Source of the DNA: Nemertoderma westbladi
Lineage: Eukaryota; Animalia; Xenacoelomorpha
Reading direction: 5' to 3'
Assembly: GCA_032718475.1 (NCBI GenBank)
Contig: JAUCBJ010006864.1
Coordinates: forward strand, 38,350-102,349
Length of the DNA stretch: 64,000 bases
The translations under genes were made by a program, and so were the position numbers. Numbering within the stretch: position 1 is the first letter of the stretch; every line of letters begins with the position of its first letter. Under the pieces are notes generated by a model. It did no database searches and was not told where the DNA came from. It saw only the letters and a program-made list of their open reading frames with translations. This document shows, piece after piece, positions 1-64,000 of this stretch.

Positions 1-1219
1 GTGTCATTTTGCTGCAAATGTACTGTATGAGCCTTGTTTTATACTACAGTATTAACATATACTCTAGCTGCAATTTTTAACATACGAGTTGGCCTATCCT
101 CATCCTGAACATAAAATGCAATCATGGAATGCTGTTTAGAGAATATCTCTATATACTGTTGCATTCCATGAGGAAAAATATGTGTAAAAAGGAAATCTTC
201 GCGTTACAGGTGGTGTACATTGTACATCCGCAGTGAATGACTGCTAGGCAAGTGGCGCAGCGCGGCGAGTGTGTACAGGTGAACATTAACTACAGTACCG
301 CAGTCGCACTGCAGTAACTACAATTAGGCCTAAACACTCTGACTGTACTGTTGGACTGACTGACTGTACTTATAGTGTTTTGCCATCATTGGATTACCCC
401 TATAACGAATCAACAGAGACATGGTATTAAATTACTTTTAGGCTCGAAAATGGGTCGAAATTATCGGATTTTATTAATTATAACATGTAAAGTGTGCCTT
501 CAAATAATACCGATCTCACAATAAAACAATAATAGTTCACATATTCCCTCTCTATCCATTTTTAATTAGCACCAGCTGGTGTTTTTATCATTGCGCCTAC
601 ATATGGTGGTTTTTCGTTTATGTTTATTTTCCGATCCCTGGTCGAAATATTGACACAAAGCATGCGATCTTAGAATCGCGGTATCCATCCACTGTGAAAA
701 TTTCATCGAAATCATTAGAGCGGCTTTGGCTTGAGATCAGTCGGTCTGAGGCTCCATTTCGCATGAGGACGATACATTTTTACAGTAAGTAGGCCTAAGA
801 CACTTTCAAAGGGGTTGGGTCAATCAATATGGCAAATACTGTGTATTTTGATATGCTAATAACTTAGTCGGATTTACAGCTGTCGAGTTGAACATTAGTA
901 GGCATCAATAAGACAAAAAGTTTACATTTTTAAGACTTTCAGGCACCATCAGTACCACAGTATCCCGATAGAGGGATACATATGTCTAAACATTAAATGT
1001 TCCCCCATTTCATTGCATTTAATTCGATCAAACTGAAACTGGGTAGATTTGTACTAGACAATTAGCTGTGTCTTTCACAGGAGGCTAAAGGCTACACCTA
1101 CAGTTCGTCATGTATGTGGCAATAAAAAAAGGCTCTATCTCAAAGTTTTGAAAAAATTGATGACCTGCCTAATTACCATTGCGTCCATTCATTAAAGCCC
1201 ATTGTACTGTAATTATGGC

Positions 1220-1781
1220 CTAAAGCGGTTAATCTTTTCGTGAATCGTTTAACCATTTCCAATTAACCGGTTAAAAAGTAGAAATGCTTGTTTTAGGTTG
1301 AAAAATAAGTATGAATTAGGCCTACCTAGACCTACAACTACAACTACAACTGTATGGTGCAATGGTGCAACATACATACTACAGTACGGTACATACTGTA
1401 GTATGAAACTGAAAGTTATAATGCTGACAGTCCCCAAAGCTACAGTACCGGTATGTAGGCCTATATTTATTATGTAAGCTAAGCTAAGAGGTTTACGTCC
1501 CAACTTGCAATACTGTTAAGTACGTCTCTATTGCTCTATTGTGATTGAGCCACCAGTACTATAATGTATGTAGGTCTATACTGTACTGTAGTCCTACAGC
1601 TGCATACAGTACAAAATGAATTTCTGAAACTTCACAATGGGTAATACTGTACACATTAAAATGGTAACATACAGGTAATAAAACTGGTAACAGAACCTGA
1701 AAACCTCAAAATGGGACATTAATTTCTAATTAATTTCTAAGCAGTTAGTTTGAATTAACCGGTTAACCGCTTCATGCTCTA
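1220..1781. mobile_element. Degenerate DNA transposon remnant (hAT-like right end)
   Basis: Ends AACCGGTTAACCGCTTCATGCTCTA, whose reverse complement starts TAGAG. AACCGGTT subterminal motifs also occur near 1225-1275. No clean left TIR or TSD was found. Confidence 0.3.
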
Positions 1782-1799
1782 TAACTGTACTACTCTGAA

Positions 1800-2124
1800 C
1801 TAAGACGAATTGTTGGGATGTACAGTAATACTTTTATCGTCGTTACATTCCAGAATTTAGTCTAATTATAAACCCACTCCAGGAATTACTCAATTCTACC
1901 CAACCATCAAAACATGCCAAAAACCAATGAGTGGAGAACAATACACGACGAAGCATATAACAAGCTGAAAGAAGCTCTCACAAATGCTGTCACATTGCAC
2001 TATCCTTCTCTGGATGATTGTAACCTTTCCCTGTCCCTCACATCGGATGCATCGGAAGTCGCAATTGGCGCCGCCCTACATGAGGTGGCCGGTGCCGATA
2101 AGTCTATTCCATTAGCATTCTATT
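1800..2124 (+). pseudogene. Gypsy/Ty3 pol fragment 1 (end of RT, connection, start of RNase H)
   Basis: Reads FYRRYIPEFS...LKEALTNAVTL...LTSDASEVAIGAALHE...PLAFY. It breaks at a LINE tail. Confidence 0.9.
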
Positions 2125-4572
2125 TATTTATTTTATTTATTTATTCCTTTATTTCAAACCAAACAAGGTTCATAGTAAAAACAATACACCGATCAGACAA
2201 TATAGTTTACACGATACAGTACTAAATTATGAAAATGAATATTTAATAGCACAATATTTAGATATTAATCGTAAAGTAGGGACAGGTCATTCATGGCCCT
2301 AATTCTAGATTCTGTGCAACATGTGCGAATCACATTAATAATGCTATTGGTACTGGTATCCAAGCGCCGTGATAGGCTCTCAATAGCATTGGCTCTAATA
2401 TGTACAAAGGATGGTAATCCAAGTAAGCTGCAGGTTAGCGACATACTTGTGGGAGTTGTGTCGTTAGCCATTCTCGGAATTTTAAAAAGCATTCGAATGC
2501 TACTATTATATGCAGTGCGCAATTTGTTGTGGACAGACATAGAATAGTTCGCTCTAGCCCACAGCGCGTTGCCATAAACATTAGTACAATAGGAACGAAA
2601 AAGACGTATTTTTACATTCCTAGCACAATTACCAAAATTCCTAACCAAGTAGTTTGCTCTTGCATACAACGCACAAGTCTGGCGCTTTACATCATAATCA
2701 TCGTCAGTAGACGAGTGGATTACGTGGCCAAGAAATACAATTTTATCTACAATATCAATAGGAGTGCCTAATAAGTACACATTACCAAATATAGACTTGC
2801 TACAGCATTTCGGGATAAAATATATACATTTTGTCTTTTTTAAATTAAACTTAATTGAGAATAGGTCAGCATAATCCATACATATATTTAGTAGTTGTTG
2901 TAAACCAAACATAGTATTGGATAGCAGTGACAAATCGTCCGCATATCCTACGTGATTGATCCTTCTACCGTTAATAGAGCAACCAAAATTGCACCGATTT
3001 AAAGCTGCACTTAAATCATCCATATATACGTTAAATAAATATGGGCTCAGGATCCCCCCTTGTTTTGTACCATTGGTGACATGAAATTTACTCGAACTAA
3101 ATTTACCCCACGAAACAAACAGTAATTGGTTACGATACCAAAAGCATATTATTCTAACAAAAATAACCGGTACACCCCTAGTAATTAATTTAGAAAATAG
3201 TAAATAATGATTACATCGATCAAATGCCTTGCTGGCATCCAACATACAAGTAAATACCGGGCTATTATTTTGTAAATAAAAATTTACTGTCTCCTTAAAA
3301 GCGAGGATACACAGTTCAGTGCCCGATTTCGGTTTGAAACCAAACTGATTGTCTGTAGTATCTAAGTATCTACTTACATTAGAAAGTATCAGCCTCTCAA
3401 ATAGTTTGGAGAATACAGTTGAGATTGCAATACCTCTATAATTATCACTCGAGGTGATATCACCTGTCTTGTCCTTAATTAAAGGAAGTATCTTAGACTC
3501 AATAAGGCCCGGTGGTATATAGTCATGGCACAACATTGAATTAAATAAACAAGATAGAATGCTACACAATAACTCTGTACAGCCGTATTTAAGATGTTCC
3601 GAAGATATATCATCTGTACCTATTGCTTTACCAACGGCCAATTGGCTAATAGAGTTAAAAATATCCTCTTTACAAAATGTATAATCATTAACGGAGGGAA
3701 TACTTTCAAATTGACTCTCAACAAAAACTCGGCTAGTGTCAGGAAGGTCACAGTTATATAACTTGAAAAAATGATCCTTCCAGAGGTTTCCTATTTGCTC
3801 TTCGCCTACGGCTTCCCCGACCTTGTTAGGGAGAGGGCTCTGGTTGGTCGATACTTTATGTACCTGAGACCAAAACTTAGTGCTACCAGCAGTGGAGTCT
3901 AACATCGCGTCAGCCAGTTTGCCATCACGTATCTCCCGTTCGCGACGCTTAACCTGTCGTAAGACACGCTTAAACCGCGCTTTTGATGTTAGGTACTGCT
4001 GGTAGGCGGCACCTTGTCTAGGCGAGCCCTGGGATCGCCATAAACGAAAAGATAGGTGAGCCTCATTATGGAAAGAATCAACATAGTCATTCCATCCAGG
4101 TATCTGTTTATCTGCAGATCCCGTTGCACCTTTATGTATCACAGTTGGTATAGTCCTATCAGCAGCTACTTTAAGCGCCTCGCAAACTGCGATATATAAT
4201 TTTTCAATTGCACCACTATGACATTCATTTGCACATTTGGTATTATTGCAACGATTTAATATATCAATTAGTTCATCTACGTTATTATTTATTAATAAAT
4301 TATCTATTAATCTGTGATAATAAGTAATATTGTCAGGGGAGGCTTTACTCCAATTCAAACTCGATTTGGTTGTACCACTATTTGTACTGCTGCTATTAGC
4401 ACCTATTGAAATATTAATATGAATATTAAAACGTATGGGCTTGTGGTCAAGTAATACAGCACTATAGTCTATAAAAAAGTTATTTACAGCACCTGTAAGG
4501 CCGGCCGTACAAACAACGTGGTCTAACCACGAAGTCGTACCATGAGCACCACTAACGAAAGTATACGAGTTA
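2125..4572 (-). mobile_element. 5'-truncated LINE (APE end + RT), young, inserted in the Gypsy RNase H
   Basis: (TAAA)n-like tail at 2125-2150 and TSD TCTATT at 2119-2124 and 4573-4578. Removing it restores Gypsy PLAF-YSRKL. Confidence 0.92.
2265..4571 (-). CDS. LINE ORF2, 5'-truncated (endonuclease C-terminus + reverse transcriptase); clade uncertain
   Basis: The frame stays open upstream of the listed ORF to 4571 (YTFVS..TSWLDHV..DHKPI). RT motifs NYRGI, QFGF, LDASKAFD, GTKQGGILSP and YADD are present, with no internal stops. Confidence 0.9.
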   Translation of the reverse strand, partial: NSYTFVSGAHGTTSWLDHVVCTAGLTGAVNNFFIDYSAVLLDHKPIRFNIHINISIGANSSSTNSGTTKSSLNWSKASPDNITYYHRLIDNLLINNNVDELIDILNRCNNTKCANECHSGAIEKLYIAVCEALKVAADRTIPTVIHKGATGSADKQIPGWNDYVDSFHNEAHLSFRLWRSQGSPRQGAAYQQYLTSKARFKRVLRQVKRREREIRDGKLADAMLDSTAGSTKFWSQVHKVSTNQSPLPNKVGEAVGEEQIGNLWKDHFFKLYNCDLPDTSRVFVESQFESIPSVNDYTFCKEDIFNSISQLAVGKAIGTDDISSEHLKYGCTELLCSILSCLFNSMLCHDYIPPGLIESKILPLIKDKTGDITSSDNYRGIAISTVFSKLFERLILSNVSRYLDTTDNQFGFKPKSGTELCILAFKETVNFYLQNNSPVFTCMLDASKAFDRCNHYLLFSKLITRGVPVIFVRIICFWYRNQLLFVSWGKFSSSKFHVTNGTKQGGILSPYLFNVYMDDLSAALNRCNFGCSINGRRINHVGYADDLSLLSNTMFGLQQLLNICMDYADLFSIKFNLKKTKCIYFIPKCCSKSIFGNVYLLGTPIDIVDKIVFLGHVIHSSTDDDYDVKRQTCALYARANYLVRNFGNCARNVKIRLFRSYCTNVYGNALWARANYSMSVHNKLRTAYNSSIRMLFKIPRMANDTTPTSMSLTCSLLGLPSFVHIRANAIESLSRRLDTSTNSIINVIRTCCTESRIRAMNDLSLLYD

Positions 4573-4990
4573 TCTATTCACGGAAACTCACTAAGAATGA
4601 ATCAACATGGTCTACATACGATAGGGAACTCCTTGCAGCTTTATGAAGCAACCATAAATCTCCAGAACGCCTTGGAAGGAAAACATGTGACATTATATAC
4701 CGACCATAAACCCCTCGTTTCAGCATTTTACAAACAAACCACTGTTTCACCACGACAACAGCGACAGCTTTCATTCCTCTCAGAATTTTTCGACTGTGTC
4801 TTATACATTCCTGGGAAATCCAACATTGTTGCTGATACTCTATCCCGGCAAGCCTCGTCGACCCATGTGGACATTTTTGGTTTAGATGAGATTGCAGTCA
4901 CTCAAGCTGAGCAGACAGATCCTCTAGATGAAGCTACCTCATTCCAGATAAAAAAAATTCCCCAGGACCTCTGGCCTTGACCTAACTTGT
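4573..4990 (+). pseudogene. Gypsy pol fragment 2 (RNase H)
   Basis: Reads YSRKL...STYDRELLA, then after a frameshift LYTDHKPL...RQQRQLSFLSEF...YIPGKSNIVADTLSR. Confidence 0.9.
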
Positions 4991-5470
4991 TGTAAAGGCT
5001 TTTGCGGGATTAGCTAGTCATTTTTTCCCCGCAAAGTACTCTGTAGATGTTTTGAAGGACATAAAAGTCGTTTCCTTACTGTACCGGTATTTTAGTGGAC
5101 ATAAAAAGCTATTTTTCTGTATGTGTACTTTGGCGGACACAACTAGCAATCCTATGTCGCAATTAGGGTTCAACAGAAGGCACTTTATGGGGCCGAACCG
5201 AACCGAACCGAAGCAGGGACAACTTCGGGCCGAACCGAACCGAATCCGAACCGAAGTTCAGAAAGTTAGCAAATTGTGGTCATAAATTCGTATTTACGAC
5301 ACTATACTGGCAGTGGCAGTGGCAGACTGTTACCTATTTGGTCTGCTGACTTAGCGAGAAAGCTATGATTAATTAAAAAAATAAATACTACAAAATAAAA
5401 TGGCAATATTTACATTACTATACATTACTAACCTAAACTACTGTATACTTACTGTATGCATGCACTTACT

Positions 5471-6457
5471 TATTTTTTTTTTTCATTTCATTTTTATTCC
5501 AGACATTGAATTATACAATATATTATTACATTATTTTAGTAAAACATTATATAATACCCGTCCATATCATTTATAAAATTGAGCACAATTATTGAATTAT
5601 TAAATACATACTGCTACCTACACTACGGAAAAATAATTTACCAGAGCCTAATATTTAAACATATTGGTGGGACCGTATTATTGACACACTTCGAAAATTC
5701 TAGACACCATATGGCAATTATTACTTATTGACTTCAATACATTATTATCAGTTTTTTTCCAACCGATGGAGCAGACTAGTGTTAGCTTTATAGATATTAT
5801 CACTGAACAGTGGTAGTTTTAACTGATGTAGTGAGAGCGAAATACTTGTCGTCTCGCCGTTTGTCATTCTTGGAATCTTAAATAACTGCCTAGCAGCGTT
5901 ATTGTATGCTACGGAAATCTTATTATATATGCTATTTGAATAGTTGCGGCGAGACCACAAAGCACAGCAATAAACCTGAGTACAATATGCACGAAATAAA
6001 CAAAGCTTTATAGCTGTCGAGCAGCTACCGAATTTACGCACAATAATGTTTGCACGAGCATAAAGAGAACCCATCTGGGCCTTTATATCTTGTGTATCAT
6101 CAGTACTACTGCACAAAATATGTCCTAAATATGATAATTTATCAACAATATCGATTTCTTTACCGTATAACAACACTTTTGCAACTGATGTATTTTTAAA
6201 GCACTTTGGAATAAAATATAAACACTTTGTTTTCTTTGTATTGAATAAAATCGAATTTTGATTAGCATGTGATACGGCCTTATTAATTAATATTTGTAAT
6301 CCTACAATAGAGTTTGACATTAAACATAAATCATCGGCATACAGTATATTATTAATTCTAGAATTACCAATCATACACCCGACACCTGTGTCTGAAAGGT
6401 CGGTGCTCAGATCATCAAAATATACGATAAACAAAATCGGTGAAAATAAAACGAAAA
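5471..6457 (-). mobile_element. LINE 3' fragment (RT C-terminal half) nested in the hAT
   Basis: ORF 5748-6434 has YADD and LYARANIIVRKFGSC..LFRAYC, related to the LINE at 2125-4572. A-rich tail at 5471-5498 and a candidate TSD ACTTACT. Confidence 0.85.
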
Positions 6458-6548
6458 ACTTACTGTATGCACCACATTTTCACCCGTAGTAAGCCGTACA
6501 GTAGTAAAATCAAATTTAGAAAACCTCACTAAAAGTACAGGTACAGTC

Positions 6549-6686
6549 GGACAGTGGTGCAGACAGTGGTGCAGACACTGGTGCAGACACTGGTGCAGAC
6601 AGTGGTGCAGACAGTGGTGCAGACAGTGGTGCAGACACTGGTGCAGACAGTAGTGCAGACACTGGTGCAGACACTGGTGCAGACAC
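6549..6686 (+). repeat. 12-bp minisatellite (GTGCAGACAGTG/CTG)n, left arm
   Basis: About 11 units. It is inverted relative to 7368-7566. Confidence 0.9.
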
Positions 6687-7367
6687 CTGGTGAAAATACT
6701 GAAATACCAGAGTACCACAAAACACAATACCACCAGGCACTATTATATTATATTTTATCATAGACTTTATTATCTACAAATATGCGAGTAACTACTGAAA
6801 GGTTCTACATGAAGTAGGGAGGACGTATGTAGTACAAGTCGGGGTGCGTGCGGGTGAATGTGCCCTGATTACAAATAATTAAAAGAGGTGTGTACGAAAG
6901 TAATTAATCGGTATTCCCGTATTCATATAAACAATAATGTCTATAAATTGTAAGCAGCAATGTCTCCAAGGAATGAGTTTTAAGCGACAGTGTTTGATTG
7001 TTTTTACATGACCTACTTTATACAGAGTATGTTTAATTTGTTTACCTTTACGGGAGCCACTGCTTATTACTGTATAATAAAACGAGCTCATTAAGTTATT
7101 TTCTCGTGCTGGGCAGCTGGGGATATACATTCACTAACTCCAGTAAGGTCTCAGGAATTCTTAGCCCGCGAGTATTCTTGGCTTGCGAGTATTCTTGGGT
7201 ATACTTAGCCCGCAAAACAATAACGTTTATTGTTTTGGTTCCCCCAATACTCCTCTGAAACTGTGAAACCTGCTCCTTTACTAAACTGCTCCTTTACTAA
7301 CCTGCTCCTTTACTAAACTGCTCCTTTACTAACCTGCTCGCCCCTTTACTGTCTGTACCAGTCTGCC

Positions 7368-7566
7368 AGTGTCTGCACCACTGTCTGCAGCAGTCAGCAG
7401 TGTCTGCACCAGTGTTGCACCCTGTCTGCACCACTGTCTGCACCACTGTCTGCACCAATGTCTGCACCACTGTCTGCACCAGTGCGTGCACCACTGTCTG
7501 CACCATAGGTGTCTGCATCACTGTCTGCACCATTGTCTGCACCACTGTCTGCTCTGCACCAGTGTC
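7368..7566 (-). repeat. 12-bp minisatellite (CACTGTCTGCAC)n, right inverted arm
   Basis: Reverse complement of the 6549-6686 unit, more degenerate. Confidence 0.88.
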
Positions 7567-8830
7567 TGCTTAACGTTTACACTCCAAAATTAATTAGTAC
7601 AACGATGGACAGATTGATTAGTCTTACTGTCTTCTGGTCTTAGCTCAATCAGTCAATGTAATACTTGGAATATTTAGCAAAGTTTGCTCCGGGCTTCTGC
7701 AGTATCAATTGCAGAAGCCGAACCGAACCAAAATTGCCAAACTTCGGCCCGAACCGAACCGAAGCCGAAGCTTCTGTTGAGCCCTAGTCGCAATATGCCA
7801 TAATACTCTCTACACAGAGTAGTTCAGATTACGACATCTATCAGCTGATTTGGTGTACTCGTGGAAGTTTCTTTGTTCAGGCCCACTCTGTGCAATCACT
7901 CAACCAATCAGAGCGATTCTCTTGCTTTTTGTACAGAAACCTCCGAGAAATCGCGCAATGCATTACGGTTTATGTTTACCTTTTTTCCTGACGCCACGAA
8001 CATCGGCTGTGGAATAATTCTGTGTTTCAGACTTTAGCCAAACATTAGAACGGCTTGATTACAGGAACATATAACTGTTACCAGTACGGTACCGGTACCT
8101 TACGGTACCACCGTGCACTCAATGCATTATGGCCTTTCACCGCATTATTTTACTGCTATTTACTGTCGGTTATTAATTGTATCAGTTGATGGAATATTAT
8201 TGTTTTTTGGATAATATCGAGAAAGAATCATAAAAACCCCATCTTCTTGATATACTGAAGGTAAGAGACAGGTTACATATAGCAATTGCGACTCATATTA
8301 TATTGGTTTTGGAGTGAATCTAATGCTATTTCATAAGCACTACATGGGTCAATTGCTGTTCTCTTTATATGTGACTAAAATTAGTAAAGGTCGGCAGATT
8401 GGTGTGCAGTATTGTGCGATAGAGTGCATGGTTTGCCTGGTAACTAAGCATCTCCTAAAGAATGCGCCTTATACGTGAATCATAAGCCATACCGTTGTGT
8501 TTAGTATAAGTCATAACTCTGTTTACATAATTAGAGCGCAACGTCCTAAAGGAACTGTTAATATTTCCCAAAAGTGAATAATATTTGTCAGAGATTATAT
8601 ATTAACGATCAATCGAATAATACAGTAGGCTTACAACGCAATAAGGTCAAGTCTTCCGAATCCAGTCTCCCGGGTATATCCAACGGGTGAATGGTCGCGC
8701 ACTAGGCTGGCTTCGGCTAATGTAGTGTTTATTTGTATCAAATACTTGTCATAGGCTAAAGTCGATTTATAATCTAAAAGACATATAAATTTGGCAGGTT
8801 AAACTGCTAAAGGTCTTAAAAGCGCGAACA

Positions 8831-8841
8831 GTAACAGTTAT
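8831..8841 (+). promoter_or_regulatory. Atypical primer-binding position GTAACAGTTAT, complementary to LTR-internal ATAACTGTTAC (8071-8081)
   Basis: No TGG follows the LTR. A perfect 11-nt complement is present in both LTRs. Confidence 0.55.
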
Positions 8842-9110
8842 TGCTTCTTTATTGCGGCGTAAGCAATAAAGCTGAAGTACCGGTCGACCGGTAACCTGTA
8901 GGCCTAACTACCTAACCACCGGAACCGGTACTTACAACAGTACCGTACATCAGTATTATTTCGATTGTGATATATTGTATATTGTAGGCTGTTAGGGGAT
9001 TAGGGATTGATCACCCCTTACTCCTTTGTATGGTTTACTTATTTCTGTCAGTTTTATTTACGTGTAAGTTAATATTGAGCAGAAGACGTGTAAGCCTGCT
9101 CAGATTGTAC

Positions 9111-9685
9111 AGATAATTTGTAGGCTGGACTGTTGTCTGACTGTTGTTAGGTCTGAAGACATTGCGGTGTGTGTAGAGTGTATGTCCGATAAAGTGCCGG
9201 TTAGGAATGTAGGGGCTTCCAGTGCTGTGAGGTAAACCCCCTCGAAAGAATAAGTCGTACTACTCGGTTAGAACGCATACTAACTAACCATTTCGGAGTC
9301 TGCATATACTGTAGTTTATTTAGGCCTGATAGTAGTCTGCCAGCGTTTGGTTTGTATTTTGTTTGTGTAGTCTGTACAGGTAGTGTAATATTTCTTATTT
9401 AGATAATTTGTAGGCTGGATTGTTGTCTGGCTGTTGTTAGGTCTGAAGAGATTGTGGTGTGTGTAGAGTGTATGTCCGATAAAGTGCCGGTTAGGAAAGT
9501 AGGGGCTTCCAGTGCTGTGAGGTAAACCCCCTCGAAAGAATAAGTCGTACTACTCGGTTAGAACGCATACTAACTAACCATTTCGGAGTCTGCATATACC
9601 GTAGTTTGTTTAGGCTTGATAGTAGTCTGTCAGTATTTGATCTGCATTTTGTTTGAGTAGTCTGTACGCGTAGCGTAATATTTAT
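9111..9685 (+). repeat. 290-bp tandem duplication in the BEL 5' leader
   Basis: AGATAATTTGTAGGCTGG starts at 9111 and at 9401, and the copies are highly similar. Confidence 0.9.
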
Positions 9686-11035
9686 TAATCAGAGTTTATG
9701 CGATTATTCGCAACATTCATATCCCCAAGTTTATTCCTACAGTAATTCAGTAATTGTGCTTGTTATATATACCGTTATAGTTAAATTAACACCGGTACTA
9801 CATCAGGGCTGCTTGGCGTAGGTAAAGACTGGAGATTTTGTGCTTTGGTCACTCCAGCAGATACCGTGGTTCTTTTAGCTGTTCAAGTATTTTTAACTAC
9901 TGATTATTTGTTGTATAAGTACTAGTACCTAATTTAGGGTTTAGTGTACAGTGCTTTCCGAAGGTGATTAGTGTGTAGGCAGTATATTTGTGTTGTAAAG
10001 TGGTTAATAGGCACGTTGGTTCTGGTAGACCGCGGTAATTAAATTCTAGGTAGGAACACTCCGTGATACATAACGTAGTACTTATAGCGATACGGCTATA
10101 AGTCGTCAGACGGTGGTATTTTCCTATCTGGACAACGCAGTATATTTACTACCGCTTAGTTATTTTCAAATACCATAGTACCCTGTCCGTTGTAATAACC
10201 AGATATTCTAACCCTTTGTTAGGCTGGTTTGTAGACTCCCTGTAAAATTACCCTAAAAATTCGTACTTATAATTTTTTGTGTTTATTTAGAGATTGTAAT
10301 CTCACACCGAATTGTACGTAATTTGTAGTATTAAGTAACTTAGGTAAATTATAATTATTTGTTTTAGTGTCCAACAAGTAGCACTTCACTGAGAGCGCAC
10401 AGCTTCTGTGTAGTGACTTCCCCCAGAAATAATAACATTTATTTCAAATATTGACAAAACCCATTAAACGGGTATATATATATATTATAAATCAACTCAA
10501 ACGATTTATAAATAGTAGGCCTGCCATACAATAATTAGGTCTCAATATCAGTTGGACTACTGCTCAAATAACGGTAATAAAGTAAGTAAAGTAACCAAGT
10601 AACCCCTAAAATATTCAGAAATCCAATTATTTAAAATAATTGACATACCGGTATTTACAATAGGCTTATTATATTTATTTCTATAAAATTAGGCTGAAAT
10701 TATACCGGTATTCTGTAATTAATTCTAGTCCATAATTATACTTATATACTATAAGTGTAAGCTGTATATACCGGTATTCGCGATAGGCCTATTATATATT
10801 TATATATATTTGTGCTGGAATTACATACCGGTATTCTGTGACAAACCTAGTTTGTAATAATACTTATATATACTATATGTGTATACCGGTATTCTAATAT
10901 ATTGTATAGGCCTATATATCACGTTACACTGAGTAACGGTATCGGTAATTAATCGCTAGGCTTGCAGTCATACTGAATCACTAGACTTGCTTTAACTGTA
11001 ATTATAGCAGTAGGCATTCAACTGTACAAATAAAC

Positions 11036-14000
11036 ATGTCTGACGCAAAGCAGAACCTGTCAGACAGTCTACTAGATACAACCGAAAGCAAAGTGACAGC
11101 AGAGAGACCGCGAACGAGAGACGCTATCGACATCTATCTGTCAGACTATCAACGTTTCCTAGGTGATGAAGAGTTGAGGAGACGACTGTCTGGACTTCGC
11201 CCTAATAGTGAAGGAGCCAAGCTTGTGTTGGACGCAATCGATGTAGATAGGTTAGCTGCGAACCAAGCTAAATTCGATGAAAGCATCCGCCTCACTAAGG
11301 TTCAAGAGGAACAAGTAAAGAAAAAACGGATAGAAGACAGAAAGACAGCAGCAGCAGCAATGGCAGCGGCAGAAACGGAAAGAAAAGCGACAGAGGCAGC
11401 GGCAGAGGCAAAAGCAGCAGCTGCAGCAGTAGAAGCGGAAAGAAAAGCGGCAGCGGCAGAGGCAAAAGCAGCAGCTGCAGCAGTAGAAGCGGAAAGAAAG
11501 GCGGCAGCGGCAGAAGCGGAAAGAAAGATAGCAGTGGCAGAAGCAGAACGGAGGGCATCTGAAGAGACAACCCAACTAGAGTTGGAAAATCTTCAAGAGA
11601 GGCAAGACAACTTCAATAAACAGTTAACAGCTAGTCAAATCCAGATGATGAGACGATCTACTCACAAACGGCAGGGATTTACATCATCTGATGAAGGCGA
11701 TACCACCGATCCTGAAGGTGGATGAAATAGATCTCGTCTAAGCAGCCGTAGAAGAATGTCCCACCGTCAGAAATTGCCTGATTTGCCCCCAACTGTTAGA
11801 AGGCAACTAACTAACACAGGCTTAGGTAGTACAGAACCCACAGACCAAATAATTAAAATAGAAAGACTCCCTACTATAGTAGATGAGCCTGAAATAATTA
11901 GGCCTGTTCTTGAAATCACCCCTTCGGTGATAGAGACACCTGTGCTCCCAGAACCTATCTCTAAATTCCCTCTTCACAGCACTAGACTGCCTGTGCCCCA
12001 CAGAACCACCCCTGAAAATGTTCATGTCCCTGACTCCGAGCGAAATATTAATGATTTGTCGCCCGTTGTCCCTCGTCCACCCGCTACAACGTTGGTGAAT
12101 CCTGCTTCGGCGGTTGATTGGGTGGATGAGAGACAGCGGGGGATGGATCTCCTGCTCGGGCAGATGCAGGAGACTGTTAAGCAGTTCAAGGGCACAGTAA
12201 GGGAAAGTAGGTTAGAGTTGCAAGAAGTGCAGCAAAGTATCACGTTAGAACGCGATAAATTAGTAAATACACAAAAGGGTATACCACCACCCCCGGTAAC
12301 AATGTGTCAACCTGTTAGGTCTGAAGTATCTCATGCGCAAGGTGTGGAGCCTACACGCATCTATACTGCTAGCGAAGTAGAAACTCCTATAGTGAACCCT
12401 ATTAAGGGTAATTATAAACCTGTGGACAATGATATTCCCTATAGACCTGATTATAATCCGAGAAATTTATATACCAATAACTCGATATTAAATAACACGA
12501 TGGCCCAAGAAAGTTTTACTCGTCAAATGGCTAGAACCGAAGCCCATCAAGCGGTAAAGGTGGGAGAGATTAGTCAAGTTCAATGGAGATGAGATGAAAT
12601 GGTTACCTTTTAATGAATATTATAAAGATAACATACAGAACTCTGTGATATCTAACGGAGAGAAACTGAGATTCCTCATCGAGTGTTTGGAAGGATCTCC
12701 CAAGTTAATGGCGTTAAAGTTTATTGGACATCCAGATGGATTAAGACAAGTTTGGGATACACTAAACATCAGGTATGGTAATAGGACTAACATAGCTAGG
12801 TATTTATATGCGAAATTAATGGCGCCCCGAAAGTTTCTTAGCAGCGGGATTATAGAGTTTTCCGACGAGATTCAGGAGATCTGTAGACAACTAGATTGGT
12901 TAGGTAAGTCTCATGAATACCAGAATTCTATGGTTGTAGGAGCCTTAGCATCTACTTTGCCCAAGGGTAGAGTAGGTACACGCTGGGACAAGAAAGTGTT
13001 ATATATGATGGAACAACAACGAAGAGACCCTACCATGGCTGATCTCATGTCATTCTTAGACAGAGAGGTAAAATTACAGCTCCTAAAACAGTCCAGAGAG
13101 AAGACACCGGAAAATAAGGTAAGTGAGAAACCCGTTTCTAGGAGAAAGGTAATACCAGTGTGTTATACCGACGACGGCGAAAGCCAGACTTCTCAAGGAG
13201 AGGACAGCGGGAAAGACACTGAAAGATCTTATTATGTCAATAAAACGCCTAAAGAACAGGTAAGTAAATTCAAGTCTCGAACCCATGACAGGAGAGAACA
13301 GATAAGAAAAACTCCTCCTACGTCTCCTAAGAGAATTCATAGAAGAAAGCCCGAGGAAAGAACAAGTGTGCACCGCACAGCACAGGTTAAAGTAAGTAAC
13401 ATCAAGCCCAAATGTGTGTTGTGCGACGGGCCCCACCGTTTAAGTGCGTGTGATGAATTCCTGAGGAAATCATTAAAAGATAGACGTGAAGTCATGTGGG
13501 ATAAGCGGTTGTGTTATAATTGCCTCAGACGAGGACACCAACGGCGAACCTGTTACTCTGACGCAAGGTGTGCAAAGTGCGGTGCAAAACATCATATCTT
13601 GTTGCACACTGAATTTGAACGAAACAGCCCGAGTCAGGTAAGTGAGTCCGAACTGCATGTCCAATTCAGTGATGTGAACGACACTGACCAAAGTTCTGAG
13701 ATGGAAGGATTCTATACAGACGAATTCTCCGACCAAGACGAATCCTGTTACCTAATAAATACCGCAGTGTATCGAGCACTTAAGTATGAAAGAGACCCCG
13801 ACAGCGACCTTACCCTAACTACTTCTGATCGACAACCATCTTGGAAAGCGCCAACTTCCAATGTAGGAATCCGAGAATTTCCTGTAGTACAGTTAAGGGT
13901 CCACGGACCTAAAAGGAGTTATATAGTGAACGCCCTCCTTGACTCCGGTAGCACAGGAACATTCATCGACAAAGAACTAGCCGAAGACATCTTTGCTGGA

Positions 14001-14846
14001 CAACCCAAGTTCCGAACTAAGCTAAACATGTCAGGAATTATGCAGGTTTGGAAATCTACCGTAATAGCTGATTATTATGTAGGTGCATTGTCCACCCCCC
14101 AGGATGAACTAGGAGAACATAGTATAAGGTCAGTAAAGATGGTGGCGATAAAGAACTTCGCTACCAGCCAAGTGGAACCTTATAACTGGGATGAGGACGA
14201 TTTCACCCAGCAGCTTGAAATACCTAGATTCGACACCGATTACCCTGGAGTGCAAATACTCATCGGTCAAAACGCGCATGAAGCACTCGAGACATTGGAG
14301 AAACGGCCTGCTCAACCGCAACCACTACAAACTTATGCGGGAAGAACTAGAGTAGGTTGGTACCTTACTGGTCCGTCCCGTAGAACACTCATGGAAAGGT
14401 TGCCCAAAGAACGGGTCTACCACGTAATTAAATGGGAAGTGGAGAGCAGTGAGGTGGACGATCCAACTGAGGAAATACCATACTCCTCAGATAATGACGA
14501 TATTAACTCCAATGTAGATCAATGGAGACATTGTCTTGGGATGATTAATCCAGCCGACATCGCTTCCAGAGGAGCAACTCCTCAAGAACTGATAGATACT
14601 CCAGGTTGGCTAGGTGGACCCGACTTCCTAAGTAAAGAAGAAGATGAATGGCCTCCTCATCTTACCACGGTGGAGATTAGACAGGCCAAGGGAGCGGAGA
14701 AAGTAACACAACAACTCAATCACCCAGCTGGTCGTTTATGTTTACTGGAAAGAGACCGAAAACTGTCCGGAAACTATGGAAGGCAAGATACTCTTCCTAC
14801 GACCACCTCCCTAATCCGACAAATATCTAGGGACTCCATAACATAA
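11036..14846 (+). pseudogene. BEL/Pao gag-protease fused to the RNase H C-terminal tail; one in-frame TGA (11723) and one frameshift (about 12570)
   Basis: Ala/Glu coiled coil, then FNGD..W..F / EKLRFL (DUF1759-like). Knuckles are CX2CX3HX4C, CX2CX4HX4C and CX2CX3HX4H. Also ALLDSGS, ILIG and QWRHC.G..NPADIASRG...WLGGPDFL. Confidence 0.88.
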
Positions 14847-15370
14847 CAACATACGGAGTGGGTGTGTGACTATATTATTTTATATTTGTTTTTTATTATT
14901 TTATATTTATGTACGTATTATTATGTAATTTTATTATAATCGTTTTCTTTAATTTTATTTAGTAGAAGGTTATTTAAGCGATTATTTAGTAGATTAGTGC
15001 AATATATTAGTGTTTATTACTTAAGTACTTATATATTATATATTTAGTGCGACGGCAAGAAATAATTATTTTTCTTTTTCCTTACTGTCCGTATCATATT
15101 ATAAATACGTGACTACAGTAAGATGAAATATCTGTACTTATTAAAGTACCATAAAGCTCCTACTATATTCAAGTATTATTGGTAGGCAGAGTATTAGGAA
15201 TGCAAAGTTCAGATCCTCGTGTCTCGGCTAAACCAAGCTCTGGGTAGACCTTGGAAACGACTTGCCTCTTCACACTGACATTGCTTCGTGTGATATTGCT
15301 CTCATACCGTATATTAAATAATACATATAGTAGCGTGATGTCTCTTTAACAGTAGCGTAAAACGCAAAAT

Positions 15371-15682
15371 AAATCTGTTAAACCCTTTGACCATCTGTAA
15401 TTCTAGTCGATTAAGATATCGCGGCACCCACCGATATACTTGAAAGACAAAATTTAGAATCAGTGGTTAACGTTCCCAGACAAGTTCTGGAATAAATTGG
15501 TACCCATCTTAAATATTATATAATTAATATTTATAAAATTCTATAAATCAAAATCCGTTAAAATTTAGATCCTTTGGAATTATAGTCAATTAAGATATCG
15601 TAGTACTTACCGATACTCTTAAAAGGACAAATTTCCTAGAATTAAGGATCCTCGTCCCCAGACATGCTCTGGAATAAAATTG
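15371..15682 (+). other. Two diverged copies (15371-15500, 15551-15682) of a predicted structured RNA module in the BEL 3' region
   Basis: Both copies form the same long hairpin plus a CCAGA-N5-TCTGG hairpin, with compensatory stem differences. Confidence 0.55.
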
Positions 15683-16505
15683 TGTCTATTTAATATTAAA
15701 TAATAAAATTACGGGAATAAATTTAAATTCATTTTTAATGAATTTGATAAGTTGTTATTTTATACAATTTATAACATTCCCAAAATTCCATTAATTAATA
15801 GATCATGGGAGCGGAGATTCACCCTATTAAGTGTATGAGAGTGCGAGAATCTCCAATATATGGTCAATAGCCGATAAAATTCATAAAATCATATATAAAG
15901 AGGGATATTGACAATTAAAGAATTACTATTAAATAGCATTCCAGATCTGTATGCATGAGAATTACCCTAATTCTACTGCTAGCTTTCCATAATGTCACCA
16001 TAGCAACAACCACGCTAGAATTAGAAACGAGTTAACAGAACAATAAAAGCTTGCCCATTGAATAGCATACGGAATAAATAGCACACCGCGAGTATCCAAG
16101 GATACACAATAACAACGTGACATTCTGGAAAGCACTTGACTAACGGACAAATGGCCCGAATGTGTGATAGAATGTGTACAATTTGTGACAGTTACGTGGA
16201 ATTTGTGCGTTTGTAGGTGAATGTTACTACTAAGGTGTGTTTACAGTAGCGAGTCGCAGTTGTGAAAGTAACCTTAACTCTGCAGTAAGAACCTGAAGTA
16301 AATCTATGCCCTTGGGACGGACAGTGGAGTGACTCGTGCCGGTTATCGTTGTCGTTGTGTAGCTACTACGTTGGCGAAAAACACAGCGACGACGGTATAT
16401 CGGCGCTGAGGATCTTGCACTGTCCGGGGGCTGAGAGGGGTAGGCGGCGAAGCTCGCTGGCCTAATTATAACTCATTATAACATTGATAAACTCATATAG
16501 CAGAT

Positions 16506-18047
16506 ATGACTGAGTTGATAGAAGATGATCTTGGTATCAGGGAGCGATATACTCTACCTTTACAAGCGTTTGTTGATAGCTTGATACGCGGCGACGCTGG
16601 TCCAACTACTACGAAGGACGATGGTCGTTATATCGAACCGCCAATGTCCCAGGAGCAACTTACGCGTGAGTTGGACTATAGAAAATTCACCGCTCGCTAT
16701 ACGCATCGTAATGGTACGTATATGGGCTTCTTAACTACTGGTCATCCTATCGATTTACACGATACGGACGATGTCGACACCGAAAGGGAAATGGTTTTAT
16801 TTAAATATCATACCCAGCGGAAGCGGAACGATAAACTGAGACTCGAACACGACAATTCTATTTGAAACCGACTCGAAAGTGTAGGATGTTGAAGAGCCGG
16901 ATAAATGCAGCGACTTCAACAAATATCTGGAATTCTTGAGAGAAACATATCTCAATATTACCAGTCAACAGAATCTAGAAACTCGATATCCTCAAGGTAT
17001 ACATCATGACCGCATGGTAGAACTCAAACGGCTCTATTCCACTATGATGTATCTTACCGCCGATCGATCGCTACCTGTTGTATCGGATAGCTTCGAACAG
17101 ATGGAGGAATATTGTAAACTGGAGAAAGATCACTCGCGTTTCCCCTACAAGACGTGCGTCTTTGGTATTATTGCGATGAATGCCCTAGACCCAACCAACA
17201 AACGGAAAGACATAAACATCTGCGGAGATGTTGCGCTAAACACGGTTTTACTCGCTATACTTACGGGAGTTTCGAGCAAATTTGTTTGACGTATCACCTA
17301 CGCTCGTTCGACTCAGACGATCCTTAAATAAACCAATGATCAGAGTTCCGGAATACTTGATCAGACCTCCTCATTCCATAATGAGACCTCAGACTCTTGA
17401 TCCTATTAGTATGACGGATCCTCCCGAGCTGTACTCACTGTTCAAAGATCTAGTGTTAACCTAACAATTAGTCGGTGGCACTCCGGTTGTGGGCTCCCTA
17501 AATATCCGCCCATCTTACCTGGCCAGATTGGGGCGCGGACACCTAATATCGCCATTCAACCATATAATCTTCCCCGTTCAACACGATACAACCCGTCATC
17601 GAGGTGGAGGAGAGCGTTGCACGAAACGAGTTAGACGCTATTCTACCAAAGATCAGAAAAGAAACCTACGTTTGTTCAGATAAACTTAAATTGTAACAGC
17701 AAGTCCAAGCGGTAAACGGATTGACTTTATCTCAGTTCGATCGGGAAATCCAGAATCTCTAGGACGATATCGAACTTGGACGACCCTATTATCTACGAGA
17801 GTTTTTGGACGAACGTATCCAACGACGAGCGGAGGAAAATCAGCTCGAGGAGAAGCATATCGAAATGGACGAGACACCGGCCGTAACCCTAAACCTTCTG
17901 ATGCAATTGTATTGCACCCTTCCCGCAGGAGTTATAGCCCTCCTAGTAAAGTGGCTCGCCCCAAAGAGAAAAGGACTCTTGCTAGTCTCAAAAAACTGCG
18001 TAAACGCCGTCCTCGCAAGAAAAACTAACTGTTTAGAGTATTCTTAG
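16506..18047 (+). pseudogene. Disrupted additional 3' ORF of unknown function inside the BEL element (about 500 codons)
   Basis: Consecutive coding-like + strand ORF pieces, joined by stops and frameshifts, run up to just before the PPT. There is no recognisable RT, INT or env motif. Confidence 0.6.
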
Positions 18048-18106
18048 ATTTTAGAAACTGTGATTTTTTATATTTTATAGAATTAAATCCCATTTTCTGG
18101 GAGCGG

Positions 18107-19315
18107 TGTAAAGGCTTTTGCGGGATTAGCTAGTCATTTTTTCCCCGCAAAGTACTCTGTAGATGTTTTGAAGGACATAAAAGTCGTTTCCTTACTGTAC
18201 CGGTATTTTAGTGGACATAAAAAGCTATTTTTCTGAATGTGTACTTTGGCGGACACAACTAGCAATCCTATGTCGCAATACGCCATAATACTCTCTACAC
18301 AGTGTAGTTCAGATTACGACATCTATCAGCTGATTTGGTGTACTCGTGGAAGTTTCTTTGTTCAGGCCCACTCTGTGCAATCACTCAACCAATCAGAGCG
18401 ATTATCTTGCTTTTTGTACAGAAACCTCCGAGAAATCGCGCAATGCATTACGGTTTATGTTTACCTTTTTTCCTAATGCTACGAACATCGGCTGTGGAAT
18501 AATTCTGTGTTTCAGACTTTAGCCAAACATTAGAACGGCTTGATTACAGGAACGTATAACTGTTACCGGTACGGTACCGGTACCTTACGGTACCACCGTG
18601 CACTCAATGCATTATGGCCTTTCACCGCATTATTTTACTGCTATTTACTGTCGGTTATTAATTGTATCAGTTGATGGAATATTATTGTTTTTTGGATAAT
18701 ATCGAGAAAGAATCATGAAAACCCCATCTTCTTGATATACTGAAGGTAAGAGACAGGTTACATATAGCAATTGCGACTCATATTATATTGGTTTTGGAGT
18801 GAATCTAATGCTATTTCATAAGCACTACATGGGTCAATTGCTGTTCTCTTTATATGTGACTAAAATTAGTAAAGGTCGGCAGATTGGTGTGCAGTATTGT
18901 GCGATAGAGTGCATGGTTTGCCTGGTAACTAAGCATCTCCTAAAGAATGCGCCTTATACGTGAATCATAAGCCATACCGTTGTGTTTAGTATAAGTCATA
19001 ACTCTGTTTACATAATTAGAGCGCCACGTCCTAAAGGAACTGTTAATATTTCCCGAAAGTGAATAATATTTGTCAGAGATTATATATTAACGATCAATCG
19101 AATAATACAGTAGGCTTACAACGCAATAAGGTCAAGTCTTCCGAATCCAGTCTCCCGGGTATATCCAACGGGTGAATGGTCGCGCACAAGGCTGGCTTCG
19201 GCTAATGTAGTGTTTATTTGTATCAAATACTTGTCATAGGCTAAAGTCGATTTATAATCTAAAAGACATATAAATTTGGCAGGTTAAACTGCTAAAGGTC
19301 TTAAAAGCGCGAACA
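18107..19315 (+). repeat. 3' LTR of the BEL element (1209 bp)
   Basis: Runs TGTAAAGG...GCGAACA and is followed by the TSD CTTGT. Confidence 0.95.
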
Positions 19316-20320
19316 CTTGTGACGTAACTACTGCATATCCATGACCAATTCTACCAGAAAAACTGCGAAAACCAATATTTAATGAGCTGCATGGATAAAA
19401 AGCAACTGTTCGAATAATAACCAGCCGATACATTTGGAAGCATGCCAAGAGAGATATCACTGAATGGTGGTGTAGAGCCTGCCTTACATGCCAACAAAAT
19501 AAAATCCTTAACATTGGAAGGCTCCTCTTAAACCATTCCCACTAACTCAGAGATTTACCCACGTTCACTCCGATATTGTTGGACCCCTACCAACATGTAC
19601 TGGCGACCAACCATATCAATACATTGTGACCTTTATAGACCGCAATACAGGACGGGTTAAGGCAAGTCCAGTTACTTCAATAACTGCTGAATCCACAGCT
19701 GCAGCATTTATCCAGAGTTGGTTCTCACGATTTGGTAGACCTCTCTATCTAACAACTGACAGAGGTAAACAGTTCGAGTCTGAACTCATGTCTAAGATTT
19801 CCAAACTCATTGGTTTTCAGCGTATGAGGACTACTTTATACCACCCACAATCCAATGGAAGATAGAAAGATTTCACAGAATAATGAAATCTCCACCCAAA
19901 GCCCGAAAGGAAGAGTGGTGTGACGCCCTACCCATTACTCTCTTCAGTCACCATATCACAGAGTCCCATGTAACAGGAGTCTCGAACTTGTTACTGGCTC
20001 AAAGGCTCTCCTCCCAGCCAGTGTAGTACCAACAGATGAGACATTCAATTCGGACTTCGTAAACAAACTACACAAACATGAAATCGAGTACCGAATAATA
20101 GAGAATTCTAATAGCCACATTGCAACCGCGACAAAAACTCACGTTCCAGCGCGACTACAGACTTGTGAACAGGTGTTCGACCGGGTTAAGAAACCACTTG
20201 AGGCGCCCTATCAAGGCCCCTTCGAGGTTTTGACACACTCAGACAAACTATTTGTGATACTAAAACACCTGCAGGCGAACAGACTATCTATCGATCGCTT
20301 AAAGCCGTGCCACATACTCT
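19316..20320 (+). pseudogene. Gypsy pol fragment 3 (integrase)
   Basis: Motifs ELHG...CRACLTCQQNK, HVHSDIVGPLP, TFIDR, TTDRGKQFES, YHPQSNG..ERFHR, PYQGPFEV and IDRLKP, with stops and frameshifts. Confidence 0.9.
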
Positions 20321-20367
20321 GTACTGTTTAAACCCCACCCACCATTCCATTTTTAGGATGGTGGAGT

Positions 20368-20744
20368 TGTGTAGTGCGAGCAACAGAGGTGTGCAGCATG
20401 CCTGTATGAACTAGAATAATTCGAACTGACATTTAATATATCATACATACTGTAAATCCCTAATAACATTGACACTAACTTAGAAGCATGAAGACCACAT
20501 AATGTAGTGTAGTAAATATCCTATTAGTTCCTATTTTATTATCTTTTCCTACTCTGTTCTAAATAATATTTGTATGTCTACCATATTGATATTAGTGCCA
20601 TTATAGAATAGATAATGTAGTTAGTGATGCATGCGAGAGATTGTGTTATTTAAAGGCAAGATAGAAAAAGGAAGCAAGGAAAAACATTTAGAGAAACATT
20701 AAAACCTTAACTAATACAAATAAACTTCATTTTATAACTCCACA
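20368..20744 (+). repeat. Probable 3' LTR of the Gypsy element
   Basis: Follows the purine tract AGGATGGTGGAG, has TGTGTAGT...ACTCCACA ends and an AATAAA near the end. No partner LTR is in the window. Confidence 0.5.
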
Positions 20745-21140
20745 ATAAATAAACTTTACACTGCTATTATGGAACCGCAATAATTTTTATTGTCCGTTTT
20801 TATCCTTTTTTTGTCCTTTTTTTTTATTTTTTATGTCTTCCAAAAGTCTAATGTTATTCTGTATTTTAGTACCGGTACCGGCACTGGTACTGCTATAGGC
20901 CTACTGTGTAGCCTACCATTTAAATACGGTAATGGGAGGCCTACTGGCCTACCGGTTGTGCTAATAAATTTTAAATAATTGATAGGCGAAACTGGATTGC
21001 AGGATTGTGGAAAATGTGGATATATCTTTCACATAATTTAGGCCTATTACTGTAATAGTTTTATAATCAATAATGGATCATGACTACTGTCTGAGTAGTG
21101 TTACGGATAGCGGTACCACTACTTCCAACAGCACAGAAGG

Positions 21141-22195
21141 CCCGCCTCTGTAATCTGCCCCTTTCCCTCAATTAGCTAAATGATCGTTTATTGTTTTGGT
21201 TAGATAATCCCGCCTCTGTAACCTGCTCCTTTCCCTCAATTGGTAATGTTATCGTTTATTGTTTTGGTTAGAAAATCCCGCCTCTGTAACCTGCTCCTTT
21301 CTCTCAATTGGTAATGTTATTGTTTATTGTTTTGGTTAGAAAATCCTGTCTCTGTAACCTGCTCCTTTCCCTCAATTAGGTAAATGATCGTTTATTGTTT
21401 TGGTTAGAAAATCCCGTCTCTGTAACCTGCTCCTTTCCCTGATTTGGTAAAGTGACTGTTTATTGTTTTGGTTAGAAAGGCCCGCCTCTGTAACCTGCCC
21501 CTTTCCCTCAATTAGCTAAATGATCGTTTATTGTTTTGGTTAGATAATCCCGCCTCTGTAACCTGCTTCTTTCCCTCAATTGGTAATGTTATCGTTTATT
21601 GTTTTGGTTAGAAAATCCCGCCTCTGTAACCTGCTCCTTTCTCTCAATTGGTAATGTTATCGTTTATTGTTTTGGTTAGAAAATCCCGTCTCTGTAACCT
21701 GCTCCTTTCCCTCAATTAGTTAAATGATCGTTTATTGTTTTGGTTAGAAAATCCCGTCTCTGTAACCTGCTCCTTTCCCTGATTTGGTAAAGTGACTGTT
21801 TATTTGTTTTGGTTAGAAAATCCCGCCTCTGTAACCTGCTCCTTTCCCTCAATTAGTTTAAGTGATCGTTTATTGTTTTGGTTAGGAAATCCCGCCTCTG
21901 TAACCTGCTCCTTTCCCTCAATTGGTAATGTTATCGTTTATTGTTTTGGTTAGAAAATCCCGCCTCTGTAACCTGCTCCTTTCTCTCAATTGGTAATGTT
22001 ATCGTTTATTGTTTTGGTTAGAAAATCCCGTCTCTGTAACCTGCTCCTTTCCCTCAATTAGTTAAATGATCGTTTATTGTTTTGGTTAGAAAATCCCGTC
22101 TCTGTAACCTGCTCCTTTCCCTGATTTGGTAAAGTGAATGTTTATTGTTTTGGTTAGAAAACTCGGCCTTAACCTGCTCCTTTCCTTCAATTGGT
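21141..22195 (+). repeat. 68-bp satellite, about 15.5 units, organised as a 5-mer 340-bp higher-order repeat x3
   Basis: Unit CCCGCCTCTGTAACCTGCTCCTTTCCCTCAATT...TTTATTGTTTTGGTTAGAAAAT. The variant order recurs at 21141, 21481 and 21822. Confidence 0.93.
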
Positions 22196-22567
22196 AATTG
22201 TTTTTGGCTATAAAATGAGTGTTTTGCTACGTCATGTGGTAATCGATTATCGACAACAACCACAAACTATTAAATATAGAGTCTTTTTACCACAGGCGCA
22301 CATGGAAATCTATCTCATAGTCTATAAATCATGGAATCATGGAATGTTTTGGCACAGGCATAGTGAAATCCACTGTCTGACAGTCCAGAAATCAGCAGTC
22401 TGACAGTTTGAAGAAATACATACATAAAAAGTCATTAAAATGACAATAAAAGTCATTAAATGGACAACAAAAGTCATTATGCATAATTCGTAAAAAAAAA
22501 TGACAAAAAAAGTCAAATAAAAGGACATAAAAAATCACTGCCTTATGGAACTACTGTACTGTAACTG

Positions 22568-22661
22568 TATGGAGAATCGGGAAGCCTGGAAGGATCTCAT
22601 TTCCACCCGTCTGAATTCGCTCGACCTAATACTGTAGTAGTATAGTACAGTAGTAGTAGTA
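22568..22661 (+). mobile_element. RTE LINE extreme 3' end with (TAG)n tail
   Basis: Reads MENREAWKDLIST and matches the minus-strand copy at 58220-58290. Confidence 0.75.
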
Positions 22662-23396
22662 TAGGCCTAGGTGATTATAGCTGAGTATAGGTGAGTACGG
22701 TGTTAGCACGAACCCATTGCTTGAGATTCCAACTTTCAACTCCAAGTAAGATACTGTAGAACATTGTCTACTGGATTTTGAAAGTTGAAAGTTTACTTGT
22801 TATATGTGTTAATAATTTAATATCGTACACGAGCCTAAACTCGGCACTTCGTAAGTAGAAATTTACACCATTATATATAACAATATAGCATAAAATGTAT
22901 AGCCTAGCGCTAGCCTATCTAATTAATAATGCGCAACGCAAAGTAACTACAAACAATACCATTTCCCCCATAGATAATTGGCGCCAACTACTAGCGAGGT
23001 ATTGTTAGACAACCTCTGTTACGATTTTCTACAGTGACGAGGCCGCAAACCTTCCATTGTAAAGTTCCAGTATTTTTGTATTCCCTGAATCAATCACATA
23101 GTGTTACCCACCGATGTTGGTAAGGGATAGAGGCTCGATGTTCTTAGTAGCTACCGGTGTATTTGTTACATCTAGTGTATATTGGATCTAATAGGTACCG
23201 AATTCTATACCCACGTCCACTTATAAGGCGCTCCACTGCCCTAAGCATTGTAGCTGCTGCATTCAGTATTACAGTCAGCCAAACCCATAAAGTATTAAAG
23301 GCCCCGCCTGGTGAGGTTTGTGTCATTAATTTCACTTATATTGGTAATATTTAGGATGTCACATTTATACGTCAGTTAGTCTGAATTGTATTAAAT

Positions 23397-25616
23397 ATGT
23401 CTTCGAATACTTTTAGTGACGCTGCTTGGGATTTACTGGATCGTATCATGGCAGATGAAAGTGATTCTCAGTCCGGTGATGAGGAACAAGAGAACTGCGT
23501 CGCTCCACCAACTGTTAATAAAGAAATCGAGACAAACAGCGGTATAAACGTTATCAGTTTTAAATCGGAAGCGGAACCTATTTGCGGTACTTCAGAAGAT
23601 AAATCTCGAAAGATCAAACAAGAGTTCTGTACAGATGAACAATATTCTAATTATCAAATCAGCAACACAAACAGCGGTATTAACGTTATCAGTTTTAAAT
23701 CGGAAGCGGAACCTATTTGCGGTACTTCAGAAGATAAATCTCGAAAGATCAAACAAGAGTTCTGTACAGATGAACAATATTCTAATTATCAAATCAGCAA
23801 CACAAACAGCGGTATAAACGTTATCAGTTTTAAATCGGAAGCGGAACCTATTTGCGGTACTTCAGAAGATAAATCTCGAAAGATCAAACAAGAGTTCTGT
23901 ACAGATGAACAATATTCTAATTATCAAATCAGCAACACAAACAGCGGTATAAACGTTATCAGTTTTAAATCGGAAGCGGAACCTATTTGCGGTACTTCAG
24001 AAGATAAATCTCGAAAGATCAAACAAGAGTTCTGTACAGATGAACAATATTCTAATTATCGAATCGGTAACACAAACAGCGGTATAAACGTTATCAGTTT
24101 TAAATCGGAAGCGGGAGCTATTTGCGGTACTTCCGAAAATAAATCTCGAAAGATCAAACAAGAGTTCTGTACAGATGAACAATATTCTAATTATCAAATC
24201 AGCAACACAAACAGCGGTATAAACGTTATCAGTTTTAAATCGGAAGCGGAACCTATTTGCGGTACTTCAGAAGATAAATCTCGAAAGATCAAACAAGAGT
24301 TCTGTACAGATGAACAATATTCTAATTATCGAATCGGTAACACAAACAGCGGTATAAACGTTATCAGTTTTAAATCGGAAGCGGGAGCTATTTGCGGTAC
24401 TTCCGAAAATAAATCTCGAAAGATCAAACAAGAGTTCTGTACAGATGAACAATATTCTAATTATCAAATCAGCAACACAAACAGCGGTATAAACGTTATC
24501 AGTTTTAAATCAGAAGCGGAACCTATTTGCGATACTTCCCAAAACAAATATCGAGTTGTAAGACAAGATTTCTGTATTGAGAAACAATCTGCTTGTGAAG
24601 TTATTGCTAAATCCGTTCTCAAGGGTAAGCGAATTAATCGTAAAGTAAATTTAAAGAATCGCAAACAATCATTGCATAAAAGTATCAAGTATAATTGTGG
24701 GTCTTGTGACAAACAATTTACTCGCAAATGGTATCTAAATATCCACAAAGAAGCAAAACATAAAGGTATCAAATATAATTGCAGTTCTTGTGACAAGCAA
24801 TGTAGTGACAAAGGATATCTGAAGAGACACATAGAATCAGTAAATAAAGGTATCAAGTATAAATGCGGTTCTTGTGAGAAACAATTTAATTACAAAGGGG
24901 ATCTAAAGAGACACATGGAATCAGTACATAAAGGTATCAAGTATAAATGCGGTTCTTGTGACAAACAATTTACTGACAAAGGAAATCTGAAGAGACACAT
25001 ACAGTCTGCTCATAAAGGTGTCAAGTATAAATGCGGTTCTTGTGACAAACAATTTACTCAAAAAGGACATCTAAGGACCCACATGGAATCAGTACATAAA
25101 GGTATCAAGTATAATTGCAGTTCTTGTGACAAACAATTTAATTACAAAGGGGATCTAAAGAGACACATGGAATCAGTGCATAAATGTATCAAGTATAAAT
25201 GTGGTTCTTGTGAGAAACAATTTACTGACAAAGGAAATCTGAAGAGACACATACAGTCTGCTCATAAAGGTGTCAAGTATAAATGCGGTTCTTGTGACAA
25301 ACAATTTAGTGACAAAGGGAGTCTAAATAGACACATACAGTCTGCTCATAAAGGTGTAAAGTATAAGTGCGGTTATTGTGACAAACAATTTACTGTATAT
25401 GGGAGTCTAAATAAACACATACAGTCTGCTCATAAAGGCATAAAGTATAATTGCGTTTCTTGTGACAAACAATTTACTGAAAAAGGATATCTGAATAGAC
25501 ACATTCTATCAGTCCATAAAGGTGTGAAATATAAATGCGGTTCTTGTGAGAAACAATGTAGTCAAAAAGGGAATCTAAAGAATCACAAACACTCAGTTCA
25601 CAAAGACACCAATTAA
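23397..25616 (+). CDS. Tandem C2H2 zinc-finger protein (11 fingers, HX4H, HKG[IV]KY linkers) with an N-terminal 45-aa repeat array
   Basis: Uninterrupted 739-aa ORF with fingers spaced 28 aa apart (finger 2 has H->N). Seven full and one partial 135-bp repeats lie at 23533-24540. Confidence 0.9.
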   Translation: MSSNTFSDAAWDLLDRIMADESDSQSGDEEQENCVAPPTVNKEIETNSGINVISFKSEAEPICGTSEDKSRKIKQEFCTDEQYSNYQISNTNSGINVISFKSEAEPICGTSEDKSRKIKQEFCTDEQYSNYQISNTNSGINVISFKSEAEPICGTSEDKSRKIKQEFCTDEQYSNYQISNTNSGINVISFKSEAEPICGTSEDKSRKIKQEFCTDEQYSNYRIGNTNSGINVISFKSEAGAICGTSENKSRKIKQEFCTDEQYSNYQISNTNSGINVISFKSEAEPICGTSEDKSRKIKQEFCTDEQYSNYRIGNTNSGINVISFKSEAGAICGTSENKSRKIKQEFCTDEQYSNYQISNTNSGINVISFKSEAEPICDTSQNKYRVVRQDFCIEKQSACEVIAKSVLKGKRINRKVNLKNRKQSLHKSIKYNCGSCDKQFTRKWYLNIHKEAKHKGIKYNCSSCDKQCSDKGYLKRHIESVNKGIKYKCGSCEKQFNYKGDLKRHMESVHKGIKYKCGSCDKQFTDKGNLKRHIQSAHKGVKYKCGSCDKQFTQKGHLRTHMESVHKGIKYNCSSCDKQFNYKGDLKRHMESVHKCIKYKCGSCEKQFTDKGNLKRHIQSAHKGVKYKCGSCDKQFSDKGSLNRHIQSAHKGVKYKCGYCDKQFTVYGSLNKHIQSAHKGIKYNCVSCDKQFTEKGYLNRHILSVHKGVKYKCGSCEKQCSQKGNLKNHKHSVHKDTN

Positions 25617-27231
25617 TGCTCCTGGTGGTGGAATCTGTAAATTACCGACTTCAATACCGTTTTAACAATAGAAACTCCTAAACTGCGATACCGCTGTCTG
25701 TCTGTTAATCCCCTTACATACAAGTTATACATGCGTGTAATTTGATATCTTAAACTGAATGTAATTACCAAACTGAAAGTGTTGTTGTTGAGTTTAGATT
25801 AATAATATCAGTATACATATTGTATATTTGTTATTGTTTATCTGATAAGTACCTACTAATTATTTCTAAAATAGAAAATTACTTGAAGACCTACTCAACG
25901 AAACTGAAAGTGTATAATATCAACCAAATACCGGTGCAACAGGCCTATCTGCCTAGGTCTATACTTGCAGGGAGGCCCTATGATATGGTAATGGGGATGT
26001 TTGGAGGCTACATGTGCTTATTTTATTACATTGGGTAATTGTTGAATGGGATGTGGAAAGCCCCCCAAACTGTATGTGCGCTTACCTTTCCATTGGGTAA
26101 CGGTTGAATGGTTGGATTACTGGAATTCAATCATAGAAAAATAATTATCAGTTCCATACACTGCGACTGCGTAACTGCTAGTGCTATTGTAAGTACAAAA
26201 ATAAGCTGATCTCTGGGTCTGGTTTGTGGTATTTTTCAAAACAATTCTCTAGGTATGTCTCTGTTTCAGCGGGATTAGGAAATACAGGTCTCTGTTTTAA
26301 CTCTAGTCTTAATCTTAAATTAACTGCATGCAGTTTATCCAGTCTGCCTCTAGATGATAAAGTGATTCGGAGGCATCTGCTTATATTTTGCTTATAATTC
26401 TTTCGGATTGACAGTTTAACATAATTTATGTCAGGTGCGGCGCGAAGGCCCCACTTCGTGTTAAGAACCAATCAGATGCTATTGTTTTCAAATGAGGGAA
26501 ACATTGTACTTAATAAATTGTAGTAGGGCCTACTGGTATGTTGCCTTTCAAACTAACCAATATTACCACCATGACCTACCATAACTGTTATAGTAGGTCA
26601 TGTTACCACTGTCAAATGAACTCCAAGACTTCAACCCCCACCGCCACTCCCACATCAGTAGCAACGGTAACTTTAAATCTTTAACTTGCAGTATAAAGTT
26701 AAAGCCATCCCATTGACCACTTCAAATTAAAAGCTAAGATCATTAATTTAGGCAACATTATGATATACTTACGTGTTAACCATATGGGGTGGGCCAAATA
26801 TTTAGTAAGCATTAACAAACGACAAAAGAGCGTAATTATAAATTCAGAATAATAATATAGTAGGCTAGGCCAATTCGATGCTTAAATCCAATAAATATAT
26901 CCATAATAATAACATTATAATAATTAAAAAATCTTTTTAATCAATATATACCTTGAAAGCTGCGATAAGCGACAATCCTCCATTATGTGATTGAATGCAC
27001 TGGATTAAGATAATTAATTTAATAAATATTATACTAATTAATAGCAGTGCCATTAAATTAGAATGGGACAAATGAACAATATCCACACGATTTAAGGACA
27101 CACCAATAAAGAGATATACCGTCGATACAGTTTGAAAAATAATAAATTTACAAACACCAAAATTCAAATTAAAGTTGTAAAATAACGGCGCCATTCTGGA
27201 TATTCCATTCAAAGTTAACGTGACATCATAC

Positions 27232-27423
27232 TTATCTTGTGCAGACCATAATAACAACACAGAACACAAGGTAATTCAACTTTACTGGCGTAATATGTGC
27301 ACCGCTAGAGTTATCATTTCTTACGGATGTTTCAACTATACGACCGTTGAGTGACTGCAGTCGACGCCAGTTCAGTGGCAGTGGTTCGCCGTCTTTATCT
27401 GAAACTTTGCGCATTTCTTTCAA
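27232..27423 (-). CDS. Alpha-carbonic anhydrase exon 6 (last); NWRRLQSLNGR and GPI-like tail
   Basis: TTTTATTCACAG acceptor in phase 0. NSSG is followed by hydrophobic LVFCVVIMV and the stop. Confidence 0.85.
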   Translation of the reverse strand: MKEMRKVSDKDGEPLPLNWRRLQSLNGRIVETSVRNDNSSGAHITPVKLNYLVFCVVIMVCTR

Positions 27424-28335
27424 CTGTGAATAAAACAATTACTGATAATTTATTTTAAACTAACAACGATAAAATGACAAATACAGTAGGCAGGCCTACT
27501 TACTTATTGGATTCTTGTAAATTATTGCGTATTTCACGAATACGAGACATGTAATGGTAATAGCCAGTAATCTTGTGAAAATTTAAATTACGAATGTAAT
27601 GTAACGTAACATTTAATATGAAAATTTAAACGTTATTCTACGATTATTTTTGCGTTTATCACGTATTATTAAATAATCGATGTAAAAACTTATTCATAAC
27701 CTCCTCTTAAATAGATTAAAATGGTGTTTCCAAATCTGAAAACCGCTATTTAATAGCTCTTTTAGTTTTCAAGTTATGTAAATTTCCATTTAGGGAGACC
27801 TATTGAAATTACTACTGTATTACAACAGTATGTAATGTAAGGTCGATTATCTCCAAACTTTTTGAAATTTTTTGTAAATGAGATTTAATATTATTTATAA
27901 TAAACCTAAAAAATTTGCATAAATTTGCAGCGCCACCTAGCGGTGCAGAATTATTTTCACAAAATTTCGCCTGATACTTATGTTGCCCCAACTTTGCTCT
28001 ATAATTAAAAAAAACTTTCATGTGATTAGATTCAAAACTGTGAAAGCCTTAGGGTTTTAAACACAACCAAGTTTTTTCATTGTTAACTAATATTAAATAG
28101 CGAAAAATAACATTTTTCTCACCTGTCATGTAGAATAGCATCTTAGGTACCTATATTCCCAATTATAGCCAAAACCAAAAAAAATTTGAAACGCTGAGAG
28201 TGATAAATCGAAGAGTTGTCCGAAGAGTTGTCCCCCCCCCCTTTTAAGTTACTTTTTACATATCCACACAGTTTGCAATTAGCCACGTTCCGAGAATGTC
28301 AATAATTTCTGACTTGTACTTGTATAATTTATTAC

Positions 28336-28566
28336 CTGATCCATTCCAATGTTGAGATATTTATGGAATACAGTCCACTGAACAATCTCGTTGCAGTTTG
28401 GTGTTGTCACTGATCCCTGGTACCTGAAGAAGTTTGCTGGCCCAACATCCTCCAAAAAAGTGCCAAAATCGAAATTATCTGTTAATTGTGTCTCTTCCTT
28501 GGGGTTGATAACTTTATGTATCTGCGATATTATTGGAGAGAGTGTTTCGTTTGGATTTTCCGATTC
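28336..28566 (-). CDS. Alpha-carbonic anhydrase exon 5 (FRYQGSVTTPNCNEIVQW); not in the ORF track
   Basis: CAG acceptor and GTAAT donor, 77 codons, phase 0/0. Confidence 0.92.
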
Positions 28567-29038
28567 CTGTGGATGTGAATTTATATAGATTATTAATTAT
28601 TTAATATACAGTATGTAGCCTAATGGCCGTGGTATTTTCCATTACCCATATATGGCCCGGGCCAGATAGTATTATCGCAAATAGTTTGTTTTAGTATTAG
28701 TATTGATACGATCCTATCTCGTATCACGTAATTGGCCCGTGAGGGGGGGGGGGGTCATTTTAGAGAAGGGATTTCTTCGAGGACGCTGTTCACAATAAAT
28801 TATTTTCTAGCAAAGCAACAATCTTTTTTTGTGCTGTTTTGATCCGGGGCCGGGATGAAAAGTACAAGTAAAAAACCTACAAACTTATTAAACCTATCGA
28901 GCCGATCAACACCTATCGAGCCGAGTCATGTCGGAACAATTTTTTGTTTGGTTTGATAATTCTGAAGGTATACGAGTTTATAACTTACAACTTGTTAAAA
29001 TCATTCGTGGTAACGCAACACTCGTTTTTGGTGCTTAG

Positions 29039-29808
29039 CCCTTTGCGTACCAACACTTTAAAAAGGCGGCACACTGCCGCCTTTTTCATTCTAAATAATT
29101 TAGGACCGCTCATGATGGCGGCAGTGTGCCGCCTTTATATTCCAGTAATTATAACTTAACCCCCAGGGCGGCAGAGTGCCGCCTATATACAAAACCTCTT
29201 ATAACTTTCTTATAACTATTGGGACCCAAAATGGAGTTTATATTCGAATTGAGCAGGAAAAACTGGTCTAGAAAAGGTAATTTAATATTGCTTGAATGGA
29301 TTCGTATTGGTTTGAGGAGATAATTTAAGCGATTTAATTTTGATTAATAAAATTAAAGGGTAGGTGTAAAACGCGGATCCGGATCCGGATTCCAAAATTA
29401 TCAATTAAGGGAAAGGAGCAGGTTACAGTGGCACGTTATTTTAACCAAAACAATAAACTAAAGTCAATAGAACAGGTTATAGTTTTATTTTTGGGAGTTA
29501 TAAAAATGTAAAAAAAATCGACTTCCGTAGGGACAATGTTAAATGTAGAATCCGGATCCGGATCCGCGTTTTACTCTGACCCAAAATTAATGCCGTAGTG
29601 TTCCGCCGAATTGGTTTCAAATGATAGATTTAAAAATTTCGAAAATGGTTAAAGGCGGCAATGTGCCGCCGTTTAGGGAAGGATAAGTAATAATATGATT
29701 ATACTCTTTATATAAAAATCTCTGGTACGACAAGAAAATAAACTTTGGTCCAATTAAGTACATTTTTCTTGTAAACATTTATGTAATTTATCGTTGTTAC
29801 GCAAAGGG
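29039..29808. mobile_element. piggyBac-like MITE
   Basis: Ends TTAG|CCCTTTGCGTA ... TACGCAAAGGG|TTAA, with repeated GGCGGCA-N-TGCCGCC palindromes. Confidence 0.75.
29358..29582. mobile_element. 225-bp MITE (GGG...CCC TIRs) carrying the shared core motif
   Basis: TIRs GGGTAGGTGTAAAACGCGGATCCGGATCCGGATTC / GAATCCGGATCCGGATCCGCGTTTTACTCTGACCC, with AAA on both sides. Confidence 0.8.
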
Positions 29809-30367
29809 TTAAATCTGGTGGAACAACTGCAATAATATAATTTGGTTGGATAATACGATATTTTTGAGTGTTATGTATTTGTATCAGCGTCCCAGAAATC
29901 CCGTAATGTCTTAAAATCAAGTTGATTTGGTAATGATTTTTTATTTTCAAAATTTGTACTAATGTACTGTAGGCCTACGTGTATTTTTTGTGCCGCACAT
30001 TGACACATATTCAAAAATGCCCTAATCAGAAAGGTACGATATATTTCAGCATCATAATCGTGATCAGCATCCCCAAAACCGATATGGTCATAAAATCAAT
30101 TTGATTTTGTTGTGATTTTTCATTATCATATTTACAATAGTTTGTAACTTGTTTTATTCGTGCCCCAGTGCAGTGGGCACATTCAAAATTACCAAACATT
30201 TTCTCGAATGTTATATTTGAGTTCAAAAAACATGATCAGCATCCAAAAAACCGCAATATTACGTAAAATAAATAATTTTTAGTGTGCCATAAATCGTTGA
30301 GAACGAAAAATGCTGGAGATGGGTGTCAGAAATGGAGCCCAGCACGAAAACGAACATAGCCATGTAA

Positions 30368-30567
30368 GGCCGCGTTCACACTACCGAGTCAAAGTCAAAG
30401 TCAAAATAAAATAAATATAGTTAGCTATATAGCAATAATAAATATTAATACATTATATTGGCCAAATATAATACATAAGGGGATTCTAGAACAAATTAAA
30501 TTTCATGTTTTGTGATTTACATTTTGTCTTTTGACTTTGACTTTGACTCGGTAGTGTGAAAGCGGCC
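30368..30567. mobile_element. PIF/Harbinger (Tourist-like) MITE
   Basis: TIRs of about 40 bp starting GGCCGCGTTCACACTACCGAGTCAAAG, with a TAA TSD on both sides. Confidence 0.88.
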
Positions 30568-31088
30568 TAAATGGCGTTTGATATGTTAGATAGCCCATTA
30601 AATTTTAGGATGAGTCATGAAATCTCGGTTTTCCTAACAAAGCTGTAATAGCTAACATAGCTGACTCAAAGATACAGATGAATTACAAAATACACGGAAA
30701 ATTCCTAAAATGACACCCCCTCCCGCCCCGGTCCAATAGGGGTTAACAATGACTGCGTATACGCGTGGGGCCCTCACTTGTAAGATATGGTACTAGGACC
30801 CCACGCACACATATTGTGAAAATCCTATGGAGTTTCACTAAAAATATACATTTGCCCTGCGCACATAAAGAAAATGCGATGGTGATTTGTTCTATTGCAT
30901 TATTATTTCATCCATTAGTGTTGGTTGTCGTGCTGAAATTTATATGTTTTTGTTGAGTAACATATTGGATTTGATGAAGGGAATTGATTAATCTTGAACT
31001 TGGCTACGCGTAGTTCTGCGCTTTCCCTTCACAACCGGTATATTTGGACGCATTTCCTTACAACTAACGGGGACAGTTTGCAACCAAC

Positions 31089-31351
31089 CTCAAGCAGTAT
31101 ACTCATTACAGCCAAGGCTTTATCGTCGTCAGCATCGATGGCAGTAATTATGTTGTCGTATTTAACTTTAACGTATATTATATGTATTTCTAATGGTTGA
31201 TGTAATCCATCTACTGAATGTTCAGACCCAAACGAAGAAACCAGATCAGTTGATTGCCAGTGGAAATGTAGCTGTTCAAATTTGTAGACAGCGGGATAGA
31301 GACCACCTCCGGTTACGGTTAAAAGTCCCGACCCCGTGTATGATAAACTCA
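31089..31351 (-). CDS. Alpha-carbonic anhydrase exon 4 (Zn ligands QLHFHW, SEH, EIH)
   Basis: TTTTTCAG acceptor in phase 1 and GAG|GTTGGT donor in phase 0. Confidence 0.93.
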
Positions 31352-31680
31352 CTGAAAAATTATGGCATAATTAATATAAATAGTTCAGTTCCGTGTGGTA
31401 GCGTAACAAGGCAGGTTCTAGGAAGCAAATGAGCTTCAAATTGTAAACAAAAAATCGAATAAAAAGCGCGTTTTCCGAGTCTAAAAAATACCAGCGACTA
31501 GGTGACAGGAGCATAATGAATGACATGATACAGTGTTTCAAGAACAATTAACGAATTTCCCTTTTTTTGTATTCACTCCCCACTTTAACCATCTACTTGA
31601 CATTAGAGTTAAATACTAAAGGTAATACTACTATAAACAAATTACATAACCATGCAATGACAATTACTGATTTACAGCAC

Positions 31681-31857
31681 CTGTATGTCCGTTATTTTCG
31701 AGTTTGAGATCTGTTGCTGGTATGTTGTCGTGGTTAGTTGAAAATATTAATTTACTCATGTCCGCGTTATACACAGTATTTTTTGTTACAATATCAATCG
31801 GCGACTGGCGATTACCGGCACAATAGTTGGGATACAGTGTTCCCCACTCATCTCTAT
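31681..31857 (-). CDS. Alpha-carbonic anhydrase exon 3 (CAGNRQSPIDI...NNGHT)
   Basis: TACAG acceptor and G|GT donor, phase 1/1. Confidence 0.93.
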
Positions 31858-32062
31858 CTGTAATAATCAATTTATAAATTATTTAGGCCTAAATCATAGA
31901 TCTAACTATTGTCATGCTAATTACAGTATGAACAGTGTAAAAAGTAGCACTTTAAAGCTTTCTGACTCAATTGAGTTGAAATATATATATATAATGTTAT
32001 TCGAACAATATGATAATGCTCTCCATAGCGAAAAATATTAACCGACCCTCTATTGGGGGTCG

Positions 32063-32117
32063 CACACGGTACCTACTGTAGGTTTCACAATTCCGGTTAT
32101 CATCAGCCGGGTGTGTG
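32063..32117 (-). ncRNA. Minimal hammerhead-ribozyme-like motif (possibly degenerate)
   Basis: The minus strand reads CACACCCGG CTGATGA TAACCGGAATTGT GAA ACCTAC A GTAGGT A CCGTGTG. Core, stem I, palindromic stem III and a GUA site are present, but stem II is imperfect. Confidence 0.55.
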
Positions 32118-33104
32118 TATCCTAAGGAGACGGGGAGGGAGGGGGGGGGGGGGGGGGGGGGACTGGACACAAATCCCATCTTGGCGAATTAATATTAGCC
32201 TCAATGTTAACCGTCTTAGAGCCGGGGGAGGGGGGGGGGGGGGTCGAATCAACCCCACCTGGTGTTTGCGCTGGTGCTGTGAAAAAATGGGAAGACTTGA
32301 GCTGCTGAAATTTTGGGATAATTTCCCAATATAGTTGCTCTACCGATCGGACATAAACTTGTAAAAAGATATACGCTCACGTCTGTCTGGCTGTCTGTCA
32401 AATGTGCCTGTCAATTTTCAAACTATGAAAAATATGGTACTTAAGTATATTGTATCTATTACTTTGCAGTGTAAGCACCCTCACCCTCAATTGCTTACTT
32501 GAGATATTTTATAATTTATGAGGTCTCTGAAATTTATACGACGTTTATGTCTGTCAGTCTTTCTGCCTGTATGTCCTTTTGTCCGCCGCCTGTCTGTTTT
32601 TCTGGTATGCTACAATTATCCTGATAGGGGGGGGGGGGGATCTGGACGCAATAAAAATTCATCCCTCTCCGGGGGAAATTGGACGCAAATAATAGCTGAA
32701 TACTTTCAAAAACAAAACTGTAACTTGTTCTATTGTGTTTAGATTATTGTTTTGGTTAAAATAACGAGCCATTGTAACCTGCTCCTTTCCCTAAATAGAC
32801 AATTTAACATTGAGGCGGGATATTAATTCGCCACGGCGAGTTTTGCGTCCAGTCTCCAATTATCAATGAAATATAAAATTAATATCAGTAAAAAAAACAA
32901 GACAATGCAAGTTCAGTATCATAATAAATGTACCCTGTCTGTCGGTCTGACTGACTGACTGACTGACTGTCTGTCAGTTTCTCTGCCCATTTTATATTGT
33001 ATGATGCAATTATCAATTAAATGTAACATTCTTACGAGTAAATCAAGACTATGCAAGGATAAATTGTATAAATTGCATAACTTTGCATATGACGCACAAA
33101 TAAG

Positions 33105-33275
33105 CAATGATGATGTGTTATACGACTATGGTAACATATCATTGCCAAAACCCAGCATCACCCTGCAGAGACGCCGCCTGATGCTTGCTGGGCACAGTTT
33201 CCACCGGCAGAATCAACCTGTACACAACCTTGTGCTGTGGTATCCTGCTGGTGAGAATAGAAGTGGTGGACAGCA
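33105..33275 (+). pseudogene. RTE ORF C-terminal fragment
   Basis: Reads RRRLMLAGHSFHRQNQPVHNLVLW, homologous to 58010-58110. Confidence 0.7.
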
Positions 33276-34129
33276 AATTAATTTATATCTGTGTGTCCGT
33301 GTGTCTGTCTTTTATTTGGTGTTTGCGATGGTGCTGTGAAAAACTGGGAAAACTTGAGGGGCTGAAATTTTGAGATAATTTCCAAATATGCAGTAGTTTC
33401 ACAACCGATCGGACATGACTTGTAAAAATATAGACAGACAATCATGTCTGCCTGCCTGTCAGTCTGTCTGTTTTCGGTCTGTCTGTCTTTTTCAAGTACA
33501 TTTATCTACTAAATTGCAGTATAAGAACACACAATTGCTTCAAACAGACATTTTATGATGTCTGTGGTGTCTGTAATTTATTGTATGTCTGTCTCTTTGT
33601 CAGTATGTCTGTCTGTCTGTTTGTCGGTCTGTCTGTTCATTATATAAGGTAAATGCTACACTCATCAACAAACATAAAATTCATATGAGCTAAATCAATA
33701 ATATCAAATTATTGAAATTATATTGTGTTTGTTTCCAAAATTATATAGAACTTTACAAGCATTACTGTAATTCTAATTGACAGACAAGCAGACAGACAGT
33801 CGGACAGACAGACAAAGTTGAACAGACCCTACAGACTGGCAGACCAGAGCGTCATACGTTGGTAAAGAAACCATTATCCACATAGTGTGAGTATGTTGTT
33901 GAATGAAACTAAGCCTTGATAAAATATTTATGTATTGTATGTATATCCAAAAGAACAGACAACATACAGACAGCCAGAACTCACGAACGGACAGTAACTA
34001 GGTGTTACCCCTTCACCAACTTGTAGATGACATATCATAGTATATATGTACCAAATTTCTAGACGATTGACCATAACGGGGCCTACTACCACTAGGATCG
34101 GCATGCTGCATTGCAGCTGTATTTTTAAG

Positions 34130-35330
34130 AATGCTGTGCCGGCTTGTCGAACAAAATTGCGCCGCCACAACTCCCCATCACCCATGACATTTGCTAGATC
34201 ATCCGTATCTTCAAGGCCAGTGTCCTTTAAGAAGCTTCTCATGAAAGTCATGGGCTGTCCACCATGCTTATTTTCTCCATGGGGCTGCCAAAGCACAAGA
34301 TTATGCACTGGCTGGTCCTCATGGCGAAAGCAATGTCCTACAAAGCAGAGGCAGCATTTGTTCTAGTGTCAAGCTTGGGGGAACCAATGCGACACCTCCA
34401 ATGTTATATTAGTGTCTGGTTGGAAATGTGTGCATTGCATTTGACACAGTGAACCAGGCGTAGCTTCTTGTGAATGTGCCATCCAGAGATTTGGTGTCCT
34501 CAGCATGGACTCACCTTGTCACATTGGGGAACCGTCTGTGAGGGTGTTAAACTGAGGTTAGTCTAGTAACTAGCATCAGATTCACCACTGGCCTGGTTTG
34601 ACGGGGTGGAAACCATAAGAGTAGCCTCCAACTCCAGAATTCCTCTCCCCTTCACAATCTGACCCATTTTTTTGGGCCAGAAAGGATCATCAGGAAAGGG
34701 ACTCACAGAATTGTTGGCTCTTCTCTCTCCTCCAGTAGGGGATGATACAGGCAGCCATTCAGGAGATAACTGACGCCTGTGAGGCCAATTGTGTCCGGTA
34801 ATTCCACTGGCCTCAAGTGGCCGGACTTCCGCATTACTAAAGTAATCCATAGTGGGGGTTGGGGGGTGCTTTTTTGCCGAGTCAGCTCTCGGGGCAAATA
34901 CCACACCCTGGTTTGCCATTCCACAGGGTGGGTGTCGCAGTGGAGTCAGATATGAGGCCCATCACCCATACCTATCTGACGCACATGACCCACCATTGGC
35001 CGTGCAGCTCATCTGCTGGGCCATGCCCTGTACCCCTGCTGCCAGGTGCAGGTCGCAGTGAAGTGCACTCAGAGTGGACATGAGAACACTCTACTCCTGA
35101 CCAGCCATTGGTAGATCACCATCTGCCTGGCCAGGCCATATACCCCTGTAGCCAAGTATATGGGTCCTTAATCCAGGACCAAGGGCTCCTTATCCCAGAA
35201 CGAAGGGGGTCCTAATTACAGGACCAGATTTGCCCTAGTAAGAGGGTCTATGCAGCCACAGGTGGCACCTCCTTTATGCTACATGGAGGTGGCAAGTTTT
35301 CTTGACCAATGACCTAGAATACCTGACCTG
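34130..35330 (-). mobile_element. RTE 3' end (34130-34505) joined to a GC-rich segment that may be the element's 5' region (internally deleted LINE)
   Basis: 34150-34505 closely matches 57865-58210 (EDTKSLDGTFT...VHNLVLWQPHG). The upstream segment is unassigned. Confidence 0.55.
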
Positions 35331-36603
35331 ACCTGAGATTGACCAAAACGGGGCCAAGATATTAAGAAGGGTCGAATCGACCCCCCCCCCCCCCGCTCCC
35401 TGGGCCCTAAGCGGGGATAAAAAACGCCCGGTCCTAAAAGGGTTAAATTCTCAATTTAGGGAAAGGAGCAGGTTGCATTGTGTCACGTAATATTAACCAA
35501 AACAATAAACTAAACACAATAGAACAGGTTACAGTTTTATTTATGAGAGTAATCAGCCGTTATTTTGCGTCGTATTTCCCCTGGAGAGGGGCTACCAGGA
35601 TGGATGTAAAAATTAAATTCTACGTCACTCACCCCTGGTGTTCACTTTATTTTATTTATCTAATACAGTAAGACCCTTTAGCAGAGTAAAATGCTCTTTG
35701 GGGCTGTTTCCCAGGTTCCGGATATGGATAACATTTCACACATCGCACTAATTGTGATTGTGATTTGTTTGCCTAGGCGATTGTGTATTACATTAGACGG
35801 GAGGCAGTTTCAGTTTGTTTGGTTGATGCAAGTTAATCTTGGTTTGCATCTTCCAATCTTCCATCTGTTTCTTAGAGTATTGGTTTGCATCTTCCAATCC
35901 CATCTGTTTCTTAGAGTATTGTAAGATCAGGTTCGTTTAAAGCCATCTTGATGCAGTTCTAGTTTTAGTACGTTATTAAACTCTTGCAAAATATTGAACT
36001 TTTATATAGAGCCGTATGGGGATAAACAGCGGGAAAAACAACGGCCTGTTGTAATATTGATTTTATATAATTTATCATGAGCAAATAATAAATTGTTATC
36101 TTACTTATTATTATTGGGTCAATTTTGTCAATTTTGTCAATAGATATCATTCTATATATAACTGTAAAAATTTGATATAAGTTTAGAGGCTGTGTGTTAA
36201 TAGAATCATTATTTGATTGCGGCAAATCTATAAGTACTATACTCCCGTTTGGCTGCTTTCCAGACATTAGACATTAAGTAAATGAGAAGAAAGTCGGTCA
36301 CGCTTTCAAAGTTGGTATCACATATGACGCGTGTGTCAATAATACCGGTAATAGCGGTAGATAACCATACACAAATGACTGAGTGACACTTTAGAATACT
36401 CAATTATGTTTATCTAATACCTAAATACCTAATAGACTAGAGGCCTACCACCTGTATCCTGTAAATCACCATATAAATCAGATGATCAAATTGTTAGACA
36501 TGCAATCAATATGTATGTAAATCGTGGTTATACTGACATGGTTATATACACTGACGGGAGCTGAACTTCAATGCCAGCCCTAATCCGCAACTGCACCACT
36601 TAC

Positions 36604-36618
36604 CTCCGTATGTAAAAT
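36604..36618 (-). CDS. Alpha-carbonic anhydrase exon 2, 15-bp micro-exon (DFTYG)
   Basis: TTTTATTTTTCAG|ATTTTACATACGGAG|GTAAGT, phase 1/1. It supplies the conserved aromatic-x-Tyr N-terminal motif. Confidence 0.8.
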
Positions 36619-36749
36619 CTGAAAAATAAAAAAAAGTTACGTAGAGTTAAATACTTACAAAACTATTAGCTACCATTAAAAACTAACTTGATATGGACCG
36701 ATAGAACGGTTTAATTGAACTAAATTGAAGCCAATGTAGATCTACTTAC

Positions 36750-36828
36750 CAACAGCTGTATATGATGCTGCTAGAGATATGAACATCAACATTATTATAA
36801 TAATGCCATCCAATTGATATGCACCCAT
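36750..36828 (-). CDS. Alpha-carbonic anhydrase exon 1 (signal peptide MGAYQLDGIIIIMLMFISLAASYTAV)
   Basis: ATG at 36828, a hydrophobic core, and a G|GTAAGT phase-1 donor. The six exons sum to 957 nt, giving 318 aa plus stop. Confidence 0.75.
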
Positions 36829-37043
36829 TTCTGTTCAACCAGCTAGCGAATCCCTTTTTAATCAAAGATAAATGGTTGATCCACTGGATTGTCAAAAAGT
36901 AATAGTCGATCCAGGACCAGGAGGTGTGACAAACGTATGATTGATCAGAAGATGGTGAACTTTGCGAAGTTTCTAAAGTTGATCTAATATTTAAAGCTAT
37001 ACATTGGAAATACAATTTATATCGAACGATAGTAACTGTGTTA

Positions 37044-37761
37044 GGCCGCTCTTTCACACTATCCAGTCAAAAGATAAAACTCAAAAGAGCAAAGTCAAAA
37101 GACAAAAGTCAATGAACTCTGATTAATTAAGAAAAGTAATGACTTTTTATTAATAGAATGTCGGCTAAAACACAAACCATGCAAATTTAACTTGAAAAAA
37201 ATTTAGATACAGAGGGGATGTTCAATGTTCAGTTTGTAGTGGCACGATACTCCAACCAAAAAAATAAACGAAAGTCGATAGCGCAGGTGATATGCTGACA
37301 GGTATATTTTTCAGAGTAATCAGTGGTTATTTGAGTTCATTTTCCCCTGGAGAGCGATGAATTTAGATTTCTTCCAGATGTAACAACACATTATTAAAAG
37401 TATGGCTTCTTCTCTTCAATAATCTTCACTTCATAATATTCGTTGTTGAATCCCACAGGTGATCCTGATTTCTGTAACCGGGAAGGTGTACAGAACAGAT
37501 TCCATCCCATTCTCTGACAAGGGATATTAACAATTCCACTTGGTCAGGGCTCCAAGGATTCAATGCTAAAGGCATGTCGATTAAAGGCGAATGGACTGTA
37601 ATAATTGTGTTTTATAATAGGTGGGTGTACAGTACTTCAAGAAACTATAATTATTACTTAGCTATAATAAATAGTAAAATATAAGGGCATTCTAGAAATA
37701 ATTAAATTATAAGATAATATTTATGTATTTTGTCTTTTGACTGGATAGTGTAAAAGCGGCC
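37044..37761. mobile_element. Longer Harbinger-like MITE directly upstream of the CA start
   Basis: Ends TTA|GGCCGCTCTTTCACACTATCCAGTCAAAAG ... CTTTTGACTGGATAGTGTAAAAGCGGCC. It contains a core-motif MITE fragment. Confidence 0.75.
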
Positions 37762-38078
37762 ATATGGTACATACAGTACATAGTAGGCCTATAAACCCTA
37801 CTTTTCATAATAAATTTTTCATAATAATCAAGAATATTTATATTTGGTGTTGCAGGCGCCCTTATGGAATATTTACATTCTTATCAGGGCGCCTGCAGCC
37901 ACCGCACTAATTATCTTTACCGGTAATTAATCATACTCGCTATTTTTTATAAATTGTCGAGTATTTAAACAGGTTAGCTCTAAATTAAATGTAGAACACT
38001 TAGCAACCTTTAACAACAATAAACTATATACTTTTATTTGCACATAGTTATCGCATGGGCTACTATATTTATACGGCC

Positions 38079-38205
38079 TGCTGCATATACACCAGTGTTG
38101 ACGTGTCATGTGTCACAGTTAGCGGTCACAGTATACGGGGTAAATAGTGACAAGTCAACCGTCAACTGTGACATGTGACACGTAAACACTGGTGTATACG
38201 CAGCC
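38079..38205. mobile_element. Palindromic MITE (Harbinger-like)
   Basis: Arms GCTGCATATACACCAGTG.. and ..CACTGGTGTATACGCAGCC of about 45 bp. Confidence 0.7.
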
Positions 38206-38234
38206 TAACATGTCACCTGCGAAGTGGCCTCTTA

Positions 38235-38432
38235 GGCCGCATTCACACCACCGAGTCAAAGTCAAAATCAAAAGACAACAAACTAGTCAAATGAAAGTAA
38301 ATATAGCTAGCAATAAAAATAATAATATATATTTTATAATACATACATAAGGGCATTCTGGAAATAATTATATTTCATGTGATGTTTTTACATTTTGTCT
38401 TTTGAGTTTGGCTCGGTAGTGTGAACGCGGCC
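38235..38432. mobile_element. PIF/Harbinger MITE, same family as 30368-30567
   Basis: Same TIRs, with a TTA TSD on both sides. Confidence 0.88.
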
Positions 38433-38514
38433 TTAGAAAGAGGCCAGTTTTTTTTTTTACAATATTTTGATATTTTGATATGTGGGGATATCTATAAATT
38501 TTCACTTGCTGCAA

Positions 38515-38990
38515 TTTGGTTAATGGACGTAATTGAAGCCTCATCGTTAAGTAAGATTCAAAATTTTATGGTAGCTAGTGTTTTAGGTAGGTTTAGCTAG
38601 TAATTACAACACTGATTCCGAAGCATGGGATCATTTTTTTATTGACTTTAAACACGTTTTAGAACGATCCCATGCGTTTTAAATATAATCCAGAATTTTT
38701 CTAAAAATGTTGTAGAACAAAAAATATTTGTTATAGAACATATATTTTTATTTAATAGCTAACATGTTCCGGAACAATTTATATACAAATAGTAATATGA
38801 ACTAGCTACCACAAAATATTTATAGAAGGAAGTAGGATGTCGGAACCAGTGCAGTCTCGAAAATTACTAGCTAAACCTACCTACTGTACTGTACTGTACT
38901 GTACCTACTGTACTGTAAAACACTAGCTACTATATAATTTAGTACAGTATATTGCTTAACGAGGAGGCTTCAATTACGTCCATTAACCAA
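38515..38990. mobile_element. Foldback-like element with inverted arms of about 105 bp
   Basis: TTGGTTAATGGACGTAATTGAAGCCTC.. pairs with ..GAGGCTTCAATTACGTCCATTAACCAA. Confidence 0.75.
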
Positions 38991-40083
38991 TGACCAAATA
39001 ATTGCAGATAATGACCAAATAATATTTTTACTATGTTCTCCCCCCCTTTATTAAATTCGTTACGCTCGGTAAATAAAATATCTCGAGTATAGTAAAATTA
39101 TTGCTTACATTATTTTCCAAGCAAATGTTACTATTAACTCACCCTATTAAATAATTTCTAAGCCTCTTTTTTGTAAACCGGTAAAATTTGCAGCAGTCCG
39201 CACATTTGTGCTGCTTGCACACTTGCAAAGCCTTTCTTAGGCCTATTTAAGTAGCTGTATAAGTAGTATAAAACGTAAACTGCAAAAAACAAACATGGAA
39301 ACACAGCATTGTCGATAATCTAATATATAAACTTATTGAAAGATCGAAAAAGCTTCGCAGAATGTAGCAAAAAAAACTGTAAATAAGAGTTAATAAAGTT
39401 AATTTAAAAAGTTATATATTTCATCTTTATAAAGTTCAGGATTGCTGATGTTATCAAATTTACCAATAGTGCGGAAAGCCAAGGCGTTGTTATACAGTAA
39501 CAACCCCAGTCATTGATTGGTAGGGGAAAATAGCCTACAACCACCAATCAGCTATCTCTTGAAATTCTTGATTCTAATGACAATATTAAATCCATTAGAG
39601 ACTGCTAATTTCATTTTTTAGCCATTATAAATAAATGTTGGAGGCGGGGAGTAACAAGACTGACGACTATAAATTATATGAACTGTCAGATAATTAATTC
39701 ATCTACTGTTTACTGGTTAGTTGTTGAAGAAACTATACACAGTTCTCAGTTTTATCGCTGTAACCATTCGGATAGCAACTCAGATTTTAATGGTAGACTG
39801 CAATTTACGTCTACATATCAGTCAATACCAATCAGCCACAGCCATTACTCGACCCTACTGCACTGACATTAGTGTTCAATGAATTCAATAACAATGCTCT
39901 GTGTCAGTGTGGCATTAGCCCATGTGGAAAATACAAGGTTTTCACTTTTCTGACGATATTTTAATGGAATTTTATGAAGAATTTGTATTTATTTTTAAAT
40001 TTTTTCAATTTATTCTCAAAGTTTTCTTTTCGCGCTGATTTATATGGCCCATGTGAAGAATTCCAGAATTTCTACCGTTATTT

Positions 40084-40447
40084 TTCACTTTGCAGTTACC
40101 CCCAAGTGAAGAATGCAAGGTTTTCACTAAAAATACAGGTTACAGAAGAGCTGAATCTAACCAAAACAATAAACGAATTAGTATATGTACAGGTTATAAG
40201 ACAGAAATAAGCGCTATAAAACACTTAATAATGATAAATTAAAAAAAAAAAATCTTCATATATAAAATTTCAATAAAAAGTCGACCGAAAAGTGAAATAC
40301 TGGTATTCTTGACATGGGCGATTTCTGTCTTATAACCTGAATAGATACTTATTCGTTTATTGTTTTGGTTAGATTCAGCCCTTCTGTAATCTGGGTTTTT
40401 AGTGAAAACCTGGCATTCTTCACATGGACGTAAACTGCAAAGTGAAC
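40084..40447. mobile_element. Inverted-repeat element (arms of about 125 bp) containing the shared core motif
   Basis: 40084-40210 is approximately the reverse complement of 40320-40447. Confidence 0.7.
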
Positions 40448-41436
40448 TATAACTGTATAACAGCAGAAAGTCTGGTATACTTCACATCGAGGTAAACTGT
40501 AAAGTGAAATATATCAGCAGAAAGTCTGGTATACTTCACATCGAGGTAAACTGTAAAGTGAAATATAACAGCAGAAAGTCTGGTATACTTCACATCGAGG
40601 TAAAATGTATAGTGAAATATAACAGCAGAAAGTCTGGTATACTTCACATCGAGGTAAACTGTAAAGTGAAATATAACAGCAGAAAGTCTGGTATACTTCA
40701 CATCGAGGTAAACTGTAAAGTGGAATATAACAGCAGAAAGTCTGGTATACTTCACATCGAGGTAAAATGTATAGTGAAATATAACAGCAGAAAGTCTGGT
40801 ATACTTCACATCGAGGTAAACTGTAAAGTGAAATATAACAGCAGAAAGTCTGGTATACTTCACATCGAGGTAAACTGTAAAGTGAAATATAACAGCAGAA
40901 AGTCTGGTATACTTCACATCGAGGTAAAATGTATAGTGAAATATAACAGCAGAAAGTCTGGTATACTTCACATCGAGGTAAACTGTAAAGTGAAATATAA
41001 CAGCAGAAACTCTGGTATACTTCATATCGAGGTAAACTGTAAAGTGAAATATATCAGCAGAAAGTCTGGTATACTTCACATCGAGGTAAACTGTAAAGTG
41101 AAATATAACAGCAGAAAGTCTGGTATACTTCACATCGAGGTAAACTGTAAATTGAAATATAACAGCAGAAAGTCTGGTATACTTCACATCGAGGTAAACT
41201 GTAAAGTGAAATATAACAGCAGAAAGTCTGGTATACTTCACATCGAGGTAAACTGTAAAGTGAAATATAACAGCAGAAAGTCTGGTATACTTCACATCGA
41301 GGTAAACTGTAAAGTGAAATATAACAGCAGAATGTCTGGTATACTTCACATCGAGGTAAACTGTAAAGTGAAATATAACAGCAGAAAGTCTGGTATACTT
41401 CACATCGAGGTAAACTACAATGTGAAATATAACAGA
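40448..41436 (+). repeat. 54-bp satellite, about 18 units
   Basis: Unit AACAGCAGAAAGTCTGGTATACTTCACATCGAGGTAAACTGTAAAGTGAAATAT. Confidence 0.95.
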
Positions 41437-42169
41437 ATAATAACACGATATATAAACGACTATAATATCAGTATAACACGAATAAGACAGATTATAATAT
41501 GCAACGAAGGAAATTTCCCTGGAGCTTTGTAAGTTTCCCGATCCTCAGGGAGGAGCGAATATGGATGTAGGAAGATGTATGGATGGCAGCCACTCAACGC
41601 TCCCAAACTTCTCCATACACTTCAAACTAATGCAATTCCATCTGAAAACTCTCAACAACTAATAAATCTCAATAAATCTCAAAACTAATTGCCTTTATTT
41701 AACGGGACGCGATATCGTCTTTCTTATGCATAACAGAACTGCATCAGAGCGTGTCTGCCACGGACTCAATTAATGATAGATAGCTCGTCCCTATGGTATC
41801 GTATTTAATGTTATCTACTTCTCCAGTAGAGCATACAATAAATAATTAACATAACAGTGAAACTTTTTAACAATTCAGTGATTTTGCAATGTTTTTTAAT
41901 TAAAGTAGTTAGTTAGAAACGCATTAAAACCTGTTACTTTGTGAATTTGGATAAATTTCCAAGCATATTGATTCAATCACTGATGCCGAACATACACTGC
42001 AAACAACGAATCTCTAGTTAAAGGTTACTGTACAATAGATTCCTTAATTGCCTTTTATCAGTTGCTTATTCACGTCGTGAGATGAGATCATCATCTGTGG
42101 TAGTATAACAGCATAATTTTATACACTTCGCATGGGCCGTGACATTGTCAACGAAGTAATAATTATTTA

Positions 42170-42873
42170 TTACATGGGAAAAAAAGTATAACTTTTTTCA
42201 CATTTCTCGAGGCATTTTATTTACGGAGCGTCGATAAATAAAGGGTCGAGAGAATATTGATAAAAAGTTATACATTTTTCCCCATGGAATACGTAATTTC
42301 ATTCTTAAATTGGTACCGGTAATTTTTTGTTGCTCAATTCTTTAATATTATATAAGATAGAGCGACATAGTGATACAAAATAAATTTTATTGTATTTTAC
42401 TGTTATTTGTTTACTGTTATAGTGTTATTTTGCAGTTTATTTTACTATATAGCTTCCATAGTTACTCTAATTCAAATTACTGTACTATAATCTTTAACTC
42501 CTGATGCTGCCCTACTCAATGTTAAATATTTTAAGTGTTCTCGAACACTTAAATTTGTTAAGTAACTAGAGAGCCGCTTAACAACAAAAACCAATATTGG
42601 ATATTGAGTTCCGTTTTGGAATTCGCCTTGCGGACACTGAAGTTGCAATAACTTTTGGGTGTTTAAATGGATTTTGCTCAAATTACGTGCAAACCTTTTC
42701 TACTTCGATGCACTTTCAACACATGTAATAAAATTTAAGAAATTCCACCAAAAATGTTATAAATTACTATTTTAGCTGGGAAAAAAAGTAAAATCAATAC
42801 AATCTTATGGGCTAAATTTCTCCTGATTTTATATTCTAGCGAAAAAGTAACAATTTAAGAATAAAAATTATGT
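42170..42873. mobile_element. Non-autonomous element made of a palindrome plus a second inverted-repeat pair (Crypton-like architecture)
   Basis: CATGGGAAAAAAAGTATAACTTTTT..AAAAAGTTATACATTTTTCCCCATG is followed by TAATTTCATTCTTAAATTG..CAATTTAAGAATAAAAATTA. Confidence 0.5.
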
Positions 42874-43291
42874 CAGTTATTATTAGAGTATAATATTAAC
42901 ATCAAGCGCGATAACCTTTAACTTCATATTAATATATTAAAGTACCTAAAGCAATGAAATAATATGCACAAGTTCTATACGTATCGATTTTTACATAAAA
43001 TTTACAAATGTACAAAATTTAGCCTAAATGTTGCATACTGCAAGGTTTGAATTTATAAAGTTGGCGCCAAAAATACATAATTACATAATAAAAAGACGGT
43101 TCTGAGCTACTGTATAAATCGCCTAAAAAACTGTAAAATATTTATTCAGTTATATAAAGGGATGCGGGAGCTAATATCTAGCAAATGTAAAAACATATAA
43201 TTAATACTATCGGTCGGTATGTATGAGTTACAAATCTGTGTCCATGTTAGTGATGTGTGCGTTGTTTTTGATTAGGATAAACAAACTGTAT

Positions 43292-44580
43292 CTAAAATAG
43301 TGTGTGATAGTTAGAGAAGTTCAGAGATATCGATTTAACTTTAGTATTTAACGTGGGTTTGACCTCGCGAATTAGTATGGCTTCATTGATTAGAGAGTCG
43401 AATTGGTTGTTAGAAGAAGCAAGTATAGTATCGGTTGGGTGGTCCTCAGTAAGTGAATGTTCTAGAACGGCTGAGTAATTAACTGATTTTACACGTTTGC
43501 CAGTGAGAGAAGATGTTGCCGTATGTTCACCTATGCGGGCACAAAAGTGTCGGGTAGTTTCACCGACATAAGAAGATTGGCAGCTTCCACATTTGTATAA
43601 ATAAACTATATTGGACCGCAAGTGAGTCGCCATCTTAACCTTAGCTGAAAACATGTAACCAATCCTAAACGCCGCGCCGGTTTAAACACTACTTTTAGAT
43701 CTGCGTAGCGAAGGGAGATTTTAATTAGTTTGAGGAGTCGATTTTTGCTGAGTGTATAGTGCGTGCCAGTGAAGGGTAGTACGATTACGAATGAGAGTTT
43801 GTTGCAAGTTTGTGTGGGAGGTTTATTGTTATTCATTTTATTTAGTAATTGTTCGGTGGCACCATTGAGTATACTCTTCGGGTAAACATCGCTTAGTAAC
43901 GTCTTGTGTAATTTTAAAAGGTTGCTGTGGAAAATTAACATGTTTGAACATATGGGCCGGGCCATAATGGAGTACCGTATTTATGGATTTTTGGAAGTCC
44001 ATATAGTCGAGCTAGTTGAATACCTGTGGGTGTTTATCTGTTAATGGTACTGTATCAACGTTAATTAGTTTTTCAGTATCTTGTAGTGTCCATAAGTAAT
44101 TCCTAATCTTTTTCTCTCCATTATGTATTACATTGTATACCAGTCTCCTTTCAGTGGCAGGAATTTAGACTTGCCCATCAGGATCTCGTTCATCTTCTCC
44201 AGATAATTCGATTTGTTTTGAACCACGACCGCGTTGCCTTTGTCTGCCCGGGTGATGACCAGATCAGAATATTTGGAGAGTGACTTCAATGCGAGTAGTT
44301 TATCTTTAGAGAGAAAGAGTTGCATACGGGATTGGTAAGTGTATGGTGCAGTTATTACAATGTCTTTGAGTTTAGTTTTAAATCGTTCGTGGCCTATCAG
44401 ATTAGGTTCGTGTTTTACATTACGGTAAAGGCGTTCACTACCGGTAAGTAGTCGTGTGCTATTAATCGTCCAGGTGGGAGTGAGTAGTTTAGACCTTTCG
44501 CCAGGGCTGATCGTTCAATATCATCAGATATTTGGTAGTCTGATATGTTTATTACGATGTAGTTACTGTAAATAGGAGTA
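43292..44580 (-). pseudogene. Penelope-like element remnant (GIY-YIG endonuclease; RT core deleted)
   Basis: Reads SNIVYLYKCGSCQSSYVGETTRHF..RIGEH...EAILI..KPTLN, with upstream LVITRADKGNAVVV and ERSALAKGLNY. Confidence 0.85.
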
Positions 44581-44953
44581 GCCCTATTTGTGTACGGATT
44601 GGCACGCCACCGATTTCAAAAGATTGCAGAATATGACTTTCGGTCACACTGAAACTACCACAGTTAGTTAAAGTTATTTTTGATAAGTACAGTACAGTAG
44701 CACTCAGGCAACATCATCTTCCAAAGAAATATAATATAATATAAAATAAAACTAATAATATAATATAAAATATAAAATAAAATTAATAATATAAAATAAA
44801 ATATAAAATATAATGTGAAATATAAAATAATTGCATTGAAAATTCGTCAATGAACATATTGCAGTACAATATGCATATCTTCGAAATACAATGCGGGCAC
44901 CAATGACTCAAACTTTTCGGTGTTGTATTGATACAGGGGGGTGTATTGAGACA

Positions 44954-45176
44954 GGGGGGAAACTGGACGCAAAACCCGCCTTAGCGAATTAATATCCCGC
45001 CTCAATGTTAAATTCTCAATTTAAGGAAAGGATACAGTGGCACGTTTTTTAACCAAAACAATAAACTAAACACAGTAGAACAGGTTACAGTTTTATTTTT
45101 GAGAGAAATCATCTTTTAATTGCGTCGAATTTCCCCTGGAGAGGGATGAATTTTTATTGCGTTCAGTTTCCCCCCG
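44954..45176. mobile_element. MITE of the GGGGAAACTGGACGCAA family (intact reference copy; others at 32160-32210+35443-35640, 32627-32857, 45839-46245)
   Basis: TIRs GGGGGAAACTGGACGCAA / TTGCGTTCAGTTTCCCCC enclose the internal core motif. Confidence 0.8.
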
Positions 45177-45584
45177 TATCTGGTTGTATTATGGATTTTT
45201 CTACTAAAATATTTTGTTGGTAACTATATTTTGTTTTGATCTCATTAATTTGGAATCAATATATTTTGGACAATTTTTGTTTTCTTTTAATTGTTTGAAT
45301 AACTTGAGTAATTTATAATTGTGGATTTCCTTATAGATTTATATACATTTAATTTGTTTGTTATGGTGATGTCAATTATTGTCAATAAACTTAACTAACT
45401 AACTAGGCCTAACAAAATTTATAATCAACTGTGTTTGACAATTAATAATTGACAGGTTTATCGTTTACAGACATAACAATAATTGGCAGGTTTGTCATTT
45501 ACAGACATTGCAATAATTGGCAGGTTTATTATTTACAGAGATACAATAATTGACAGATACGAATATTCCAGGGGGCCCAGATTA

Positions 45585-46610
45585 ATGTGGCGACCGGCCG
45601 TCGTTTTCTTGGAGGCTTCCTTGGCAGCAACACTGAACAGGTTGATTTCGTGCGTGCGAAGTTGACTTAGGGGGTTCGTTGTGTTGACCAATTTAATGTG
45701 TTGACCAATTAACAGAAGTGGGGAAGGAACTGCCGCAGGCGGTATTTTCCGCCATGGTCTGTTGTGTTCCCTACATCGCGAATGGTCATACCTCCAACGG
45801 GTTACGCACGATTGCGCGCCCATGTTCTAAGCAGATATGGGGGGGGGGGGGGGGGGGACTGGACGCAATAAAAATTCATCCCTCTCCAGAGGAAACTGGA
45901 CGCAATAAAAATTCATCCCTCTCCAGGGGAAACTGGACGCAATTAAAATTCACCCCTCTCCAGGGGAAACTGGACGTAATAAAAATTCACGCCTCTCCAG
46001 TGGAAATTGGACGCAATAAAAATTCATCCCTCTCCTGGGGAAATTTGACGCAAATAACAGCTGATTACTCTCAAAAATAAGACTGTAACCTGTTCTATTG
46101 TGTTTAGTTAATTCTTTTGGTTAAAATATCGTTCCACTGTAACCTGCTCCTTTCCCTAAATTGAGAATTTAACATTGAGGCGGGGTATTAATTCACCAAG
46201 GCGGGTTTTGCGTCCAGTTCCCCCCCCACCCCCCCCCCCCCCCCCTTTCCAGTTCGGAGTCCTTTAGGAAGCCATTGCGGAAGCTTCTTGCCTGCAGTAT
46301 TGGGGGGAGAAGTTTCAACCTGCGAGAGGAGTATATTTTCATTGTCCCCGAGTTCTGGGGGCCTAGGGTAGAGGAACCCGATAGAAGAATCTGATCCGTC
46401 ATTTAAAGTATCCAAATCAGATACCCTTCTGATGTAAAGGAGAGACTGACTTCTGCCTTGAAGATCATCTGAGCAGCCAGCGAAAAGCCCCTCAAAATGG
46501 CCCGAGATGAACAACTCGCACAAGAGTCGATTAAGTTCGAACAACTCGCACAAGAGTCGATTAAGTTCGAACAACTCGCACAAGAGTCGATTAAGTTCGA
46601 TGAAGCACTG
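45585..46610 (+). pseudogene. Probable CRE-like (RLE-type) non-LTR retrotransposon fragment, split by the MITE at 45839-46245
   Basis: Reads GRRFLGGFLGS..FVRAK..ELPQAVFSA..EWSYLQR, then after the MITE ERSIFSL..GGLG.RNP. A 30-bp triplication lies at 46511-46600. Confidence 0.6.
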
Positions 46611-46860
46611 ATGTACCCAAATTCTAGAATACACACACAGTATGACTAAGTTATCGTATCTGTACAAAAGGCGGGGAGATTAGTGAAGGGTTTGTAGGAG
46701 AAACTTTATACGACGAGACCACGCGAATTGGGAATTACTACATTGTTATAGAGCCAGACAGCGCAGCGTCGAGCAGAATAACCGTTTCATTGAACCTTGG
46801 AACGCATTATCCAAATAATGTGTGGCGAGCCACGAAGGAACTAAACAGGACGAACGTCTT

Positions 46861-47191
46861 CAAAACAGGACGACTGCAACGAGGCTTATAATGAAAACGA
46901 GTACTGCGTTTATTATATTCCTATAAACCACCTGGCTTTGCATATTGAACGTGCGATTGGAAATAAGTTCGTGCTACCCTTCCGTGGGTGGTAGATGTCG
47001 CGGTTATGTATTGGTGGTTGGGAAGGGTGGGGGAGGGGAGATTAAAAGGGGTGAACACGTACTGTCCCCCTTTCTTTGATTGATTGGTGGTGTGGGTAAA
47101 TTTCTCAAAACCTGATTTTGTGATACAGTCGCTCAATTTTAATTTGTATCTCATAACTGGGCCTCGTGCTGCGCGAAGGCCCTACGAACGT
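46861..47191 (+). repeat. Dispersed duplication of about 330 bp, near-identical to 48330-48660
   Basis: The same spurious 77-aa ORF appears at 46921-47154 and 48390-48623. A diverged partial copy lies at 48167-48262. Confidence 0.9.
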
Positions 47192-48799
47192 GTCGTTCTG
47201 TCGTTCTGTCGCGTTCAATTTTAAACGTTAATAACTCGGTCAATCTTTGATGAAATCTATCCAAACTTGTTACACATGTTGTTTGGCAAAAGTTTAGAAA
47301 TTTTCCAAGTTGAATTTCCGTGTGGCCTTCGATCAGTTAATTAGTTAATTAAGTTGATTACGGTAAAAACACCATTTTCAACCTGCCTTTTAAAGGAAAT
47401 TAATTGTTTTACAGTATAAGATTTAAATAATTATACTTAAAAATTATACAGATGTAATCCACATACGCCATTCTATTATAGTTTTTAATTAGTTCAAGTG
47501 ATTTGCTTTAATAAATGTGTCTTTAATTGATCTAAACGTAATTAAACGGCACAATTATTGAGTACAAATTTAATCCTTCCCATTATTGGTCAAGTCTCTG
47601 CTGGTGTGGAGCTAGCTGGCTGGGAGTTGTTGCTAAGACTAACCAGAGAGGAATAGTAATAGGCAACCAGTATTGCTATTCCAGCCCAGACAGCATTCTT
47701 TAAATTCAACATCCCAACATCCTTCCTGTATTGACTTTACTATAAGTGTTGTATTGCTATCTCAGGTAAATGACAGATATAATAACATAAATACAATCCA
47801 TGGCATGGCTGTTGTAGGCTTCTGAAATAGTTTATTCCACAATGTATTTGTCTGGTTATTTTTTAATTGAATTTTTGTAAAGTAGTAAAATTAATGTTCT
47901 TAAAAAGAATATTATTATTTTATATGTAACCTAGGAAATTAGCTACATTTTTTCGCTGCAGCTTTAAAAGTGTACATTGATTTAATATTATTTCAATACC
48001 CATATTACTACATCGGCATACGATGCGTTGGCGTTGTATCACACATCTCCACATATCACACATCTCCACATAGATGTATCAACAGTTACTCGCACAGTTT
48101 CGAAACTTCGCATAGTTATAACTGTATAAAGATCGTCAGTCTGCGTTTAGGAAAAATATTTTATGACAAAACAGGACAAGCGACGAGCGCAACTAGGCAT
48201 ATAATGAAGACGAGTACTGCGTTGACTAAATTATTATATAAACCACCTGGCCTCACATATTGATCGCATCCCTAGTTATTATTATTATAAAGATCGTCCT
48301 AGCCTGCGTTTAAGAAATATATTTAAATACAAAACAGGACGACTGCAACGAGGCTTATAATGAAAACGAGTACTGCGTTTATTATATTCCTATAAACCAC
48401 CTGGCTTTGCATATTGAACGTGCGATTGGAAATAAGTTCGTGCTACCCTTCCGTGGGTGGTAGATGTCGCGGTTATGTATTGGTGGTTGGGAAGGGTGGG
48501 GGAGGGGAGATTAAAAGGGGTGAACACGTACTGTCCCCCTTTCTTTGATTGATTGGTGGTGTGGGTAAATTTCTCAAAACCTGATTTTGTGATACAGTCG
48601 CTCAATTTTAATTTGTATCTCATAACTGGGCCTCGTGCTGCGCGAATGCCTCACGAACGTGTATGTATTGTAAACACCCCTCAATCACATTACTCATTCA
48701 AAACTAGACTCAACCCACTACCAAAACCTGTCACTCAAATACATAATTGATGGACCGAAAAACGAGACATATAAATAACCCCAAAAATGTTTTACTATC

Positions 48800-51700
48800 T
48801 ATTTACATCATTGTGTGCAAAGTAGCACTTTGCAGCGTCATGACCCGAGTTTATTTATGTACCGAACGAGCGCAGCGAGGGAGGTTTACATAAATAAACA
48901 AGGGTCTTTAATGCTGAAAAGTGACATTTGCAAGCAATGATGTATGTAATTTTGTTACATTAAATGTCAACTTATCAGCGTTCGGTATGTGAAGAAAGGA
49001 TTTTATGGATGCTCATTTAAACATTTTAATCATGTACTATATTACTAATACTAATATTTCGAATATAAGTGAAATTTATTAACAGGTATACAGTATTAAT
49101 TAAACATTTATATCTATCCAATTAAAGTTTATTGTTGTTATCTCCTGCGTGGATGTGATAAATCTTTGATCCATCGTCGACTGAGTCACCGTCTGTGTCC
49201 GTTCAGTTTTACTGAACTCTGTCGCCATATTTGCTTTGCCCATTTTCTCTAAAATGTCTTCTATAAGACGTATAGAATACAGTCTTACACGTTAAACAAT
49301 TATTTACGGAAGAAACGACCGATGATGGCGATGCACTTAAGAAGTTATTCCGAACTCTCAATACGGGCGAACAGACAAACGAAATCTCAGTAAACAACGT
49401 TGAGTTTCGCAGGCTTGGGAAAGCAAACGAGGACGCCGCGGGAACGGGTAACGGAAGGATTGGAGCTGCAAACAGGAGAACACGGCCTTTACTACTAAAG
49501 TTTCAAAAGCGACAGGATAGAGAACAGGTACTGAATATGTCAAAGAAGTTGAAAAGCATCACGGAGTATACGAAAGTATACATAAAGAAGGATACACATC
49601 CAGCGATTCGGAGAGAGCGGGCGAGGCTCCGAGAAGTCGAGAATGCCGAGAAAGCTAAACCTGAGAACCAAGGATGTAAAATCTTCTACGAATACAAAAC
49701 GGGAACGTTGTACCGAGACGGGACGATAATAGATCGCTATAAGCCAAACTTCATGGCTTAGAACAGAGGCGGCAAAGATAAATGTGAGTACGATGATAAA
49801 CTTCATATTCTGTCATGGAATATAGGTACATTACGGGACAAGCTAAAAATTGAGAAAATTTTTAATTACTTAAATGACTTTGATCTCGTCTGGATTTATG
49901 AAATTAAATCCTGCGCTAAGATATCGGTACCAGGATTTAAAATTTTCAGCAACCCAAATCGTAAAGGAACTCACGGTGGCATCGCTCTGTTGGTGAAAAA
50001 TAAATTGCTAGAAGATGTAGTCTCTGTAAATACCGAGTACACAAACTTTATTTCAATCGAATTTCAATCCTACACGGACACACTGATTTGCGGCGGTTAC
50101 ATTGAACCCAAAGATTCTTCATACTATAATGATTGCGTATGGCGTATTCTACAAGGGTTTTGCCTCTCGGGTAAACAGCCAATAATATTTGGCGACCTCA
50201 ACGGACACCTATATAAACCCAAAAACGCACATGGAATAGAGATTGAAAAACTAGCCAAAGATTGTAATCTAAAAGTGATTAATAACGTACCACCAGCGGC
50301 CAGTGATCTTACATACTGACGCAAGACCAAATGGGTGAGTCAAGTTGACCTTTGTTTAGTCTCTAGAAAGATAACCTCCACAGAAAAATTTAAAATAGAT
50401 ATTTTTATAAATCAAGACTTAACACTACCATCTGATCATGCAGCTCTCGAAATCAATGTCACTGGATTACAGAAACGCGATTGGAATAAACTCATACTGA
50501 GCTCACAGAATCTTGGCGGATCGATATATCTTGATAAGTGTAAGAATAGATCAGGGAATGTGAAGGTGACAAACAATGGTGAAAACTAAATACAACAACA
50601 TTTGGACGAAACATTACCGAAAACGTGAACCTTGAGAACCTGCCTAGCAATATAGACTCAGTAACAGATTGGCTGGAACAATTTAATTACCAGGCTAAGA
50701 ATGCTTTAGATGGAGCGGTAAGTTACACACAACAGAATTTCACTACAAACCCGGCAGCTACAAGAAAAACAAATTATAAACAATGGGAAAATTTATTAAG
50801 CTCGAACGATGCAAAAGCCATATGGACCTCGATTAATTGGAAAGGTTGTATTGACGTAGGAAACAACACAACAACTAACACACCTACTGATAACGATTTT
50901 AAAAACCACTTCTCGAAGTTATTAAATAACGAGGATGCCACCTCTTTAGAAACGATTGATACGTCAAACTCCCCATATATACCATTGCTAGACGACCCAA
51001 TCACAGCCATTGAAGTAGATGACGCCATAGACTCCCTAAAAATAAATAAAAGCGCAACAGGAATAGCACCCGTCCTAATCAAAGCTTTGCCTATAAATAT
51101 AATCGTATTTTCATCGTTGCTGATTAACACGATATTTATGTCAGGTGCGATTCCATTTAGTTGGTGTTATAGTAAGCTGGTTATATTGTTTAAAAAGGGG
51201 AACCCATTAGACTGTGGAAATTACCGAGGAATTTCAGTGTGCGACTCTATATTCAAAATTTACGATTACATATTAACATCACGGCTCACAAAATGGACAA
51301 AGCCTAATAGAGTGCAAGCTGGAGGCCAAAAAGGCAGATCATGTTTTGAACAAATATTAGCCCTCAGGCTACTAATTGATTTAGTTAAATTTAGAAAACA
51401 AAAACTATTTATAGTTTTTGTAGACTTTTCTAAAGCCTATGATAGAGTCGATCGTGCCTTACTGATTGGAAAATTAGTGACATTAGGCTGCGGCCTAAAC
51501 ATGTTGAACGCTTTAAAAGGACTTTATAGGGTAACGCATTTCCGGTTAAATAATGTTGTTATAGATTTTAACATGGGTTTGAGACAAGGGTTACCAAGTA
51601 GTCTATTTCTGTTCACTATTTATATCGATGCATTAGTTGCAATGTATAATGAACTAACCAGTAGTAATACTTATTTAGACTCATTACATATACTTTTATT

Positions 51701-53181
51701 CATGGATGACACCGCCATATTTGCCGAAACAAGAAGTCAATGTGCTGCCAAATTGGAAATATTGTTTAAATTTTGTGCTTCGCACAATATGGTCATCAAT
51801 GAATTAAAAACAAAATTTATGGTGATAAATGGCAATATACATGATTATAATACTTTTCTTATTAGTGGTATAGCAATTAAAAATACCAGTTCATACGTTT
51901 ATCTAGGGTCACAATTTACTCAGGATGGCAAAATATCCTCCGCCATTAAACTCCATATATCAGAATGTCAAAAACAGTTGAGAAAATTTGGTATTTTTTG
52001 TGCTACGAATTCCAATATGCCGTTTATTTATAAACTGAAAGTTTTCAATTGTGCTATATTAAGCTCAATATTATATTCGTGTGATACATGGTTAGGGGGT
52101 AGCACTGTCGAACTAAAATCCATGTACATAAAACTAGTTAAACTTTTATTAAACGTACGAGTAACTACGCCGAACAAACTATGCCTTGTATAATTAGGGA
52201 TACCAGAAATAAGTGCAAAAATGAAAATTATTACGAAAAGTTCAATGGTTAGACTAATGAAAACGTGGGATATTAATGACCCGGTATATATTATATACAA
52301 TATGTGTAAGAAAGTTCAATCCCCTGGTTATTTATATTTAGAAAATCTTATTAATACGAATGGAAATGATTTCGTGCAAAATAATCTAATTTGTTTAAAG
52401 GACTCTATTAGAAAGATGGCTCTAGCACATACGAAGTATAAAACTTATCTAGACATAAACCCTAATTTATCCGTGCATGCAATTTATAAGCAATCAAATA
52501 ATTTTATTCCAGATAGTAAACGTGTAAATTTTAGCAGATTTCGGTTAAGTTCGCACCGCCTACGGATAGAAATGGGCCGATGGGCCCGCATACCCAGTAG
52601 TGATCGTGTTTGTATATGTGATGACAGTTCAGTACAAAATGAACATCATGCAATTTTAATGTGCCCAAAAACCGCTTTTATAAGAAACAAGTATAGTATT
52701 GTAGGCTGCATTTGTATGTCCGAATTTATGGTTCAGTTTTCAAATAATATAATAGTAAGTGCAATTACAGAATGTTTAGAAGTATTAGATAACTAGAATT
52801 CATGTAAATTTGTATTAAGTTGGACTGTATCTTTGTCGCAATGGTATATTTACAAGTTATTATTGTAAATTTATTTAATTGATTTAATTTGGAAGATATT
52901 GTCAATAAACATATATATATATATACATACAGTAGCGAGTCCCGTCACTTCAAACTGGACGCACGCATTATGCAAACACGTGCCGCTTTATTGAATAAAG
53001 AAGCACACATTAATTTAAATGGAAATAATACATTCTAGAATACGGTAATTTAAGTTGTTTACATGTCATTGATTACTTTGCAACGTTCCGTCCTATAGTA
53101 CGCAACTTTGCAAAGTAGTACTTTGAAGGGTTAAGAGTAATTTACCAGAACGCTGTTAAGTTGACATAATGTAACAAAATA
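48800..53181. mobile_element. Crypton-like non-autonomous element split by a LINE
   Basis: A palindrome of about 145 bp is centred on CGAGCGCAGCGAG (48803-48945). An IR pair ATTTTGTTACATTAAATGTCAACTTATCAGCGTTC (about 48949) / GAACGCTGTTAAGTTGACATAATGTAACAAAAT (about 53181) follows. Confidence 0.5.
49290..52930 (+). mobile_element. Near-full-length LINE (ORF1 C-terminus, APE-RT ORF2 with C-terminal CCHC), decayed
   Basis: ORF1 reads RPLLLKF..VYIKKD. ORF2 has LSWNI, FGDLNG, SDH, NYRGI, FVDFSKAYD, GLRQG, FMDD and RLSSHRLRIEMGR..C.C..NEHH..CP. Stops occur at 50317 and 52191 and a frameshift at about 50590. It ends with AATAAA plus an (AT)n tail. Confidence 0.9.
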
Positions 53182-53683
53182 TTTCATCAATCTCATGATT
53201 TTACTAACCTTTGCTATACATTCATACCGGTGTATCTGTTATGGTTGTTCCTGTTCTACCAAATGCTATATTGTAATTGAACCCTTTGATTATCTCATTA
53301 CTGATTCTAAACCGTAAGATAGACCATATGGAAAACAACATTATTAATAAATATGAGATCCCGTCTGAGATAATATCACTGTATACATCATTACATACAT
53401 ATAATACATAAATATAAATAACATACATAAACTTCAACATATATATGGTCCGGCAGATGCAGAGTTTTATTGTTGTGTTCCAATCGTCTTGGCTTATTAG
53501 TATTAATAGTTTAATGTCCTATTTTAGTTTAGTTAATAAGTTTAAGTATTTTAATTAATGAATTGTTTGAACTATTGTTTAGTAACAAATTTGAATTTAT
53601 TATAAATTTATTTATTTTATAATGGCGGTTCATTCCAAAATACAATTCCCTTAATCATCATTATAGAACCTTGAGACTCTTTA

Positions 53684-53770
53684 GGCCGCTTTCACATTAT
53701 CCAGTCAAAAAGACAAAAGACAAAATACATAAATATTATCTTAAAATTTAAATATTTCTAGAATGACCGT
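53684..53770. mobile_element. Harbinger MITE terminal fragment
   Basis: TTA|GGCCGCTTTCACATTATCCAGTCAAAAAG matches the ends of 37044-37761. Confidence 0.65.
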
Positions 53771-55469
53771 TATAAGTGTAATTCAACGTAACGGTATAAT
53801 TAATTATCAACAATACTGTAGCTATAATAAAGATTAAAATATACTGGTATTGTAGTTTCCATTAACGATTAATCCCAGCCCAGGACGTGTCTAAATAATA
53901 GATACCAAAGTACACAACGAGTGTAATCGGCATGTGATATCAGACTCTGATTGTGAAAATAGAGAATAGGGTGTTAATTTGCTACCGTGTACCACTAGCT
54001 GATCTGGTATGTAATTTTATTCTAGAAACTTTGTTGCTGCGGTGGTATGCAGCAAATACCTAGCAGTACGTGGCAAGGGCGCGGTAGGATGTTAGTAACC
54101 GCCCTTTAGCCTAAATGGTGTGCCGGTAGCGGAAAGCTGCCCTTTGCCTGTGCAAATATGTTAGACTCAGACAGATCAGTCAACAGCAAAGCCTAAAGCG
54201 CTAACCGGGCGGTACAGGATCGCTAGTAAGGTAAAGTCACCAAATTATGGAGTGTGCTATTTGCACCTAGTGTACTTGCGCGTACTAGCAAACCTCACCA
54301 GCTCGCACCTGTAAACGATACTTGTGGGGTTTCTTTTTGAATACGAGATATTTTACTCCTAAAATTTGCGGTGACCAAGGCCGTCGTCACACTTCGCCCT
54401 GATCTACAGTCTTACGGCAGGCAACGGCATCGAACGAAGTCTTACCTCGGGCATGGGCACTCTCAATCTGTCGAATCATGGTCTAGGTGGGCGCGGACGA
54501 ATTGTGTGGGTCCCTTATGCGTTGTGGGCATTCCTCCCCCTTGCTTTGATGTGGCCTAAGGATATAGCAGCCATCCTTCTAATGCCTGTTGTCTTCAAGA
54601 TAGTTACGCTAAAAGCTACATGTTATGAGTTTACAGTGTAATTTTAACATAAGCAAACAGTTTAAACAAATTAACCCAGATATCTAAAAACTCGAGGTAA
54701 TTCATTCATATTTTCAGAACTAAGTCCAAATGGTCTAACTTAAACATAGTTTCAACAACAGTATCAAAACTTTAACCAATCTCGATTTATTAGGTGGGGT
54801 ACAAATGTAGTACTTGGGCGCTATGGAGGTATTTATATATTAATAAAAATAACACAAATTTATTTATAAAGGATAGATTTATTGCAATATTGTCGATGTT
54901 ATTAACTCTTGTTATTAACTTTGGTGGGTGTAGAATGGAGTATACGCATAAGCAAATGTTTAAAAAAGTTCCTCAAGAAGTGGCGATTGGCCAATTGGAA
55001 GAGGCAGTTGTCGATGTGAAGCCGAGCGCTGAAGTCGGAAAGAACTCCGGCGAGTTCGCACTGCTGAGACAGCTTGGAACGGACAGGTAGGTGAGAGGAA
55101 ATAGAGATCCGATGGAGGATGGCAACAGGTTCACAGGAGCCGAGGTCACCCAACTAGAAGGGGGTAGGAATAATGGGTTTCCAGTCGTTGATGAGACCGC
55201 GAGCGGGGCAGCTGGGGGAACCCGCGGGGGGCCAACTGGTGCCATGGAGGGGGCAGCTGGGGCCGCAGGGAGGCTGGCTTGTGTAGGCTCAGGAACGTCG
55301 GGATTCACTCCAATGTTAGAGGTGCTGTCTTCGTTCACCTGATCGGGAGTGGAGCGAGAAACGAGACTGGAACACAAGTTCAAGTTCTTTGCAAGTTTCA
55401 CAGCGTCAATTTCTGGCACTCATACTGGATTTTTAGGTTTTGGGCAGCTTGGTCAGCAGCCTGCCAGAT

Positions 55470-58210
55470 GGCAGATAAGCCTGGCAGATAAGCTTTCTCT
55501 TAGTGCAGTGGGTGTTCAAGAGCACCGAATGCAGACTGGACATACTGATGAGGTTCTGATTAAGGACATGGGGGGCGGTTGGCGACTCGCCCTTGCTTCA
55601 GCAGATGATAGTGGCAATGGTGGAATTGGTCTATTGATGAATCCAACTGCACATGCAGCATTGGACAAAATAGACCAAATCTCTAACCACATCATCCGTT
55701 GCCACTTCTCATGTTCTGGAAGACTGGCTAAGAAGTTTCCTAAGGTGGTTCTGATTTTGTGCTACTGTGCAACTAGTGTTGCCCCTGTAGAGGAGGTGGA
55801 AAATTTCTACCAGAATCTACAAGCAGCTACTGATGGAGTGGATCAGCATGCATTCTTAACATTCCTGGGAGACTTTAATGCAAGTCTGCATCAATCACCT
55901 ACATCGTCCTGGGTCTATAGCAATAGTGTTAACCGAAATTCCGTCCATCTTCAGGATTTTATCTCTGGAAATGGATTGTTTTCGGCTGGAACCCAGTTCA
56001 AGAAGCGAACTGGAAAGATATGGACTCATAGTGGACCCAGTGGTCACAAGTCCCAGATAGACCATATCCTGTTTCGTAGGAAATACAGGAGCTCCATACA
56101 AGACTGTAATGCATTTACACTACGACCCTTCTCCAGTGATCACCGCCTTATTGTGGCCAAGGTAAGACTTAGTCTCATGCTAGCAGAACAACAAAATCTG
56201 CCTTGCCGCGGCATGCCTGGTCCTCTCTGTTGCAACAGCCAAGTGTGAGATCCAGCTTCACACTACAGCTGATCAACAGGCATGAGGTTCTTGCCTCTGA
56301 GGCAGCAGATCACTGTGAGGGCTATACTGCCTTCACAGAGGCAGTGAAGTTAGCAGCTACCGAAACAGTTCCTGTATACCCTCGAAACAGGAAACGGGCC
56401 CCATGGATTGACAACAAAATTCAGAAGTGCCGAAATGACCTCTACAAGGTGCAGAAAGAGTCCCGACTCAAACAGACGAAAGCGGCCAAGAATGCAGTTA
56501 AGGCTGAATCACCAGCCGATCGCCTCAATGGTTGGAAGGCTCACTTTGAAAAGCTCCTCAATAATGACAGGGTATTGCCTGATAAATTTATAGAAGTAAA
56601 AGTGTCTGAGTCTGTACTCCCAGATATTCCCATTGGTGATATCTCCTTTACAGAAGTGAAGGCTGCTGCAAAGAGCATTAAGACCAATCGTGTCAGTGGA
56701 ATAGATGGTGTTCCCCCTGAGGTCTTTAAAATACCTGAGTGTTTAAAGCTCATCTATCCCATCATAGTAGACATGTACCGAACAACACGAGTCCCACAAG
56801 AAATGAAAACAAATAAGTTGGTGCCAGTTCCCAAGAAGGACAACCTAACACTCTATGGTTCTTTTCGGGGAATCTCATTGATCTCGATTGCTGCAAAGCT
56901 ATACAATAGAATTCTATTAAATCGCATCAGGGATCCCATTGAGAGACTGCTCCGTGGAAATCAGAATGGGTTCCGTAAAGGTCGTGGGACCATGGAGCCC
57001 ATTTTGGCACTTAGAAGGATACTTGAAGAGTTATCAAACAAGAAAGACAGGCATCTGGCTGTTATCTTTGTTGACTTCTTCAAGGCCTTTGATTCAGTCT
57101 CTCGCTCACGTATGTTCAGCATACTTTCATTATATGGGATTCCTGATGAAAATATTGCAGTAATCAGATCAGTATACGATGGTTCGACAACATTTGTATC
57201 TACTGTTGACGGTGACACAGAACCATTTGAAGTGTTATGGGGCGTCCTCCAAGGAGACATACTTGCACCATTCTTGTTCATAATTGTTGTTGATGGGGCG
57301 TCCTCCAGGGAGACACACTTGCACCATTCTTGTTCATAATTGTTGTTGACTATGTTCTACGCATGTCCTTATATCATCATAATGATGATGGGGTGATGAT
57401 TACTCCACCTACTGGCTCCAGAAGTCGAGGAAATCCTGCCAAGTACCTAACTGATCTAGACTTTGCTGATGACTTAGGAGTACTCTCAGAATCACTAGAG
57501 GGAGCCCAACGGCTCCTCAGCTTATTAGAACATGCTGCTGCTAGTGTTTGTCTTTTTATTAACTCCAGAAAGACCAAAATTTTGACAGTTAACTTTGAAA
57601 GTCCTCAGCAAGTCTCTGATCGGATGAACATAAGCTCAAAAGATGGTATGCTTGAGCATGTGGATGACTTCAGTTACCTGGGCTCATGGATCTGGAAGTC
57701 AGGTGAGGACCTTCGAATACGTAAGGGAAAGGCATGGGCAGCCTTGAATAGGCTTTCCAGGATTTGGAAGTCACCGAGAATTAATCGTAAACTTAAGGTC
57801 CGATTATTTAGAGCAGCAGTAGTTCCAGGACTCCTCTATGGCAGTCCATGCTGGGCTCTAACTGCCGAGGACACCAAATCTCTGGATGGCACATTCACAA
57901 GAATGCTACGCCGGGTTCATTGTGTCAAGTACAATGCACACATCTCCAACCAGACACTATATAACATTGGAGGTGTCTCATTGCTTCCCTCAAGCTTGAC
58001 ACTAGAACAAAATCGCCTCCGCTTTGCAGGACATTGCTTTCGCCGTGAAGACCAGCCAGTGCATAATCTTGTACTTTGGCAGCCTCATGGAGTGAATAAG
58101 CATGGTGGACAGCCCATGACTTTCTTGAGACGCATCTTAAAGGACACTGGCCTTGAAGATGCGGATGATCTAGCAAATGTCATGGGTGATAGGGAGTTGT
58201 GGCGGCGCAA
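55470..58210 (+). mobile_element. RTE-clade LINE (APE-RT), frameshifted and slightly truncated at both ends
   Basis: Motifs VQEHR, GGIG, LGDFNA, SQIDHI, SDH, FRGISL, QNGFR, FVDFFKAFD, GVLQGD, FADD and RLRFAGHC. Frameshifts occur at about 56200 and at a duplication of about 56 bp at 57238-57350. Confidence 0.92.
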
Positions 58211-59038
58211 CTACTACTACTAGGTCGAGCGAACTCGGACAGTGGAAATGAGATCCTTCCAGGCTTCCCGATTCTCCATAGTTGTCGCAATTTCCTTTCT
58301 CCCAAGTTCAGTATCCCTTTCAAGTTGATCTATATATGTTATGGCCGGTCGTCCACGACTACGCTTTCCATGAGTTGGTTGCCAGAAAAGTAGATCTGGT
58401 ATGACCTCGTCTTTACTTCGCCAGCAGTGCCCACTGAATCTTAATCTGCGTTCACGGAGGGTGGTTGATACAGGTGGTATTGTACCATAAAGCTCGGCGT
58501 CTTTCATGTGTTGTCTCCAGCTGATGTTTAGGGCTGCCCTTAGTAGTCTTGTGTAGCAACCATCAATTCGTAGTCAATTGATTTAGTCAGTGTCCAGGTC
58601 TCACCCCCATATAAAAATACACTTTCCACTGTGGCTCGAAAGAACTTAGTCTTCAGGTGCCTGGAGAGATCTGATTTCCAGATGGTAACAATTTTTGATA
58701 GAGCTACCCAAGCCTCTGCTTTCCTAACTTCTATGTCCTTTTTGCTACTCTCTATCCATGATCCAAGGTACTGGAAGTCATCGACCTTCCTTAGTTGATT
58801 ATTATCAATGGTTGTCAAGTTTCCATCAACATTAAAGGTCATGAATTCGGTCTTTGTAGCATTTATATGCAATCCAATCGGACAACTCGGAAAGTGGAAA
58901 TAAGATCCTTCCAGGCTTCCCGATTCTCCATAGTTGTCGCAATTTCGTTTCTCCCAAGTTCAGTATCCTTTTCAAGTTGATCTATATATGTTATGGCCAG
59001 TCGTCCACGAATACGCTTTCCATGAATTGGTTGCCAGT
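58211..59038 (-). mobile_element. Second RTE family, 3' fragments with a (TAG)n tail, tail-to-tail with the + strand RTE
   Basis: Reads FQYLGSWI..FFRATVESVFLYG.ETW..RRLRFSGHCWR..STVRVRST*. The 3' end is duplicated at 58878-59038. Confidence 0.85.
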
Positions 59039-59039
59039 A

Positions 59040-61050
59040 AAGTTCATTCTTTATCTTATCTTAAATACCAAAAAACGTACGTTATCAATACTTTGTCAAA
59101 ATGACGATAACATTGTGAAATTCGGTACACAATTGTATTTCTTTTCCTTCAAAGTAGAATTTGTCATTAATGGCTAGTCGACCTCCTTTCCTAAATTCAA
59201 TAATCTTGATTTTTTATAGGTTGATTTCCATTGAATTTCGGTTGCACCAGCAGGAGATTAGGTATACCCTTTTGTGAACTCTTACAATTCGAAGTGAATA
59301 AAACCTGGTTGTCTGAAAACAAAATAAACTTAAGAAGAGCAACATCTTGACATAGCACTACAGCTAGATCAGCGATGGACATAACAAAGCAGGTTGGAGA
59401 GCAGCAATCTCCGTGCAGAATCTCCTGTAGCTGTTCTTCTTCTGTAACTTAGAGATAGATATTCCATCCAATATTTTTATTCTGATTTTTAAAAGAGCGT
59501 TACAGAAATCTTAGACTTTTCCCATTATTCCAAAATCATTATATAACCTCGAAAGAAGAATAAGAATATTTACAAAATCGAAAGCTTTACAAAAATCCAC
59601 AAAAAGTACATACGTTGTTCTAGAATTAGCAGAAGGTTGAGGCTGAAACAAAGTAGATCCTATGTCGCCCATGAGCTTTGTTTGCTAAAGTTTGCATCAT
59701 CAATCTTCCTGTTGTGGAACCAAAGTGTTCAGATGGAAACAAGTTGCCTACTCGACCTTGGACACTCTTATTTATGATACCAGTTAATAACTTCAGAAAT
59801 ATACTAATGAGGGCCAGCCACCCTTTGGTTGTTATTGGGGTCCGAAGTACTTCCTTAATCTTAATCTTAATAGAATCTTAATCTTAACAGAATCTTAATA
59901 AAACTGGTGCTCCATGAATATGGAACTAAACCGATGTTTAGGCAGGCATTGTACATTAGGGTTAGTGGGATGATTACAAGCGCAGGAGATTGCTTGAGAT
60001 GTTTGTTGTAAACGCGATCTGGACCTCTGGCCTTTCCATTTAAAGAGCTGTTGACGGTATCATTCACTTACTCCTCAGTTATTGGCATGTAGTACCATTT
60101 ATCGAGTTTCCATTCCTCCTTTGATGTTGGAATAGGGTTTGAAATAATCTTCTAGGTGAACTGGAACAATAGGAGTAACTGGGAGTTTTGTATTCGTTAA
60201 ATAGTGTTTCCATGGTTTTAGTTCAGCTTGGTTGAGTTTGTTTAGGAGGAGCTGTTCTTCAGATAAATATTCATTTTGTTTAATTGGCTTTTTATGGAGT
60301 GCCGATGGGACCAATAAAGCTCACAGCTAAAATTGGAAGGCAATCGATCATGCAGTAGAGATAATAATCTATGCTTCGATTCCTGACATTGAGTGTCTAA
60401 CCATGGTTTGCCAAGTGATCGGCTTTCAACAGTTGGGCTTCACTCTGTGGCCATGGCTATAGACGATGTTAGCATATTGGTTGCTTCATCAATCTTGTTC
60501 TCTGTAATTAGTTTATACAGTTCGTCTGTCTCGAGATGCTCTTCCAGTTTATCTGTGTTTATATTGCGGCTAAGGGGTGGTGTGGTGATGATCTATCAAT
60601 TGGTTTAGATTCAGCGTTGTTAAGTATAATAGGCTAATGTGAGTATAATCTTCTGATGTTTTCTAATAGGGTTTCTGATTATCACTGTTGAGTCAACGGT
60701 TGAGACATAGTTTGGACCGCAAGTTTAACATAAAACAAATCTATCATACTGTCTCTTTGAGGGGAGTAGTAGGTTTTACAACTGGGATCGTTGACTACAG
60801 ACAGAGATATAATAACTGCATCAGTGCACCATTAAAGTCCCAATAATTATTTATTATATTGTGTATAAAACGGCTATATCTCATGTAGGGTCCAATTGTG
60901 GCATTCACACGGACGAGTTAATAATTGTCTCAATGAGCTCAATCTCTGTGAAACTAAGTCCTACCAAAGACCAATAAACACCTGAGTTAGTCTTTTCTAC
61001 CATGTTTTTCATGAAACATTTATATTACCCACGGGGCGGGTCGGGTGTGT
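59040..61050 (-). pseudogene. Heavily decayed APE-RT LINE
   Basis: Scattered minus-strand motifs GDFNG, S.IDL, GKARGPD, FVDFCKAFD and LHGDCCSP. Confidence 0.65.
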
Positions 61051-61216
61051 CAGGTAACTTAGAGATCAACATTGACTAGAATTCCGCAAAAACAGGTAAA
61101 TGTAATTCTTATGTTCCTTTTAGGATGTAGGGTGAGGCATTGATGCAATATTTTGATCCTAGAAAATCATATGTATCACTGTTCCCAAGTTAGGCTAACT
61201 TTCGCATTAAGGGTTC

Positions 61217-61320
61217 TCATGGCATACTACTTCTACTATTAGGTGGAGCGAGCTCGGACAGAGGAAATGAGATCCTTGTATGATTCCGATTCTCCATGGT
61301 TCTCACAGCATGATGTGATC
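61217..61320 (-). mobile_element. Diverged 3' end of the (TAG)-tailed RTE family
   Basis: Reads KDLISSVRARST, followed by a TAGTAGAAGTAGTA tail. Confidence 0.6.
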
Positions 61321-61380
61321 TAAATGTTAGCTTATCCAATCCCGCTAACACCCCATAAAAGTTAAGCCGATAAGCAATAT

Positions 61381-61804
61381 TGGGGGCCTCGAGATTGGGC
61401 AATCAACCAACTCGTGCCACCCCAACAAAATGGGAAGGTGAACCACACAATAAGGGTCAGGGGCCAAACCCCTAACCAAGAGAGAACAGGTGGAGTGAAC
61501 GGGACACTCCAAAGGGCGCCAACAAGGGTATCAACCAATCGGAGGGGGGAAGGCACCGATTGAGTAGAGCAATAAGGCCACCGTGCAATATAACCAGTAA
61601 CCAGTAATCATATTACCTCAGTTATCTCAGTGTTATTGGTACTACTGTAAGAATAGTTTAGCTAGGGAAGTACCGGGATTTCAGTTACCGTCTCCCGCCT
61701 TCCGTGTACAACAATATTACCAGTCATCATTATCTATATCTATATTGTATATACCTCGGACATTGCAATACAACGAACAACAGAAACTCTTTATCTTTCA
61801 CACA
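61381..61804 (+). repeat. Probable 5' LTR of a second BEL/Pao-like element
   Basis: TG...CACA ends, TCAGTT initiator-like motifs and an AATACA near the end. A gag-like ORF lies directly downstream. The partner LTR is not in the window. Confidence 0.5.
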
Positions 61805-61941
61805 CGGCGGGGACGCGTGAACTGACAAAACGGATAAATCGGGATCCTTCCTGGATCCCGTCACAGTAACTGAAGCGAGCTGCCGCCCTAGTCAAACTGT
61901 AAAACTAGCTAAACCACCAGTCACCAATCTGCAGAAGAGAG

Positions 61942-64000
61942 ATGAGTCAGTCAGGTGAATCGACACCGACGCGGACCCCGGACGAAGAGCAAACGATCCG
62001 CGAGGCCGCGACCAGGCGGTATAGGCCCACGACGCCGGAGCCATCGGTAACGGGTGACCCGGAAGTCCAAGATGAGGGGGACCGTCTGGAATCAGAATCC
62101 GAGTTGAGAGGAGAGGGAGTCGAGTTGGAGGATAGAGAGAACGAGGTCGAGGGAGAAAGAGAGGAGTCGACACGGAACGAGGGTCGACGTGCCGACGTCG
62201 CGGGCCAGCCACAGGCCGAGGGCGACGGACGGCCCACCGGAACGGCGACGGTGGGGCCGACGGTACGACGCCGGACCCGGAGAGACGACGGGGATGTCGA
62301 CACCGATGTCGCGGGCCAGCCACAGGCCGAGGGCGACGGACGGCCCACCGGAACGGCGACGGTGGGGCCGCCGGTACGACGTCGAACCCGAAGAGACGGA
62401 GGAGAGGTCGGCGACGAGGACGTCGGGGTTTCTGATCGACTTCGACGGGCCTACAACGCGACCCGGAGACTACTAGAGGAGGCCAGAAAGGGGAAAATGA
62501 TAGACGAGGTAAAACTGAACTCGGGACTAGGTAAGTCGGACAGATATTTACATTATCTAATGCGCTTCGGGCAGAGAGAATTGGCCGAGGAGAGAGCGAC
62601 AAGGGTTGCCGAGGAACTGTATGACTCATGGCGGTATGGGGGTATACAACCTAGAGTAGTGTACATAGGGCCATACTTAATCGATGCCCGGGGTATAAAA
62701 TCAGTGGGTTGGAACAGACCTGAGGAGGGCGAACCCGAGGTTGACCCTGCGGGTTCGGTCTCGTCGGTCGGAGGGAGTTCCGGGAAGGGGGGGAGAGCTA
62801 GTAGATCGGGAAGGCGGAAGGAATCCGTCAGAACCGATAAGTCTGCTACATCCTCCGTAAAAGAAAGACGGGTGAGAGCGATAGATGCCACGTATCGTAT
62901 CGACCTGATAACGCAAGGTCAGGAAGAAATAGCTAAACAGTTAGAGGAAGGGAAGGTGCTACTAGAGAGGGAAGCGGTGTCGATTAGAGAGACAAGAGAG
63001 ATGGCCGAGAGGGCCATAAGGAGCCTTAGGGAGTATGATGAAATAGAGCGGAAGGAACAAGAGGAGCGTGTGGCAAGAGAGAAAAGTGAACGCAAGGAGC
63101 GTGAGGCGAAGTGGGAAAGTGAACGAAAGGAACGTGAGGCGGAACGTGAGGCGGAACGAAAGGAACGTGAGGCGGAACGTGAGAAACGTGAGGCGAGGGA
63201 AGAAAGTGAACGCAGAGAGCGTAAGGCGAGGCGAAGGGAGGGGATTAGGAGAGAGATGGAATTGGCCAAGCAGAACGAACGGGAGGCTATGGATAAAATG
63301 GCGGAAGAGGGGCGTGAGCAGGAAGAATTGAAAAAACGCCAAAGGGAGTTTGTAGAGTACAAGGCTAGACAGACGCGCGAACTAAGACTGGCGCGGGCAG
63401 GGGTGTCTGAGAGCGGGACGGGCTCGAGTATCTTCGAGGAGCAAGAGGCCGTGGATGTATTTATTAATGCCCCACTTACAGGGACCGCAAGACGGACCCG
63501 AAACTGGTGTGACCGTACGAGCGGGGGGGGGGGGGGGGGGTAACAATATTACAGTTAATATTAATAATACTGTATTGAACGACCCTAACCAAATCTTTAT
63601 TGCAGGAAATACTTTACCTAATAGTAATAATTTTATTTTAAATCAGAACGATTCTAATATTAACGTGCAAAATAATTCTAATAACGTAGTTATACAAAGT
63701 AACCCAAATAATTTAAATAATAACCCGAATTCGATTTTACAAAATAATCCAAATAATGTTATAACGCAAAATAATGTTTCTAACTTTGGTGCGCAGGACA
63801 ATTTGGGTGCACTAGAGGATACTCACGGTGGTGTTATTAATGTAAACGCATCCGGCGTACATAGCCCGGCGGGTGAGGGCCTGGTAGGCCACGTAGTCAG
63901 TAGGCCGGAAGTGGCATGGTTGAGCCAACCCGAGGTAGGCCTGGTAGGCCTCGTACATAGTAGGCCGAAAGCGGCGGGGTTGAGCCAACGCCGCCAGATT
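61942..64000 (+). CDS. BEL/Pao-like gag N-terminus (acidic repeats, E/R/K coiled coil, Asn-rich segment); frameshift in the G-run at 63523-63540; runs off the window
   Basis: VDPAGSVSSVG resembles the BEL P.DSVS motif and is followed by an S/R-rich tract and a long coiled coil. The frame starting at 63542 stays open to 64000. Confidence 0.6.

Follow-up and report, generated by a model that had tools for sequence, protein, structure and literature searches.

How does a BEL/Pao LTR retrotransposon start its minus-strand DNA when no TGG follows its 5' LTR? BEL/Pao is one of the three LTR superfamilies of animals. According to the ICTV, the Belpaoviridae are tRNA-primed through an 18-nt site complementary to the 3' end of a host tRNA, and BEL/Pao replication is called poorly understood (PMC8742986); the BEL/Pao element Achilles has a tRNA-Tyr site, as stated in the accessible part of PMC4580426. 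For an element in the 64-kb stretch of DNA analysed here (the window), an earlier note had proposed that it may self-prime in the manner of Tf1. We have found that this is the best reading of the evidence: the element probably primes minus-strand DNA with its own RNA, with the enzymes supplied in trans. The proposal is backed by four of five distant relatives without TGG, by its absence from all five tRNA-type controls and by compensatory changes between two sister elements, whereas two of its details, the need for an RNA start at 8071 and a C8081:G8831 pair throughout the family, are not supported.

The element occupies 4991-19315 and is a BEL/Pao LTR retrotransposon flanked by copies of a 5-bp target site duplication (TSD). 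Its parts are as follows.
4986-4990, no strand: TSD, 5 bp, left copy
4991-5163, plus strand: 5' LTR, first part, starting with TG; identical at 172 of 173 positions to 18107-18279
5164-7786, no strand: insertion splitting the 5' LTR, with terminal inverted repeats and an 8-bp duplication; LINE RT fragment inside
7787-8830, plus strand: 5' LTR, second part, ending with CA; 12 mismatches in 1044 positions against the 3' LTR
10985-12592, plus strand: N-terminal gag region, with a stop codon (11723-11725) and a shift of frame near 12558-12592
12558-14846, plus strand: Gag capsid (DUF1759), three Cys-His boxes, DSG protease and RNase H-integrase linker motif
18099-18106, plus strand: purine-rich tract immediately 5' of the 3' LTR
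18107-19315, plus strand: 3' LTR, 1209 bp, uninterrupted
19316-19320, no strand: TSD, 5 bp, right copy

The end of the 5' LTR at 8830, on which the earlier proposal depended, is borne out by the 3' LTR together with the TSD. The two LTRs show 13 differences and the family appears on 545 contigs in the public run X1, from which it is both young and high-copy. The 2.6-kb insertion at 5164-7786 apparently arrived later than the 5' LTR and may be hAT-like; its LINE RT fragment lies at 5748-6479 (minus strand), accompanied by inverted 12-bp tandem arrays.

The BEL/Pao hallmarks are present in the DNA (TG...CA LTR ends, short target duplication, purine tract) as well as in the protein (Gag DUF1759, triple Cys-His box, DSG protease), the protein features being named as hallmarks in the accessible part of PMC554778. 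DUF1759 in the frame 12558-14846 was matched by Pfam PF03564 (E 4.3e-12), homologues of this frame carry the Pao-specific PF05380, and protein atlas clusters have DUF1759. All these features are shared with the Belpaoviridae, and the LTR length is at the top of the range stated for them by the ICTV (PMC8742986). On the other hand, the element differs from them in having neither the 18-nt site for a host tRNA 3' end nor the Pol order of protease, RT, RNase H and integrase. The protease is joined directly to the RNase H-integrase linker motif, and RT, RNase H and the integrase core are absent, the 160 homologues matching only 12576-14654. Since no homologue match falls outside this segment, the element is a non-autonomous BEL/Pao derivative, that is, a defective and incomplete member of the superfamily.

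The type of element points to an animal as the host. Some further observations concern the surroundings. The element is nested in a Ty3/gypsy-type pol, with an RNase H fragment on the left (4546-4980) and integrase fragments on the right (19512-20331). Its leader of 2.2 kb contains a 290-bp tandem duplication (93%) at 9111-9690. The region 14846-18106 consists of 3.2 kb of AT-rich DNA without family match and with short ORF relics before the 3' LTR; the relics at 16491-18047 gave no Pfam match, and 16885-17286 gave no atlas match above 0.87. No Rfam match was obtained within 4900-19400. Outside the element, a frame of 743 aa at 23385-25616 contains 45-aa repeats as well as an array of C2H2 zinc fingers.

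The features that bear on priming lie in the LTRs and directly behind the 5' LTR.
7904-7908, plus strand: sole CCAAT box of the LTR
8063-8069, plus strand: bulged extension pairing with 8842-8849, by duplex fold; insignificant alone
8071-8081, plus strand: predicted self-primer, exact complement of 8831-8841
8082-8106, plus strand: palindrome-rich stretch 3' of the primer that can pair with leader 8855-8899 (possible second duplex)
8261-8266, plus strand: only strong 5' splice-site-like motif of the LTR
8831-8841, plus strand: primer-binding position without TGG; no variant listed for 8832-8838 in four runs, 8831 G or A
8847-8871, plus strand: 9-bp hairpin with arms 8847-8855 and 8863-8871; AATAAA 8865-8870 in the 3' arm
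18556-18566, plus strand: the 11-nt complement again, in the 3' LTR (LTR offset 450-460)

The first TGG 3' of the 5' LTR occurs only at 9031, so a tRNA-type site is missing, in agreement with the earlier statement that nothing there would pair with a tRNA CCA end. The exact complement inside both LTRs is equally confirmed. Read in reverse complement, 8831-8841 equals 8071-8081 and 18556-18566 over 11 nt and no further, and the window contains no third place of this kind. A primer site that complements the element's own LTR is a feature shared with the Tf1/sushi group. In dinucleotide shuffles of the LTR, an 11-nt match was reached 25 times in 20,000 at offset 0 and 82 times in 20,000 at offsets 0-5, while two repeat runs gave 19 and 8 in 2,000; the 10-mer without base 8831 was reached in 22 of 5,000 shuffles.

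The weaker bulged pairing upstream that had been described is present, extending the duplex to 18 pairs at about -16 kcal/mol, but it adds little weight. This energy was matched by 36 of 1,000 shuffles, or by 151 of 1,000 if base 8831 was omitted. Equally strong pairing somewhere in the LTR is seen for 81 of 430 leader windows. The evidential weight is carried by the exact match, not by the duplex energy.

The hairpin reported downstream of the site was found again at 8847-8855/8863-8871. Its loop varies at 58–64% in X1 (8856, 8857, 8862), its inner five pairs are invariant, its outer 5' arm has changes at 14–20% with no listed partner change, and the arm with AATAAA has no listed variant. This AATAAA, outside the LTR and in the hairpin stem, is the only one in the LTR and the first 270 nt beyond; a canonical poly(A) signal is absent from the LTR. 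The 5' arm of the hairpin competes with the bulged extension for pairing.

In folding calculations, the 11-bp duplex has a per-pair probability of 0.58-1.0 for RNAs running from 8071 to 8845-8930, and of 0.1-0.5 when the RNA begins at 7980 or 8020. If the RNA extends to 8960 or 9100, the duplex loses by 1-13 kcal/mol, with a mean probability of at most 0.17. Tf1 requires three duplexes, the so-called 'pretzel', according to the accessible part of PMC10085805; two of the three would cross, and a folding program could presumably not hold both. As regards a second duplex in the window element, the six LTR windows, out of 394, with the best pairing to leader 8842-8900 lie at the primer or immediately behind it. 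This duplex is borderline, being equalled in 12-13 of 1,000 leader shuffles and 94 of 1,000 LTR-segment shuffles with segments that are palindrome-rich, and it is absent from the distant elements L097, L105 and L106 described below. A U5 stem is insignificant (49/300).

We have followed the variation of the family over 8790-8890 in four public runs (X1-X4), which represent 3 samples at most and contigs only, X4 being possibly RNA. No variant is listed at 2% or more for 8832-8838 in any of the four runs, and 8839 is variable in a single X4 contig of low depth. Of 58 loose ends, the 20 listed include sub-families that keep the core and diverge after 8839-8842, and none of the 20 has a TGG-type site within 5 nt of the LTR end. 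At 8831, A accounts for 46,443 of 64,457 depth units in X1, 45,032 of 59,454 in X2 and 24,921 of 52,740 in X3 (72%, 76% and 47% of summed depth, respectively), though part of this signal may come from the flanks of 3' or solo LTRs. The pairing of the 3' C of the 11-mer with the first base after U5, which the earlier note regarded as the orientation needed for priming, thus holds in the window copy, but 8831 is not fixed, and a family-wide C8081:G8831 terminal pair is not supported as far as the family is visible. Because 8831 is A in 47–76% of the depth, 10 sure pairs remain. The main contig seems to stop at 8081 in X1 and X3, which is a hint only. Depth is low at 8054-8097 (filtered records), and X4 has no cover upstream of 8098; neither was counted as evidence.

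Considering elements of other families, we have assembled a panel of distant BEL/Pao elements from eukaryote-type contigs inside bacterial bins. For each, the score was the longest LTR complement of the post-LTR bases at offsets 0-5, either contiguous or across a GT-AG junction, compared with 2,000 shuffles. L094 has 11 nt contiguous (2 of 2,000 shuffles), while three others have 8+3 nt across a GT-AG junction, i.e., L105 (2 of 2,000), L106 (8 of 2,000) and L097 (15 of 2,000, from an inferred LTR end). The splice rule was set after L097 had been examined, which makes L097 post hoc; the rule was then applied unchanged to L105 and L106. L096 shows neither TGG nor complement at two candidate LTR ends. 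Therefore, 4 of 5 distant elements without TGG, from three families and two bins, have an 11-nt self-complement, and the window element under the same score also has 11 nt (8 of 2,000). In the tRNA-type controls (L118, L120, L122, L127 and L130), TGG lies at positions 1-5 and the best complement is 5-6 nt, which is at chance in all five (1,128-1,590 of 2,000 shuffles); they represent four families, one bin and one primer type. Six more elements with a TGG site (L121, L123-L125, L128, L131) are near copies of the tested families and were left unshuffled. Outside the panel are L093, L095, L107, L119, L126 and L132-L135, which have no LTR pair or BEL match, and L136, whose LTR is cut.

Between L105 and L106, two of the three final exon positions have different bases. 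At both, the primer site has changed accordingly, these compensatory changes sitting in an otherwise conserved context. As to the records themselves, L105:1000-1810 and L106:1000-1902 are sister elements with long open frames and AATAAA directly after the match, and L094:6091-13085 is a complete BEL/Pao element with identical LTRs and no TGG, whose complement follows a 4-nt spacer. In the distant elements the complement replaces the tRNA site 0-4 nt after the LTR. In L097, L105 and L106 the match lies 0-7 nt before AATAAA and 44-78 nt from the LTR end. The distance from primer to site is 749 nt in the window element versus 44-99 nt in the relatives. In all four self-complementary relatives and in the window element, AAC in the LTR pairs with GTT in the site; this shared pairing suggests a second possible register, in which the primer would end at 8075 and leave a 6-nt spacer. 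Overall, the panel reveals that the self-complementary geometry recurs in BEL/Pao, and it is not a covariation test for the window family.

At the protein level, the window element scores 92.7 bits with L105, 89.3 with L106, 70.3 with L097 and at most 59.6 with the remaining elements. It forms a long branch (1.86-2.12) with at most 27% identity to any row. In both trees, the second of which comprises 34 of 88 rows, it falls outside the well-supported tRNA-type clade, and its possible grouping with the self-complementary set has support of 57/54.

Where the RNA starts is a separate matter. Folding favours a start near 8060-8071. By the usual spacing of CCAAT boxes, the box at 7904 and the pyrimidine run 7979-7988, a possible upstream start region, would fit a start ~90 nt upstream. 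A TATAA motif at 8070-8074 overlaps the primer; if it were the TATA box, the start would be near 8100, the 11-mer would lie outside the 5' RNA and a model with the primer at the 5' end would be broken. The earlier note had predicted a start at or just upstream of 8071 and had counted a start far from it against self-priming. In view of L097, L105 and L106, the start need not lie there. Their complements are hundreds of bases behind the TATA box, so the primer in them is not the RNA 5' end, and they span a predicted splice junction inside the transcript. Since the match is far inside the transcript in these elements, a start away from 8071 is compatible with self-priming. For the window element, an acceptor-like site with a branch motif ends at 8754, and a possible LTR intron 8261-8754 between primer and site, as suggested by these motifs, could shrink the 749-nt loop to ~255 nt. 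A splice-assembled primer, searched for in the window element by the GT-AG rule, was not found.

Based on the above analyses, the following course can be proposed. The genomic RNA would start at or upstream of 8071, and the LTR bases 8071-8081 would fold onto 8831-8841. The downstream hairpin would fold on itself, possibly helped by the second duplex of 8082-8106 with the leader. A nuclease, which by analogy with Tf1 might be RNase H provided in trans by an intact relative, would cut behind 8080 or 8081 and free a 3' end, and RT would extend this end into U5. Family members that carry A at 8831 would either have a 1-nt spacer there or show the matching change at 8081. Because distant relatives place the primer internally, we do not commit to the primer as the RNA 5' end; that it is the very 5' end seems to us an evenly balanced question.

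Three other explanations deserve to be weighed against self-priming. A host tRNA fragment might be the primer, for example a 5' piece of tRNA-Asn with its anticodon loop on 8832-8837 or 8838, the LTR complement then being chance or a storage fold. In a set of 25 non-host tRNA genes, the best exact matches were those of tRNA-Asn, whose 6-7 nt are as long as the invariant core 8832-8838. If bulges are allowed, one non-host tRNA-Ile half comes to -15.8 kcal/mol, the level of the extended self duplex. A tRNA gene search of the 64-kb window gave none. Half-tRNA priming is known in Ty1/copia lineages, but in the accessible part of the same source, half-tRNAs are described only for Ty1/copia among the plant elements surveyed (PMC6317226). 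Moreover, 6-7 pairs stand against 10-11 for the self-complement, an LTR complement that shuffles put at 0.1–1% would be left unexplained, and neither the compensatory changes of L105/L106 nor the differing sites of L094, L097 and L105 would be accounted for. We consider this explanation unlikely. Slightly less likely again is that the pairing is real with another job, such as an RNA switch for packaging, translation, dimerisation or the hiding of AATAAA 8865-8870, and that priming takes another route. Such a switch would suit the alternative folds, in which the hairpin 5' arm opposes the bulged extension and other partners win in longer RNAs, and also the contrast in X1 between the unvaried AATAAA arm and the uncompensated changes of the 5' arm. 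However, the complement begins at the first post-LTR base, where a primer must bind, it takes the place of the tRNA site in the distant elements too, and no other primer site exists.

The least likely of the three, in our judgement, is that the match is a coincidence, or two copies of a near-palindromic motif (a protein site or a TATA-like box), and that the true primer site has been lost. With A at 8831, the primer site nearly equals its own reverse complement, which blurs direct and inverted likeness; yet the central base of the site is complementary to that of the LTR copy (T against A), not identical. The overlap of TATAA with the LTR copy and the weak energy tests given above would also agree with a coincidence, as would the fact that 11 nt are reached at 4 of 9,249 internal positions. 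Against this, a young, high-copy family needs a working primer site, and the same geometry in other letters is seen in the 4 of 5 distant non-TGG elements. Self-priming by the element's own RNA is the reading we prefer.

Self-priming has been described for the Tf1/sushi group, as far as the accessible parts of PMC10085805, PMC4600332 and PMC5341516 tell. Like the window element, Tf1, Tf2, Tj1 and the Tf1/sushi group have, in these texts, a site beside the 5' LTR that complements their own LTR and no tRNA site. In about half of the Tf1 cDNA, a copy of the primer site is retained. This Tf1 site starts with ATAAC, and its first five bases equal those of the window site when 8831 is A, a weak likeness of five bases (accessible part of PMC11042837). 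The Tf1/sushi elements are, however, Ty3/gypsy chromoviruses, whereas the window element is BEL/Pao by all protein evidence and does not belong to that lineage; unlike in Tf1, its primer and site are 749 nt apart and the primer may lie inside the RNA rather than at its 5' end, and self-priming is here a prediction from sequence. Most likely, the element works like Tf1 while standing outside the Tf1/sushi group. Self-priming has also been predicted for the plant element TAR (Ty1/copia) and for Tcn1, for both of which, as for ours, it was derived from the sequence, and TAR is likewise outside Tf1/sushi (accessible part of PMC6317226). They differ from the window element in superfamily and in kingdom.

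Within BEL/Pao itself, we have found no description of self-priming in the literature searched by title, in which subscription journals are mostly outside the scope. The main text of PMC3118150 nowhere mentions primer, PBS or tRNA, and the accessible parts of PMC3601003, PMC554778, PMC13524379, PMC2864245, PMC8220671 and PMC5443660 contain nothing on it. Self-priming here would be a variant of a known mechanism in a superfamily that counts as tRNA-primed. The C. elegans element Cer7 (Tas clade, BEL/Pao) is reported to carry its own primer-like sequence, a tRNA-like insert in the internal region, unlike the LTR-segment complement of the window element; if so, Cer7 would already have hinted that BEL/Pao elements can prime without a host tRNA.

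If true, self-priming in BEL/Pao would mean that the Tf1 mechanism has arisen independently once more, and it would explain why primer sites of such elements are missing in standard annotation. The elements would presumably no longer depend on the supply of tRNAs and would escape silencing by tRNA fragments. With a primer predicted to the base (8071-8081) and the compensatory pair of L105/L106, the idea is testable. A broader reading, to which we give somewhat less than an even chance, is that a broad part of BEL/Pao gave up tRNA priming and cuts its primer out of the transcript of its own LTR, either contiguous (window element, L094) or spliced by the host (L097, L105, L106). If so, priming would need an internal cut rather than release of a 5' end and would be gated by splicing, and the primer might come from the 3' repeat beside the poly(A) signal.

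Some observations on the sources remain to be given. In the genome screens, PF05380 was found in 3 of 401, 2 of 301, 1 of 58, 1 of 1 and 1 of 201 genomes. The bacterial bins G001, G002, G003, G004, G028 and G073 carry eukaryote-type BEL/Pao contigs (17 DUF1759 matches in G073), and tandem tRNA arrays are seen on contig C35 of the bacterial bin G004; BEL/Pao elements together with tRNA arrays in bacterial bins point to host contamination. Close relatives by protein were sought in metagenome contigs, where none of 17 candidates was confirmed. Besides, 21 metagenome and 71 viral matches to the pattern were rejected as chance, showing nothing beyond the pattern and no BEL protein. Viral contigs yielded one BEL 3' end (L093), and a further viral search gave none. 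In L093:1-1070, a BEL/Pao integrase end and an LTR-like stretch are joined to a phage-like DNA polymerase region, so that this viral contig is probably a chimeric record.
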